DNA of 49,024 nt, taken from an uncultured Candidatus Saccharibacteria bacterium (lineage in GTDB: Bacteria; Patescibacteriota; Minisyncoccia; Phycocordibacterales; UBA12445). Position numbers and translations under genes: made by a program. The DNA lies in assembly GCA_964531375.1 (NCBI GenBank), contig CAZHDO010000001.1:262861-311884 (forward strand), in the 5' to 3' direction. Shown here in pieces: positions 1 through 49,024 of this stretch. Positions within the stretch are counted from its first letter, which is position 1, and the number at the start of each line of letters is the position of its first letter. Below the pieces are notes generated by a model. That model ran no database searches and was not told the origin of the DNA. It saw only the letters and a list, made by a program, of their open reading frames with translations.

Positions 1-608
1 TCTTCTTCTATTTTTTCTCCGCATTTCTTACCTACCTCTCTTAACATCCAGCCAACAGCTTTATGTATTAAATCTTCTTCATCATTTAGAAGTATTCTTG
101 AGATTGTTAATGTTTCTTTTGGATCCTTTTCTTTTATAAAGGCAAATGTGGAAAGTATTGAAATCCTCCTTTCCCAGAGATTTTTTGAATAAGCCAATTT
201 CATTAAAATTGTTTTATCTTTTTTCTTTAAGTGCTCGCCTATTATGTGTGGTGCTGATAAATCAACCAAGTCCCAATTATTTATCCATTTTGTATTTTTC
301 AAATAAAAATCAAATATTTTTTGTTTCTCTTCTTCTTTTGCTTTTTTAAATTTAGAGATTAAAATCATTAGTGCGGTAAATCTTTCCTCGTGGAATTCGC
401 TTTTAATTAATATCTCTAAATCTCTTATTTTAATTTTAGTAAATTTATTAGCAATTTTTCTTTGTTCTGGCACAACAACCCCAAGGAATCTATCTCCTTC
501 GCCATATTCGCCTTTTCCGGTTTTAAAAAAGCGTCTTAATATATCAGCTTTTTCTAGACTTCCGACCATTCTTAATTCTTTTTTAATCTGAATAATTTCA
601 GGTGGCAT
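1..608 (-). CDS. DNA alkylation repair enzyme (AlkD-like), 3' end outside the window
   Basis: Not in the ORF track because it runs off the edge. Manual translation from ATG at 608 gives MPPEIIQIKKEL...RFFKTGKGEYGEGDRFLGVVVP...INNWDLVDLSAPHIIG...LWERRISILSTF...DLIHKAVGWMLREVGK, which matches the AlkD-family motifs. Confidence 0.85.
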   Translation of the reverse strand, partial: MPPEIIQIKKELRMVGSLEKADILRRFFKTGKGEYGEGDRFLGVVVPEQRKIANKFTKIKIRDLEILIKSEFHEERFTALMILISKFKKAKEEEKQKIFDFYLKNTKWINNWDLVDLSAPHIIGEHLKKKDKTILMKLAYSKNLWERRISILSTFAFIKEKDPKETLTISRILLNDEEDLIHKAVGWMLREVGKKCGEKIEE

Positions 609-609
609 T

Positions 610-2271
610 TTAATCCATAATTAATCTTATAAGTCGTATTTCATCGAAAGTAAATTTATCTCCAAGATATGTTTTTACTGGACTTAGTAAATATTTTCCG
701 TTAGTAGTTCCAACAGACATTAGTGCAGCACGGATTTTTATTTGTTTTGTTTTTGAGACTGTTTTTGTTAAATAAGAAAAATTTATTTCTGGGTCTTCTT
801 CTTTTATTTTTTCTAAATGATTAAAAATAGTATTAGCTGTAACTCCGCGAATACTACACATTTCTTTAATGGTTTTTCCCTGTTCAAATAATTTTTTTGT
901 TTCGTCTATTGTGCTAATTTTTTTTGTGATATTTTTTTTAATTTTTCCTTTTAAAACTCCACCGATACTTTTAATATATTTTTCTTGATTATTTGTGATT
1001 TCTTTAGTGCTCATATTTCGGAGGTCATCTGCATGTTCGTGAGATGAATCGATAAATTGTTTATCTTGCTCAAAAACCTCCTCGTTTATTTTTAAAGCGA
1101 TTTCGTTCATTCCAACAAGAGAAAGCCCCGCAAGCGAGCGAACACGAGAAAGGGCTACATATCCCATTCCAGGCTCAAAAGCCCTTGTAAGGTCAATTTT
1201 GGCCGTATCCAAGCTCATTCCTTGGCTTTTGTGGACTGTTATTGCCCAGGCAAGACGGAGCGGGTATTGCATTATTTCAGCTTTAATTTTTCCATCTTCC
1301 TCTATTGTCCATCTTGCTGGATTAACATTTATTGTTTTTCCAGAAACTGTTCTTACTGTAATTCCAGAATTATCGCATGCAGTAATAATTCCTTGTGTGC
1401 CGTTTACGTATCCTTCTTCAAAATTATTTTTTGTAAATATTACTCGAGCATCTTTTTTTAATCGAAGTCTTTCGGGAGATAGACAGCCTTTTTTTAAAGT
1501 CTCTGCAAGAAATTCTTGTCCCTTATTTATCATTTCATATTCAAACATTTTTCCTGGAATTTTTTCTAGTTCACGTTCGTTTTCTATGTCGACATTTGCA
1601 TTGTGAGAATAAATTTTAGTTGGCTCATCTTTGCTGTTTACTTTTCCCTGGCAGGAAGAGTTCAATTTATAAATTATTTCAGGAGTTACATTATTTTTTC
1701 TGATTGAATTTAAAATCTCTAAAAAAGCATCGTCATTTTGCCTGTGTTGTTCTTCTAGATAGCAAATTTTTGGAGCCAGATTGTTCCAGCTTTCTGAATG
1801 GTATGCAAAAAGTGATTCTTCCTCCCCCTCTCTACTTACTGGTGGAAGTTGAAAGAAGTCTCCACAAAAAATAACCTGTAAACCCCCGAAGGGTAAATTA
1901 TTTCTTTTAAACGATTGCAGAACTTGGTCGACAAGATTTAGTCTAAAATGGTGAAGCATAGATATCTCGTCAATTATCAAAACCTTTGTCTTTTCAAACC
2001 TCTTCCAAAGATATGGTTTTTCTTCCAGGTTTTCTATGTCACAAGGAGAAAGAGAGCTTCTAATACCAAGTCCAGACCATGCATGAATGGTCTGTCCGCC
2101 CATGTGAGAAGCTGCTATTCCAGTAGAGGCCGTAACCCCAACTTCGACATCGTTGTCTTTTAAATATTTTATATATTGATTTAAGAGGTAAGTTTTTCCA
2201 CTTCCCGCCGCCCCAGTAACAAAAGCACTGTGCCCCATTTTTAATATATCGAGTGCCTCTTTTTGTGTCAT
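610..2271 (-). CDS. PIF1-family (SF1B) DNA helicase with a C-terminal helix-turn-helix
   Basis: Walker A GAAGSGKT, TASTGIAA, IIDEISML, GDFFQLPPV, QYPLRLAWAITVHKSQGMSLD and YVALSRVR; HTH-like tail (KTIKEMCSIRGVTANTIFNHL). Confidence 0.9.
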   Translation of the reverse strand: MTQKEALDILKMGHSAFVTGAAGSGKTYLLNQYIKYLKDNDVEVGVTASTGIAASHMGGQTIHAWSGLGIRSSLSPCDIENLEEKPYLWKRFEKTKVLIIDEISMLHHFRLNLVDQVLQSFKRNNLPFGGLQVIFCGDFFQLPPVSREGEEESLFAYHSESWNNLAPKICYLEEQHRQNDDAFLEILNSIRKNNVTPEIIYKLNSSCQGKVNSKDEPTKIYSHNANVDIENERELEKIPGKMFEYEMINKGQEFLAETLKKGCLSPERLRLKKDARVIFTKNNFEEGYVNGTQGIITACDNSGITVRTVSGKTINVNPARWTIEEDGKIKAEIMQYPLRLAWAITVHKSQGMSLDTAKIDLTRAFEPGMGYVALSRVRSLAGLSLVGMNEIALKINEEVFEQDKQFIDSSHEHADDLRNMSTKEITNNQEKYIKSIGGVLKGKIKKNITKKISTIDETKKLFEQGKTIKEMCSIRGVTANTIFNHLEKIKEEDPEINFSYLTKTVSKTKQIKIRAALMSVGTTNGKYLLSPVKTYLGDKFTFDEIRLIRLIMD

Positions 2272-2376
2272 AGATGGATATTACTATAACAGAAAAAACT
2301 AAAGAACAAAGTTTCTTTTTTAAAAATGTATTTATTATTTTTAAGCGGAACTTTTATGTTGTATAATTAAACGACA

Positions 2377-3168
2377 ATGGAAAAATTTGTTGATAATAAT
2401 TTAAAAGAAGGCAATAAAGAAATGCAGGAAAAAATTCCTAAATTTATTAATTTTGTTTACGGAAAAATTGAAAGAAAATCAACGATTTCTGCTGAACAGG
2501 AAATGGCTGCAAAAAATGCTTTTTTTAATGCGATTTTTGAATTAGAAAAAGAATGGCAAGTTGATATTCCAATGAAGATAAGATACTTGATATGGGACAG
2601 TGGGGCCTTTAGAGATGTGGATGAGAATAACCCGCGTTCAAAAAAATATTGTTTTGCCGTACGTGATCATAAAAATGACTTTGTTTATATTAATCCAGAA
2701 ATTTTCTCAGTTTTTCCAAAGGATGCCGAAAGTATAATTAAACATGAAACTGCTCATATGGTTGTCGAAAAACTTGTTGGCGACTTAGGTGTATACAGAA
2801 AATCTTATTTTTTTGAAGAAGGTACTGCTGGACTTGACGGCGCAACAGCAAGGCTGATTTCTAAAATAAAAAAGGAGGGAATAAAAGAAATACCAAACCC
2901 GCTTTTGTTTCAATCGGTGCTGGATATAAAGAATATGGGAGGTGATAGTAATAAGGAGTCTTTTACTGAACAGGTGGCTTATCTCGTTTTATTCTCATGT
3001 GTTGAGTTTTTAAGAGAACGACATGGAGAAAAGAAAATAATAGAAATATATAAAAATATTAAGGAGTCTGGTTCCTTGGAAAATTCATATCAGCAATTAT
3101 GCAAAGAGTCTCTAAATGGTGCTATCTTAGAGTGGAATGAATTTGTCAAAAATAAAACACAAATATAG
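2377..3168 (+). CDS. Hypothetical protein, putative zincin metallopeptidase
   Basis: 263-aa ORF with HETAH (HExxH) and a downstream FEEG glutamate; TATAAT 9 nt upstream of the ATG. Confidence 0.55.
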   Translation: MEKFVDNNLKEGNKEMQEKIPKFINFVYGKIERKSTISAEQEMAAKNAFFNAIFELEKEWQVDIPMKIRYLIWDSGAFRDVDENNPRSKKYCFAVRDHKNDFVYINPEIFSVFPKDAESIIKHETAHMVVEKLVGDLGVYRKSYFFEEGTAGLDGATARLISKIKKEGIKEIPNPLLFQSVLDIKNMGGDSNKESFTEQVAYLVLFSCVEFLRERHGEKKIIEIYKNIKESGSLENSYQQLCKESLNGAILEWNEFVKNKTQI

Positions 3169-3172
3169 TTAT

Positions 3173-3487
3173 TTATTTTTTAACCCACCTTTTATCATCT
3201 CTGGAATATAATTTATCCATAACATTTTTCCAGTGCTTATCTAGGTCGATTTTTTGTGAATTTGCTAGACAGACGACAGACCAAATTATATCAGCCATTT
3301 CGTCGCCCATGTCATTTTCTTTTGTTCCTTCTCTTTTTTTCTTTGGTCCAAAATTATGGTTTACTTCACGAGCAAGCTCCCCTGTTTCTTCCATTAACCG
3401 CGCAAGAATTTCATGCGGTTTCCAGTACCCCTCAATATACTGCCCCATCCAATCGTCAACTTCTTTTTGTAATTTATTTAATGACAT
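3173..3487 (-). CDS. MazG-like nucleotide pyrophosphohydrolase (YpjD-like)
   Basis: LARLMEETGELAREVNH and DEMADIIW, the MazG ExxE...ExxD acidic motif. Confidence 0.85.
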   Translation of the reverse strand: MSLNKLQKEVDDWMGQYIEGYWKPHEILARLMEETGELAREVNHNFGPKKKREGTKENDMGDEMADIIWSVVCLANSQKIDLDKHWKNVMDKLYSRDDKRWVKK

Positions 3488-3498
3488 TTTTAATTAAA

Positions 3499-4329
3499 TT
3501 ATTTTTTTAAATTTTCTATAATATCTTTATGTTTCTGGTATTCTTCCCAAGATTTTTTTAAGAAGTCTTCAAAAGATATTTTTCCGTTTTCGTGTTCTTT
3601 ATAGAGTTCTCCAAAATATTCAGAAAGAATTTTTTCGCCAATTTTTATATCTTGCCACTCTTTGTAAACTTTATGTTCTCTGTTATTTGTAGACCCTTGA
3701 ATTGTTTTATTATTATTTGCAATAGAAGAAGCCAATATCTCACTTAATCTCCATTCAGAATGTGGAGAATCAAATTTTTTCTTATCGCTATCAGGAAAAA
3801 CTTCTAACCATTTTTTGAAATAGAGAAAATGGGTTATTTCGTGGATACTAACACTCTTTATTGTATTGTCGTCAAATTTATAAAAAAGACTGAATGACCA
3901 TTTGTCTAAAAATCTCGGACAGATGGGATTAATGGAAACATAAGCCTTTATTTCTTTAATATTTTCTGGATATTTTGTTTCAAAGTCTTTTGATAAATTA
4001 GCTAAATTTTTCTCCGCAATTTCATCCCATTTCTCTTGGAAATTATCTCTAGCTTTTTCTATGTTATCTTTGTTTTCTATTAAATATTTTTTAAAATATT
4101 GTTCACATTTATTATAAAAAATATTTTTATCTGTAATTCCACCAACCATCTCTTTTAGTTTTGGATGGGCATCGTAAACTCTATAATTCCAATTAAGTAT
4201 TTTTGTGTCGTCTGGGTAACAAAAATTGAAAATTAAATCTACTTCCATTTTTGTTGGCGCTAATTCAAATTTCACCTTAGGTATATTTATTTTTTCTATT
4301 TTTGAATTTAAGTTATCGAGATTTTTCAT
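3499..4329 (-). CDS. Hypothetical protein, putative zincin metallopeptidase
   Basis: HEITH motif plus a later LSEILA glutamate. ATG at 4329 was preferred over the TTG at 4332. Confidence 0.55.
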   Translation of the reverse strand: MKNLDNLNSKIEKINIPKVKFELAPTKMEVDLIFNFCYPDDTKILNWNYRVYDAHPKLKEMVGGITDKNIFYNKCEQYFKKYLIENKDNIEKARDNFQEKWDEIAEKNLANLSKDFETKYPENIKEIKAYVSINPICPRFLDKWSFSLFYKFDDNTIKSVSIHEITHFLYFKKWLEVFPDSDKKKFDSPHSEWRLSEILASSIANNNKTIQGSTNNREHKVYKEWQDIKIGEKILSEYFGELYKEHENGKISFEDFLKKSWEEYQKHKDIIENLKK

Positions 4330-4338
4330 CAAGATTTT

Positions 4339-4409
4339 TTAAAAATCAGCATTACCGGGCGTTCTTGGGAATGTAATTACATCCCTAATATTATCCGAAT
4401 GCCACTTAA
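4339..4409 (-). repeat. Direct repeat copy 2 of the asnS 3' end
   Basis: Aligns to 5177..5245 with 8 substitutions and one 2-nt indel (manual alignment). Confidence 0.9.
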
Positions 4410-5160
4410 GAGCTATATTGTGAATAAAATATTCGACATCCTCAAACTTTATCCCTAAGGGTTTTAGAAAAGGTTTAATCTTTTTTAGCATGAATGCGTG
4501 AGCGTCCCTTTCATCTTTAAGTTTAGCTGCCAGCCATTCTTCAGTATTTTTGTTTTGTTGCTCTTTATTTTTCCTATATTCCGGATCGTCGTGAGATATA
4601 AAATGGCCTATTTCATGCAGAATTGTAAGTAGATTTCCTAGTCTAGACATATCACCATCTAAAGTTACTATTTTGTATTTACCATCTTGGGCAAAACCCA
4701 AAAAAGATGGCTCATCTACCGAAATATGTTTCTCTGGATATTTTTTTAATAGATACGATTTTATAAAAGAATCTGGAGAAAAAAACACTTCAAAATTTTC
4801 AGGATATAATTTTTTCAATTCCAATAAACTATCTCCAGTCTGGAGAGTTAAATTTTCTAATTTTCTAAAATGTCTCGGTTCGTAAAGAATATTTTGCAAC
4901 AATTCTTTATCTTTTCTATTTAACTGTTCGCAATCTTTTGAGTTTTTAAACGAGGAATACTTATTAAGCGAACTATAAGAAAAAGAAAGTTTAAAGTTTT
5001 CGTTACTAATCTCTACGGTATCATCATCTTTGTATTCTATTTTCCCTAAAGATGTACTTAGCCTACTGAGAACTTCTTTCGTTTTCTCATTCGATAAAAC
5101 ATCTGATGGCTTCTCTAACTTACTTCGCAAATAGTTAATAGGATTATTTTCAACTGACAT
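4339..5160 (-). CDS. Hypothetical HExxH protein whose C-terminus is a copy of the AsnRS C-terminus
   Basis: LHEIGH and ERDAH motifs; ends [18 protein letters not shown] versus Asn[20 protein letters not shown]. Confidence 0.7.
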   Translation of the reverse strand: MSVENNPINYLRSKLEKPSDVLSNEKTKEVLSRLSTSLGKIEYKDDDTVEISNENFKLSFSYSSLNKYSSFKNSKDCEQLNRKDKELLQNILYEPRHFRKLENLTLQTGDSLLELKKLYPENFEVFFSPDSFIKSYLLKKYPEKHISVDEPSFLGFAQDGKYKIVTLDGDMSRLGNLLTILHEIGHFISHDDPEYRKNKEQQNKNTEEWLAAKLKDERDAHAFMLKKIKPFLKPLGIKFEDVEYFIHNIALKWHSDNIRDVITFPRTPGNADF

Positions 5161-5176
5161 TTATTTTTTACTTAAA

Positions 5177-5245
5177 TTAAAAATCAGCATTACCTGGCGT
5201 TCTTGGGAATGGAATTACGTCTCGGATATTTTCCATGCCAGTTAA
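5177..5245 (-). repeat. Direct repeat copy 1 (functional asnS 3' end)
   Basis: Partner of the 4339..4409 copy. Confidence 0.9.
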
Positions 5246-6571
5246 ATACATTATCATTCTTTCGAAGCCGAGACCGAAGCCGGCGTGTTTTGAACCTCCG
5301 TATTTTCTAAGGTCTAGATACCATGAATAATCCTCTTCTTTTAGGCCCATTTCTTTTATTCTTGAGATAAGTTTGTCATATCTTTCTTCACGTTGAGAAC
5401 CTCCAATAATTTCACCGATTCCTGGTACAAGTAGGTCCATGGCGGCAACAGTTTTTCCGTCATCGTTTTGCCTCATGTAAAAAGCTTTGAAATCTTTTGG
5501 ATAGTCCATAACGAACACTGGGCTCTTGAATATAACTTCTGTTAAATATTTTTCATGTTCAGTTTGTAATTCCTTACCCCAGCCAACAGGATATTCAAAT
5601 TTACTTTTTTCTTCGACTGATAAATCTTCGAGTAATTTTACAGCTTCTGTGTAGGTTATTCTTTTAAATTCGGAGTTTAAAACATTATTTAATCTTTCTA
5701 AAACGTTTGTGTCGATAAATTTATTAAAGAAATTCATTTCTTCTGGTGCATTGTCGAGAACATATTTGATTATGTATTTGATCATTTCTTCTGCCAACTC
5801 CGAATCTTCTTTTAGTCCAGCAAAAGCAATCTCAGGCTCGATCATCCAGAATTCTGCGGCATGTCTTTTTGTATTTGAATTTTCTGCGCGAAAAGTCGGT
5901 CCGAATGTATATATTTTATTAAACGCAAGCGCAAACGTCTCTCCTTCGAGTTGGCCACTTACAGTAAGGTTTGTTTCTTTTGCAAAAAAATCTTTTGAAT
6001 AATCTATTTTTCCATCTTTATCTTTAATCGGATTTAATAAATTTTGAGTCGTTACATGGAACATTTCACCTGCACCCTCAGCATCACTACCTGTAATTAT
6101 CGGTGTGTGTACATACACAAATCCTTTTTCATTAAAGAATTTATGAATAGCAAAAGCCGCAAGTGATCTTACCCTAAATACCGCCGAAAAAGTATTTGAC
6201 CTAGGTCTTAGGTGAGCAATCGTTCTCAGGTATTCAAATGTGTGTCGTTTCTTTTGAAGCGGGAAACTTTCGTCTGAGTCCGCAAGTATTTCTATTTTTT
6301 CTGCTTTTAACTCAAAAGCCTGTTCTTTGGCTGGAGATTTGACTATTTCACCTTCAATAGAGATTGCTGAACCAATTCTTATTTTTTCAATTTCTTTAAA
6401 ATTAGAAAGCTTGTCATCAAAAACCACCTGTAGGTTTTTAAAGAAAGTCCCATCGTTTAATTCAATAAACCCAAAAGTTCCAGAAGACCTAGCTGTTCTA
6501 ACCCAGCCATTTACTATCATTTTCTGCCCTATTAATTTCTCTCCTTCCTTAAAAATATTTTTTATTTCCAT
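5177..6571 (-). CDS. asnS: Asparagine--tRNA ligase
   Basis: OB-fold N-terminus (GWVRTAR, FIELNDG), [49 protein letters not shown]. Confidence 0.97.
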
Positions 6572-6654
6572 AATTTTTTAAATATATACTTTTATAGTTT
6601 TATTTCAAATAATTTTAATTATACCAAAAACCGCAATATTATATAGTTTTATAT

Positions 6655-6682
6655 AAAAACACCTTATTGTTAAGGTGTTTTT
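6655..6682 (-). terminator. Intrinsic terminator-like hairpin after the exporter operon
   Basis: Perfect 12-bp stem AAAAACACCTTA-ttgt-TAAGGTGTTTTT, 10 nt downstream of the ORF ending at 6692. Confidence 0.7.
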
Positions 6683-6691
6683 GGGTGTTAT

Positions 6692-7150
6692 TTATTTTAA
6701 TGGGGTTGTTGAAGCTGGTCTTATTTGTACCATCTCGGCATTCATACTTCCATCTGGGTTTGCTTGTCCTGTTATTGTGACCATCTCACCAGTTTTAAGA
6801 TCTTCGTTGTTACCTGGAACAGATTTTGTTACTTGTGTTGTTTTAAGTAAAAAAACATTTCTAGAACCACCATCTCTTAATTTAACAGTAATCCCTGTTT
6901 CGTCTTTTGATATTACTTCGCCCGATGCCATTCCTCCCAAGGCGCCTCTTTGTCTCGCTGCATTGTTTGAACCATTTTGGCCGCCCACATTGTTCATTTG
7001 ACCAAACTGACCGCCAGCTCCTCTTGTTGCTATCTTCTTACTTCCAGCATAGCTGTTACCTGCATAAAATGAACCCACTGCAACTAAGACTATTACAACT
7101 CCTGTGATAATTTTATTATTCATATTATTTTTTATAATTATTTTATTCAT
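6692..7150 (-). CDS. Membrane-anchored hypothetical protein (DUF5666-like)
   Basis: N-terminal TM segment, Gly/Gln-rich linker, then GEVISKD...LKTGEMVTITGQANPDGSMNAEMVQIR, a small beta-barrel of DUF5666 type. Confidence 0.6.
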   Translation of the reverse strand: MNKIIIKNNMNNKIITGVVIVLVAVGSFYAGNSYAGSKKIATRGAGGQFGQMNNVGGQNGSNNAARQRGALGGMASGEVISKDETGITVKLRDGGSRNVFLLKTTQVTKSVPGNNEDLKTGEMVTITGQANPDGSMNAEMVQIRPASTTPLK

Positions 7151-8366
7151 ACCTTAGCGCCTGAATTGGATTTAACCTTGCGGCTCTGTAAGCAGGATAA
7201 TATCCAAAAATTATTCCAATGCCCGCAGATACACCAAATGCCAATAAGACAGAATTTAAAGATACGCTTGCTTGAAGTATTCCTGTGTAAGTAATTCCAT
7301 ATGAGGCGATCCATCCAAGCAGTATTCCCATAAACCCCCCAGTGAAAGTAAGCATTATTGCTTCAATGAGAAACTGAAGTTCAATGTCTCGTCTTTTTGC
7401 ACCAATAGCTTTTCTTAATCCGATTTCTCTTGTTCTTTCTGTTACTGTTGTAAGCATCATATTCATAATTCCAATACCTCCAACAACTAAAGAAATTCCA
7501 GCAATCGCAGATAGTAGATATGTAAGAGTTGTTGTAATTGTTGAGGCAGATGCCACTATGTCAGCCTGGTTCATAATATTAAAATCAAGAACTGTTGGAT
7601 CTTTGATGTGATGTTCTGTAATAAGTATATCTGTAATCTGGTTTTGAATTTCAGTCATCACATCTGCGCTTTCAGCTGATACATTTATCGAAGTAACATA
7701 TTCATCGCCCGATAAATATCTTTGTGCTGTGCTTATTGGTATATAAATTACGTCGTCTTGGCTTCCCATACCAGAGCCTCCTTTTGCTTTCATGACTCCG
7801 ATAACTTTAAAATCCATTTTACTAATACGGACAGTTTGTCCAATTGGATCTGAGTCTACCCCAAAAAGATCATTTCTTGTTGTTGGTCCCAGCACGGCTA
7901 CTTTCGAGCCACTTTTTACGTTTTGGTCAGTAATAAATGTTCCAGTATCAACTTCAATGTTTCTAACCATAGAATATGGAGGAGTAATTCCATTTATTGT
8001 TGTATTTGTATTTGTCCCTTTTGCGGTTACTTGATATCTTTTATTTATCTCAGGTGCAACTCCTTTCGCAAGGGTAACTGCTTTTTCGATAGCAGTTACG
8101 TCAGATATTTTTAATGATTTAGCAGTTCCTCTTCCTGCACTCACAGTCATTCCAGGGCCTCTTTGAGCTCCGGGTTGAATTACAAGTAGATTTGAACCAA
8201 TTGATTGAATACTAGATTGTATAGAATTTTGAGCCCCTTGTCCTATAGCAACCATGGCAATAACAGAACCAATACCAATAACAATTCCCAGCATTGTTAA
8301 TCCTGATCTAATTTTATTTGCAGAAAGTGCTGAGTACGTTTCTTGAAACAGATCGATTAATTTCAT
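7143..8366 (-). CDS. MacB/FtsX-family ABC transporter permease
   Basis: RSGLTMLGIVIGIGSVIAM, GGIGIMNMMLTTVTERTREIGLRKAIGAK, YPAYRAARLNPIQALRYE. Confidence 0.93.
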   Translation of the reverse strand: MKLIDLFQETYSALSANKIRSGLTMLGIVIGIGSVIAMVAIGQGAQNSIQSSIQSIGSNLLVIQPGAQRGPGMTVSAGRGTAKSLKISDVTAIEKAVTLAKGVAPEINKRYQVTAKGTNTNTTINGITPPYSMVRNIEVDTGTFITDQNVKSGSKVAVLGPTTRNDLFGVDSDPIGQTVRISKMDFKVIGVMKAKGGSGMGSQDDVIYIPISTAQRYLSGDEYVTSINVSAESADVMTEIQNQITDILITEHHIKDPTVLDFNIMNQADIVASASTITTTLTYLLSAIAGISLVVGGIGIMNMMLTTVTERTREIGLRKAIGAKRRDIELQFLIEAIMLTFTGGFMGILLGWIASYGITYTGILQASVSLNSVLLAFGVSAGIGIIFGYYPAYRAARLNPIQALRYE

Positions 8367-8367
8367 T

Positions 8368-9078
8368 TTATTTTACATTATTAATTATTCTTCTTTCGTG
8401 GCTCTTTGAATCACTTATTATGAGCCCATCTCGAATATGAATTATTCTTTCAGCATGTTCGGCAACGTCGTGTTCGTGGGTAATTAAAATAATTGTCCTC
8501 CCTTGTTCTTTGTTTAGTTTTTGAAAAGTACCCAAAACAATTTCTCCTGTTTTTGTATCAAGATTTCCAGTTGGTTCGTCGGCAAGAATTAAGGTTGGAT
8601 TATTAACAAGCGCTCTTGCAATTGCCACACGTTGTATTTGTCCACCTGAGAGTTGATTTGAAAGATGAAAAAAGTGCTCTTCATCTAAGCCGGCTGCAAA
8701 GAGCGCTTTTTTTGCTCTATCTTCTCGCTCTTTGGTGTTAACGCCCGCATATATTAAAGGCAACATCACGTTTCTAAGCACAGTTGTTCTTGGTAGGAGA
8801 TTAAATGACTGAAAAACAAAACCAATTTTATCTTTTCTTATATCAGCCAGTTCGTCGTCGCTTAATGTAGAAACATCTTTATTGTCAAGAAGATACTTGC
8901 CCGAAGTTGGAGTGTCTAATGCCCCAAGAATATGCATTAGTGTAGATTTGCCAGAACCAGAAGGGCCCATAATTGCAACAAATTCCCCATCTTCTATTTC
9001 GAAACTAACACCACCAAGGGCCTGAAACGCAACCGTTCCTGTATCGTATATTTTTGTTACATTACTGATGGAAATCAT
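8368..9078 (-). CDS. ABC transporter ATP-binding protein (MacB/LolD-like)
   Basis: [34 protein letters not shown]. Confidence 0.95.
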
Positions 9079-9119
9079 TTGTTTTATCTATATGTGTTAT
9101 TTTGGTAGAAAAAGAAATT

Positions 9120-10862
9120 CTATCTTCCTCCTCCACCCATTCCTGGAAGCTTTATTGAACTTGCTGCGGTTGTTGTTTTTGTGGTTGAAGTATTCGTCCT
9201 AACAACGATTTGATCCCCTTCATTTAAACCTTCTGTTATTTCTGTATCTGTGTCATTAGACACTCCAACGACTACATTTTGCTTGGTTGGTGGTATGTCG
9301 GAAACTGTGCCAGTGTTTCCGTTGTCCTGTATTTTTTTATTAAAGATTTCAATGTAACTTGTTCCAGATTGACTTTTAATTGCGCCATTTGGAACAGTTA
9401 AAATATCTTGTTTTATTCCAGTAATAATAGAAGCGCTTGTGCTCATACCTGGCTTAATTCTTTCGTCTTGTGTATCAAAACTAATTTGCACTGCATACGT
9501 TACTACACCCTGAGAGACGGTGCCAAGTGTGTCTACTTCAGATACTTTTCCGGTGATACTGAGACCTTCAATTGCATCAAAAACTAAAGTAGCTTTTTGT
9601 CCTATTTTTATCTTTGAAATGTCGACTTCATTTAATGTAATTGTTACAATTTTTTGTTTTGTAACGATTGTTGCGACAGCGGAGCCTACTGACGTTGTGT
9701 CGTTTATTTTTGCATTAACCTTTGCAATAATGCCCTCAAACGGCGAACGAATCGTATAATCTGCTAATTTACTCTTAAGGTCCACCAAAGATACTTCTTT
9801 TTTTGCAATATTATTTTTTGATATTTGTAGGTCGATTGGGGTAATTCCTGTCGGATTGTTAATTTCTAATATTTTAATATCTCGCTCCGTGTTTGTTATT
9901 GTTTGTTCAAGATTAACAAGAGAGCTTTTTTGGGACAACAGCGAGGATATGTGATTGTTTGCTGTTCCTAAGTAATTTTTTAAGTTAGATTTAAATGCTG
10001 TAGTTGATGAATCTGTTTTTCTGTTTTTAACTCCATTTATATCAATTACTGTATCAAGTAAATTGTTTTCACTTTTAATTGCTTGTGCAATTAATTTAGA
10101 GGTCTCTAGCGTTTGTTCTAGCATTTTCTCTAGAGTAGAATTGTCAGAAAATCTTGTGACGGTTCTGAAATCATTAAAATTTTTATCATACGTACTCCTT
10201 GCTATTTTGTAGTCTTTCTCTGCGGCATCTGCAAGTAAAAAAATTAAGTCTCGGTCCTCTTTGTCAAACATATTTTTATAAGCACTGATGTTCCAATCCT
10301 TTGATTGAGGAGAGAGTTCTTCGCCATAAAGTACATCTTCGATTCCAGTTATAACATTAGGTAAATCTAGAAAAGCATTTGAAATTGCATTAAATGAGTC
10401 GTCGTATGCCTTCAGTAGGTCATCTTTGTTTGATTGTAGTGATTCAAGTTTTCTGTCGTAGTCAATTGGGGCCTGGGCCACTTGTTTATCAAAGTTTAAT
10501 TTTGTTTCAACCAAATCAAGTTCTGCATCAGAAACTGCTTTTTTGGCATCTGTGTTGTCTATTCCAGCAAGAGCTTGGCCCGCAGATACTGTTTGACCTA
10601 CCTTAAGGTCAATCCAGACAATTTCACCTGAGGCTTTTGGTTTTATGTCTACTTGATTGTATGCAGACACTTGTCCACTGCCAGTTATTGATGAAATAAT
10701 TGTCCCCTTTTTGGCAAGAGCAACAATATATTTTACCTCAACAACCGTTGGATAAAAATATTTATAACCATAATAACCAGAGAATGAGATGATTATAGTA
10801 AGTATTAAGCTAATAATCTTATGGTCAATTATATATTTTTTAAATACAGAAATATTTTTCAT
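9120..10862 (-). CDS. HlyD/MacA-family periplasmic adaptor with a long coiled coil
   Basis: N-terminal TM, GSGQVSAYNQVDIKPKASGEI, IRSPFEGII, long helical insertion, IKPGMSTSASII. Confidence 0.85.
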   Translation of the reverse strand: MKNISVFKKYIIDHKIISLILTIIISFSGYYGYKYFYPTVVEVKYIVALAKKGTIISSITGSGQVSAYNQVDIKPKASGEIVWIDLKVGQTVSAGQALAGIDNTDAKKAVSDAELDLVETKLNFDKQVAQAPIDYDRKLESLQSNKDDLLKAYDDSFNAISNAFLDLPNVITGIEDVLYGEELSPQSKDWNISAYKNMFDKEDRDLIFLLADAAEKDYKIARSTYDKNFNDFRTVTRFSDNSTLEKMLEQTLETSKLIAQAIKSENNLLDTVIDINGVKNRKTDSSTTAFKSNLKNYLGTANNHISSLLSQKSSLVNLEQTITNTERDIKILEINNPTGITPIDLQISKNNIAKKEVSLVDLKSKLADYTIRSPFEGIIAKVNAKINDTTSVGSAVATIVTKQKIVTITLNEVDISKIKIGQKATLVFDAIEGLSITGKVSEVDTLGTVSQGVVTYAVQISFDTQDERIKPGMSTSASIITGIKQDILTVPNGAIKSQSGTSYIEIFNKKIQDNGNTGTVSDIPPTKQNVVVGVSNDTDTEITEGLNEGDQIVVRTNTSTTKTTTAASSIKLPGMGGGGR

Positions 10863-10864
10863 AT

Positions 10865-11368
10865 TTATTTTATTTTAGTAGATGTGCTAGTTGTTGTTGT
10901 GTAAGATGGCATCACTCTAATAAGTCTGGCTTCGATTTCTGCATTTACGTTTGGTGCTCCGATTATAATTACAGAATCTCCTGTATTAAGATCTTCTGGT
11001 TTTAATTCGTTTTTTGATTTTCTAATGAGCGTTTCGTTTCCGATAATTACAATTTTTTCAACATTGTCACGGTCTTCGATTGTTAACGAAGGAAGTTTTA
11101 TGTCTAATATTTTTCCGCTCAATCCATTGGCACTAGAAAAATTATCTCTTGGGTTAAAACCTCTCATCATTCCCATCCCTCTAAAATCCTCGCCGGGTCC
11201 TCTGCCAAAAGTTTTTTCATACCTGTCTCCCCATTGATTAGAAAAAGAAGCTCGATAGTATCCAACAAAAACTCCTGCTTTAAAAATAAGTAAAGAAAAA
11301 ATAAGTACACCAATAACGAGTATTGTTGTCTTAAACCCTTTTGAGTTTGGTAGATTTTTTAATTCCAT
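10865..11368 (-). CDS. Membrane-anchored hypothetical protein (DUF5666-like)
   Basis: TM segment, Gly/Met-rich linker, GKILDI...DLNTGDSVIIIGAPN...IEARLIRV; similar in form to 6692..7150. Confidence 0.55.
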   Translation of the reverse strand: MELKNLPNSKGFKTTILVIGVLIFSLLIFKAGVFVGYYRASFSNQWGDRYEKTFGRGPGEDFRGMGMMRGFNPRDNFSSANGLSGKILDIKLPSLTIEDRDNVEKIVIIGNETLIRKSKNELKPEDLNTGDSVIIIGAPNVNAEIEARLIRVMPSYTTTTSTSTKIK

Positions 11369-11784
11369 ATAATTGATTTATTTGATAATTTTAATAATGG
11401 TGTTTGTGCGATGTTCTTAATTATTGTTCCAATTGAAATAAGGAGTGCGAGTAGTGCAGATAAAACAATTGTAATTTCTATTACCGGCAAGGATTCTGCA
11501 ATTGAAATAATAAATTCTTTCCAAAACACCAAAATAGTTCCGCCATCAGAAAAAACAAGTGAAAAGTAATTATAAAAACCCGAGTCTATAAAACCCTGAT
11601 TCGCATAATTAATACCGAAATAAAGTGTAAAAGAAGAAACAATAGCGCCAATTGTAGAGTAAAATAGGTTCCTTTTGGCTATTTTCGCCTTTTCAGTATC
11701 AATTCTTTTTAGAATTAAAGAAAATAGCTTATTAGAAGGTTCTTTTTTGCTGATTGTGTTTAAATAATCTTTAATTCTATACAT
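11359..11784 (-). CDS. Membrane protein, putative anti-sigma factor
   Basis: Short cytoplasmic N-terminus (EPSNKLFSLILKRI) followed by hydrophobic helices; lies directly downstream of the ECF sigma gene. The anti-sigma role is inferred from position. Confidence 0.5.
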   Translation of the reverse strand: MYRIKDYLNTISKKEPSNKLFSLILKRIDTEKAKIAKRNLFYSTIGAIVSSFTLYFGINYANQGFIDSGFYNYFSLVFSDGGTILVFWKEFIISIAESLPVIEITIVLSALLALLISIGTIIKNIAQTPLLKLSNKSIIWN

Positions 11785-11793
11785 TCTACTTAA

Positions 11794-11820
11794 TACGTAA
11801 ATTGTGTTAATTTTGGTGCA
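11794..11820 (-). promoter_or_regulatory. Putative ECF-sigma promoter
   Basis: Minus strand reads TGCACC-N17-CGTA, 9 nt upstream of the ATG at 11784; resembles SigW/SigM-type -35/-10 elements. Confidence 0.45.
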
Positions 11821-11829
11821 ACCGATAAA

Positions 11830-12408
11830 TCAATCTTCTGTTTCGATAATTTTTTTAAGTTTCATGATGGCCCGGCGGTGTTGGCTTTTTACAGTTTCCA
11901 ACGGTTTATCCAAGACAACCCCAATCTCTTCAAAAGTTAAAGATTCAGTATATCTTAGTACCAAGACTTCCTTATAAATATGCGGTAGTTTATCTAATAA
12001 TATGTCAATTGATTTTTTTTCTTCTAGACGCATCATTTTTTCTTCCGGAAGTGCTTCGTTGTCTGTTATTGTGTCGATGATGTAATTATCACCCTCTTCG
12101 TTTTCAAAGTCAGAAAAAACAAATTCTTTCTTTTTTCTAAGCCAGTCTATGGTTGTATTTCTGGCTATTTTAAAGATCCAGGCTTTAAAACTTTGATTAG
12201 GATCATATTGTTTTAGATTCTTCCATATTTTCAAAAAAACCTCTTGCGTTATGTCCTCAGATTCAGAATTGTTTCCGCATAACTTGTGTACAAAATTGTA
12301 AATTTGTTTAAAATACCGCTCAATTAAAATTTTAAGTGAATTTTCATCGCCTTTTAAATAGTTTATTACGTCATTGGTATCTTCATTTTTACTATCTTGT
12401 CTGAGCAT
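11830..12408 (-). CDS. ECF-subfamily sigma-70 factor
   Basis: Region 2 SEDITQEVFLKIWK...FKAWIFKIARNTTIDWLRK; region 4 LRYTESLTFEEIGVVLDKPLETVKSQHRRA. Confidence 0.93.
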   Translation of the reverse strand: MLRQDSKNEDTNDVINYLKGDENSLKILIERYFKQIYNFVHKLCGNNSESEDITQEVFLKIWKNLKQYDPNQSFKAWIFKIARNTTIDWLRKKKEFVFSDFENEEGDNYIIDTITDNEALPEEKMMRLEEKKSIDILLDKLPHIYKEVLVLRYTESLTFEEIGVVLDKPLETVKSQHRRAIMKLKKIIETED

Positions 12409-12440
12409 TTTTAAATTTTATCTATTGTTCGTTTAATCAT

Positions 12441-13418
12441 TTACAAATATTTTTTTATATTCGATTTGTGTTCTTCGTAGGTTTCAGCGCAGTGTATATT
12501 TTTGGAATTGTCGTGAATATAATATAAACAATTTGTTTTTTCTGGATATAGTACTGCCTCAATGGCCTTGATCCCAGGATTAGAAATTGGAGTCGGTGGT
12601 AGACCACTATTCATATAAGTATTATATGGTGAATTTATTTTTTTATCTTCAATTTTAATTGGGGCCCACCATCCGTTTGGTGTATTTCCTCTTGCGTATT
12701 GCAGTGTGCAGTCAACCTCCAGTCGCATGTTTTTTGATAATCTATTCCATAAAATACCTGAGATTAATTTCATGTCACTTTCTCCCCCAGCCTCTCTTTG
12801 TATTATAGAGGCAAGTTTAATGACCGTTGTCCACTTAATATTTTGCCTGCTTGCTTCTTTTGAATATTGCGTAAATTTTTCTTCAAATTTCGCTTGAAAT
12901 CTCTTTGCAACTTGTTCTGTTGATTCTTCTTTTGGTATTAGGTATGTGTCGGGAAAATAGACCCCTTCAAAATAATTCAATTTAGTCGTGGTATCTTTTT
13001 TGATCCACTGTTTTTTGTTTTCTTCCCTCCAGCCTAATCGATCTGCAAGAATTTCAGCAATTTCCTCTTTGCGTAAACCTTCTGGGATGGTAACCCATTT
13101 CAAGTATGGTTCTTTTGTTAAAATTTTTGCTATTTCCCAGGTGTTCGTTGACCTCGAAAGTTTGTAACCTCCTTCTTGTATTTTGCCATTGAACTTCGAC
13201 CAATTAAGAGCAAAATTAAGCGCCCATGTGCTTTTTATAAAATTCTCAGAATTTAATTTCTCGGTAATGTGGTCATTGTCTAGGCCAGCAGGAACAATAA
13301 ATCTTTCTGAGGTTCGGTCATTGTTTACAGAACCAAAATCGTTAAAATAAAACATGGTTATAAATACCACCAATAGTGATGCGGGTAAGAGTAATTTTAT
13401 TGTTAGCATGTTTCTCAT
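12441..13418 (-). CDS. mltG: Endolytic transglycosylase MltG
   Basis: TIPEGLR, EGVYFPDTY, LASIIQREA, RLEVDCTLQY, SPYNTY...GLPPTPISNPG. Confidence 0.92.
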   Translation of the reverse strand: MRNMLTIKLLLPASLLVVFITMFYFNDFGSVNNDRTSERFIVPAGLDNDHITEKLNSENFIKSTWALNFALNWSKFNGKIQEGGYKLSRSTNTWEIAKILTKEPYLKWVTIPEGLRKEEIAEILADRLGWREENKKQWIKKDTTTKLNYFEGVYFPDTYLIPKEESTEQVAKRFQAKFEEKFTQYSKEASRQNIKWTTVIKLASIIQREAGGESDMKLISGILWNRLSKNMRLEVDCTLQYARGNTPNGWWAPIKIEDKKINSPYNTYMNSGLPPTPISNPGIKAIEAVLYPEKTNCLYYIHDNSKNIHCAETYEEHKSNIKKYL

Positions 13419-13507
13419 TTTTATTCATACTATCAAAGTTGTATAAATCCTGATAGTGCTTAATTTGTGTTTGATTTATAGCGTAAACAATATAAACTAT
13501 TTTTATT

Positions 13508-15367
13508 ATGAAAAATAATAAAGTTAAAATTGGCACCGAAAAAGTAAGATGGGATTTAAGTTTTTTGTATTTAGGAATAACCGATCCTGAGATTGAAAAA
13601 GATGCTGAAAAATTTGCACAGTTGGCAAAGAAATTTTATTTAAAACACAACAATAATCTTGCAAATACTCTCGGAGGTGCAATTTCTGACTATTCAGAAA
13701 TAACAATGCTTTTAAATAAAATAGGTATGTATTTGCATTGTGTTTCTTCGGTTAATTCTTCGGATTCTGTGATTAAGGCTAAAAAAGCCAGCATTGAAAG
13801 GGTTATTGAGAAGAATTCTGGTAATTATCTCGAATTTTTTAATCTGCAAATAATTAAGCTTACTGATTCTGAGCTTCAAAAATTATACTCTGAAAATTCT
13901 ATAGTTTTAAAACATAAACCATGGATAGAGCAAATTCGATTATTTAAAGAAAATATCCTTTCAGAAGAAGTGGAATCTGCGCTTACAAAAAGATCTTCTT
14001 TCGGGCCGAGTGCGTGGGGTGAATTTTTTGAGGAAGTTGAAACTGACTTGTTGTTTATCTATAAAAAGAAAAAACTGAATCTGACGGAAATGATTCATAT
14101 TGTGTCCGAATCCAAAAGCGCCAAAGAACGATTTTTAGCAATGACCGTCATAAATGATGGGCTTGGAGGATATTTTGCTAAATTTTCTGCTCAAAATCTC
14201 TACATGGTATCTGGTGCTAATGAAGTTGAAAGAGAGGAAAGAAAATATAAACATCCGATGGAGTATAGAAATAGGTCCAATAGGGTTTCTGATGATGTTG
14301 TGCGAGCACTGCACAGTGCAATTTTAGAAGTTGGTGGTCCTATTGCCAAAAGATATTACAAATTGAAAGCTAAACATCTTGGTTTGAAAAAATTAAATTG
14401 GAGTGACAGAAACGCGCCAATACCCTTCGCCGATACCACCGTGATTCCTTTCAACGAGGCGACTAAAATTGTTGTTTCTGCTTACGAAAGTTTTAGTCCA
14501 AAGATTGCTGAAATAGTAAAGAAAATTATTGAGCAGAAAAGAATTGATGCTCCTGTTGAAAGAAATAAAAAAGGCGGAGCTTATAATATTTCAGTTGTTT
14601 TGCCTGGAAATAAAACTGTTTCTGTTAATTTTCTAAATTATTTAGGCGGAAATAGAGATGTAATGACTTATGCCCACGAGCTTGGTCATGCAGTGCACGG
14701 AATTCTCGCTGGAGAAGCGCAAGGTGTGCTAATGGAAAATACGCCTATAATTTATGCCGAAACCGCATCTGTGTTTGGGGAAATGACCACTTTTAATTTT
14801 CTAAAGAAAAAACTGATTGAGTCTGGTGATAGAAAATCTCTCTTGGTTCTTATTATGGGGAAAATTGATGATATGTTAAATACTGCGGTTAGACAAATAA
14901 GTTTTTCAAATTTTGAGAGACGACTTCACGGAATGGATAAAGAATTTAAAAACTGGAATAAGATAGAAAAATTATCAGCTGAAAAGTTAAGTTCTGTTTG
15001 GCTTGATGTAACAAAAGATTTTTACGGAAAAGAAGGAGAAATTTTCAAGTACAATAATATGGAAAACATGTGGACATATATCTCACATTTCCATAGGCCA
15101 TTTTACGTTTATGGGTATGCCTTTGGTGAATTACTTACACAAAGCCTGTATGCACTTCAAGATAAATTTGGCGATAAATTTGAGCCTCTATATTTAGAAC
15201 TCTTGCGAGCTGGAGGCACAAAAGATGCTATTGAATTACTAAAACCATTTGGTCTCGACCCATCTAACGAAAAATTTTGGATAGATGGAATTTCTCACGG
15301 TCTAGATAGTTTAATTAATGAAGCAGAAAAGCTAACAAAGGAAATAGCGAGAAAAAATAAAAAATAA
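13508..15367 (+). CDS. pepF: Oligoendopeptidase F (peptidase M3B)
   Basis: RWDLSFLY, TYAHELGHAVH, YAETASVFGE, HFHRPFYVYGYAFGEL. Confidence 0.88.
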   Translation: MKNNKVKIGTEKVRWDLSFLYLGITDPEIEKDAEKFAQLAKKFYLKHNNNLANTLGGAISDYSEITMLLNKIGMYLHCVSSVNSSDSVIKAKKASIERVIEKNSGNYLEFFNLQIIKLTDSELQKLYSENSIVLKHKPWIEQIRLFKENILSEEVESALTKRSSFGPSAWGEFFEEVETDLLFIYKKKKLNLTEMIHIVSESKSAKERFLAMTVINDGLGGYFAKFSAQNLYMVSGANEVEREERKYKHPMEYRNRSNRVSDDVVRALHSAILEVGGPIAKRYYKLKAKHLGLKKLNWSDRNAPIPFADTTVIPFNEATKIVVSAYESFSPKIAEIVKKIIEQKRIDAPVERNKKGGAYNISVVLPGNKTVSVNFLNYLGGNRDVMTYAHELGHAVHGILAGEAQGVLMENTPIIYAETASVFGEMTTFNFLKKKLIESGDRKSLLVLIMGKIDDMLNTAVRQISFSNFERRLHGMDKEFKNWNKIEKLSAEKLSSVWLDVTKDFYGKEGEIFKYNNMENMWTYISHFHRPFYVYGYAFGELLTQSLYALQDKFGDKFEPLYLELLRAGGTKDAIELLKPFGLDPSNEKFWIDGISHGLDSLINEAEKLTKEIARKNKK

Positions 15368-15414
15368 ATTTATTACAGATTAATATTTTGCTTTTTAAGA
15401 TTGAAATATTTGCA

Positions 15415-16149
15415 CTAAGCAAATATTTTTATCCTTTTTAGTTTATATAATAATATTGGTCTTTTTAGGTATTTCTCAATGTTTTCTGAAAAAGATCTGA
15501 CAAAAGTTCCGCTCGATACTTTAATTTTAAAGGAAATAGTTTGGAATTTAGTAAGTTGGGTTTTGTCAAAAAAATCTAGCCAACTTTGTTTTGTTTTTTC
15601 TTGTCTAAAATCGCCATTAACCTTATTTATTCTATTTAAAATTTCTTTTTGAAGTATTTTTTTATTGACAGCCCCAATTTTAATATCAGAAATTTTTTTA
15701 ATTTCGATTTTATTAACAGGTCTTTTTAGGCCTTCAATTCTTCCAGACTTATAAATATCGAACATTTTAACTCCATTGATAGTTTTTCCAGAAAACCACG
15801 GATATTTTTGTGACTTTATTTTTTTAATTTGTTTGCAAATTTCTTTAATTTTTTGAAGTTTAACTTCGGTTTTTTGGGCTATTGATTTGTTTATTAATCC
15901 AAGTATGTCCAGTGAGTCGGTTGATATACCGATTATAAATTCTGCAACATATTCCTTGTCGCAATTTAAATATTTTTCTCTATTTTTGTTTTCTTTTTCA
16001 CCAATAAGTATTATCATCTTCCCTTCCGCCATGGGGTCAAGTCTTCCAATGTATGAAAGTTTTTCTGAGGCAAGTTTAGTGTTTTTATTGCGAAAAAACT
16101 GGAGAGCTTCCAGTGGTGTCTGGCCTGCTTTTTTATTAATTAAGCGCAT
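15415..16149 (-). CDS. truB: TruB-like tRNA pseudouridine synthase, catalytic domain only
   Basis: YIGRLDPMAEG (catalytic Asp), KEYVAE, VSSGTFVRS; no C-terminal PUA domain. Confidence 0.75.
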   Translation of the reverse strand: MRLINKKAGQTPLEALQFFRNKNTKLASEKLSYIGRLDPMAEGKMIILIGEKENKNREKYLNCDKEYVAEFIIGISTDSLDILGLINKSIAQKTEVKLQKIKEICKQIKKIKSQKYPWFSGKTINGVKMFDIYKSGRIEGLKRPVNKIEIKKISDIKIGAVNKKILQKEILNRINKVNGDFRQEKTKQSWLDFFDKTQLTKFQTISFKIKVSSGTFVRSFSENIEKYLKRPILLYKLKRIKIFA

Positions 16150-16150
16150 C

Positions 16151-16888
16151 TTAATCTTTTAAAGAATCTTTGTGATTCTTACTCCATTCATAAAAGGTGA
16201 CTGATGCAGACACTGCCACATTTAAAGATTCACATCTTTTGTTCATTGGTATGGCAATTTTTTTTGTACATAACTCTTCAATATCTTTATCTAGACCTCT
16301 TGACTCGTTGCCCATTACAAAAACAGTTGGTGTATTGAACACCTCTTTGTCTAGGTAATTATTACTTGTGCCCTCAAGTCCATAAATGGAGAATTCCCTG
16401 TTTTTTAAGTCTTTAATTGTTTCTATGGAGTTTTTTACTTCAATTATCGGTATTCTAAACAACATACCAGCTGAAACCTTAGCGACAGCTCCTGTTATTG
16501 GCGCCTGTTCTTTTTTTGGTATTAATACTCCAGAGATTCCAAAAGCCGCCGCTGATCTGATTATGGCACCTACGTTGTGTGGGTCGTGTAGTCCACCAAG
16601 AAAGACGAAAGAAATCTTCGAACTAATTTGTGTTGTTTTAATAAAATCTTCATATTTTATTAATAATTTATCTAAATTGATTTTTGCAATTACACCTTGG
16701 TGTACTGCGTCTTTTTCAACTTCCGCGGAGTTTAATGTGCCAATAGCGATATTTTTGTCTTTAATTATTTTCTCTAATTCCAAATCCCCTCTTAATGATA
16801 AAAAGACTTTATCTATAGCTTGCGGGCAATTAAGCAGAGCTTCCATTAGCGCATGCTTACCATAAATGTAGATTTTTTCTTTTTTCAT
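16151..16888 (-). CDS. rlmB: 23S rRNA 2'-O-methyltransferase (RlmB/TrmH SPOUT family)
   Basis: IYGKHALMEAL, HQGVIA, DPHNVGAIIRSA, MGNESRGL, ESLNVAVSA. Confidence 0.88.
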   Translation of the reverse strand: MKKEKIYIYGKHALMEALLNCPQAIDKVFLSLRGDLELEKIIKDKNIAIGTLNSAEVEKDAVHQGVIAKINLDKLLIKYEDFIKTTQISSKISFVFLGGLHDPHNVGAIIRSAAAFGISGVLIPKKEQAPITGAVAKVSAGMLFRIPIIEVKNSIETIKDLKNREFSIYGLEGTSNNYLDKEVFNTPTVFVMGNESRGLDKDIEELCTKKIAIPMNKRCESLNVAVSASVTFYEWSKNHKDSLKD

Positions 16889-16926
16889 ATAAATAAGTTA
16901 TATCATTATTTACCAAAACAACAAGA

Positions 16927-17169
16927 TTATTTAAATAATTTTAGTTTTTCATTTCTTGATAATTTTTTAAGCTCACGCTCGCGTTTTAGGGCTTTAATCT
17001 TATCATCAAATTTTTCTGAATACCTTAAAATTACAGGACGTCTAATTTTTGTATAGTGTGCTCCTGATTTTAGATTGTTGTGTGCGTGTAGTCTTTTCTC
17101 TAAATCACTGGTCGAGCCAACATACAATGTTTCATCTTTGCACTCAAGAATGTAGATAAAATAATTCAT
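16927..17169 (-). CDS. Small GIY-YIG nuclease family protein
   Basis: YFIYILECKDETLYVGSTSDLEKRLHAHN...GAHYTK...ALKRERELK. Confidence 0.9.
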   Translation of the reverse strand: MNYFIYILECKDETLYVGSTSDLEKRLHAHNNLKSGAHYTKIRRPVILRYSEKFDDKIKALKRERELKKLSRNEKLKLFK

Positions 17170-17175
17170 CGTTAA

Positions 17176-18702
17176 TTACGCAAACCCAGGAAAATAATCA
17201 GTTACTATTTTGCTATTTTTAACTCCAATATTATTCAATATTTTTTTGAAAGAAATTACCATATTGTGTGGTCCAGATATATAGAAAGTTCTTTCTGAAA
17301 AATCGGGTATTTTCTTGATAATCACATCTTCGTTTAAGCGACCATTTATTGTATCTAAATCAGATGGCTTCTTTTCTCCCTCTGTTAGATTGTAGAAAGT
17401 TTTTATTTCAAGTTCTTTTTGCGCTTGATCAAATACTTCTTTATATGCAATATCTTCCTGATTTTTGTTTGAATACAGAATGGTAATAGTGCGTTTTTCT
17501 TTTTTATCTATTAAATATTTTATCATACTTCTAAATGGCGTAATTCCAATTCCACCCGCAATAAAAACAAGTTTTTCCTTTTTATCTTCGGGAAGAATGA
17601 AGTCGCCAGCACATTGCGAGGCAATTATTTCGTTATTGGTTTTTAGAGAATTTAATTTAATTTTAAAACTACTAGGCTCTGGATAAAATTTCACTCCGAG
17701 ATGAACATCTTTTTCTGTGGGAGACGAGGCTATCGTAAAAAAACGACGGTTGCCTCGTGAGTCAGGATTATCTACTCCAAGTGTCCATTCCATATACTGA
17801 CCAGGCATAAAATTTAGATCTTGGTCTTTCGAAAAAATAAAATCAAAAGTATCTTTTGCGGCATTAATTTTTTCTTTAAGTTTTAAAATTAATTTTTCTC
17901 TTGGACTAACGATATAAGAAAAAATGTTGCCAATTACGATTGCGAATTCTGGAGTTGTATAGAAATCACCTATATGCAAATTTGGTACAAATAAAAATCC
18001 AACTAGGGCACCGTAACCAAGTCTTAGCCATTTTGTAGGGGGCGTTGTTAGAGGCTCTGTAAACATAATAAAGACAAAAAATAGAAAAGCTGAATTGGCA
18101 AATATTTGATAAATAGACATTGCTGGACTATTTCCCTTAATTAGTGAAATAAGAATTGTGGTTGTTGTGGTTGTAAAAAGAAGGCTATAAATCATATCTG
18201 ACCTCTTTATTTTTCTTACAATAAGTAATCCTCCAAAGAGTGTAAAAGGAAGTAGTAATTTCGTTCCCACCCACCAGCTTGCTGATTCATTTATGGTAAC
18301 CGAAGTGAGCAGTACAGCAAAGGCAGCGGGGTTAAAAATATGGTTATTATTGATTGTAATAATAAATTTTGAAGCCATTGCCCAAACAGATGACCATGTT
18401 GCTAACCAGATAAATTGAGAGTAGTCGCCATTTTGAGGTGGTGTTATTATGAAAAATAATATAAACGCAGTTATATAGACTGACTCAATATTTACGGGTA
18501 TCTCATATACAGATGCAAAAATACGGTTAGTAAGATACGAAGTTATTTTGATTATTAAAAAGGAAACAATAATGTCTAGTGGCGAATAAGGCAGTAAACC
18601 CATTAACGACATTCCTAGCGAGATAAAAAATAAAAAAACAAGAACGTACAAAACAAGTCTGTACATTGTTATCTTGTTTAAAAAGTTGTCTATAAAATCC
18701 AT
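17176..18702 (-). CDS. RnfD/NqrB-like membrane domain fused to an FNR-like FAD/NAD(P)-binding oxidoreductase
   Basis: Multi-TM N-terminus with HIFNPAAF and FIMFTEPLTTP; C-terminus with RFFTIASSP, FIAGGIGITPFRSM and YISGP. Confidence 0.85.
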   Translation of the reverse strand: MDFIDNFLNKITMYRLVLYVLVFLFFISLGMSLMGLLPYSPLDIIVSFLIIKITSYLTNRIFASVYEIPVNIESVYITAFILFFIITPPQNGDYSQFIWLATWSSVWAMASKFIITINNNHIFNPAAFAVLLTSVTINESASWWVGTKLLLPFTLFGGLLIVRKIKRSDMIYSLLFTTTTTTILISLIKGNSPAMSIYQIFANSAFLFFVFIMFTEPLTTPPTKWLRLGYGALVGFLFVPNLHIGDFYTTPEFAIVIGNIFSYIVSPREKLILKLKEKINAAKDTFDFIFSKDQDLNFMPGQYMEWTLGVDNPDSRGNRRFFTIASSPTEKDVHLGVKFYPEPSSFKIKLNSLKTNNEIIASQCAGDFILPEDKKEKLVFIAGGIGITPFRSMIKYLIDKKEKRTITILYSNKNQEDIAYKEVFDQAQKELEIKTFYNLTEGEKKPSDLDTINGRLNEDVIIKKIPDFSERTFYISGPHNMVISFKKILNNIGVKNSKIVTDYFPGFA

Positions 18703-18706
18703 TATT

Positions 18707-19456
18707 TTATTCTAATAAATATTTATTAAATCCACTAGTCATCGTGGCGATACCATCTTTATCAATTTGATATCCCTCAAACCCCTCAAGTTTTTCTATA
18801 AAATTAATTCCATTTAATCCCATAGCAAATCCTGCTGTGGCGAAACGGTCAGCTTCAAAAACATTGGGGCCTATTACTGTTAGACTTACGACGTCGTTCA
18901 GCTCCATACTTTTATTTAGTGGATTGTATATATGTTGTCCACGAATATATGTGCCTGACGTCGCAATACCCATATTTGTTATATGTAAATTTTTTACTGA
19001 TTCTCTTTTTGTGCTGAATGGATTTTGAATTCCAATTCGCCATTTTTTATTTTCTGAATTTAGACCACTAACTTCAATATCACCACCGACTTCAACATAG
19101 AAATTGTTGAAATTTTTCTTTCTCAAAATATTTGCACAATTCCAGATAGCCGACCCTTTTACAATACCTGATGGGTTGTATTTATTATTACAGTCAACAA
19201 TATCAAAATAACCACCTGTTATCTTTTTTGTTTCTTCGCTAAGTTTAAAAATTTCCCTCATCTCTAAACTTCTTTCGCTTTCTTTAACCTCGCCACGGTT
19301 TATTGCACTTATTTCACTAGTGTACTTAAAAACACTGAATCTCTCTTCTGTTTTATTTAAATAGGCAAAAATATCATCAAAATCTATGTGAGTGGCCTTT
19401 TTTTCATTAATTTCGACCACTACGGGCATATTCATAATGATCCTGGTCTCTTTCAC
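18707..19456 (-). CDS. apbE: FAD:protein FMN transferase (ApbE)
   Basis: PSGIVKG, VEVGGDI, GIATSGTYIRGQHIYNP, EADRFATA. Start reassigned to the GTG at 19456, 1 nt after the upstream stop codon. Confidence 0.9.
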   Translation of the reverse strand: MKETRIIMNMPVVVEINEKKATHIDFDDIFAYLNKTEERFSVFKYTSEISAINRGEVKESERSLEMREIFKLSEETKKITGGYFDIVDCNNKYNPSGIVKGSAIWNCANILRKKNFNNFYVEVGGDIEVSGLNSENKKWRIGIQNPFSTKRESVKNLHITNMGIATSGTYIRGQHIYNPLNKSMELNDVVSLTVIGPNVFEADRFATAGFAMGLNGINFIEKLEGFEGYQIDKDGIATMTSGFNKYLLE

Positions 19457-19457
19457 G

Positions 19458-19922
19458 TTATTTTTTTGCCTGCGCAATAGCAGACGAAATTGACTTAAAA
19501 AAGGCCTGGCTAGTAGCCGATGCTCCAGAAACAGCATCTACTTTGTCGCTTTGAGCCTGGATAACCTCTTGGGCTAGGATTGGTTTTGCTATTGAATTAA
19601 TTCTAACTGAGTTACCTCGATTTTTGGGGTAATCTAAAAATTGCACATCTGTTATTTTTCCACCAGCTACCGATATTTTTACTTGAATATTTCCATAATA
19701 TGCGTCCGCGGAAATACCGGTGAATTCTCCATCTTTATACAAACCAGAAGTTGTTTCTGTCTTTGTGTTTAATATTGATGTGCTCGTGGCATTTTTTACA
19801 TTGCCAGGATCCCCTGGCGCCACTGTTATTATTTTTCCCTCTGATCCCGGTAGGTGCTTGTATAAAACAAACAGAATGAAGGATAGAACAAGGGTAGTGG
19901 ACAACAATATTCTTTTCTTCAT
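19458..19922 (-). CDS. Membrane-anchored FMN-binding domain protein
   Basis: N-terminal TM; YKDGEFTG...YGNIQVKISV...; flavinylation motif DAVSGAS. Confidence 0.88.
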   Translation of the reverse strand: MKKRILLSTTLVLSFILFVLYKHLPGSEGKIITVAPGDPGNVKNATSTSILNTKTETTSGLYKDGEFTGISADAYYGNIQVKISVAGGKITDVQFLDYPKNRGNSVRINSIAKPILAQEVIQAQSDKVDAVSGASATSQAFFKSISSAIAQAKK

Positions 19923-19928
19923 GAGGCT

Positions 19929-20552
19929 TTAATAATTTAGCTTGTATGCTTTGTCTGCCCCTGGTGGCGCATCTTTCATTTCTTCGAATGTTCCGAGTTT
20001 AAAGTCGTTTGCTAGCTCTTTAACAGAAGATGTCACTAGAATTTCTCCGGCCTTAGCTGTATCTTCCCCAAGCTTACTAGCTGCATTTACCTCTGCGCCG
20101 AATACGTCCTGGTCGCCGATTCGAAGCATTTTTCCGTACCCAAGGCCAACACAAAGTAAAACTTTTTCTTCGGCTGTTCTGTCTTCGTTATATTTTTTTA
20201 ATACCTTTTGCATTTCGATTGAGCATTGTAATGCTTTTTTTGTGTTTCTGAATATAACCAAATAGCTATCCCCCTCTATTTTTAAAAGTATTCCATCGTT
20301 TTGTTCAATAACTGGAATTAATAATCTCTGTGATTCGTAGATAGTCTGAAGAAAATGTATTATTCCAAACTTAGCGACATTTCTTGAAAATCCAGATAGA
20401 TCTGTAAACATTACAGCCCATTCTTCTCCAAAAAGATCCCAGATCCTTTTGTCAATCATTTCTTTGTCTGCCCCCGCTTCCAATCTTTCTTCAATAAGTT
20501 TTTCTAGACGATCTTCTGACGCATTATTTAAAATGGTTTTTTTAAATGACAT
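19929..20552 (-). CDS. Class III adenylate/guanylate cyclase domain protein
   Basis: VMFTDLSGFS, LKIEGDS, VGLGYG, DVFGAEVNAASKL. Confidence 0.88.
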   Translation of the reverse strand: MSFKKTILNNASEDRLEKLIEERLEAGADKEMIDKRIWDLFGEEWAVMFTDLSGFSRNVAKFGIIHFLQTIYESQRLLIPVIEQNDGILLKIEGDSYLVIFRNTKKALQCSIEMQKVLKKYNEDRTAEEKVLLCVGLGYGKMLRIGDQDVFGAEVNAASKLGEDTAKAGEILVTSSVKELANDFKLGTFEEMKDAPPGADKAYKLNY

Positions 20553-20567
20553 TTTATTTTTTTATGA

Positions 20568-20870
20568 TTATTGTTTTTTCTTGTCTAATTTATCTAGTCC
20601 TATTATTTTCACTCCAACATAGACGACTAAAGCAATAACAGTAAAATCGATTAAAACGCTAATGAAATCTCCGTACATTATTTGAGCTGAGCCGATTTCT
20701 ATTGTTGCTGCTTTTAGGTTACCAGCTATTCCGAGTGCTATTCCTAAAACTGGATTTATAATATCGGTAATTAGTGCCGTTACTACTTTTGATACAGCCC
20801 CTCCAAGAATGAAACCCACTGCTAGGCCAATAACCCCCTGCTCCCTTATAAAATCAAAAAAATTAGTCAT
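20568..20870 (-). CDS. mscL: Large-conductance mechanosensitive channel (short form)
   Basis: FFDFIREQGVIGLAVGFILGGAVSKVVTALITDIINP and YGDFISVLIDF. Confidence 0.85.
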   Translation of the reverse strand: MTNFFDFIREQGVIGLAVGFILGGAVSKVVTALITDIINPVLGIALGIAGNLKAATIEIGSAQIMYGDFISVLIDFTVIALVVYVGVKIIGLDKLDKKKQ

Positions 20871-20904
20871 AGTCTTATGATTTAAGCTATTTATTATGAT
20901 TAAA

Positions 20905-21540
20905 TTACTTAATTTCTAATACAATTTTTTCTTTAGGATATCTGACTTTTTTATATTTAGAATATTCATCATCTGTTGCGCGGAAACCTATTGCGGCGGC
21001 AATTTTTGACTCAAGGCCTAATTTGTCTAGGCCAAGTATTTCGTCAAATTTTTTAGGATCAAATCCTTCCATCGGACAGACATCGATACCTTCAATTGCT
21101 GCTGATGTGATCAATACACCTAATGCGATATAGGCTTGTTTTGCGGCCCACTCTATTTTTTGCCCTGTGTTTAGTCCCGATATAAAACCCTTCATCATTT
21201 CTTCATATTCTTTTAGTTTTTCAACAGGAACTTTTCTTGTTTCTGATACAGATTTTATGTAAGCGTCGATTAGGGCATTATCAATGTTTTTTTCAACAGT
21301 AAATACAACAAAGTGAGATGCTTCTGTAATGACACCCTGGTCGTAGCCAGCTAACTGTAGTTTTGTTCTTAAATCGGAGTTTTTTACAACGATAAGTCTC
21401 CATGGCTGTAATCCTAAAGAAGAAGGAGCTAGGATCATTGTTTCTAAAAGATCTGAAAATTGTTCTTCAGTCAATTTTTTATTAGAGTCAAATTTTTTTG
21501 TTGCATATCTCCACCTCATTGCCTCAATTATATTTTTCAT
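20905..21540 (-). CDS. Nitroreductase (NfsB-like)
   Basis: WRYATKKFD, LAPSSLGLQPWR, WAAKQAYIALG, CPMEGFD. Confidence 0.92.
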   Translation of the reverse strand: MKNIIEAMRWRYATKKFDSNKKLTEEQFSDLLETMILAPSSLGLQPWRLIVVKNSDLRTKLQLAGYDQGVITEASHFVVFTVEKNIDNALIDAYIKSVSETRKVPVEKLKEYEEMMKGFISGLNTGQKIEWAAKQAYIALGVLITSAAIEGIDVCPMEGFDPKKFDEILGLDKLGLESKIAAAIGFRATDDEYSKYKKVRYPKEKIVLEIK

Positions 21541-21574
21541 TTTTTAATCATTATTAATAATGAGATCATTATAT

Positions 21575-23026
21575 CTATTTATCTAAATCAAGAACAGTGT
21601 CAATTCTAATTTTTTTAATAAAGTCTGGTACATGACTAACAATAATCATTGCGCCGTCGTATTTATTTAGCGCTTCTGCAATCACGGGAATGTGACGGAA
21701 GTTAATATGGTTTGTCGGTTCGTCTAGAATTAAGAGACCTGGCTTTTGTAAAACAAGTCTAGCGAATGCAACTAACCCTTTTTGCCCTTCTGATAAATTT
21801 CCTATTTTTGTACCCATTACTTCACTTGTAATAAGAAAACCTGCGGCAACACTTCGCATATTTTCCTCTGTAATTTTTTGAGATACTTCTGAAAGGGATT
21901 TATGAACTGTGTCATCGAAATTCAATGTTGAAAAATCTTGACGATAGTAACCAATTCTAATCTCGGGCGCTATTTTTGTTCCTTCTGCTTCATTTTTTGC
22001 AATCGCCTCCAAAAGGGTGCTTTTTCCTATGCCGTTTGGTCCTTGAAGCAGGAGGTGTTGGTTTCTTCTTAGCCTTAACTCAGTTTTCCGCTGATGGACT
22101 TTGTGGTTTTTAATTGTTTTAAATTTCGTAATATGAACAATTTCGCCAATAATTTCTGGTTGTGAGGGAATAATAAAGGGTCGAATTGTTTTATCCTCTT
22201 TTCTTGTCTCAACTATTTCATCCTCTAGGTCTTCTGCTAGCTCCCTCATTCTTTTTGCCAATAACCTCATTTGTCCTCCTTTGTTTCCAAAAAAGTTAGC
22301 CTTATCTTTTTTATCTTGAATAGTTTTTTCAAGTTGAGCATTTTTTCTGTTTTCTCTTTCTTGACGAGCTGTTATTTGCTCCCTAACATCAAAATAATTT
22401 CCTATATATTGTTCAACTTTTTTTGTATAAATATCAAGATATAAAACTCCGCCAGTGAAGCTATTCAAGAACGAGGCATCGTGGGAAATTACCAAACAAG
22501 TTTTTTCATATCCTTTCAAGAATTTTGTTAGATGTTCTATTCCTTCTTTATCAAGGTTGTTTGTCGGCTCATCCAACAGAAGTAGATCTGGATCCTGTAT
22601 AAGTGCTGAAGCAAGAAGAAGTCTGGCTTGTTGACCACCCGAAAACGAACGAATAATTCTATCGTGGGGAGTTTTGAAATTAACCGCTTCTAGTATTTCA
22701 TCAATTTTTGGATCAATATCATAAACCTTTTGTAAAAAAACCTTCTGGAAGAAATCCCGCACCGTTAAATCCAACTCGTCTCTTGGAATCACCTGTCTGG
22801 ATATGGCGACAGAAACACCATTTACAACATTAACCATTCCGTCTAGTGGTTGGAGGTTTTTTGTAATTAGTCCCAATATAGTACTTTTTCCAGCCCCGTT
22901 TTGTCCCATTATCGTTGTTTTTGTTCCCCTGCGAACAGAAAAATCAACCTCCTGTAGTAGAGGTTTATTTTCGTGATATCCGAAGGTCACTTTTTCGAAT
23001 CTTAAAATTGACTCATCTTTTGCCAT
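21575..23026 (-). CDS. ABC-F family ATPase
   Basis: Two ABC cassettes (GQNGAGKST/FSGGQ/LLDEPTNNLD and GPNGIGKST/LSEGQ/LDEPTNH), no TM segments. Confidence 0.92.
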   Translation of the reverse strand: MAKDESILRFEKVTFGYHENKPLLQEVDFSVRRGTKTTIMGQNGAGKSTILGLITKNLQPLDGMVNVVNGVSVAISRQVIPRDELDLTVRDFFQKVFLQKVYDIDPKIDEILEAVNFKTPHDRIIRSFSGGQQARLLLASALIQDPDLLLLDEPTNNLDKEGIEHLTKFLKGYEKTCLVISHDASFLNSFTGGVLYLDIYTKKVEQYIGNYFDVREQITARQERENRKNAQLEKTIQDKKDKANFFGNKGGQMRLLAKRMRELAEDLEDEIVETRKEDKTIRPFIIPSQPEIIGEIVHITKFKTIKNHKVHQRKTELRLRRNQHLLLQGPNGIGKSTLLEAIAKNEAEGTKIAPEIRIGYYRQDFSTLNFDDTVHKSLSEVSQKITEENMRSVAAGFLITSEVMGTKIGNLSEGQKGLVAFARLVLQKPGLLILDEPTNHINFRHIPVIAEALNKYDGAMIIVSHVPDFIKKIRIDTVLDLDK

Positions 23027-23078
23027 GGTGTGTTATACATTAACCTTTTTAAGTTAAAAAAGATAGTTAAAAAAAGAA

Positions 23079-23103
23079 AACCCAATATTGTGTATATTGG
23101 GTT
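23079..23103 (-). terminator. Intrinsic terminator after the histidine kinase locus
   Basis: 10-bp stem AACCCAATAT/ATATTGGGTT followed on the minus strand by a T-rich tract. Confidence 0.75.
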
Positions 23104-23124
23104 CTGATAATTTAACAAAAGCGG

Positions 23125-23947
23125 CTAGGTTTTTGACGGAAAGGAGATTCTGATCGTTGTTCCTTTTCCAGGAGAGCTGTCCACAAAGATATCTCCTCCA
23201 TGGTCTTGAATTGTATTTTTAACACTACTCATTCCCAGGCCCCTTTCACCACAGGAAGAAGGTTTTGTTGTAAAGAATGGTTCGAACATCTTTTCCTTTG
23301 TTTCTTCACTCATTCCTATTCCTGTATCTGTGATTTGAACATAAGTATTACCGCTGAACTTTCCCGTTATTATGATCAAACTTCCGCCCATGGGCATTGC
23401 TTCCACTGCATTTTTAAAAATATTGAGAAAGGCTGATTCAAATTCGCCAATATCTCCGTCGACAAGGTTTATTTCTGAACTTTTAAAAACGATACCCAAC
23501 TCAAGATCTTTCCAGACTGGTTTTAATTGCTCAATGACCCCTTCAATCAACACATTGAGGTCTATTGCAGTAATTCTGGCATAATTTTTCTTTTGATTGA
23601 GGTATTAAACGACGAATTCTTGAAACAGCGCTCAGTGCTGCCTTTCTAATATTTTCGACATATTTAACTGCTTCGTCGCTTGCGTCCTGTGCAAGTAGGA
23701 TGAAATCTAAATTTGCGACGATAATTTGCAGTGTGTTATTAAGATCGTGAATCAAAACAAGAGACATCTTCGCAACTTCAACCATGTGTGACGACTCGGA
23801 ATGCATTTTTTGTAGTGAATCAATCTTTAAGCTGGCATTATTCAACTCTTCTTCTTGCTTGAGGCAGACACTCTGTATTTCTGATAGTAGCTGTTGGGTT
23901 TCTTCGATCGACATCCTTTTCTCCTCCTTCGTGAGGTCTCTTTTCAT
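23125..23947 (-). pseudogene. Frameshifted sensor-less histidine kinase (HisKA + HATPase_c)
   Basis: H-box LIHDLNNTLQII in 23543..23947. The other frame is open through ITAIDLNVLIE into N-box FLNIFKNAVEAM, DTGIGM, FEPFFTTK, GLGMS and GKGTT. Removing one A from the A5 run at 23585..23589 joins the two. SD GGAGG at 23954..23958. Confidence 0.8.
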
Positions 23948-24027
23948 AAAAATCCTCCGTTTTTGTATTTTTTAAAAAACTAACTGCAAATAATTATGCA
24001 TCAAAATAATTGATTTGCAAGGGGTTT

Positions 24028-25269
24028 TTATAAGAAAAGTAGGTCGCTATTTAATATATCAGAGTTATTTTTATCTTCTAATGCTTTATGTGTTGAAGCT
24101 AGATAAACAACATGTTTTCCGAGTTTTTCTTCTAGGGAGTCAATTCTCTTGTGAATTAATTCAAATTTATCAGCTTTCTTGGTGCTACCAAATAAATCTC
24201 CTTGTGATATTGAATCTGGGATTAGGTCGATTAAGGTTACACCCGTTGTTCTGTATATAACACCGCGCTCGTGCATTTCTTTAAAGTTATTGTGTGCTAA
24301 AGAAATTAAAATTTCTGGTGCGTTTGTTGGTGAGGAAAGTGGAATTATTTTTTCTACATATCTGAATTTTTGGGTCTTAAGAAAAATAGAAATTTTCTTG
24401 GGAGCTAGCTTGTAGTATCTTGCCTTAGCGCAAGCTTCTTCAATGTTTTTTGAAAGCTGGGACAAGAGGAACGTTTTGTCGTTTGTGGGCGGATTAAATG
24501 TTCTTGTTTTTTGGATTGATGAATATGTAGTTTTTGATTCAGTATCTACTCCCATAACAGAAACTCCTCTTAGTTCTTGCCAGATAGCTTCGTATGGTTT
24601 AGAGAGGTTTTGTCTTACCCAGTTAATATCTTTTTCTATGAAGTCTTGAGCTGTTTGTATGTTTTTGTTTTTTAAAATTTCAGAGGTTCTCGGTCCTATC
24701 CCCCAAATTTTTTCTATTGGGGTTTTTTCAAGAAAACTCGAAATTGTTTCTTTTTGAATTATAGTAAGACCATTTGGTTTTACCCATTTCGATGCCACTT
24801 TTGCAAGGACTTTTGTTGGTGCAAGACCTATCGATATACTGAGTAATAATTCATCATTTATCTCTTTTTTTATATGTTCCGCTATTTGCAGATAAGACAT
24901 TTTGAGTGGAATATCGAGTCCTGTTAAATCAGCGAAACATTCATCAATACTATATTCCTCTACGTCATACGCATATCTGCGGACAATTTCAAACATCATA
25001 TTCGAATATCGAGCGTACGAAGCATAATCTCCAGGAAGAATTGTGACAGTAGGAAATTCTCTTTTAACTTTTGAAATAGGCATTCCGCGAATAATACCAA
25101 TAGCCTTCGCCTCATAAGACAGTGCGGAGACAATTCCCCTTTCTTCCCCTGTAACCACAGGCAACCCTTTCAGTTTCTGATTCTTAGCCACCTCAACGCC
25201 AACAAAAAAAGCATCTCCATCCATATGGAAAATAACCTTTTCTGGTTTTCCTTTATCGCAGGTATTCAC
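24028..25269 (-). CDS. dinB: Y-family DNA polymerase IV
   Basis: HMDGDAFFV, SYEAKAIG, YSIDECFAD, SIGLAPTKVLAKVAS, IWGIG. Confidence 0.92.
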   Translation of the reverse strand: MNTCDKGKPEKVIFHMDGDAFFVGVEVAKNQKLKGLPVVTGEERGIVSALSYEAKAIGIIRGMPISKVKREFPTVTILPGDYASYARYSNMMFEIVRRYAYDVEEYSIDECFADLTGLDIPLKMSYLQIAEHIKKEINDELLLSISIGLAPTKVLAKVASKWVKPNGLTIIQKETISSFLEKTPIEKIWGIGPRTSEILKNKNIQTAQDFIEKDINWVRQNLSKPYEAIWQELRGVSVMGVDTESKTTYSSIQKTRTFNPPTNDKTFLLSQLSKNIEEACAKARYYKLAPKKISIFLKTQKFRYVEKIIPLSSPTNAPEILISLAHNNFKEMHERGVIYRTTGVTLIDLIPDSISQGDLFGSTKKADKFELIHKRIDSLEEKLGKHVVYLASTHKALEDKNNSDILNSDLLFL

Positions 25270-25292
25270 TGCTCAGATTATAACAGAAAAGA

Positions 25293-25508
25293 TTATTTTT
25301 GAGTCGGAAAGGAAAAAAGAAAAATTTTCTCCCATCCGTATATTGTTGAGATGGTAAAAATAGTGACAAAAGATATTAAAATGATTATCAAGAGTGCTTT
25401 TCTCGAAATATTGTCTTTATTATTTGTTGTATAAAAGGAACCTCCAATAAGAAGAGAAGTTATGATGGATATTGTTAAAGACATTAAAATATTTGAGATT
25501 GTAAACAT
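25293..25508 (-). CDS. Small two-TM membrane protein (MFTISNI paralog 1)
   Basis: 71 aa with two hydrophobic segments; N-terminal heptapeptide identical to the neighbouring gene. Confidence 0.6.
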   Translation of the reverse strand: MFTISNILMSLTISIITSLLIGGSFYTTNNKDNISRKALLIIILISFVTIFTISTIYGWEKIFLFSFPTQK

Positions 25509-25513
25509 AAATA

Positions 25514-25753
25514 TTATAGACCAAAAATTATTTTCAATTCTGGAAAAAAATAATTAAAAGCGTCTTTGCCTACAAACATAGATAGAGAGAAACTTAATAT
25601 AAATACAACAATCGCAAAGATATTAAAAAACATAATAGCCTTTTCTTGTAATTTTGTTTTTTTATTGCTTTCGGTGGGAAAGAATACTGAAACAGCGCCT
25701 AGTGATAATGTTGCAAAAAGCAAAGATATAAAGATGTTTGAAATCGTAAACAT
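25514..25753 (-). CDS. Small two-TM membrane protein (MFTISNI paralog 2)
   Basis: 79 aa with the same architecture as 25293..25508. Confidence 0.6.
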   Translation of the reverse strand: MFTISNIFISLLFATLSLGAVSVFFPTESNKKTKLQEKAIMFFNIFAIVVFILSFSLSMFVGKDAFNYFFPELKIIFGL

Positions 25754-25823
25754 TTTTATTTTATATCACAAAATGTTATTTACGTAAAGAGACCCCGTAA
25801 TATCTCAATAGCTTGGAATCACC

Positions 25824-26984
25824 TTAATATTCAGAACCAATGCAATAATTTAGAAATTTCTCTGCAGTTCCTTGGTCTTTACAAGAGGCCATATAACCGC
25901 TAGGGCTACAATAAAACATTTTATCTATGAAATCTAATATTTCATCGTATTTTGCAATATTTTCAGATTTAAATTTCTCGTTGTTTTTTATACTAAGAAA
26001 ATTTTTACCAACCCTGAGTTCTTTCGGAATCATGTTTGGATTTCTATACTCCCTTCCCCCTTTTTCAATTGGCGCTGGATATATACCAAACCCATATTCC
26101 TTGTTTGGCACTGCATAAAATTCTACATCCTTAAATTTTTCATTATCATTAATAACAGAATAGACAACGGCCGTAGGTAAATACTCTTTAAAAATAAGGG
26201 TTTTCCCTTTATTTGAAAATTCGCATTTTGAAATATCAAATTTTTTAAATCCTTCGATGGTGTCAACAAATTTATTAAACATTGAAAGTGCTAAGGTTCT
26301 AAACACTTCCACCGCACTATTAAATTTTTCATCAAGACTTTTTCCATCACGATTGTCAACGCAAAATAAATTTGCAATAGCTGAAAGGGAAAATTGTCCA
26401 GCCTTTACTTCTCTTCCGTCTTTTGTTTTATATGCAACATCCCGAAGTTGGCCCGAATCGTTGCCATCAATAAACTGCACGTAATTTTTATCCATCATAT
26501 TCCATATCTGATGAATATCATTATCAGACAATTGAGCGTGTCTTAAGTGTGTGTTAGTATAACGTATCCATTCTTTTCCGTAATGTTTCCAAATCAAGCC
26601 CGCCGAAGCATAAAATATTCCATTTTCGCGAGCACCAGCGGAAATTGAATTTTGATGATGGTCGAAATTAAAATACTCAGGATCATAATCAGCCCCTACA
26701 TCAACCAAGATAGATTCATCGGACTCAAGAGCCTCTGATAATATTTTTTCGTCTCGAGTCCTTAAGTATTTAATATAACTAGCAGTAGTGCCATCTTTAA
26801 GTTCCATTGTTTCGGGAAAAAGATCCTTAAGAATAGCAATTGCAAATATTTCGTCTGTATGAAAACGACCCTCATGTGTAATAACCCTTTCTATTTGTTT
26901 GGTTTTATCAATATTGCTATCTTTTTTCGAACCAGAATTACTATTGTTTTTACTGGTTAATTTTGAAAATTTATTTTCTTTCAT
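25824..26984 (-). CDS. MYG1-family (UPF0160) protein
   Basis: ITHEGRFHTDE, VDVGADYDP, FDHHQ, ASAGLIWKHYG, IDGNDSG. ATG at 26984 was preferred over the GTG at 27002. Confidence 0.85.
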   Translation of the reverse strand: MKENKFSKLTSKNNSNSGSKKDSNIDKTKQIERVITHEGRFHTDEIFAIAILKDLFPETMELKDGTTASYIKYLRTRDEKILSEALESDESILVDVGADYDPEYFNFDHHQNSISAGARENGIFYASAGLIWKHYGKEWIRYTNTHLRHAQLSDNDIHQIWNMMDKNYVQFIDGNDSGQLRDVAYKTKDGREVKAGQFSLSAIANLFCVDNRDGKSLDEKFNSAVEVFRTLALSMFNKFVDTIEGFKKFDISKCEFSNKGKTLIFKEYLPTAVVYSVINDNEKFKDVEFYAVPNKEYGFGIYPAPIEKGGREYRNPNMIPKELRVGKNFLSIKNNEKFKSENIAKYDEILDFIDKMFYCSPSGYMASCKDQGTAEKFLNYCIGSEY

Positions 26985-26994
26985 CGTTGTTTTT

Positions 26995-27519
26995 TTACAC
27001 ACTGGTTTGTAACATATTTTTCTTAAACTCTTGTGACCTCTCTATTATCTTATCACCTATTGCACCCCAATTAAAATATTTTTTGTAATCTTTTGGGTTG
27101 ATTTCTAAAACTTTAGTGACAGTTCCTGCAGGGTCCGAAATAAAGGGTCCATATGGCTCAACGATGCAAAAGTATCTCAACTGCAAAAAGGGTTCTTGGA
27201 TTCCTCTGGTATCTGTGATTCTCTGATAACCGATTGGTCTATGGTAGATTACTTTCATATTAGATTCCTCTTGAATTTCCCTTTTTAAAGTTTCCTCTAG
27301 AGATTCCCCTTTTTCAGTAGATCCACCAACTAATCCATAAGTACCTTTTTGTGAATTATTTACAATTACAATTTTATCCCCATGAAATGCAACAGCATAA
27401 CATTGTTTACAGTCATTAATAGACAAATGGTTAAAAGAATCGCATTCAAAATATTCAATCAAATATTTCACCTTAGAAAAACCAACATATTCTTCAGTTA
27501 ATAGTGGTTTATTGTTCAT
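26995..27519 (-). CDS. NUDIX hydrolase
   Basis: Nudix box GGSTEKGESLEETLKREIQEE. Confidence 0.9.
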   Translation of the reverse strand: MNNKPLLTEEYVGFSKVKYLIEYFECDSFNHLSINDCKQCYAVAFHGDKIVIVNNSQKGTYGLVGGSTEKGESLEETLKREIQEESNMKVIYHRPIGYQRITDTRGIQEPFLQLRYFCIVEPYGPFISDPAGTVTKVLEINPKDYKKYFNWGAIGDKIIERSQEFKKNMLQTSV

Positions 27520-27525
27520 AAATTA

Positions 27526-28083
27526 TTATAATTTAAATATTACAATATTTTTTAGGTCCATACGTTCTTCTATCGTCGCATTGTTCAGTATTGGCATTGC
27601 TAGACTTTCAATCTCACCTTCACACACAAAATCAGCAGGAAAATATTTCATCATCTCTTCTTTTTTCTGTACATTAAAATCTCTGGCGACTGTAATATGT
27701 GGTGTAAAATTATCTTCGTAATTTTTTGTTATGGGGTTTAGGTAATTATTGTATTTACATAAAGCAATTTTTAATTCTTCTTGTATGTTTGTTACAAATT
27801 TATTTTCTGCAGAATTTATCATGAAAATATCATCAGATTTTGTGCCACTATCAGCTGCTAATTCATTAAAAATAATTTTTCTGTCGCCTTCTTCTATTTT
27901 TACCCTACTTAAGGCCTCCGCAACCGCTGATTTTAATTCATTCACCTTACCTTCCTCAACATATCGCCCTGATATCAGTGTAACATGCAGAAAATCAGGT
28001 TGATCATATTTCGTCCTAAATTCGGTAATCCATTTAGAATTTTTATATGGCTTTATCATCAAATATAATGCAAATATTTTCAT
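27526..28083 (-). CDS. 2H phosphoesterase / 2'-5' RNA ligase family protein (paralog 1)
   Basis: Two HxT motifs: LHVTL and PHITV. Confidence 0.8.
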   Translation of the reverse strand: MKIFALYLMIKPYKNSKWITEFRTKYDQPDFLHVTLISGRYVEEGKVNELKSAVAEALSRVKIEEGDRKIIFNELAADSGTKSDDIFMINSAENKFVTNIQEELKIALCKYNNYLNPITKNYEDNFTPHITVARDFNVQKKEEMMKYFPADFVCEGEIESLAMPILNNATIEERMDLKNIVIFKL

Positions 28084-28122
28084 AGTTTATTTTTTAATTA
28101 ATAGTACACCTTTTCATATCTT

Positions 28123-28215
28123 CGTCATTGCGAGGGTGAAGCCCGTGGCAATCCAGACTGAATCTAATTTAACACGATTAAATCTGGATTGCTTCGCCCA
28201 AAGCTCGCAATGACG
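28123..28215. repeat. CGTC-tagged palindromic (REP/RPE-like) element
   Basis: Perfect 12-bp terminal inverted repeat CGTCATTGCGAG/CTCGCAATGACG and an internal 10-bp inverted repeat GCAATCCAGA/TCTGGATTGC. Confidence 0.85.
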
Positions 28216-28234
28216 GCAATATGGAATAATTACT

Positions 28235-28795
28235 TTATAATTTAAATGCAGTTTTATTATTTAAATTAGTCCTTTCTTCAATACTTTGATCTTTTACAAC
28301 AGCTAATATTAATTCATCAAAATAACCAATGCAGGTATAGTCGGAATTAAAATATTTTTCTGCCTCATCTTTTCTTTTGTCATCAAGATTCACTGCAATT
28401 GTTATGTGAGGTTTAAAATTGTTTTCATATCCAATTGTTATTTTGTCGACATAGTTATTAAATTCAGTAAGTTTGGTTTGTAATTCTTTCTGGAAGTTAT
28501 ACAGGAAATCGTTTTTTGTACAGCCAACCATAAAAATATATTTTCCATCATCTCCTTTGGTTCGAGGAGCTAATTTATCAAAGATTAATTTTTTATCATC
28601 TTCGCTTATTTTTTGTCTATTTAAGACTTCGGTAACTTTTGATTTCATTGCGTCTACTTGTCCTTCTTTGATATATTTCGGCTGAATAAGCGTGACGTGT
28701 AGATCATGTGGTTCATCATATTCCTTCCTAAAACCATCAAACCATTCTGGTTTTTGGATTAATTTTACTTTAAAATATAACGCAAATATTTTCAT
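28235..28795 (-). CDS. 2H phosphoesterase / 2'-5' RNA ligase family protein (paralog 2)
   Basis: LHVTL and PHITI; collinear with 27526..28083. Confidence 0.8.
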   Translation of the reverse strand: MKIFALYFKVKLIQKPEWFDGFRKEYDEPHDLHVTLIQPKYIKEGQVDAMKSKVTEVLNRQKISEDDKKLIFDKLAPRTKGDDGKYIFMVGCTKNDFLYNFQKELQTKLTEFNNYVDKITIGYENNFKPHITIAVNLDDKRKDEAEKYFNSDYTCIGYFDELILAVVKDQSIEERTNLNNKTAFKL

Positions 28796-28800
28796 AATTT

Positions 28801-29700
28801 TTATCTTACCACTACACCTTTATATAGGTGTTCTTGAAATGCAACCTGTTTTATTATCTCTTCATCTGTAAGTTGTGTGCCTTCTGGAACAACGATCAAT
28901 TTATCGTCATCGTCTTCTAATCTGTGAATTATCGCAATACAAACGCCTTCTGCTTCTTTGAGTGGTACAAAAACATTCAGTAAGTATGCGTCTAAGTCGT
29001 CCCTATCTGGTGCTAAGACCCCAGGTACATATCCATAATTTATTGGATAACTATCAATGCCGTGTGGTGCATAAGAAGATCCCACTTGTTGATCAAACTC
29101 GAGCTTAACTTTCTTTCCTAAAAATGTACGCGCGAGTTTTAAAGATTCAGATTCCATAAAATTATTTTTTAAAATCCAAGATAATACTTTGCTGGCGGTA
29201 TGTTCTTGATTGTCTTCGGTGGTGTCTATTACGTCTCCACTAATCGCTTTGGTATCTTCGCGTAATTTTTCCATAAAAAGTTTATTTTCCTGAATAAACT
29301 CTTCAGGTGTCTTGCCGGTACCCTGTTTTAGTCCTGCTATTTTGTAATCGTTTGAAAATCTATTTCCCATTAATCTTTCTTTGATTTTTTCATCAGAAGC
29401 GTCTAGCAGGCATAAACTATATGGAATTTGAATATCGAGTTGTTTAATTTCGTTCGGATGGACGAGACCGATAATTACAGTGTTTTTATTTGATTTTAAG
29501 TTTTCTTCAGCAAGATTAATCCAGTACTTTGTGGTTTCTAAACGCCAATTATTTAATAGATTGCCATTCATAGCGACTTCCATCGTAAGTTTTTCGTCAA
29601 AGTCGTGTACATCAAAATAATTAGATAAATGTTCTTTTAGAAAAGGTAAAATTGTACTTTTCCCCACCCCACTTGAGCCGGTTATAAGAAATAATTTCAT
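28801..29700 (-). CDS. P-loop kinase-like domain fused to an inorganic pyrophosphatase-like domain
   Basis: ITGSSGVGKST at the N-terminus; YPINYGYVPG, DRDDLDAY and DDDDKLIV after an internal Met (ATG at 29157). Confidence 0.75.
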   Translation of the reverse strand: MKLFLITGSSGVGKSTILPFLKEHLSNYFDVHDFDEKLTMEVAMNGNLLNNWRLETTKYWINLAEENLKSNKNTVIIGLVHPNEIKQLDIQIPYSLCLLDASDEKIKERLMGNRFSNDYKIAGLKQGTGKTPEEFIQENKLFMEKLREDTKAISGDVIDTTEDNQEHTASKVLSWILKNNFMESESLKLARTFLGKKVKLEFDQQVGSSYAPHGIDSYPINYGYVPGVLAPDRDDLDAYLLNVFVPLKEAEGVCIAIIHRLEDDDDKLIVVPEGTQLTDEEIIKQVAFQEHLYKGVVVR

Positions 29701-29843
29701 TTGTTAATTATACTAAAAATGTAATAAAAAGAAAATACTTTCTATATATTCGATTTGAGTTTTTAACGCTTTAATGTTATAAATTATAATGTTTTTGTAG
29801 TACAGAAGGTAGCGCAAAAAGTTGTCTTTTTATAATTAAATAT

Positions 29844-29914
29844 TGCGAGATCGTCTAATGGTAGGACAGCGGCCTTTGAAGCCGTTTATCCTGGTTCGAA
29901 TCCAGGCCTCGCAG
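29844..29914 (+). tRNA. tRNA-Gln(TTG)
   Basis: Acceptor TGCGAGA/CCTCGCA, anticodon arm GCGGC-CTTTGAA-GCCGT, T arm CCTGG-TTCGAAT-CCAGG; CCA not encoded; TATAAT at 29831. Confidence 0.93.
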
Positions 29915-30131
29915 TTAGTAGCGCAGCTAATGTCTGCGAGGAAAAAGCAACTTCTTTGCTTTTGAGTTGAATTCGAACTGCGGAGCTATAATTTTATGAG
30001 CATTTGGCGAATAAAATAGCGAGCCGGTGATCGACTTATTTTTATTCATAAAAATAGAAGTCCTCTTGTGGGGCAGACAAATTTTTTGGAAGAAAAATTT
30101 AGCCGAGGGAGAAATTCCAGACCTCGCAGTT
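29901..30131 (+). mobile_element. ~200-bp structured insertion flanked by a duplicated tRNA-Gln 3' end
   Basis: TCCAGGCCTCGCAGTT (29901..29916) versus TCCAGACCTCGCAGTT (30116..30131); several hairpins in between. Confidence 0.55.
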
Positions 30132-30281
30132 TTGCATGTAAAATCAGCAATAGAAAAAGGAACCTGAAGAGGATGTTGTTAAAAATGCAAGGACAGTCCT
30201 TGTGTAATAGTAAAGGAATTCAAAAGTGTGAATCTTAATATGATTTGTTAAAAAAGACTCCATTTTGGTATAATTTTAAAC

Positions 30282-30719
30282 ATGGAAAGAGAACTGGTAA
30301 AAAATGGAGATGAGATACTTAGTCCGTTCGCGGTTATGATAAAAAATGGTAAGGTTCTTTGTGGATATCGCAATTATACCAAAGATACATATAAAGATAT
30401 TTCTGTGTGGACTCTGCCGGGAGGAAGATCTCAAATAGGCGAAACGGTAGAGCAAGCGTTAAGGCGAGAAATAATGGAAGAAGTCGATATAACAGAATTT
30501 GAAATAGTAGACTTTATTGGAGAATTACCTGGTATGAAGGCAAATACTACGATGCTTGTTTTTCATACAACCACCAAACAAGAAACAAAACTAATGGAAC
30601 CACATAAATTCTCTAAATGGCAGTGGGTTTCGATAAAAAATTATATCTCTGAGGAAAAATACGGGCACCTTAATCCGGAAGTTCAAAAAATGATTATAAA
30701 TTATCTTAAGAAAATTTAA
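30282..30719 (+). CDS. NUDIX hydrolase
   Basis: WTLPGGRSQIGETVEQALRREIMEE; TGGTATAAT 7 nt upstream of the ATG. Confidence 0.9.
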   Translation: MERELVKNGDEILSPFAVMIKNGKVLCGYRNYTKDTYKDISVWTLPGGRSQIGETVEQALRREIMEEVDITEFEIVDFIGELPGMKANTTMLVFHTTTKQETKLMEPHKFSKWQWVSIKNYISEEKYGHLNPEVQKMIINYLKKI

Positions 30720-30843
30720 CCCTTTTTTTTGGTAAAAAGGTTCCAGTGTCGTACTAGACAGCTAGCACTGAATTTTAGCCTTATTTGCCAATGTATAAAA
30801 ACATACCTGTCTGGTACTCTCGAACTTTGATATACTTAATGTT

Positions 30844-31230
30844 ATGAAAAAATATGAAAGTGAAATAAGAAAATATCTCGAAGAGCGAAGTTGGGACAAT
30901 TTACGTCCAGTCGATCTTGCGAAGTCGATATCCATTGAATCAGCAGAGTTGCTGGAACTCTTTCAGTGGACAAACCAGAGTCTTGATGAAGTGAAAAAAG
31001 ATTCAGTGAAAATGGAACAAATTAAAAAAGAATTAGCTGATGTATTAACATATTGTTTTGATATGAGTGTTCTTTTGGGATTCGATACAGGTAAAATTTT
31101 GTTAGACAAATTAGAAAAAGTGAAGCAAAAATATCCCGCACACTTATTTAAAAATAGAGATAAAAAAGTTGACGCAGGTTCGGAAGAAATTTATTGGAAG
31201 ATTAAAAAGGAACACAGGAAGAAAGGGTAA
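30844..31230 (+). CDS. MazG-like (d)NTP pyrophosphatase (dCTPase-like)
   Basis: DLAKSISIESAELLELFQW, KKELADVL, KVKQKYP. Confidence 0.88.
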   Translation: MKKYESEIRKYLEERSWDNLRPVDLAKSISIESAELLELFQWTNQSLDEVKKDSVKMEQIKKELADVLTYCFDMSVLLGFDTGKILLDKLEKVKQKYPAHLFKNRDKKVDAGSEEIYWKIKKEHRKKG

Positions 31231-31383
31231 TAAATAAAAGATATATTAAATATTAATAAGTAAAAACGTTCGGATACTATCTCAGATGGCCAATTATTTT
31301 ATGCTTGTCTTTTTATTTTTACATGCTATCTTTGAAAAGTAATATCGTTTTTTGAAAAATAATAATAAATCAAGGAGAATCGC

Positions 31384-31689
31384 ATGAAAGTTGATTTGCT
31401 TGTACGTATTGTATTCAACATGGAAGATCCTGCTAAGACTGTGATTAAGACGAATGCAACTCACGAAGGGGTTGAAGAGTTTTTGGATGCTTTTATCCGT
31501 GGTCAGCTCGGAGCTGGGGCTGATGAGAGTATTGCCAATGACAAAGTTGAATATCATGTTGATATCGCTTTGGATTTATCAGATGACAGTATTGTTGTAA
31601 AAAGCGATACAGGCAATAAAGGCCTTGTGTGTGGAATTGTAATGCAAGTCTTGAGAGATTTAGGTTCAATAAAAATAGAAAGTTTATAA
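31384..31689 (+). CDS. Hypothetical protein
   Basis: 101-aa ORF with SD AAGGAG (31372..31377) and a downstream terminator. Confidence 0.65.
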   Translation: MKVDLLVRIVFNMEDPAKTVIKTNATHEGVEEFLDAFIRGQLGAGADESIANDKVEYHVDIALDLSDDSIVVKSDTGNKGLVCGIVMQVLRDLGSIKIESL

Positions 31690-31731
31690 AAGGAGGGTTT
31701 TTGTGATTTATAGACCGTTTTTCATTTAACT

Positions 31732-31761
31732 GTGCCGGGGGCATGTCCTCGGCACTTTTTT
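31732..31761 (+). terminator. Intrinsic terminator between the convergent ORF 31384 and dnaX
   Basis: GTGCCGGGG-gcatgt-CCTCGGCAC followed by T6. Confidence 0.75.
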
Positions 31762-32791
31762 ATTGTCCCAAAAGCCTTATTAGTGCCAATTCGATCGGAA
31801 GCTCTGGGATGTTGGCATGACCAACGTCGTTATTGGCAACAAGGAGTTCTTTAAGCGACTGAGGTATGATTGCTATATTTACATGTGACTTAAATGTTTT
31901 AAAGATAGTGGCTTCATCGTCGGACATTTCTGATAATATTTCTTTTTCTAGTTCCGGTGCAAATTTTAGCAACATGACCAGGCGAATATCCCGAAGTAGC
32001 ATTTTTAAGAAAACTTTCATGTCAATATTTGCTGTTGATATTTTTCTAACCAAGACAATGCTTTGATCTAGATTTTTATCGAGAATTGCTTTGATTAAGG
32101 AATGAATTATCTCCCCTCTTGGCGAGCCAGTAATTGATTCAACGTCTTCTATTTTTATTTTTTTTGAATTGGCTATATTTGAAACTTGTTCAAGAATTCC
32201 GATAGTATCCCTAAACGAACCATCTCCTAATAGTGCGATAAGTTCTGCTGAGCTTTTGTCTATTTCAAATCCTTCGGATTTTGCTATTTTTTCAATTGAA
32301 TTTTTTAAGATTTCATTTGTTGGTTTTTTGAACTTGAAAGACTGACACCTTGAAATAACTGTTTCTGGTAATTTGTGTAATTCGGTTGTTGCTAATATAA
32401 ATACAACATGTTTTGGTGGTTCTTCCAGTGTCTTTAGAAAGGCGTTAAAAGCACTTTTTGAAAGCATGTGTACTTCATCAATAATATAAACTTTTCTTTC
32501 CGATTCAAAGGGCAGAGTTCTTGCACCATCTGTAATTTCTCGTATATCTTCAACACTTGTATTTGATGCCGCATCTAGCTCATAAATATCCTTTTCCGAA
32601 GTCCCTATTTCCCTCGCAAAAATTCTTGCGATACTTGTCTTCCCTGTCCCTCTTGAGCCAACAAAAAGATAAGCATGAAATATTTTTTTATCTCTTATTG
32701 CACCAGAAAGTATAGAAACAATCTCGTCTTGTCCTAAAACATCTTTGAAAGTTTGTGGTCTGTATTTACGATAAAATGCTAAATGGGACAT
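31760..32791 (-). CDS. dnaX: DNA polymerase III subunit gamma/tau (short form)
   Basis: YRKYRPQTF, GSRGTGKTS, ELDAASN, IIDEVHMLS, LKTLEEPP, SRCQ. Confidence 0.95.
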   Translation of the reverse strand: MSHLAFYRKYRPQTFKDVLGQDEIVSILSGAIRDKKIFHAYLFVGSRGTGKTSIARIFAREIGTSEKDIYELDAASNTSVEDIREITDGARTLPFESERKVYIIDEVHMLSKSAFNAFLKTLEEPPKHVVFILATTELHKLPETVISRCQSFKFKKPTNEILKNSIEKIAKSEGFEIDKSSAELIALLGDGSFRDTIGILEQVSNIANSKKIKIEDVESITGSPRGEIIHSLIKAILDKNLDQSIVLVRKISTANIDMKVFLKMLLRDIRLVMLLKFAPELEKEILSEMSDDEATIFKTFKSHVNIAIIPQSLKELLVANNDVGHANIPELPIELALIRLLGQ

Positions 32792-32836
32792 AAGATAGTT
32801 ATAAGGTTAAAATGTTATAAAGTTATAATGTTTAAA
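32788..32836 (+). repeat. Left inverted arm made of 8-bp tandem repeats
   Basis: ACATAAGATA-GTTATAAG-GTTAAAAT-GTTATAAA-GTTATAAT-GTTTAAA on the plus strand. Confidence 0.85.
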
Positions 32837-33181
32837 CTACAAAACTTTGATGAATCCGGAAATTAATTTTGAAATATCAATTGATAATTTGGTTAAGTCC
32901 TCGTTTTCCTTTGCAGAAATGTATTTTAATTCTAAAGCCAAACCAAGCATAGATCTTACTTCTCCGCACGAACCTTTTGCAATATAAAGGAAATTTACGA
33001 ATTCTTTATTTGTTTGTCTTTCAAATCCTTCTGCAATATTATTCATCACAGATATCGAAGCTCTCTGAATTTGATCTCGAAAACTATAATCCCGACAATC
33101 TTTTAAAATTTTATATATAGCAATTACTAGTTCTTTAGATTTTTGCCACGCAATGATGTCCTTAAATTTTTCTATCTTCAT
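32837..33181 (-). CDS. Four-helix-bundle protein (23S rRNA IVP / Avd-like fold)
   Basis: FKDIIAWQKSKEL, RDQIQRASISVMNNIAEGF, FLYIAKGSCGEVRS. Confidence 0.92.
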   Translation of the reverse strand: MKIEKFKDIIAWQKSKELVIAIYKILKDCRDYSFRDQIQRASISVMNNIAEGFERQTNKEFVNFLYIAKGSCGEVRSMLGLALELKYISAKENEDLTKLSIDISKLISGFIKVL

Positions 33182-33228
33182 TTAAACTTTACAACATTAT
33201 AACATGATAACTTTAAACTATCTTATAT
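33181..33228 (-). repeat. Right inverted arm made of 8-bp tandem repeats
   Basis: Minus strand ATATAAGATA-GTTTAAA-GTTATCAT-GTTATAAT-GTTGTAAA-GTTTAAA; aligns to the left arm. Confidence 0.85.
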
Positions 33229-35274
33229 CCGTTCAGGTGCTTCAGCGTGGCAGAGTTTTAGGCCATTCGATAAAGTTACCGCCACTGCATGGGTGATGAA
33301 TAAACGGTGGGGGTATTCTAATTTTCCCGCAAGGAGTACATCTGCGTTTTCGTAATAGCTGTTGTATTCGTTTGCGAGATTTAGTAGATATTCGGCTAGT
33401 GTGGCTGGATTATCTGTTTCGCTTGCTTTTAGAATCACTTTTGGTAAGTCGGCAATTTTTTTCAGAAGATTAATTTCTGTTGGTTCAAGTATGGAAAGGT
33501 CTAATTTGTAAATATCTAAATCAGTAATTTTCTTATCTGATTTTCTTAAGATGCTTTTTGCGCGAGCTATTGAGTACATAACATATGCACCACCTGATTC
33601 TTCGAATGCTTGAATATTTTTTATTAACTCTTTGTGAAATGGAATTGGAAATCTTTTGTCTTGTTTTATGTCGTTGAAAGCAATAGAGCCGACGGCCAGC
33701 TTCTTTGCGTTGTCGTTTTTTTCTTCATCACTAAAATCTATTTTCTCATCATACTTATTTCTAAAATATTTTATTGATTCTTCTATGAGCGAAATAACAT
33801 TCTGGGCGCCTTCTCTGCTCGAGAGTTTCTGTTTTGTATCGGCATCTATATAAAAACCATGAGAAAGGTGTTTTAGGTCTATATTTGCTCCATTGCTTAA
33901 ATTCATGGTCGTTGCAGCCTCAAAAATGTGCTTAAAATGCTCTGACTGCTCCTGACCCACTACATAGAGCAACCTTGATGGAGAAAATGATTCTATACGG
34001 TGTTTTATGCTTACAAGGTCTCTCGTAGCGTATATTGTGGCACCATCCGCCCTCATAATTACCAAGCGAGCGCTAGAAGGAAGCATTACCACATAAGCGC
34101 CGATATCGTTATTAATTTCTTCCAAAAGCTTTTCTAATACTGGAAGCTCTATCGTGTTGGATTCAAATTTAAGTTGTGCTTTTTTGGTTTCAATATCAGC
34201 AAGTTCTTTTGTAAAAATGACAACTTCCCCTGTTTTCAGTTTTTCTTTTACAAAGTCAACGCCTTTTTTACCGTAAAAACTTTCTCCAAGAAGATAGTCG
34301 TGTTTAATATTTAAAAGTTCATAAAACTTATTGAACTCTACAAGGCTCCACCCTCTCATCAGTTGCCAAAGTTCATATTCTTCTTTTTCTCCATTTTCTA
34401 GGTTTTGAAAACGCTCAATTGATTTGTTCTTAAATTCTGAATATTTATTTTTATAGCTTTCAATATCTGTAAAATCACCAACGAGGTTTGTGAGTTCGAT
34501 TTTGTTGTCTTCGAGAAGTTTTTCGAAACTATGTGCCTCGTTGGACTTTTCGGCTTTTCTTACAAGTTGATAGACATAATCAAGAATACTATTATCTGAG
34601 TCTAGTTTTGGAATAACATTCTTCGTTTTAAGTTTTGAGTATGCTTCGATAAGAGCGCCCATACCACCCCAATCGTTTAGGTAGTTTAAACGATGTACTG
34701 TGAATCCAGTAGATTCATATATTTCAGCCAAAACCTCTCCAATGATCGTTGAATGTATGTGACCGGTATGAAGGTGTTTGGCTATGTTTGGGCTTGAATA
34801 ATCAAGAACAATTTTCTTGCTTTTATTTACATCAGAAAAACCGTAATCGCCACTCAGTTTTAGTGTGTCATTAATTATTTCTTTAAATATTTGATGACCA
34901 AGAGTAATGTTTAGATAAATCCCCTTTGCTTCAAGTTTAATAATTTCCTTATTAAATAAAGTTGATTTTTCAATATTAGCGATTATTTGTGGGATTGTTT
35001 CTTTTGTGTATTTAGGAATACCATAACCTTTCATTAATGATGGTATTTTAATTGCGATGTCAGCATTGAACTGTTTTCGGTCAATAAATTCAATTTGAAT
35101 GTCGTCAATATTCTCGATATCGTTGTTTGCGTTAACTATCGATTTTCTAAGTTTTTCTATTGAATAATCACAAAAAGAAACATAACCAGAGGATTCTCTT
35201 TTTTGGCTTACAATGTTTATTTTATTTAATATTTCCGATTGTATTTCGGAATTTTTTTTATCTAAAAGATTCAT
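33223..35274 (-). CDS. argS: Arginine--tRNA ligase
   Basis: DYSSPNIAKHLHTGH, LNYLNDWG, RADGATIYATRDL, YVVGQEQSEHF, KLSSREG, YVMYSIAR, APERI. Confidence 0.95.
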   Translation of the reverse strand: MNLLDKKNSEIQSEILNKINIVSQKRESSGYVSFCDYSIEKLRKSIVNANNDIENIDDIQIEFIDRKQFNADIAIKIPSLMKGYGIPKYTKETIPQIIANIEKSTLFNKEIIKLEAKGIYLNITLGHQIFKEIINDTLKLSGDYGFSDVNKSKKIVLDYSSPNIAKHLHTGHIHSTIIGEVLAEIYESTGFTVHRLNYLNDWGGMGALIEAYSKLKTKNVIPKLDSDNSILDYVYQLVRKAEKSNEAHSFEKLLEDNKIELTNLVGDFTDIESYKNKYSEFKNKSIERFQNLENGEKEEYELWQLMRGWSLVEFNKFYELLNIKHDYLLGESFYGKKGVDFVKEKLKTGEVVIFTKELADIETKKAQLKFESNTIELPVLEKLLEEINNDIGAYVVMLPSSARLVIMRADGATIYATRDLVSIKHRIESFSPSRLLYVVGQEQSEHFKHIFEAATTMNLSNGANIDLKHLSHGFYIDADTKQKLSSREGAQNVISLIEESIKYFRNKYDEKIDFSDEEKNDNAKKLAVGSIAFNDIKQDKRFPIPFHKELIKNIQAFEESGGAYVMYSIARAKSILRKSDKKITDLDIYKLDLSILEPTEINLLKKIADLPKVILKASETDNPATLAEYLLNLANEYNSYYENADVLLAGKLEYPHRLFITHAVAVTLSNGLKLCHAEAPERI

Positions 35275-35379
35275 GAGTGCAGTATATCAAAAAACAATAT
35301 ATTTTTATCTTGACAAAAGACCTAAATAAGTTATTTTTATAATCGAATTACACGCACTCTTTTTAAAAGGATATAATAT

Positions 35380-35608
35380 ATGAAGAAAAAAGATTGTTTT
35401 GTTCTTTGTTATTGTTCTTATATTAATTTTTCCTAGGATTGTTTTGGGAGGTTTATTAATCTCTAATGGTTACAAAAAAGAAGATTTAGCTGATAATCTT
35501 AAAAAAGAGAGAAATAATTATCTTGTCGGTTTTGGTGTTATAATGATTGTAATCTCTATAATTAGTCTAGTATGTTTTTATCCTTTTCGTTTGATAAATT
35601 TGATCTAG
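35380..35608 (+). pseudogene. Small membrane protein, apparently frameshifted near its start
   Basis: ATG at 35380 is out of frame with the track ORF 35399..35608. Removing one A from A6 (35386..35391) gives MKKKIVLFFVIVLILIFP. TTGACA at 35310. Confidence 0.5.
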
Positions 35609-35622
35609 ATGGAGGTGTTGTT

Positions 35623-35724
35623 TTGTCCAGTAAAAAAGAAACAAAGGAGCAGTCTGACCATAAAAAGATCTTGATTCTTCGAAAATTAATAAAGACCATG
35701 CCCATGTCCTATTTTTACTGTTGA
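35623..35724 (+). CDS. Putative SD-led small ORF (33 aa, possibly longer via frameshift)
   Basis: GGAGGTG at 35611..35617, TTG start, MSSKKETKEQSDHKKILILRKLIKTMPMSYFYC. Confidence 0.35.
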   Translation: MSSKKETKEQSDHKKILILRKLIKTMPMSYFYC

Positions 35725-35849
35725 GGATTTTTTTATTATTCTAACCTTGTTTGATTTTAAGATAAAGAAGTTTTCAACAGAGTTTAAAAGATTAGTTCAA
35801 ATTGGAATCGAATGGGACAAAAGTGAAAAGACATGAATTGTACATGTCT

Positions 35850-35877
35850 AAGCGCCACGCACAGTGGCGTTTTTTTT
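35850..35877 (+). terminator. Intrinsic terminator, convergent with dusB
   Basis: AAGCGCCAC-gcaca-GTGGCGTTT running into a T-tract. Confidence 0.75.
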
Positions 35878-36853
35878 ATAAATACTGTTTAACTATATTT
35901 TCTACGTCTTTGGCGCTTTCTGTTTTCATTAGCTTTATTCTTAATTCTCTTGCTCCGGGAAAACCGCCTATATATGAGCCAAAATGCTTTCTCATTACAA
36001 GAAAACTTTTCTTTCCACCGAGAAGTTCTTCAAAAAGTGTGGAATGCTCGAGCATTACCTTCAGTATTTCGCTTAAAGGAAGGTCTTCTTTTTTAATTTT
36101 ATTATTAAAGAGCCATGGATTACCGAAGATTCCACGACCAATCATTATTCCGTCGACACCAGATTCTTGTGCTCTATTTATTCCCTCTTCTGTGTTTTTT
36201 ACATCTCCATTTCCAATTACAAAAACACCGCTACCTTGTGCAATTTCAGCGCCTCTTTTTATAATATCCCAATGTGTTGGAACCTTGGACATTTCTTTTC
36301 TTGTTCTGCCGTGGATGGTTATCGCTACTGGTTTTGTTTCTAGCAGGTCGGGCAACCAGGTTTCAATTTCATTTTTTGAGTATCCGATGCGAGTTTTTAC
36401 TGATACCGGCATTTTTCCTGCACCCTCTTTTGTTGCCAAAATAACTTCCTTGGCCAGCGTTGGCGTCCTTATAATTCCTGCGCCTGCACCTTGTTTATTT
36501 ATGTTTTTGTCTGGGCACCCCATATTTATATCAATACCATCAAATCCAAGTTCACTGATTATTTTAGCTGTTTTTCGACAATTATCTGGATTTGAACCAA
36601 ATATTTGAGCAATTATCGGGCGTTCCTCTTCCGAATACACAAGGTCCTTTAAAAATTTATGTTTAGCTTCTTCGTGCACCATTCCATCGCAAGATACCAT
36701 TTCGGTCCACATAATGTCTGGTTTGCCATATTTTGCGATAATTCTTCGGTATGCGGGGTCGGTAACGTCAGCCATTGGTGCAAGGCAAAAAAACGGTTTA
36801 TTATCCGATTTTGAACTTTTTGCTATTTTTGTCCAAAAATTATAGTTTTCCAT
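35876..36853 (-). CDS. dusB: tRNA-dihydrouridine synthase
   Basis: LAPMADVT, TEMVS, QIFGS, IDINMGCP, VSVKTRIG, HGRT, GNGDV, MIGRG...GNPWLF. Confidence 0.93.
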   Translation of the reverse strand: MENYNFWTKIAKSSKSDNKPFFCLAPMADVTDPAYRRIIAKYGKPDIMWTEMVSCDGMVHEEAKHKFLKDLVYSEEERPIIAQIFGSNPDNCRKTAKIISELGFDGIDINMGCPDKNINKQGAGAGIIRTPTLAKEVILATKEGAGKMPVSVKTRIGYSKNEIETWLPDLLETKPVAITIHGRTRKEMSKVPTHWDIIKRGAEIAQGSGVFVIGNGDVKNTEEGINRAQESGVDGIMIGRGIFGNPWLFNNKIKKEDLPLSEILKVMLEHSTLFEELLGGKKSFLVMRKHFGSYIGGFPGARELRIKLMKTESAKDVENIVKQYL

Positions 36854-37081
36854 TGACAGTTGTTATATTTCATCTATATTAATAGAGTCTTTGTACTTTT
36901 ACAAATATCCCACAAAAGAAAGAGGTGGTCAATTGAAAAATGATCAAAAGAAATCGTTTGTGGTTGTAGTCTTCGTTTAGTTTTTGTTTTAAAAATCTGA
37001 GAACGATTAAGGAGTTGTCCTATTTCTCGACAAAAGAAGCAAAAAAAGAAAAAGACAGATACTGGTGTAAATGCGCCAATC

Positions 37082-37492
37082 GTGCCTCGCAAGGGTATCC
37101 TAAACCAAGTAGAAAAGTACGTGCTTTTCCATTTTACAACTGGAAATGAGGTTGACGCCGCCCCTGTGGTAGAGGCTATTAGAAGAAGGCGTTACCTGAA
37201 AGACATCGATGAAATGGATCAGCATGATAAAGTGGCATATTTGTTAGTTTCTTTACATGAACTAAACGTGCCACTCCGAAAGCTCTATCCGGAGATTGAA
37301 AAAATCCTCGGACGGAAGTTTTTCACCTCTGAGCTCACCTACAAAAGAATTAAGTTTTTGGTGAGAGAGTTACTTGAGGTTTATCATATTTCTACGACGA
37401 CGCACAAAAAGCGCACAAAGGAATTGCTCCCATGGCTTGTTATGACGACAGATGAGCAACCCCAACAGGTTGAACTGTCGGCCTCAAACTAG
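37082..37492 (+). CDS. Hypothetical protein, start uncertain
   Basis: 136-aa ORF from a GTG; the frame is open upstream to 37001; followed by a terminator. Confidence 0.55.
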   Translation: MPRKGILNQVEKYVLFHFTTGNEVDAAPVVEAIRRRRYLKDIDEMDQHDKVAYLLVSLHELNVPLRKLYPEIEKILGRKFFTSELTYKRIKFLVRELLEVYHISTTTHKKRTKELLPWLVMTTDEQPQQVELSASN

Positions 37493-37510
37493 CTTTGCGG
37501 CTCATTCCCG

Positions 37511-37538
37511 ATTCCCCTTCCTTAAGGGGAATTTTTTT
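37511..37538 (+). terminator. Intrinsic terminator
   Basis: ATTCCCCTT-cctt-AAGGGGAAT followed by a T-run. Confidence 0.75.
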
Positions 37539-37550
37539 ATTTATCTATAA

Positions 37551-37582
37551 AATAAAAACCCTCGCGCTTTGCAAGGGTTTTT
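37551..37582 (-). terminator. Terminator of the ribosomal protein operon
   Basis: Minus strand AAAAACCCTTGC-aaa-GCGCGAGGGTTTTTATT just after the rpsI stop codon. Confidence 0.7.
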
Positions 37583-37587
37583 AAAAA

Positions 37588-37998
37588 TTAACGTTTTGAC
37601 CACTGAGGAGACTTTCTTGCTTTCTTTAATCCGAACTTTCTTCTTTCTTTAATTCTAGCGTCTCTACTCAAGAATCCTTCTTTCTTTAATGGTTTTCTGA
37701 GTTCTTGACTGAATTCTGTCAAAGCTCTAGCAATACCAAGAATGATAGCATCTACTTGTGAGCTCATACCACCACCAACAACTTTAATTGTTATGTTGAA
37801 CTTTTCCTTAACTTCTGGATTTCGTAAAATTTCAGTTAATTTATGTCTAGAATCTGCAGTATTAAGATATTCTTTAATATCTTTATCGTTTATGGTTATG
37901 CCATTTTTTGTTCCATCTGATACAAAAAGCCTAACTCTAGCAATAGAGGTTTTTCTTCTTCCAACAGCCTCGAAATATTTTTCAGTTTGAGCTTTCAT
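37588..37998 (-). CDS. rpsI: 30S ribosomal protein S9
   Basis: GRRKTSIARV, GGGMSSQ, RDARIKERRKFGLKKARKSPQWSKR. Confidence 0.98.
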   Translation of the reverse strand: MKAQTEKYFEAVGRRKTSIARVRLFVSDGTKNGITINDKDIKEYLNTADSRHKLTEILRNPEVKEKFNITIKVVGGGMSSQVDAIILGIARALTEFSQELRKPLKKEGFLSRDARIKERRKFGLKKARKSPQWSKR

Positions 37999-37999
37999 A

Positions 38000-38353
38000 T
38001 TATTCGCTAATACTTAAATTTCTTATCATTATTGACCTTAGTTTGTTTTTTGGAAGCATTCCATAAACAGCATTTTCAAAAACTCTACCATAACCAAATC
38101 TTGCAATTAATCTTTCCATGGTCTCAGTCTTTCCTCCGCCTGGATACTGAGAGTGTCTAAAATATTCTTTTTCTTTTTGTTTTTTTGCTGTAATTTTGGC
38201 CTTTGAAGCGTTTATTATGCTAACTTTTACGTCAGGAGCAATGTTAGGCTGGTAGTCAGCTTTATTTTTACCCATGAGCTTAAAAGCAACCTCGGTTGCT
38301 ACTCGACCAACGGACTTATTTAATGCATCTATTGTGTATTGGGTCTTTGCCAT
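38000..38353 (-). CDS. rplM: 50S ribosomal protein L13
   Basis: IDALNKSVGRVAT, LMGKNKADYQP, HSQYPGG, VYGMLPKNKL. Start set at the ATG at 38353. Confidence 0.96.
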   Translation of the reverse strand: MAKTQYTIDALNKSVGRVATEVAFKLMGKNKADYQPNIAPDVKVSIINASKAKITAKKQKEKEYFRHSQYPGGGKTETMERLIARFGYGRVFENAVYGMLPKNKLRSIMIRNLSISE

Positions 38354-38357
38354 ATAT

Positions 38358-38708
38358 TTATACAAATTCTATTATTGCCATTTTACTACCGTCACCCCCT
38401 CTCATTCCCATTTTAACTATTCTAGTATAACCACCTTTTCTTTCAAGATATTTAGGGGCTATTTCTTTAACCAAACGGCTAACATATTTTGGAACAACCA
38501 AGTATTCTGTAAGTATTCTTCTTGTCGCCACAGAATTATCTCGTGCTTTTGTTACAAGTTTCTCAATAAAAGATCTAAGCTCTCTAGCTTTTGCATCTGT
38601 TGTGACTATTTTGTCGTGGGTTATTAAGTTTCCAGCCAACGACCTTAATAATGCAGTTCGCTGATCTTTTTCTCTTCCGAATTTTCTATTGGCGTTTTGG
38701 TGTCTCAT
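38358..38708 (-). CDS. rplQ: 50S ribosomal protein L17
   Basis: MRHQNANRKFGR, IVTTDAKARE, GGYTRIVK, GDGSKMAIIEFV. Confidence 0.98.
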   Translation of the reverse strand: MRHQNANRKFGREKDQRTALLRSLAGNLITHDKIVTTDAKARELRSFIEKLVTKARDNSVATRRILTEYLVVPKYVSRLVKEIAPKYLERKGGYTRIVKMGMRGGDGSKMAIIEFV

Positions 38709-38717
38709 GAAATTTAA

Positions 38718-39716
38718 TTATTTTAAAGTAATTCCAAGATTGCCGAGAACTTTTTTGATCTCATTAATACCTTTGTCGCCCAAACCAGCGATCTCTAGCA
38801 AATCTTCTTCCTTCTTCCTAGCAAGGCCACCGACTGTTCTAATACTAGCCTCAGCAAGCGCTTTCATTGTTCTTCCTGATAATTTCAAATCTTCGATTCT
38901 CATCTTGAGAGCATCTTCTTGGTTTTCCGTTTTTTTGTCATCAACAACCTCTTCTTCTTTTTCTAGAATAATGTCCTTTTTAATTTCTTTAACAACTGGT
39001 GCTGGCTCAATTATTTCTTCTCTTTCTTTAAAGCCGATGATTGATTTCAACTGGAAAATCATAATTTCAATTGATCTCTCAAGGGCCTGTCTTGGGGTTA
39101 AGGTACCATCAGTCTCGATGAAAATTCTTAGTCTATTGTAATCTGTCCTATCTCCGACTCTCATATTTTCTACTTCGTAATTTACTCTCCTTATTGGAGA
39201 AAAAGCAGCATCTACTGCAATAGCTCCTATTTCAACTTTTTCTTTATGTAAAACTTCCTTTGGTACATAACCAAGGCCTTTTTCTATTGTAAATTCGATA
39301 TTAAGCTTTGTGTCTTTTGATGTAATATTTGCAATATACTGTTCTGGATTAAGAACCGTAATTCCCTTTATTTCTTCAATTTGTCCAGCTGTAACTTCGC
39401 CAATACCAGAAGCTTTAAGATAAACCCTCTGTGGCTCATCTTGATCCATTTTAAATCTAATCTTCTTTAGGTGTAAAATAATAGCAATAGCGTCTTCTTT
39501 AACACCTTCAATTGTTGAAAATTCATGACTAACACCATCTATTTTTATAGATGTTATTGAAGCACCAGGTAAAGAAGAAAGTATTATTCTTCTTAGCGAG
39601 TTGCCAAGTGTGTGTCCATATCCAGGATAAAAGCCGTCTATTTCATAAACGCCTTTTAACTCTGTCTCGGAAGATACTCTCGGTTTTGATGGTAGAACAA
39701 TGTTTAAATCCAACAT
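38718..39716 (-). CDS. rpoA: RNA polymerase alpha subunit
   Basis: GYGHTLGNSLRRIILSSLPG, HEFSTIEGVKED, VENMRVGDRTDY, C-terminal domain GLGDKGINEI. Confidence 0.98.
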   Translation of the reverse strand: MLDLNIVLPSKPRVSSETELKGVYEIDGFYPGYGHTLGNSLRRIILSSLPGASITSIKIDGVSHEFSTIEGVKEDAIAIILHLKKIRFKMDQDEPQRVYLKASGIGEVTAGQIEEIKGITVLNPEQYIANITSKDTKLNIEFTIEKGLGYVPKEVLHKEKVEIGAIAVDAAFSPIRRVNYEVENMRVGDRTDYNRLRIFIETDGTLTPRQALERSIEIMIFQLKSIIGFKEREEIIEPAPVVKEIKKDIILEKEEEVVDDKKTENQEDALKMRIEDLKLSGRTMKALAEASIRTVGGLARKKEEDLLEIAGLGDKGINEIKKVLGNLGITLK

Positions 39717-39749
39717 ATGTTTTTTAAAATTAATTAATTTCCTAAAAAA

Positions 39750-40364
39750 TTATGTTCTACTATAGAACTCTGTGACCATATTTAGATTTAAGGTCAGGTC
39801 TCCATCAGCGAGCTCTGGGAGGTGTAATACTTCTGCTACCAAATCATCTGCGTTAAATCTTATCCACTTAGGAAATTTGAATGTTTTAAGTTTTTCTTTA
39901 AGATCTTTAAAAAGAACACTTTCCATACTACCTTTCTTAATTGAAATTTTATCTCCAAGACCTACTTGGTGAGAAGGTGTGTTTATCTTTGAGCCATTTA
40001 TTAAAATGTGGCAATGCGAAACAAGTTGTCTTGCAAAAGCCCTAGATGAAGCAAAACCAATTCTGTAAATAACATTATCCAATCTTCTTTCTAGAATCTG
40101 ACACAAGGCATTGGCTGGATTAGATTTCTTCGCACCTAATGCTTTGTTTACATAGTTTAAAAACTGACTCTCTGTCATACCATAAGTAAACTTGGCTTTT
40201 TGTTTTTCTAGGAACTGAGTTCCGTATTCTGACCTAGGTTTTGGTCTTTTTTTACCCTTACCGCCCTCTTTCGTTAAAGAAGCGTTAAACTTTGGGGTTT
40301 GGCACTGTGGAAAAACAGCTCCACCGACTCTTTTGCAAATTTTGTATTTAGGTCCTCTTAGCAT
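39750..40364 (-). CDS. rpsD: 30S ribosomal protein S4
   Basis: GPKYKICKR, SEYGTQFLEKQK, LERRLDNVIYR, ARQLVSH. Confidence 0.98.
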   Translation of the reverse strand: MLRGPKYKICKRVGGAVFPQCQTPKFNASLTKEGGKGKKRPKPRSEYGTQFLEKQKAKFTYGMTESQFLNYVNKALGAKKSNPANALCQILERRLDNVIYRIGFASSRAFARQLVSHCHILINGSKINTPSHQVGLGDKISIKKGSMESVLFKDLKEKLKTFKFPKWIRFNADDLVAEVLHLPELADGDLTLNLNMVTEFYSRT

Positions 40365-40379
40365 TAAATTAAAAGTTAA

Positions 40380-40814
40380 TTATACTCTTCTTGGTTTCTT
40401 AGGCTTTGGTCCATTGTGTGGCACAGGTGTCTTGTCTGTAATTGACAATATTCCAATCCCCTTTGATGAAAAAGCTCTAATTGAAGACTCACGACCAGCG
40501 CCAACTCCACTAACGACAACGTCAACGTCGCTGACGCCCATCAGTTTAGCTCTATCTCCGATTAATTCCCCAACCTTAGCAGCAGCAAAAGGGGTACCCT
40601 TTTTGGCTCCCTTAAATCCCAATGCACCAGCAGAAGAAGCGGCAACAGCATTTCCTTTTATATCTGTAAGCAAAACCTTGGTATTATTGTATGTAGCTTG
40701 GACAGAAAGAATGCCAGTTGACATCTTAAATCTGGATGCTTTTAAAACCGGAGCTTTTGTTTCCGTTGCAATTTCTTCTTGTCCTTCTTTTTTAACCAAT
40801 TTTGTTTCTGCCAT
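40380..40814 (-). CDS. rpsK: 30S ribosomal protein S11
   Basis: ATYNNT, GFKGAKKGTPFAA, GVGAGRES, DKTPVPHNG. Confidence 0.98.
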   Translation of the reverse strand: MAETKLVKKEGQEEIATETKAPVLKASRFKMSTGILSVQATYNNTKVLLTDIKGNAVAASSAGALGFKGAKKGTPFAAAKVGELIGDRAKLMGVSDVDVVVSGVGAGRESSIRAFSSKGIGILSITDKTPVPHNGPKPKKPRRV

Positions 40815-40880
40815 TTTTGTTTATTGTATGATGTAGAAAGTTAAAATTTTAACTACATATCACTCTACATTCTAATAATT

Positions 40881-41261
40881 TTACTTCTTTTCAACCTTCT
40901 TTCTTCCGGAACCCATCGTCTTTCTCATATTTCCTCTTCTTGTTCTGGAATTGGTTTTTGTCCTTTGTCCTCTTGATGGCAAGCTCTTCATGTGTCTTGT
41001 GCCTCTGTAAGATTTAATATCTTTTAGTCTTTTTATGTTAGAAGCAACGTCTCTCTTGAGCTCTCCTTCTATTTTTTTGCTTTCAACCTCTTTACGTAAA
41101 GCATTTTCTTTCTCTTCTGTAAGGTCTTTTGGTTTAGCACCATAATCTACTCCCACTTTATCTAAAATTTTCTGAGCGAGTGGTCTACCGATTCCATAAA
41201 GAACCGTTAATCCAACTTCTAATCTTTTATTGTCTGGGATTGTTAACCCTGAAATTCTCAT
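40881..41261 (-). CDS. rpsM: 30S ribosomal protein S13
   Basis: LTVLYGIGR, SYRGTRH, LPSRGQRTKTNSRTR. Confidence 0.98.
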   Translation of the reverse strand: MRISGLTIPDNKRLEVGLTVLYGIGRPLAQKILDKVGVDYGAKPKDLTEEKENALRKEVESKKIEGELKRDVASNIKRLKDIKSYRGTRHMKSLPSRGQRTKTNSRTRRGNMRKTMGSGRKKVEKK

Positions 41262-41285
41262 AGTTTTGTTTATATAAGCTAAATA

Positions 41286-41399
41286 TTAACCTTGTCTTTG
41301 TTTGTGTTTGGCAATTTCACAGACAACATAAACTCGGCCCTTTCTTTTGACCGTTTTGCACTTTGCACACATTTTTTTTATAGAGGATCTTACTTTCAT
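41286..41399 (-). CDS. rpmJ: 50S ribosomal protein L36 (below the ORF-track length cut-off)
   Basis: Manual translation [37 protein letters not shown]; zinc ligands C-C-C-H are retained. Confidence 0.97.
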
Positions 41400-41403
41400 A
41401 TTT

Positions 41404-41634
41404 TTACATTCTTCTAATTATTCTCCCTCTTTCTCCATAAGGATCTAACTGTACCCTTACTTTATCGCCAATTAATATCTTTATTCTGTTAATTCGCATT
41501 TTACCAGCTAAATATGTCAAAATTATCTTACTATTGCCTATATCAACCCTAAACATCGTATTTGGCAAAGACTCAGTTACAACGCCTTCAACTTGTTCGC
41601 CAATCGATTGGTTATTTTTGATGTTTGTATCCAT
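41404..41634 (-). CDS. infA: Translation initiation factor IF-1
   Basis: [41 protein letters not shown]. Confidence 0.97.
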
Positions 41635-41755
41635 TTTTAAACGTTTCCGTATGATAGCAGAAAATATAATATAAAGTCAACCCTATACAAGAGAATCCCC
41701 CTGTGTATAAGTTATATCTATCCAAAATAAGGAAAATTAAGGTTACTTATAATAA

Positions 41756-43048
41756 TCATTTATTCAATAATTCTATTGAAATCTTATCTACATTTGATGG
41801 GAAATAGCTAGACCAGGACGGCGTAAATACAGTTTCAGCTTTTTCTATCATTGGATATTTTTTGAATATTTCTTGGTATTTGTCTTTTGGAAGGCCAACT
41901 AAGTTCTGTTTAAAATCTTTTTCGCTAAAATCCCAGATTAAAGTAGGACTTCCGACCAGTTTAAAGGAAAAGTTTTTGTTGCTACTTAGGTCAAGATTAT
42001 CCTTGGAGATTATTTTAAAATCTAAAATACCCGGATTTTTAAGGTGAACTGAATAATCTTTAATATCTTGTACTTTTTGTTTTGCTATAAATTGAGCCAG
42101 CTCCACACTATTAAAAATAGCACCATTAAGGCTTCCAGTCACCGTCACAGCAAGCTTATCGCCTTCGGACTTACTTTTGCCAACTTCCTCACTGTTGTCT
42201 TTAAAATCAAAGAGAACAGCATCGTCAAATAAGATATATCCATCTGGTACCTGATTCTTGGCTTTTGATAACAAATTCTGCCTTAGTGATTCTTCTAGTT
42301 TCTTTTTTGCTGAAGAAACATCAATTGCGGAAAGTATCTTGCGCTCTCCTAAGAAACCACCCTTCATCTCTGTCTTCCCTCTACCATATACCGTCTTAAA
42401 TTTAGGACTATCTTTAAGTCCTGGTAAGGTGAAATCAGTTACTGCTATATTATATTCTTCACCTGGTTCGCTCGCATAAACCGTCACCGCGAGTGATCCA
42501 GGGATAACCTTACCGTCAATTTTTTTACTACCAGGAATTGAAATAGCTTTATCAATTTTGTAAATTTTACCGTCGGTTGATTCAAATCTGGTTCCTGTTA
42601 CTAATTTTTGAGGGGTTTCACTCTGTTCATTGTAAACAATTATTTCGCCACTAGCTTTTGTCGAAACTTTTTCTGATCCGCTTGCGCTAATAGGTGCAGA
42701 TTCGCTTTGCTCAATTTTCATCACCTTGTATCTAATACTATCTGGATCGGTTGAACCGTTGGCTATTGCTGTATATACCTCATCAAGGACAATATTTTCT
42801 GAGACAGGAGTAACCTTTATAACAACACTTGAAAACATGTCAGATAGCTGGAAAAAACCAATTAAAAAAACAATACCTAGTATTATCAAAATTGAAAGAT
42901 TCTTAAATGAAAAAAAAGATTTATTTTTGTGTTTGTCTGTGTAGTCTCTTTCAATTTGATTTTCGTAACGCTCTAGATTCTGTCTTTCAGGTTGACTTGT
43001 TTGATTTGTTTTTTTTGAAATGAAGTCCCTAAAGATTTGTTTAGACAT
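41756..43048 (-). CDS. Single-TM hypothetical protein with a baseplate-J-like region
   Basis: One TM near the N-terminus; KASGEIIVYN, LVTGTRF, VYASEPGEEYNI and GGF resemble baseplate J/gp47-annotated CPR proteins (recognised by eye). Confidence 0.5.
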   Translation of the reverse strand: MSKQIFRDFISKKTNQTSQPERQNLERYENQIERDYTDKHKNKSFFSFKNLSILIILGIVFLIGFFQLSDMFSSVVIKVTPVSENIVLDEVYTAIANGSTDPDSIRYKVMKIEQSESAPISASGSEKVSTKASGEIIVYNEQSETPQKLVTGTRFESTDGKIYKIDKAISIPGSKKIDGKVIPGSLAVTVYASEPGEEYNIAVTDFTLPGLKDSPKFKTVYGRGKTEMKGGFLGERKILSAIDVSSAKKKLEESLRQNLLSKAKNQVPDGYILFDDAVLFDFKDNSEEVGKSKSEGDKLAVTVTGSLNGAIFNSVELAQFIAKQKVQDIKDYSVHLKNPGILDFKIISKDNLDLSSNKNFSFKLVGSPTLIWDFSEKDFKQNLVGLPKDKYQEIFKKYPMIEKAETVFTPSWSSYFPSNVDKISIELLNK

Positions 43049-43099
43049 ATTATATTAGCTTTAAAAATTTACTAAAATATTTACTTAAATTTTGCATCT

Positions 43100-44305
43100 T
43101 TAGCCTGTTAAAGTCAAACCATCTTTGTGAAAAATTTTATTTATATAAAATAGTTCAAACAAGAGATTGACGTTATCGGGGTATTTATTATTATTTTTAT
43201 AATATTCTTTGAAAATATCACAATTTATAAAGTTTAATATGGGAGTTCTGTTTAATTTAAAAAATTCTGGAATATTAGCCTTTGTGATAAATTCAGTAAA
43301 AATATCCTGATATTTTATTTCAGAAGTTATGTAAAGATTACTTGGAAGCAGGTATTTTTTTGAAATTTTCTTAACTGTTTTATTAAACACATCGTCCCAG
43401 ACTTCTTTAGTACTATTGAGTATCTCTTTTATTTTACTGATGGTTTTCGGGTCCCCTGTTTTTGTGTTATACATTTCAAGATAGGAGTAAGCTTCTTCGT
43501 TTATTGTTCCAAAATTATGCCCCAACATTCTTAAGATGAAATTTTGGCCCAAGGGAAAAGAAAATGTTTCTTCTAAAATATTAGACTTAATTATTGATAT
43601 TTCTGTTACCTCATCTTCCGTATTGATTAAAATAAAATCTTTTTCTTTGGTAACTCTTTCCGTAATTGTATCAAAAGCAACAAAAACAGATGAGTGGAAG
43701 GTAACATTGTTGTTGTGAAAATGTTTTGAAATTTGCTCTTTCAATTCTTTAATTACTGACGCCGGGGAAATACTAACAAAGACAGATATATCAACCTCAG
43801 AAGCTTTTTTATTGAGAGGGTCTAGAACTTCGTAGCCATTTAATTTTATCTGCATTATATTGTGTTCCAGTATTGAATTATGATGTTCTGTATTTTCTGT
43901 TGATTCCGGTAAGTGCTTTTGTTCGAAGGCCCTAACATCGTCCAGAATAATCTTGTTTATCAAATCGTTTGTTACTGTTGTCGGATTATCATATTTAACC
44001 TTTATTGTTCTTGTTTGCGAAGCATAGAGGTGTGGTCCTAAAACACAAAATATTTTTGTTGGGTTTCCGTTTCTTGAACCCTGCAGAGATTTCATAACAT
44101 TCAGCAAGGCCTTTTTTGTGTCAAAGAAAAGTCGTTTGTGGTCAAAATTTTTCTGAAACATAACCACTCTTCTTGTGCTAAATAGTTTTTCTGGAATTGA
44201 ACCTGTTTTTTTATCCAAAGAAAAAAGCATACCACTAACGCCTCCGTCGCGGATATCAATTACAGCCACTATTTCTTTTGTGGTATGGTTAAAAAAACTT
44301 ATCAC
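43100..44305 (-). CDS. FtsA/PilM-like actin-fold hypothetical protein
   Basis: IVAVIDIRDGGV, ILINTEDEVTEISII and SFPLGQNFI resemble actin-fold phosphate motifs. Start set at the GTG at 44305, 6 nt after TGGTATAAT. Confidence 0.55.
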   Translation of the reverse strand: MISFFNHTTKEIVAVIDIRDGGVSGMLFSLDKKTGSIPEKLFSTRRVVMFQKNFDHKRLFFDTKKALLNVMKSLQGSRNGNPTKIFCVLGPHLYASQTRTIKVKYDNPTTVTNDLINKIILDDVRAFEQKHLPESTENTEHHNSILEHNIMQIKLNGYEVLDPLNKKASEVDISVFVSISPASVIKELKEQISKHFHNNNVTFHSSVFVAFDTITERVTKEKDFILINTEDEVTEISIIKSNILEETFSFPLGQNFILRMLGHNFGTINEEAYSYLEMYNTKTGDPKTISKIKEILNSTKEVWDDVFNKTVKKISKKYLLPSNLYITSEIKYQDIFTEFITKANIPEFFKLNRTPILNFINCDIFKEYYKNNNKYPDNVNLLFELFYINKIFHKDGLTLTG

Positions 44306-44365
44306 ACTAAAATTATACCACTTACAAATTAAAGTGTGTAACAAGAAGCTGTGGAAAAGATTTTT

Positions 44366-46231
44366 TTATTCGAGTATTGCTTTTATTCTTCTTGTTCCAG
44401 CTGCAACAGCCTCCTCTTTTGCTATTTTAAAATGCCCTAATTCTGATGTATTTTTTACATGAGGTCCTCCGCAAATTTCCTTACTAAAATAATCATCTTT
44501 GGAATTTCCAACTGTATAGACGGTTACAAGATCGGGATATTTTTCTCCAAAAACACCTGTCGCTCCCTCCTTCTTGGCATCCTCTAATGTTAATTCTTCA
44601 GCGGTTATGGGCAGGTTTAATTTTATTTGTTCATTAATTAAATCTTCAACTTTTTTCTTTTCTTCATCTGTCATTTTTTGAGCATTTGGAAAATCAAATC
44701 TTAATCTTTCTGGAGTAATATTACTGCCTTTTTGAAAAACGTGTTCTCCAAGAATTTTTCTGAGTGCTGCATTAAGTAAGTGGGTCGCTGTATGGTACTT
44801 TGTTTCCATCTCAGAATGACCACCAAGCCCCCCTTTGAATTTCTTTTCAGAGCCTGATCTCGAGAGATCTTGATGTTTCTTGAATTCAATCTCAAACGCC
44901 TTCTTGTCTACTGATAGACCTTTTTCTTTTGCCAACTCCTGTGTTATCTCAAATGGAAAACCATAAGTAGAAAATAGTATAAAAGCTTCGTGTCCACTAA
45001 TTTCTTTTGAACCAATTCTTTCAAATATTTTCATCCCGTTTTTTAGTGTCTCTCTGAACTTTAATTCCTCACCTTGAATCTCTCTTGCAATAGAAACTAG
45101 ATTTGTGTTTATGTTATCGTAAACTCCCTTATATTTATCCGCGATCAAAGAAGCAAAAGAAGAAAGAGAACCTTCTCTCATTCCAAGCTTATCAGCGTGT
45201 CTTACAGCCCTCCTTAAAAGTCTTCTTAAAATATAACCTCTTTCTGAATTTGAAGGCACGACTCCGTCAGCAATCATAAAGACAGAGGATCTAATATGAT
45301 CTGCCACAATTCTCATTGAAATTTTATCTTCGCCTTCGTAATTTTTACAAGAAATTATTTTAATTCCCTGAATTAAATCAAAAAATAAATCTATCTCAAA
45401 TATATCGGGATTATCATTTGATGCTGCAACTATTCTTTCTAGGCCACCTCCAAAATCAACATTTCTTTGTGGGAGTCTCTTGAAGGTTCCGTCATCCTTT
45501 TTTTGAAATTCCATAAATACAGAATTTCCTATTTCCATAAATCTTCCACAATCACAATTTGGATGACAATATTTTCCAAATTTTGAGTCGTGCTCGATAT
45601 GTGTAAATTCGTAAAAAATTTCAGAGTCTGGTCCGCCCGGTTCTCCTGCTGGCATATTTACAGGTAGCCCAGAACGGCTCCACCAATTTTTTCTTGAACC
45701 ATAATAAAAAATTCTTCCGCCTTGCATTCCAAGCTCACTGCCTTTTTCTTCTGTAATTAATTCTATATCTTTTGCCTCAATATTTTTTTCTGCAAAAAGT
45801 TTTTTCCAAATAGTGACGGAGTCATTATCAACTTTTGCATTTGCCTCTTTGTCGCCTGCAAAAACTGTAACATAAAGTTTTTCTGGATTTAAGCCAATTT
45901 GATTCGTTAAGAAATCAAATACCCAAGGAAGTTGTTCTTTTTTAAAATAATCACCAAGTGACCAATTTCCAAGCATTTCAAAAAAGGTTGTATGTCTGTT
46001 GTCTCCAATATCGTCTATGTCTTCTGCACGAAAAGATTTTTGTGAATTAGAAAGTCGAACACCCATTGAATGTTTTTCTCCAAGAAGATATGGTACAAGA
46101 GGTTGCATTCCTGAGCTTGTAAAAAGTGTTGTTGGGTCATTTTCTGGTACCAAAGATGCAGAAGAAATTATTGCATGTTCTTTGCTTTTAAAATATTCTA
46201 AATATTTTTTTCTAACTTCATTTGTTGTCAT
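44366..46231 (-). CDS. alaS: Alanine--tRNA ligase lacking the C-Ala domain
   Basis: FTSSGMQ, RHTTFFEMLGNWS, DFGGGLER, editing domain HTATHLL and EICGGPH; ends at GTRRIKAILE. Confidence 0.96.
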   Translation of the reverse strand: MTTNEVRKKYLEYFKSKEHAIISSASLVPENDPTTLFTSSGMQPLVPYLLGEKHSMGVRLSNSQKSFRAEDIDDIGDNRHTTFFEMLGNWSLGDYFKKEQLPWVFDFLTNQIGLNPEKLYVTVFAGDKEANAKVDNDSVTIWKKLFAEKNIEAKDIELITEEKGSELGMQGGRIFYYGSRKNWWSRSGLPVNMPAGEPGGPDSEIFYEFTHIEHDSKFGKYCHPNCDCGRFMEIGNSVFMEFQKKDDGTFKRLPQRNVDFGGGLERIVAASNDNPDIFEIDLFFDLIQGIKIISCKNYEGEDKISMRIVADHIRSSVFMIADGVVPSNSERGYILRRLLRRAVRHADKLGMREGSLSSFASLIADKYKGVYDNINTNLVSIAREIQGEELKFRETLKNGMKIFERIGSKEISGHEAFILFSTYGFPFEITQELAKEKGLSVDKKAFEIEFKKHQDLSRSGSEKKFKGGLGGHSEMETKYHTATHLLNAALRKILGEHVFQKGSNITPERLRFDFPNAQKMTDEEKKKVEDLINEQIKLNLPITAEELTLEDAKKEGATGVFGEKYPDLVTVYTVGNSKDDYFSKEICGGPHVKNTSELGHFKIAKEEAVAAGTRRIKAILE

Positions 46232-46311
46232 AAAGGATTTAATTAATTTTTTAAAAGTATGATAATACTTTCAATACACAATACTGACCAAAATATAGTT
46301 TTATGTCAATT

Positions 46312-46962
46312 TTATAATTGATAATTTACGCTGTTATTTTGAGTGTCACTTGCGTGCTCTTTGATATGCATTACACCGTCAGCAAGCGTTTTTAGTATAA
46401 GAAAGATTGGCAAAGCGCCACCTAAAATAGAACCAAAAATTATTGTAAAGTGCATTGGGATTATTCTTAGGTACGGAAATGTCATCAATGTTTCAAGACT
46501 TTGCTTTTCGACGTCTTTTTTCCTGTTATAAAAATAAGAAAAAAGATGATTGATTAAAAAAATAAAAGCAGATAAAAGAATATAATTAAATTCAGCTGGC
46601 ATTGAAATAGTCCCAACTTCATTTGTGAAAATTCCACTCGATAAAAACATCGCGTATACGAAGTGAAAAAACCCATAATGAAACAGAAAGAAAAACGCCA
46701 TAAAGAAACCCAACCCTCTGTCTAATATTCTTGATAAATTATCCTCTTGATTTTTTGTACCCCCTGTTTCTTTTAATTGAAGTAATTTAATAAAACTAAA
46801 AATACCGATGATTACACTCTGAAACCAATAAACCCACATAATCGTCACCGGATTCCATCCGTCTTTTATCGCAAAGAAAATTGTTTGAAAATTTGATAGC
46901 AATAATAGCCATAAAGATCGGTCATTAAGCAAACTATTTTTAACTTGGTCCTTAAATGTCAT
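46312..46962 (-). CDS. Integral membrane protein (DUF6498-like)
   Basis: IMWVYWFQSVIIG, FFLFHYGFFHFV, PYLRIIPMH. Confidence 0.65.
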   Translation of the reverse strand: MTFKDQVKNSLLNDRSLWLLLLSNFQTIFFAIKDGWNPVTIMWVYWFQSVIIGIFSFIKLLQLKETGGTKNQEDNLSRILDRGLGFFMAFFFLFHYGFFHFVYAMFLSSGIFTNEVGTISMPAEFNYILLSAFIFLINHLFSYFYNRKKDVEKQSLETLMTFPYLRIIPMHFTIIFGSILGGALPIFLILKTLADGVMHIKEHASDTQNNSVNYQL

Positions 46963-47051
46963 TAGTCAAAAGTATATCTTAAAATAAAATAAATTTCGAG
47001 CTTACGGCTTGTTTGTTTCTAAAAGAATAGTATTATGTGTATCGTAATTTT

Positions 47052-47122
47052 GGGCCTATAGTCTAGTGGTACGACGTGGCATTCGCATTGCCAAGGCGTG
47101 GATTCGATTCCCACTAGGTCCA
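47052..47122 (+). tRNA. tRNA-Ala(CGC)
   Basis: Acceptor GGGCCTA/TAGGTCC with G3:U70 and discriminator A; anticodon arm TGGCA-TTCGCAT-TGCCA; T loop TTCGATT. Confidence 0.93.
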
Positions 47123-47232
47123 CAAAAAACAATAATCTCGTCTTAAAATTGACTGTGAAGTTTTATCGTGCTAATAATTATGTTGTTATTTGAACTTTTA
47201 CAAAATAATACAATAACGAGGAGGTGAAAAAA

Positions 47233-47394
47233 ATGCCAGACATGATGAAAGAAAAAAATCAACATACTTGTATTACCGTTAAAGAAATTCAAGAGGTCAA
47301 TAAAGATAAAGATAAAAGATTGTCTCTTTTAAAAAGGGTCTTAGCTGAGAAGTGTTCTTTCTGTATTAGGATGTTTCAAAATGTTTTCCCATGA
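47233..47394 (+). CDS. Small SD-led ORF (53 aa), not in the ORF track
   Basis: TTGACT at 47149, AT-rich -10 near 47172, GGAGGTG at 47220..47226, ORF MPDMMKEKNQHTCITVKEIQEVNKDKDKRLSLLKRVLAEKCSFCIRMFQNVFP, terminator at 47408. Confidence 0.6.
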   Translation: MPDMMKEKNQHTCITVKEIQEVNKDKDKRLSLLKRVLAEKCSFCIRMFQNVFP

Positions 47395-47407
47395 CCTCTC
47401 GCGTTCC

Positions 47408-47438
47408 AATTCCCCAGCCTCAGTCCTGGGGAATTTTT
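47408..47438 (+). terminator. Intrinsic terminator, convergent with uvrC
   Basis: AATTCCCCAG-cctcagtc-CTGGGGAATT followed by Ts. Confidence 0.78.
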
Positions 47439-48639
47439 ATAATTTTCTTAGAGACCTGTGATAAGCTATCGCAAACCTATGTGACTCACTATTTGATAAC
47501 AAAATTTCACTCTCATGTTTTTTTATCAGTTCACTATCGCCTATTATCTTAATTGGCTTATGAAATTCATTCTTGGTAACAGCTACTACTGGTATTTTCA
47601 GCGCAAGCGCGTTAATTACCCCCTCTGCGGTGTTTTTTTGAGCCATAGACCCATCTACTACAATAATATTAGGTAAACGCCATTCTTCGTGAAAAAAGCG
47701 TCTATCGAGCACTTGTTTTAAGTCTGCAGTATCTCCTATTTTTTCTTTAGTTTTCTTTATTTTAAATTTTCGGTAATCCTGCTTCTTAATTTCACCATTT
47801 TCAACGACAGTCATAACCCCCACCCTATCTACATGAGCCAAATGTGAAATATCATATGCTTCGATTCTAAAAATACCCCCATACTCATCTATGTTTTCTT
47901 TCCTCCTTCTAATTAAGGCAATATCTTCTATGTGCTTTAGAGCAAAAATTCTTCTCTTTATAATATTTGCTTCTTCAAACCTTAATTCAGAAGCTAGGCT
48001 GTCCATTTCGCTATTTAGATTTTCTAAAATTTTAGCTTTTTTACCTTCAAAAAATAATTTAATATTTTTAAGATTTGTTAAATAATCTTTTCGTGAAATC
48101 GTATTATTACAAATACCAGGACATAATCCTATCTGCGCCTGAAAACATAATTTTCCTGAATTCGACTGACACTTATCTCTAAACGGAAATATTTTTCTTA
48201 TAACATTCAATGCTTCTTTTAATTCAGATCCGTGCGGAAAAGGACCAAAAGTTTCTTTCGCAAAATTTATATCTTTATTGATTAAATCTTTACCACGTAT
48301 TGCAAGCACACGAGGATATTCTTCTCTCGTTATAGTTACATAAAAATAACTTCTATCATCTTTTTCTCTTGTATTATATTTCGGTTGATGTTTTTTAATA
48401 AGTGCCGACTCAAGAATAAGTGCTTCCAAAACTGAATCTGTTTTTTCAAAACTAATACTTGTTGCCAACTCAACCATATTCACAATTGCCTGCCCCCTAG
48501 TATCAATCACATCCGCACCAAAATAACTCCTCACACGATCCCGCAAAGATGTAGCTTTCCCAATATACAGAATTTCGCTCCCTCTCTTAAAGAAATACAC
48601 CCCAGGAGAATCCGGTAATTTTGTGTCTAATTTATCCAT
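47437..48639 (-). CDS. uvrC: Excinuclease ABC subunit C (short form)
   Basis: LPDSPGVYFF, LYIGKATSLRDRV, EALILES, PKYN, UVR domain LRFEEA, RIEAYDISH, VVDG, ESHRFAI; no HhH tail. Confidence 0.92.
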   Translation of the reverse strand: MDKLDTKLPDSPGVYFFKRGSEILYIGKATSLRDRVRSYFGADVIDTRGQAIVNMVELATSISFEKTDSVLEALILESALIKKHQPKYNTREKDDRSYFYVTITREEYPRVLAIRGKDLINKDINFAKETFGPFPHGSELKEALNVIRKIFPFRDKCQSNSGKLCFQAQIGLCPGICNNTISRKDYLTNLKNIKLFFEGKKAKILENLNSEMDSLASELRFEEANIIKRRIFALKHIEDIALIRRRKENIDEYGGIFRIEAYDISHLAHVDRVGVMTVVENGEIKKQDYRKFKIKKTKEKIGDTADLKQVLDRRFFHEEWRLPNIIVVDGSMAQKNTAEGVINALALKIPVVAVTKNEFHKPIKIIGDSELIKKHESEILLSNSESHRFAIAYHRSLRKL

Positions 48640-48704
48640 TACTGTCAATTAATACAAATAAATGCATATTGTGCAATATTATCTCACTGTACCCACTTTT
48701 CCCT

Positions 48705-48850
48705 TTGTCATTCCGGGCCTGACCCGGAATCCATAATACCTGAGAGTTAGGTGAGATGAATCCACCGGATCCAGGATCTACCACAAGGGCACTTCTTGTT
48801 TACCAATTCGCTTCGCTCGCAAGTAAACAAAGTCGAATCCGGGATGACAA
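48705..48850. repeat. Palindromic REP/RPE-like element with a nested hairpin
   Basis: Ends TTGTCATTCCGG / CCGGGATGACAA; internal TTCCGGG-cctga-CCCGGAA; nested TTGTTTAC...GCTTCGCTCGC...GTAAACAA. Confidence 0.75.
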
Positions 48851-48923
48851 ACACAGGAGTTAATGGAAAAACCCTATATTTATTGGTTATTTTGTCGTAT
48901 TTGGGGTTTTAAAAGTAGAATAC

Positions 48924-48952
48924 TTGACAAATAGGTTATATTGTGCTAGACT
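48924..48952 (+). promoter_or_regulatory. Near-consensus sigma-70 promoter pointing out of the window
   Basis: TTGACA-N17-TAGACT with a TG extended -10. Confidence 0.7.
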
Positions 48953-49024
48953 AAAAAAGTAATAAGTTCCCTCTCGCTACCCCCGAAGTAGGACACCCTC
49001 TGTTAATAATCTATAATACTCTGT

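Follow-up and report, generated by a model that had tools for sequence, protein, structure and literature searches.

The window (the whole stretch of DNA analysed here, 49,024 nucleotides) comes from the metagenome-assembled genome of a freshwater member of the Patescibacteria (CPR). Near its left end lies asnS, a gene for asparaginyl-tRNA synthetase (AsnRS), which is followed by an ORF for a HExxH protein, here called the passenger; the minus strand is the gene-sense strand of both. Three further genes and a pif1-like helicase gene complete the locus (Table 1). The asnS product is recognised as a class IIb AsnRS by matches to PF01336 (1.8e-14) and PF00152 (2.7e-68), by a core ending in the IRDVIPFPR motif, and by its full length in comparison with relatives.

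Table 1. Features of the asnS-pif1 region, in coordinates of the window
Feature	Position	Strand	Remarks
pif1-like helicase gene, conserved right-hand flank	610..2271	-	Pfam PIF1 3.8e-39; adjoins the slot in G001-G003 and L061
Variable slot, from the asnS stop to ca. 30 nt upstream of pif1	2305..5176		Contents differ across the four genomes of the genus and L061
Gene for 263-aa HETAH protein	2377-3168	+	Fourth slot gene
MazG gene	3173-3487	-	In slot; third gene after asnS
Gene for 276-aa HEITH protein	3499-4329	-	In slot; 9-nt spacer after copy 2
Chimeric HExxH ORF (passenger), 273 aa	4339..5160	-	16 nt downstream of asnS
asnS-derived tail of the chimeric ORF (certain part)	4339..4374	-	ACA TTC CCA AGA ACG CCC GGT AAT GCT GAT TTT TAA = 11 residues and stop
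Joint zone	4375..4392	-	AATATTAGGGATGTAATT versus asnS AATATCCGAGACGTAATT, 13/18
Native body of the passenger, residues 1-260	4381..5160	-	Accessory HExxH gene (weakly M78/ImmA-like); H182ExGH186, E217-R218, C-terminal helix motif IHNIALKWHSDNIRD
TTAAGTGGCAT stretch	4399..4409	-	10/11 to asnS 5235-5245, other frame; encodes (L)KWH inside native family helix
Spacer, asnS stop to ATG of the HExxH gene	5161..5176	-	16 nt
Copy 1, functional asnS end	5177..5218	-	GTAATT CCA TTC CCA AGA ACG CCA GGT AAT GCT GAT TTT TAA; 40/42 identical to 4339-4380
asnS, asparaginyl-tRNA synthetase, 464 aa, intact	5177..6571	-	Pfam tRNA-synt_2 2.7e-68; anticodon OB domain 1.8e-14

A repeat search returned, as the top direct repeat of the first 12 kb, the pair 4339-4396 and 5177-5234 (58 nt, 51 of them identical, spacing 838). 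In a preliminary description of this DNA, the last ca. 70 nt of asnS had been said to recur 838 bp away; the repeat is there, but common descent can be claimed for only its last 36-42 nt, as argued below. Both ORFs do terminate in NIRDVI[P/T] followed by ten residues, in a shared frame and each with a TAA stop, and the seven differences listed earlier are as described. The in-frame fusion of a 3' piece of asnS to the passenger gene, with asnS itself left intact, is genuine. A DNA search of the whole 0.86-Mb genome revealed no third copy of the tail, and neither the window nor the variable regions of G001-G003, which are the other three species of the genus, contained extra copies. Neither terminator nor promoter function could be recognised at either copy. 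At another place in the window, a tRNA-Gln gene has its 3' end duplicated ca. 200 bp downstream.

The repeat is real. Logan contigs of 24.4 kb and 4.8 kb, from two different samples, match positions 3300-6700 with 0 differences; two ENA contigs from two further assemblies are identical over the 4.5 kb compared; and the passenger protein occurs in identical gene order on six contigs from several assemblies. Since independent assemblies made from different samples with different assemblers agree without a single difference, and since the copies have no 31-mer in common (their longest exact shared run is 18 nt, too few consecutive bases to mislead a k = 31 assembler), the chance that the repeat is an assembly chimera or a collapsed repeat is negligible: no supporting point was found, and contigs refute it as far as contigs can.

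The passenger had been called an orphan. Judged by homology, it is not one: an exhaustive HMMER search yielded at least 156 cluster representatives of 250-330 aa at E <= 1e-3. Members of the family have the motifs HExGH and ERNAWAFALK and a C-terminal helix motif, IHxxALxxYSDxIRxxI (consensus ihnyaLksYsdsireki). In an alignment of 40 homologs, no variation is seen at H182, E183, G185, H186, or E217, the last being a candidate third zinc ligand downstream of HExxH; the helix motif is equally fixed at H247 and L251, and at least 90% of the sequences have S255. No close relatives of the passenger were found among ca. 15 billion proteins, the best being 36% identical, and within this class of Patescibacteria the family is sporadic (14 of 301 genomes).

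The HExxH motif and matches at threshold level recall Peptidase M78/ImmA-IrrE (PF06114). The passenger scores 22.7 bits against a Pfam cut-off of 22, and it matches phrog_87, a "metallo-protease", at 6.4e-05, also threshold level; however, among 40 family members a single one passes the Pfam threshold, and a confident structural model has no significant match in the PDB. That model (AlphaFold2 with the family alignment) has a pLDDT of 90 and a pTM of 0.88, with the last helix at residues 239-263 and residues 264-273 as coil of falling confidence; Foldseek against the PDB gave a best E of 0.09 at a TM of ca. 0.17, and no M78 entry. We therefore regard it as an undescribed HExxH family in preference to M78, with members that are, as regards biochemical function, uncharacterised HExxH proteins. 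Paralogy of the passenger to the next two HExxH genes, which would have favoured a tandem duplication, was considered and rejected, as the HExxH motif alone aligns (E 0.27-0.58). A PADLOC search of the slot genes for defence systems returned sub-threshold matches only.

A family profile, built from 149 homologs with the window's own protein left out, was used to locate the end of the native passenger. The profile aligns residues 4-262 (…ALKWHSDNIRDVI) with 211 bits; the alignment ends exactly at residue 262 (…FIHNIALKWHSDNIRDVI), with high posterior probability up to there. Over residues 246-257 (IHNIALKWHSDN) the profile nodes contribute +19.6 bits, versus -10.3 bits for the asnS peptide at the equal offset, and the last 11 residues of the passenger score -2.6 bits. 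The NIRDVI stretch is compatible with both the family profile and AsnRS, and homologs have native readings close to it (SDNIRDI in P0092, SDNIKDI in P0123, and ALKWYSD in P0118). The profile alignment therefore places the end of the native passenger at about residue 260-262, so that only the last 36-42 nt are derived from asnS; the remainder of the repeat is pre-existing similarity in native family sequence. Comparison with the homologs had been proposed as a check of the fusion, and they do stop before the AsnRS-like tail: an FPRTPG-like tail is present in 0 of 149. In 14 other genomes, the DNA up to 1.5 kb from homologs contained no class II synthetase tail.

The distribution of differences between the copies points to the same place. 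There are five in the 15 nt before GTAATT (GAAAATATCCGAGAC / GATAATATTAGGGAT) and two in the 42 nt from GTAATT to TAA (Fisher p = 0.011). Because the density of differences falls there, the crossover most likely occurred at, or adjoining, the exact hexamer GTAATT (4375-4380); the next mismatch beyond this hexamer, a C/A change that replaces P by T, may itself be part of the joint. ATC/ATT, CGA/AGG, and GAC/GAT, all silent, sit in the passenger's own SDxIRxxI motif; they are therefore not drift between asnS alleles, but result from two unrelated genes having encoded I-R-D independently. A chance peptide likeness between the AsnRS tail and the family's last-helix motif YSDxIRxxI (here SDNIRDVI) yields 13 identical bases out of 18, the last six being GTAATT, and it was probably this convergence of two unrelated proteins on NIRDVI that chose the recombination site. 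The silent bias had been taken as a sign of two asnS alleles, each under selection. This reading is not supported: the silent I-R-D changes belong to the passenger's motif, and the true 42 nt hold two differences. The case carries a methodological warning, in that a silent excess in a short repeat mimicked purifying selection, when the same peptide had in fact been encoded independently.

The source of the copied tail can be narrowed down by comparison with the other species. The copy matches the asnS of its own genome at 51 of 58 positions and that of G001-G003 at 42-47 of 58; G001-G003 match one another at 43-48 of 58. In the duplicated part, the copy agrees with the asnS of its own genome at 40 of 42 positions, more than with the gene of any relative, and the synonymous states ACG and GCT, common to both copies, are absent from G001-G003. 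The asnS gene of L061, a metagenome locus, shares GTA, ATT, GCT, and CCC, but has 5 mismatches to the copy in these 42 positions, where the resident gene has 2. Because the copy is closest to the genome's own asnS and shares its synonymous states, the tail derives from the asnS of the same lineage or of a conspecific strain, and the event is young relative to the species splits; the notion of tails from distant alleles does not survive this comparison. The likeness of the flank beyond copy 2 to the relatives' asnS downstream flank and to the start of their 77-aa ORF is not significant (p = 0.075 and 0.26) and so does not identify the resident copy; the resemblance between MKNLDNL and MKPRDNF is suggestive, not significant. 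The 16-nt spacer is unrelated to the sequence downstream of asnS in relatives (local alignment to the G001, G002, and L061 flanks, p 0.3-0.9).

Homology among species ends at the asnS stop codon and restarts at TTTCTGxTATAGTA, ca. 30 nt before pif1. The slot between these points contains one ORF of 75-77 aa in G002 and in L061; a 75-77-aa ORF, a Cas2/PaaX-like protein, and a 349-aa ORF in G001; and a methyltransferase and a nucleoside 2-deoxyribosyltransferase in G003. Differing contents of this kind are the pattern expected of exchange anchored in conserved flanks. A promoter-like site lies upstream of asnS, no terminator was found between asnS and the slot genes, and the slot genes are probably transcribed from the asnS promoter; in the one metatranscriptome from the same sample, no contig covered the region.

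Compared with its counterparts in the other three species of the genus, asnS shows 85-89% identity. True asnS is confined to the four species; in the other 27 relatives searched, the matches, at 28-32% identity, were to other class IIb synthetases. The closest AsnRS outside the Patescibacteria is found in Clostridia (64-71% identity). From this distribution we conclude that asnS itself was probably acquired laterally. The preliminary description treated asnS as essential. That is doubtful here: GatB is encoded in the genome, and asnS may therefore be dispensable; sister genera have no asnS. Sliding-window comparison of asnS with five relatives could reveal no mosaic boundary, because third positions are saturated between species.

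We favour, with moderate confidence, homology-anchored illegitimate recombination between conspecific DNAs, which left a chimeric gene behind. In such an event, incoming conspecific DNA with asnS, the 16-nt spacer, and the HExxH gene would have met a chromosome in which asnS was followed by the 9-nt spacer and the 276-aa gene. One crossover would have been homologous and within asnS; the second would have been an illegitimate join at GTAATT, linking the NIRDVI codons of the passenger to the resident asnS tail. As a result, asnS would have stayed intact, the passenger would have lost its native 3' end, and the resident tail would have moved onto the passenger. In a mirror version, the anchor would lie in pif1, and the incoming DNA would supply the asnS tail and the 276-aa gene; Campbell-type entry of an 838-bp circle closed at the GTAATT microhomology would be formally equivalent. 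The most economical history remains the one supposed at the outset, in which the inserted DNA supplied an asnS end of its own and the resident tail was displaced onto the passenger. Because neither a donor arrangement nor an empty site was found in JGI/ENA metagenome contigs or GTDB genomes, where only other species turned up (the population evidence being from Logan contigs, which drop rare variants), we infer the direction of transfer, the conspecific donor, and the one-step history. Entry could have been by transformation; the genome of this uncultured organism encodes a ComEC homolog (PF03772, 1.2e-41).

The closest known process is homology-facilitated illegitimate recombination (HFIR), in which a one-sided homologous anchor is combined with joints at 3-10 bp of microhomology to give inserts of ca. 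1 kb (PMC3240628), and which is known from naturally transformable Streptococcus pneumoniae, Acinetobacter baylyi, and Pseudomonas stutzeri (reviewed in PMC3240628). The locus resembles HFIR products in that ca. 1 kb of foreign or variant DNA lies beside a conserved anchor, no mobile-element functions are needed, and a variable segment between conserved backbone genes results. The microhomology, the exact GTAATT within 13 of 18 matching bases, lies in the HFIR size range, and asnS is the obvious candidate for the anchor, the tail copy being of the same lineage. There are differences as well. The joint lies inside the tail of the anchor gene itself, which produced a 36-42-nt duplication and an in-frame fusion, whereas typical HFIR deletes recipient DNA instead of duplicating it; and the present case is a natural fossil in an uncultured Patescibacteria genome, for which the anchoring crossover and DNA uptake are presumed, rather than an experimental event. 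As in chimeric genes made by illegitimate recombination, a new C-terminus was obtained from a neighbouring gene; the donor of the terminus is in this case the 3' end of an aminoacyl-tRNA synthetase gene, and convergence on NIRDVI gave the microhomology. As in gene-flux hotspots, sister species have different accessory genes in the same slot.

The feature is thus most likely an ordinary, though unusually well resolved, scar in a gene-flux slot rather than the footprint of an integrative element. If so, it is a natural fossil of the entry of an accessory gene into a very small Patescibacteria genome, with the joint resolved to ca. six bases, and it would indicate that mobile-element machinery is unnecessary for such entry. 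For the passenger, loss of the native 3' end was probably harmless, given that in 57 of 143 homologs the native end comes no more than 11 residues after the motif.

An identical joint at GTAATT would be expected of a tandem duplication in situ, in which a genome that already had asnS followed by a full-length HExxH gene duplicated an 838-bp unit through unequal crossing-over or replication slippage between the NIRDVI stretches. The origin of the copy in this genome's own lineage fits such an event, and a foreign donor would be unnecessary. The products would have been asnS, the truncated gene fused to the tail, and a second full-length HExxH copy, which deletion or replacement by the 276-aa gene must later have removed. 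We regard this history as unlikely. A second and precise loss would be required; copy 2 is followed by a 9-nt spacer and an unrelated 276-aa protein (BLASTP E = 0.27, HExxH motif only); and no remnant of a second copy is present anywhere in the genome.

Integration into the 3' end of a gene is exemplified by e14 and phage 21, whose insertion into icd of E. coli leaves the 3'-fragment pseudogene icdC (Hill et al. 1989, PMC210168; PMC13626634). As at icd, the 3' end of a housekeeping gene is complete and recurs, with slight differences (40/42), beyond the insert; the insert thus lies between direct repeats of the 3' end of a restored target gene, which is the icd/icdC layout (PMC13626634). The tails could in that case be attL and attR of an element decayed to one gene, and the tRNA-Gln duplication in the window hints that integrase-type scars may exist in the lineage. 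Such an origin is nevertheless rather improbable, the locus having none of the other defining features of such integration. The e14 element is a 15-kb prophage with an integrase and SOS-induced excision, while the bracketed 838 bp consist of one gene, itself truncated at the joint. As the preliminary description had already remarked, the slot is free of integrases: a Pfam scan of all slot genes detected no recombinase, and none lies within 12 kb; a genome-wide search for tyrosine recombinases (PF00589) found two, on contigs C9 and C4, and not on C1. While icdC is a free-standing pseudogene, the displaced tail here forms the end of another ORF, with the joint in the conserved motif of the latter, and an att site within a conserved helix of the passenger is not expected; the left edge of the repeat, moreover, coincides with native family sequence. 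A recognisable mobile element with reuse of the site in relatives was not found either. If the locus were an integrative-element footprint, as first proposed, variable cassettes bounded by tail copies might occur in related genomes; the cassettes of G001 and G003 have none around them at >=55% identity.

A variant of this idea is that the region of the asnS stop codon is a dedicated cassette-entry site of the genus, served by a recombinase acting in trans or by integrase-free capture. We give it little credence. If true, the site would take up small promoterless genes, whose expression would depend on the promoter of asnS, and the two tails would be the sole undecayed attL/attR pair of an integron-like slot on a laterally acquired synthetase gene.

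The anatomy first proposed for the repeat was a ca. 70-nt duplication that begins at TTAA and is shifted by a 2-nt indel, with an excess of silent changes left by two asnS alleles that had each been under selection until one was displaced. In its favour is the match, at an offset of 2 nt, between TTAAGTGGCAT (4399-4409) and TTAACTGGCAT (5235-5245). The match is there (10 of 11 positions), and it uses a GGC codon specific to the genome's own asnS; among segment pairs drawn at random from the window, 0.4% show a 10/11 match of this kind within 30 nt. The residue W253 is, in addition, atypical for the family (p = 0.006). The match falls, however, in family-conserved residues. The codon of the nearly invariant S255, TCG, contains the supposed 2-nt insertion, and D256 is the supposed E-to-D replacement; S255 would need to be a product of the indel and D256 of a substitution, yet both are family consensus, and the family spacing from L251 to I258 is preserved. 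Together with the uneven density of differences and the derived synonymous states that the copy shares with resident asnS, which argue against a distant allele, these facts make a duplication of that extent very improbable. We read the TTAAxTGGCAT match as pre-existing or heteroduplex-patched similarity rather than as the start of a duplication. It is the weakest point of our account, which here depends on joints forming at the best similarity among very many possible pairings or on patch repair.

Finally, the AsnRS-like C-terminus might have been kept for a function, for instance to dock to an AsnRS partner or to serve as a degradation or targeting tag. Frame and stop codon are preserved, and a synonymous change accounts for one of the two differences between the duplicated segments. 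Selected mimicry of this kind is highly improbable, however, as the tail is present in 1 of 150 proteins only, and two changes in 42 nt are too few to show selection. In class IIb synthetases, the C-terminal peptide of AsnRS is part of the folded catalytic core, and so not a free tag. In the passenger, the tail is modelled as low-confidence coil, and the 11 residues of asnS origin probably form a disordered and neutral appendage.

The slot between asnS and the pif1-like helicase gene differs in gene content between all species of the genus, and its edges are sharp, lying at the asnS stop on one side and ~30 nt before pif1 on the other. The smallest content observed is a conserved ORF of 75-77 aa without known function, which alone was probably the ancestral content. 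Slot genes across the genus encode, among others, a MazG, a Cas2/PaaX-like protein and three proteins with an HExxH motif; a methyltransferase gene also occurs, together with one for a nucleoside 2-deoxyribosyltransferase.

Coordinates of the slots and of features discussed in the text
Feature	Location	Strand	Remark
asnS-pif1 slot	window ~2305-5176		
asnS-pif1 slot	L009 6767-8282		
asnS-pif1 slot	L010 557-3009		G001 (another species of the genus)
asnS-pif1 slot	L011 5713-6084		
asnS-pif1 slot	L061 1001-1311		metagenome locus
HETAH gene	window 2377-3168	+	HExxH motif
HEITH gene	window 3499-4329	-	HExxH motif
HEIGH gene	window 4339-5160	-	HExxH motif
349-aa ORF	L010 907-1956	+	G001 slot
tRNA-Gln	window 29843-29915		3' end …AATCCAGGCCTCGCAG

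Three slot genes of the window each encode an HExxH motif (HETAH, HEITH and HEIGH). No similarity between their products was detectable outside this motif, and Pfam, PHROG and PADLOC gave no assignment for two of the three. The HEIGH protein and its homologs P0002-P0150 form a family with at least 156 cluster representatives, in which HExGH, E-R-x-A, H247 and L251 are invariant. An AlphaFold2 model of a family protein was confident (pLDDT 90, pTM 0.88); a Foldseek search of the PDB with it returned no significant match, and only 1 of 40 members reached the Pfam M78 threshold. In a subgroup made up of longer proteins, the C-terminus is extended by a stretch rich in W/K/Y (…WKKTDAYKQWK…).

Among 30 relatives searched (loci L130-L207), asnS (window 5177-6571) was confined to this genus, the only matches outside it being class IIb paralogs with 28-32% identity. 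The closest homologs beyond Patescibacteria are from Clostridia/Bacillota (64-71% identity), and asnS appears to have been acquired laterally from Bacillota. GatB is encoded in the asnS-bearing genome, where asnS may be dispensable.

The 349-aa ORF of the G001 slot looks like recently imported foreign DNA; it had no Pfam match. G+C-encoded residues are visibly commoner in this ORF than in its surroundings.

The tRNA-Gln 3' end is present in duplicate within window 29843-30131: ATTCCAGACCTCGCAG is found again at 30116-30131, ~200 bp downstream of the gene. The duplicate may be what is left of a site-specific integration event; the asnS tail copy lies in the same genome.

Follow-up and report, generated by a model that had tools for sequence, protein, structure and literature searches.

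Related systems described so far

The S23p (23S_rRNA_IVP) protein family has stayed an orphan ever since intervening sequences of rRNA genes (IVSs) were described around 1990, and 23S rRNA IVSs bearing an ORF occur, besides Coxiella, also in Leptospira, Brucella, Xanthomonas and Haemophilus. The IVS in helix 45 of Coxiella burnetii has a 28-bp terminal stem, tandem heptamers precede its S23p ORF, and RNase III excises it; 23S rRNA IVSs have been suggested to be selfish elements that spread horizontally (PMC4990558). Dispersed heptameric tandem repeats, namely GGGAATC in Xanthomonas and GGGGAYT in Nostoc, have been described by Rehm et al. 2015 (PMC4692102). These arrays are intergenic, lie mostly between co-oriented genes, prefer four units, are transcribed and often form convergent inverted pairs (70–75 per Xanthomonas genome); they were explained by G-quadruplexes, and four-helix-bundle (4HB) genes are not mentioned (PMC4692102). 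Finally, Avd, the accessory protein of diversity-generating retroelements (DGRs), is a homologous four-helix bundle whose pentameric ring works with nucleic acid (PMC10053308).

Organization of the argS-dnaX locus

The window, i.e. the whole stretch of 49,024 nt analysed here, belongs to contig CAZHDO010000001.1 (assembly GCA_964531375.1) of an uncultured Candidatus Saccharibacteria bacterium, the genome of which is denoted G000. The host is an ultra-small bacterium, and argS and dnaX are housekeeping genes. Along the minus strand the locus comprises the following features.

33223–35274, minus strand: argS (arginine-tRNA ligase), the host gene on the upstream side, co-oriented (ORF list, Pfam and NCBIfam)
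33182–33222, minus strand: upstream arm, the 41-nt spacer 5′ of the 4HB gene (sequence, repeat listing and TRF)
32837–33181, minus strand: 4HB gene (114 aa), the sole gene in the cassette loop
32792–32836, minus strand: downstream arm, the 45-nt spacer 3′ of the 4HB gene and 5′ of dnaX (TRF period 8, 4.4 copies)
32786–32800, no strand assigned: outer end of the inverted repeat, reaching the first two dnaX codons; its partner is 33211–33230 (repeat listing: 20 nt, 85%)
31760–32791, minus strand: dnaX (DNA polymerase III gamma/tau, short form), the host gene on the downstream side (TIGR02397, 340 bits)

The argS gene is identified by PF00750 and PF05746 (Pfam) as well as by TIGR00456 with 283 bits, above the cut-off (NCBIfam). 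The upstream arm begins directly at its TAA stop and reads, on the minus strand, GATAGTT TAAAGTT ATCATGTT ATAATGTT GTAAAGTT TAA, followed by the ATG of the 4HB gene. It is made up of four units with an A[AT]GT core and one degenerate unit and includes TGTTATAAT, with TGTAAA 6 nt ahead of the 4HB ATG; the orthologous arms of two relatives, G001 and G003, read TAGTTATAAAGTTGAAAGTTATAATGTTATAAAGTT. The downstream arm, on the same strand TTTAAAC ATTATAAC TTTATAAC ATTTTAAC CTTATAAC TATCTT and then ATG, repeats the array of the upstream arm in reverse complement and has TATAAC 6 nt ahead of the dnaX ATG. The partner segment of the outer end takes in the last argS codons and the stop.

The three-gene arrangement with repeat-filled spacers described in a first-pass annotation of this DNA is borne out by the sequence, the ORF list, Pfam and NCBIfam. 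Its further observations, that the arms occupy both spacers fully from stop codon to start codon and consist of about five GTTwwAAn units each, agree with the four to five units found in the repeat listing and by TRF, and its inference of a transposase-free cassette is supported, no transposase being present within the window. We consider the upstream arm, the 4HB gene and the downstream arm, together 431 bp, to be one inserted unit, with a probability of roughly 0.7, namely a foldback cassette of the ORF-bearing 23S rRNA IVS type that is located here between protein-coding genes.

Like the 23S rRNA IVSs, the locus harbors an ORF of the protein family S23p (PF05635) in its loop, terminal inverted repeats forming a long stem (here arms of 41–46 nt with predicted pairing), tandem repeats right before the ORF (GACAGAT three to four times in Coxiella, here four to five 8-nt units ending at the ATG), a size of about 430 nt and an ORF in sense orientation within the host transcript. 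It differs from them in its site, which is argS-dnaX instead of helix 25 or 45 of 23S rRNA, in its arms, which are A/T-rich 8-nt arrays filling the spacers exactly, in its ORF, which is under strong purifying selection whereas the Coxiella ORF is decaying, and in RNase III excision, which has been shown there and is presumed here. Those arrays of the genus that lack a gene (GTTATAAn, GTATTTA and TAATTCN) look like the same phenomenon as the heptamer arrays. Their units contain no G tracts, yet the four-unit mode and the inverted pairing are alike, and G-quadruplexes therefore cannot be a general explanation.

Occupied and empty sites in relatives

Cassette-filled junctions are found in G000, G001 and G003; in G003 argS is still upstream of the cassette, with one extra gene between them. 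The empty counterpart of the candidate mobile cassette put forward in the first-pass annotation exists as well: in genomes without the cassette dnaX comes directly after argS, and the argS-dnaX junction measures 1–35 nt and is free of arrays in G002, a member of the genus, as well as in the same-family genomes G004, G005, G008, G009 and G010. None of the relatives examined holds the 4HB gene at argS-dnaX without the arms; gene and arms are present together or absent together. Since the empty junctions contain no arrays, the arms came with the 4HB gene.

A second site is located between rpmE and prfA, where G002 carries an 82%-identical 4HB gene with GTTATAAn arms and G000 carries a collinear GTTATAAn array without the gene, and where six same-family genomes have no arrays. 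Two species have different cassettes at rpmE-prfA. The tree unites the four copies of the genus in one clade (SH-aLRT 88) with the topology (G002,(G000,(G003,G001))), a branching which matches the species order. Possibly, the cassette was acquired a single time, by the ancestor of the genus and at rpmE-prfA, and would later have been duplicated into argS-dnaX on the branch towards G000, where the old copy would then have lost its ORF. No recombinase or transposase was found associated with the cassette.

Inverted arms and chance expectation

The two 46-nt arm strings quoted in the first-pass annotation are exact, as is its alignment with six mismatches and one gap. Both spacers contain arrays of the GTTATAAn unit in opposite orientation, and the two arms share the outer 10-mer TAAGATAGTT without a mismatch. 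That shuffled A/T-rich spacers might often align equally well had been named as an objection; with dinucleotide-preserving shuffles of the two spacers, 0 of 5000 attain the inverted score of 23 obtained for the real arms (mean of the shuffles 8.2, z = 9.4). In direct orientation the two spacers score only 8.5, and thus the near-palindromic unit alone does not account for the inverted match. Among 899 ORFs of G000 the 4HB gene takes rank 1 for flanking inverted repeats, with a score of 29.5, the median being 7.5 and the 99th percentile 13.5. Chance or base composition as the source of the arms is ruled out by the shuffles and by this rank, and the near-palindromic unit as the full explanation by the inverted score of 29.5 versus a direct score of 11.5 in the genome-wide ORF scan. 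All three conditions which the first-pass annotation had named as refuting the cassette, namely homologues lacking arms, an arm-less gene at argS-dnaX in relatives and equally good shuffles, were examined, and the cassette reading withstood each of them.

When the order of the 8-nt units is shuffled inside each arm, 1131 of 5000 trials equal the observed score. The match is therefore one of two opposed arrays of one unit and not a register-specific mirror image, and neither register-specific mirror symmetry nor compensatory changes in a defined stem were found by this non-significant unit-order shuffle. A register-free inverted match is also observed in 41 of 47 other loci, with a one-unit shift costing a median of 4.5 points (47 loci); being register-independent, the match lends no compensatory-change support to a particular RNA stem. 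A search of Rfam yielded no described RNA family on the arms at E ≤ 1.

The four-helix-bundle protein

The 4HB protein matches PF05635 with 118.2 bits (cut-off 33.8, E = 2e-34) over model positions 1–106 of 106 and TIGR02436 with 114.8 bits (cut-off 24), and NF008912 is matched, too; by this full-domain match above the curated cut-offs the gene belongs to PF05635/TIGR02436 (S23p, 23S rRNA IVS protein). A phmmer search against the PDB retrieved 2GSC (E = 2.9e-12) and 2RLD (E = 1.2e-8). Entry 2GSC is XCC0516 with five chains, and this nearest solved relative of the window protein is a pentamer, as is Avd (Bordetella phage BPP-1, PDB entry 4DWL).

The kinship with Avd raises the question of whether the 4HB gene encodes an Avd-type DGR accessory protein, with repeats akin to template and variable repeats. 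PF05635 shares the Avd fold and is the Pfam family most often located beside DGR reverse transcriptases (PMC10053308), but the probability of such a role is practically negligible here: the 93.6%-complete G000 genome contains no reverse transcriptase (0 PF00078 matches), which rules the role out in this assembly, the neighbours are argS and dnaX, and instead of a template/variable pair there are 8-nt tandem units, with the 4HB gene standing alone between its inverted arrays.

Among the four genus copies of the 4HB gene dN is 0.09–0.17 and dS is saturated; as judged from these coding sequences, purifying selection on the ORF is strong. Arms of one common unit are kept in all four species of the genus despite the saturated synonymous sites.

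Same architecture in other phyla

Whether homologues are flanked by repeat arms as well was examined at two levels. Within the genus, arms are present at all four copies, and also at most other 4HB subfamilies of the genus and family, with the exception of one subfamily of 153–156 aa that is without arms. The cross-phylum set was derived from a narrower 4HB alignment, and its 80 related loci represent one subfamily, a second one being sampled by genome search. Here, arms are found at 47 of 74 loci compared to 9 of 494 neighbouring ORFs, and the median inverted-repeat score is 16.75 for the 74 loci versus 7.5 for the 494 ORFs (Mann-Whitney P = 7e-33). The flanks have a clear polarity, with 4.12 AAGT versus 0.59 ACTT per locus upstream and 3.77 ACTT versus 0.69 AAGT per locus downstream (controls about 0.55 each). 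The AAGT/ACTT cores are spaced by 7–9 nt, and the modal number of units per arm is four. This architecture surrounds the 4HB gene in Bacteroidota, Ignavibacteriota, Pseudomonadota and on cyanobacterial plasmids. At 67 of 71 loci (94%) the gene next upstream has the same orientation as the cassette, as opposed to 219 of 305 in the background (P = 1.6e-6).

A location of the 80 related loci in rRNA genes was considered and rejected, the check for conserved 23S motifs giving only a 9-mer at two loci. Rfam searches of ten sampled loci, including the one in the window, returned tRNAs, a riboswitch and weak chance matches but no rRNA. In a tblastn search for phages as carriers there were 0 matches among 50,697 phage records; plasmid matches are confined to cyanobacteria and Riemerella, and the two inspected both have arms. 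Literature searches yielded no paper tying the 4HB family to flanking tandem-repeat arms outside rRNA. In print the repeat-armed layout is known solely from within rRNA genes, yet the copy described here is located between protein-coding genes, and the layout accompanies the 4HB family in many bacterial phyla.

Predicted RNA fold and expression

In the predicted fold of the G000 locus the arms pair in the minimum free energy structure as well as in the centroid (none of 100 shuffles as good, z = -4.2). The outer pairing of GGAUAUAAGAUAGUU with AACUAUCUUAUGUCC, which according to the first-pass annotation continues into the flanking genes, is likewise present in both structures (32786–32800) but is not kept in G001, G002 and G003, and in the minimum-energy fold of G001 the arms are unpaired. 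The proposed burial of the dnaX AUG is seen in the predicted fold of G000 and absent from the three relatives; as it is specific to G000, it is probably incidental.

In a read-through transcript of argS, the 4HB gene and dnaX, the arms would zip into an A/U-rich duplex of about 50 bp, and by analogy to rRNA IVSs this duplex may be cut by RNase III, a gene for which is present in G000 (TIGR02191, 246 bits; G000:C1:187066-187725). Such a cleavage would split the cassette from its neighbours and thereby make the insertion tolerable. The arms provide the -10-like boxes TGTTATAAT, TGTAAA and TATAAC at leaderless spacing, and boxes at the spacing of leaderless mRNAs would contribute to continued expression of dnaX and the 4HB gene. 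Of the four roles considered for the arms in the first-pass annotation, namely sites for protein binding, ends for recombination, portable promoters and an IVS-like mRNA stem, each is a candidate and none is singled out by the data. A sigma-70 scan (-35/-10 at 16–18 nt) found no such pair on the minus (coding) strand within the arms, which rules out a full sigma-70 promoter module there.

Gene-less arrays and their possible origin

Arrays without a 4HB gene (GTTATAAn/TTATAAC) are located in G000 directly ahead of rpmA, rplK, dnaJ, prfA and the tmRNA gene, in the TTATAAC orientation that the downstream arm has ahead of dnaX, and in G001 and G003 ahead of rpiB, dnaG and the tmRNA gene at conserved orthologous sites. 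Since these positions upstream of housekeeping genes are conserved, the arrays may have a role of their own. They could even be ordinary expression signals of the genus, i.e. promoter or leader modules or terminator hairpins, with the 4HB gene as an operon member that has such a module on each side and with the inverted symmetry as a by-product of the near-palindromic unit (GTTATAAC equals its reverse complement). This would fit the gene-less arrays just mentioned, the genome-wide excess of TATAAT 5–9 nt upstream of start codons in G000 (47 of 206 occurrences) and the TGTAAA/TATAAA and TATAAC boxes 6 nt ahead of the 4HB and dnaX starts. As an explanation of the cassette we nevertheless consider it quite unlikely: empty argS-dnaX junctions are array-free, the same arms accompany the gene at the second locus rpmE-prfA, the palindromic unit does not suffice for the excess of inverted over direct score, the coding strand of the arms lacks a -35/-10 pair, and the AAGT/ACTT layout recurs in Bacteroidota, Ignavibacteriota, Pseudomonadota and cyanobacterial plasmids, where promoters differ.

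The inserted unit might also be a non-autonomous, MITE-like DNA transposon, whose arms would be terminal inverted repeats for a transposase encoded elsewhere and whose 4HB gene would be a passenger. With MITEs and REP/BIME elements it shares its shortness, the inverted repeats, the intergenic location, the lineage-specific families and the short gene-less derivatives. Filled and empty sites exist, TA is found next to both arm ends in G000, G001 and G003, comparable to IS630/mariner-type elements, and 4HB proteins of 55–80% identity are scattered over phyla, which suggests horizontal transfer. We rate a MITE-like origin as rather improbable, however. The arms are register-free tandem arrays of a 7–9-nt unit and not unique termini, and the full-length form carries the 4HB gene and no transposase, whereas REP elements have the REP-associated tyrosine transposase. 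No clear target-site duplication can be demonstrated at the cassette, as the TA beside the arms belongs to the palindrome itself and G002 has diverged too far at its empty site. Copies within a genome are not near-identical as those of MITEs would be: G000 contains only seven GTTATAAn arrays, which have the unit in common and no common sequence. Moreover, the passenger is always of the 4HB family, the repeat core tracks its subfamily, and the co-orientation bias of 67 of 71 is unexpected for cut-and-paste transposons.

For the foldback cassette, the correspondence between arrays and protein deserves attention. The core of the repeat varies by subfamily, being AAGT in the window subfamily and AATT in that of G002:C5, and the abundance of an array family follows the presence of a 4HB gene whose arms are of that family. 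GTTATAAn arrays are confined to the genus, GTATTTA arrays have 42 matches in G000 versus 0–5 elsewhere, and TAATTCN arrays are most numerous in G001 and G002, both of which have 4HB genes bearing TAATTCN arms; a counter-case is G000 itself, which has TAATTCN arrays without a matching 4HB gene. The repeat units would then be recognition sites of the presumably pentameric 4HB protein, although the agreement between arm and subfamily could also result without recognition, if gene and arms descended together as a linked unit.

A broader proposal, which we put forward tentatively and hold to be possible rather than probable, is that 4HB (S23p/Avd-like) pentamers are sequence-specific partners of their flanking arrays, with about one 7–9-nt unit per subunit and the core (AAGT, AATT) set by the subfamily. 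The gene and its inverted arrays would, on this proposal, represent a bacteria-wide class of transposase-free mobile cassettes that settle in transcribed junctions such as operon spacers and rRNA helices and seed gene-less heptamer or octamer arrays, for example GGGAATC of Xanthomonas and the cyanobacterial heptamers.

Implications

With respect to annotation, array-filled spacers part the essential genes argS, dnaX, rpmE and prfA and likely affect their expression. A single genus provides an empty site, a filled site, a second occupied site and a gene-less remnant at the site that the cassette has apparently left, and therein a case of gene and arms behaving as a unit. To our knowledge, short bacterial tandem repeats with heptamer or octamer units have been as unexplained as the S23p family, for decades; the case of this genus, together with the AAGT/ACTT core found across phyla, turns both puzzles into questions that can be tested at the bench. 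Should the link between repeat and protein hold true, a general selfish cassette would include the rRNA intervening sequences as one particular form and would also explain where a large class of intergenic repeats comes from.

The armed four-helix-bundle gene between argS and dnaX

The source genome, G000, is that of a Patescibacteria (Paceibacteria-type) bacterium and comprises 859 kb with 35% G+C; the window corresponds to G000:C1:262861-311884. A gene for a four-helix-bundle (4HB) protein is located between its argS and dnaX genes, and both flanking spacers harbor arrays of GTTATAAn-like 8-nt units in opposite orientation, denoted here as arms; arm, gene and arm together constitute the cassette.

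Features of the argS-dnaX locus (window coordinates)
35274..33223, minus strand: argS (Pfam and NCBIfam)
Between argS and the 4HB gene, minus strand: argS/4HB spacer, 41 nt (sequence and ORF calls)
33181..32837, minus strand: 4HB gene, 114 aa (PF05635, 23S_rRNA_IVP, 118 bits; TIGR02436, four helix bundle protein)
Between the 4HB gene and dnaX, minus strand: 4HB/dnaX spacer, 45 nt (sequence and ORF calls)
32791..31760, minus strand: dnaX (Pfam and NCBIfam)

The nearest solved structures to the 114-residue protein are the pentameric XCC0516 (2GSC, E = 3e-12) and then 2RLD.

The two arm sequences reported in the first-pass annotation are exact, and their alignment comprises six mismatches and one gap. 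Its estimate of about five GTTwwAAn-like units per arm agrees with the four to five tandem units found per spacer (TRF period 8), and the arrays run from stop codon to start codon, thus filling both spacers exactly as described. None of 5000 dinucleotide-preserving shuffles attains the observed inverted score, i.e. the alignment score of one flank against the reverse complement of the other (z = 9.4). Scoring of 70 nt on either side of each of the 899 ORFs called in G000 places the 4HB gene at rank 1 (29.5 vs a median of 7.5 and a 99th percentile of 13.5); runs of N, which are masked or withheld sequence, at G000:C6:5576-5675 and C8:1569-1670 yield false inverted repeats unless excluded. The direct-orientation score of the arms is low, which rules out the near-palindromic unit GTTATAAC as an explanation of their match. 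Permutation of the unit order within each arm gives an equally good score in 23% of trials, hence the arms are two opposite-orientation arrays of one unit and not a register-specific mirror.

RNA folding of a 465-nt stretch (-106.6 kcal/mol, z = -4.2) predicts that the arms pair, in the MFE as well as in the centroid structure. The proposal of the first-pass annotation that pairing continues outwards and buries the dnaX AUG holds in part: GGAUAUAAGAUAGUU and AACUAUCUUAUGUCC are indeed paired in this fold, but since this outer pairing is not seen in three other orthologous or paralogous cassettes of the genus it is treated here as incidental.

The four copies of the gene within the genus (in G000 and its congeners G001, G002 and G003) show dN values of 0.09-0.17, whereas dS is saturated and non-computable in five of six pairs, with a dN/dS of 0.06 in the remaining one; the gene is under purifying selection. 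At saturated dS, spacer DNA without constraint would be unrecognisable, yet same-unit arms are kept in all four species; the arms are under constraint as well.

Filled and empty junctions within the genus

The dnaX gene was searched in 60 relatives and the DNA upstream of it was inspected, using simple ORF calls of our own. In G001, whose dnaX is 78% identical, the order argS-4HB-dnaX is found together with the arms. In G003 an armed 4HB gene precedes dnaX as well, and argS lies farther upstream beyond one extra opposite-strand gene, which encodes 193 residues with a signal-peptide-like N-terminus (positions 4215-4796 of the fetched locus L064, G003:C7:98000-104000). Including this gene, about 1.2 kb separate argS from the upstream arm and constitute a second insertion at the same junction. 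Empty junctions, for which the first-pass annotation had proposed to look, exist: argS and dnaX of G002 are 21 nt apart (TAAGATAAATTATCAATTATTTATATG) and array-free, and so are the spacers of 1-35 nt in five genomes from other genera of the family. Consequently, both arms are missing wherever the gene is missing. Gene and arms together make up one inserted unit, and this unit has also resided at a second site in the genus; G002 carries the same gene (82% identical), again with GTTATAAn arms, between rpmE and prfA.

Occupancy of the rpmE-prfA spacer
G002 (loci L063/L168): GTTATAAn-armed 4HB cassette
G000:C5:10688-10741 (outside the window): gene-less GTTATAAn array, collinear with the G002 upstream arm plus the last unit of the downstream arm
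G003 (locus L166): different 4HB gene, 122 aa, with TAATTTC-type arms
G001 (locus L167): degenerate TAATT-type stretch, gene-less

This spacer is a hot spot; no arrays are present at rpmE-prfA in six same-family genomes. A 75-protein tree groups the four genus copies in a single clade (SH-aLRT 88), whose topology, (G002,(G000,(G003,G001))), agrees with the order of dnaX and prfA identities. While the pattern of presence and absence is observed directly, the most economical history behind it would be that the cassette was acquired once and resided at rpmE-prfA, that the lineage of G000, G001 and G003 gained a copy at argS-dnaX, and that the ORF at the former site was subsequently lost. Neither a recombinase nor a target duplication nor a movement intermediate was seen.

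Armed homologues in other phyla

The aligned genus proteins served as the query to collect 80 loci from named genomes (protein identity 54-81%), which span many classes of Patescibacteria as well as Bacteroidota, Ignavibacteriota, Bdellovibrionota, Pseudomonadota, Spirochaetota and others. Repeat-arm flanks are found here too: the median inverted score of the 100-nt flanks is 16.75 for the 74 usable loci vs 7.5 for 494 neighbouring ORFs. Since these 80 loci represent the top matches of a single subfamily, the armed fraction in the whole family is certainly lower than the 47/74 that score at least 15, compared with 9/494 control ORFs (Mann-Whitney P = 7e-33).

The arms are tandem arrays everywhere and have a common core. 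Upstream flanks of the 74 loci contain 4.12 AAGT and 0.59 ACTT per locus, downstream flanks 3.77 ACTT and 0.69 AAGT, and controls about 0.55 of each; at least three AAGT upstream combined with at least three ACTT downstream occur in 44/74 loci vs 4/475 controls. The core-to-core spacing is 7, 8 or 9 nt, the unit consensus is (T)TATAAAGT, and the distribution of unit numbers per arm has a sharp peak at four (upstream 28/74, downstream 23/74). When the arms are shifted by one unit, the score falls by a median of only 4.5 points; pairing is register-independent across loci, as in the window. Co-orientation of the upstream neighbour is seen in 67/71 loci against a background of 219/305 (P = 1.6e-6), the orientation of the downstream neighbour is at background level, and the median gap to the neighbours is about 60 nt, so that the spacers are filled by the arms. 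The arms have no match in Rfam, and none of the loci resembles rRNA.

Inverted arrays are also found in the subfamily of a further 4HB gene, that on G002:C5, with scores of at least 15 in 12 of the 30 loci sampled within the phylum. The core of this subfamily is AATT (2.31 vs 0.54 AAGT per locus among loci of at least 44% identity), whereas that of the window's subfamily is AAGT (3.46 vs 0.46 AATT); this agreement between core and subfamily could come from linked descent instead of recognition. One 4HB subfamily in the genus has no arms. Two cyanobacterial plasmid copies are armed too. In a type I-D CRISPR-Cas operon on the Anabaena sp. 90 plasmid pANA02, a 4HB gene (L207, NC_019429.1:44265-44633) separates cas6 from cas4 and is flanked by inverted arms of the heptamer GGTGACA; the copy on a Nostoc plasmid (L206) has GGGAAAA-type arms.

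Gene-less arrays and other repeats

Arrays of GTTATAAn are genus-specific, with 16-34 pattern hits in G000-G003; other genera and reversed-pattern controls give 0-2. They precede rpmA, rplK, dnaJ, prfA and the tmRNA gene in G000 and rpiB, dnaG and the tmRNA gene in G001 and G003, the sites being partly orthologous. Gene-less arrays usually come as a compact pair in which [GTTATnAn]x3-5 is followed, after a 10-60 nt loop, by [nTTATAAC]x2-4, and this second array stops 5-10 nt ahead of the next start codon. Array-family abundance tends to follow, imperfectly, the presence of a same-armed 4HB gene. GTATTTA arrays (42 hits in G000, 0-5 elsewhere) are matched by a GTATTTA-armed 4HB gene in G000 only (G000:C2:55423-55797). 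The genus-restricted TAATTCN arrays are commonest in G001 and G002 (61 and 23 hits, respectively), both of which carry 4HB genes with TAATTCN-type arms; the 12-13 hits in G000 and G003 are not accompanied by an exactly matching 4HB gene.

Flanking inverted arrays are not exclusive to 4HB genes in G000, since five to six other ORFs score above 18 and, at G000:C2:54000-64000 (outside the window), several genes of a VirB4-like (type IV secretion-like) cluster lie between GTATTTA/TAAATAC heptamer arrays. The latter arrays also bracket yidC and rnpA beside dnaA-dnaN.

The strongest inverted repeat of G000 is G+C-rich and lies outside the window among tRNA genes (C2:5501-5578 and 5926-6003; 78-nt arms, 347-nt loop), with a third, partial copy at C2:4484-4517. 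A dispersed palindrome family that bears no relation to the A/T-rich arrays has the form TTTGGAAACGWCGTTTCCAAA / GAAACGTCGTTTC and is found at G000:C6:32465-34289, C4:39211-41213, C2:46623-47202 and C3:8075-8210 and at the ends of C11 and C13.

Comparison with known systems

The intervening sequence (IVS) in helix 45 of Coxiella burnetii 23S rRNA comprises 428 nt with a 28-bp terminal stem, a loop that carries an ORF for the PF05635 protein S23p, and three to four heptamers in tandem immediately upstream of that ORF; it is excised by RNase III and has been termed selfish and possibly a transposition remnant, and horizontal transfer is described for Leptospira IVSs (PMC4990558). The window cassette has every structural feature in common with a 23S IVS except the defining location and is thus built like one without being one. 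Dispersed heptamer arrays in Xanthomonas and Nostoc, with a preference for four units and often in convergent pairs, were attributed by Rehm et al. to G-quadruplexes, with 4HB genes unmentioned (PMC4692102); the four-unit mode is shared by the units described here, which are A/T-rich and cannot form quadruplexes. PF05635 also comprises the Avd-like partner of DGR reverse transcriptases (PMC10053308), whereas no reverse transcriptase was found in G000. No paper was found that links the 4HB family to repeat arms outside rRNA.

Proposed working of the cassette

The cassette is co-oriented with its upstream gene, its arms can pair in silico, and G000 encodes RNase III. Four readings are put forward in order of falling confidence. 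By analogy to rRNA, the cassette would be transcribed within the host operon and the arm duplex cut by RNase III, which would render an insertion between essential genes tolerable. Secondly, the arms may provide -10-like boxes at leaderless spacing: TGTAAA/TATAAA is found 6 nt ahead of the 4HB ATG and TATAAC 6 nt ahead of the dnaX ATG. TATAAT is strongly enriched 5-9 nt upstream of G000 start codons, where 47 of its 206 occurrences within 100 nt are located. The enrichment of AGGAG at the same distance suggests that this genome mixes leaderless and Shine-Dalgarno-led genes; the lack of a detectable full sigma-70 promoter counts against such boxes. Thirdly, the repeat units are putative binding sites of a pentameric 4HB protein, which would explain the cross-phylum core, its dependence on the subfamily, the preference for four units and the register-independent pairing. 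Finally, and most tentatively, the 4HB protein may take part in the spreading of the arrays.
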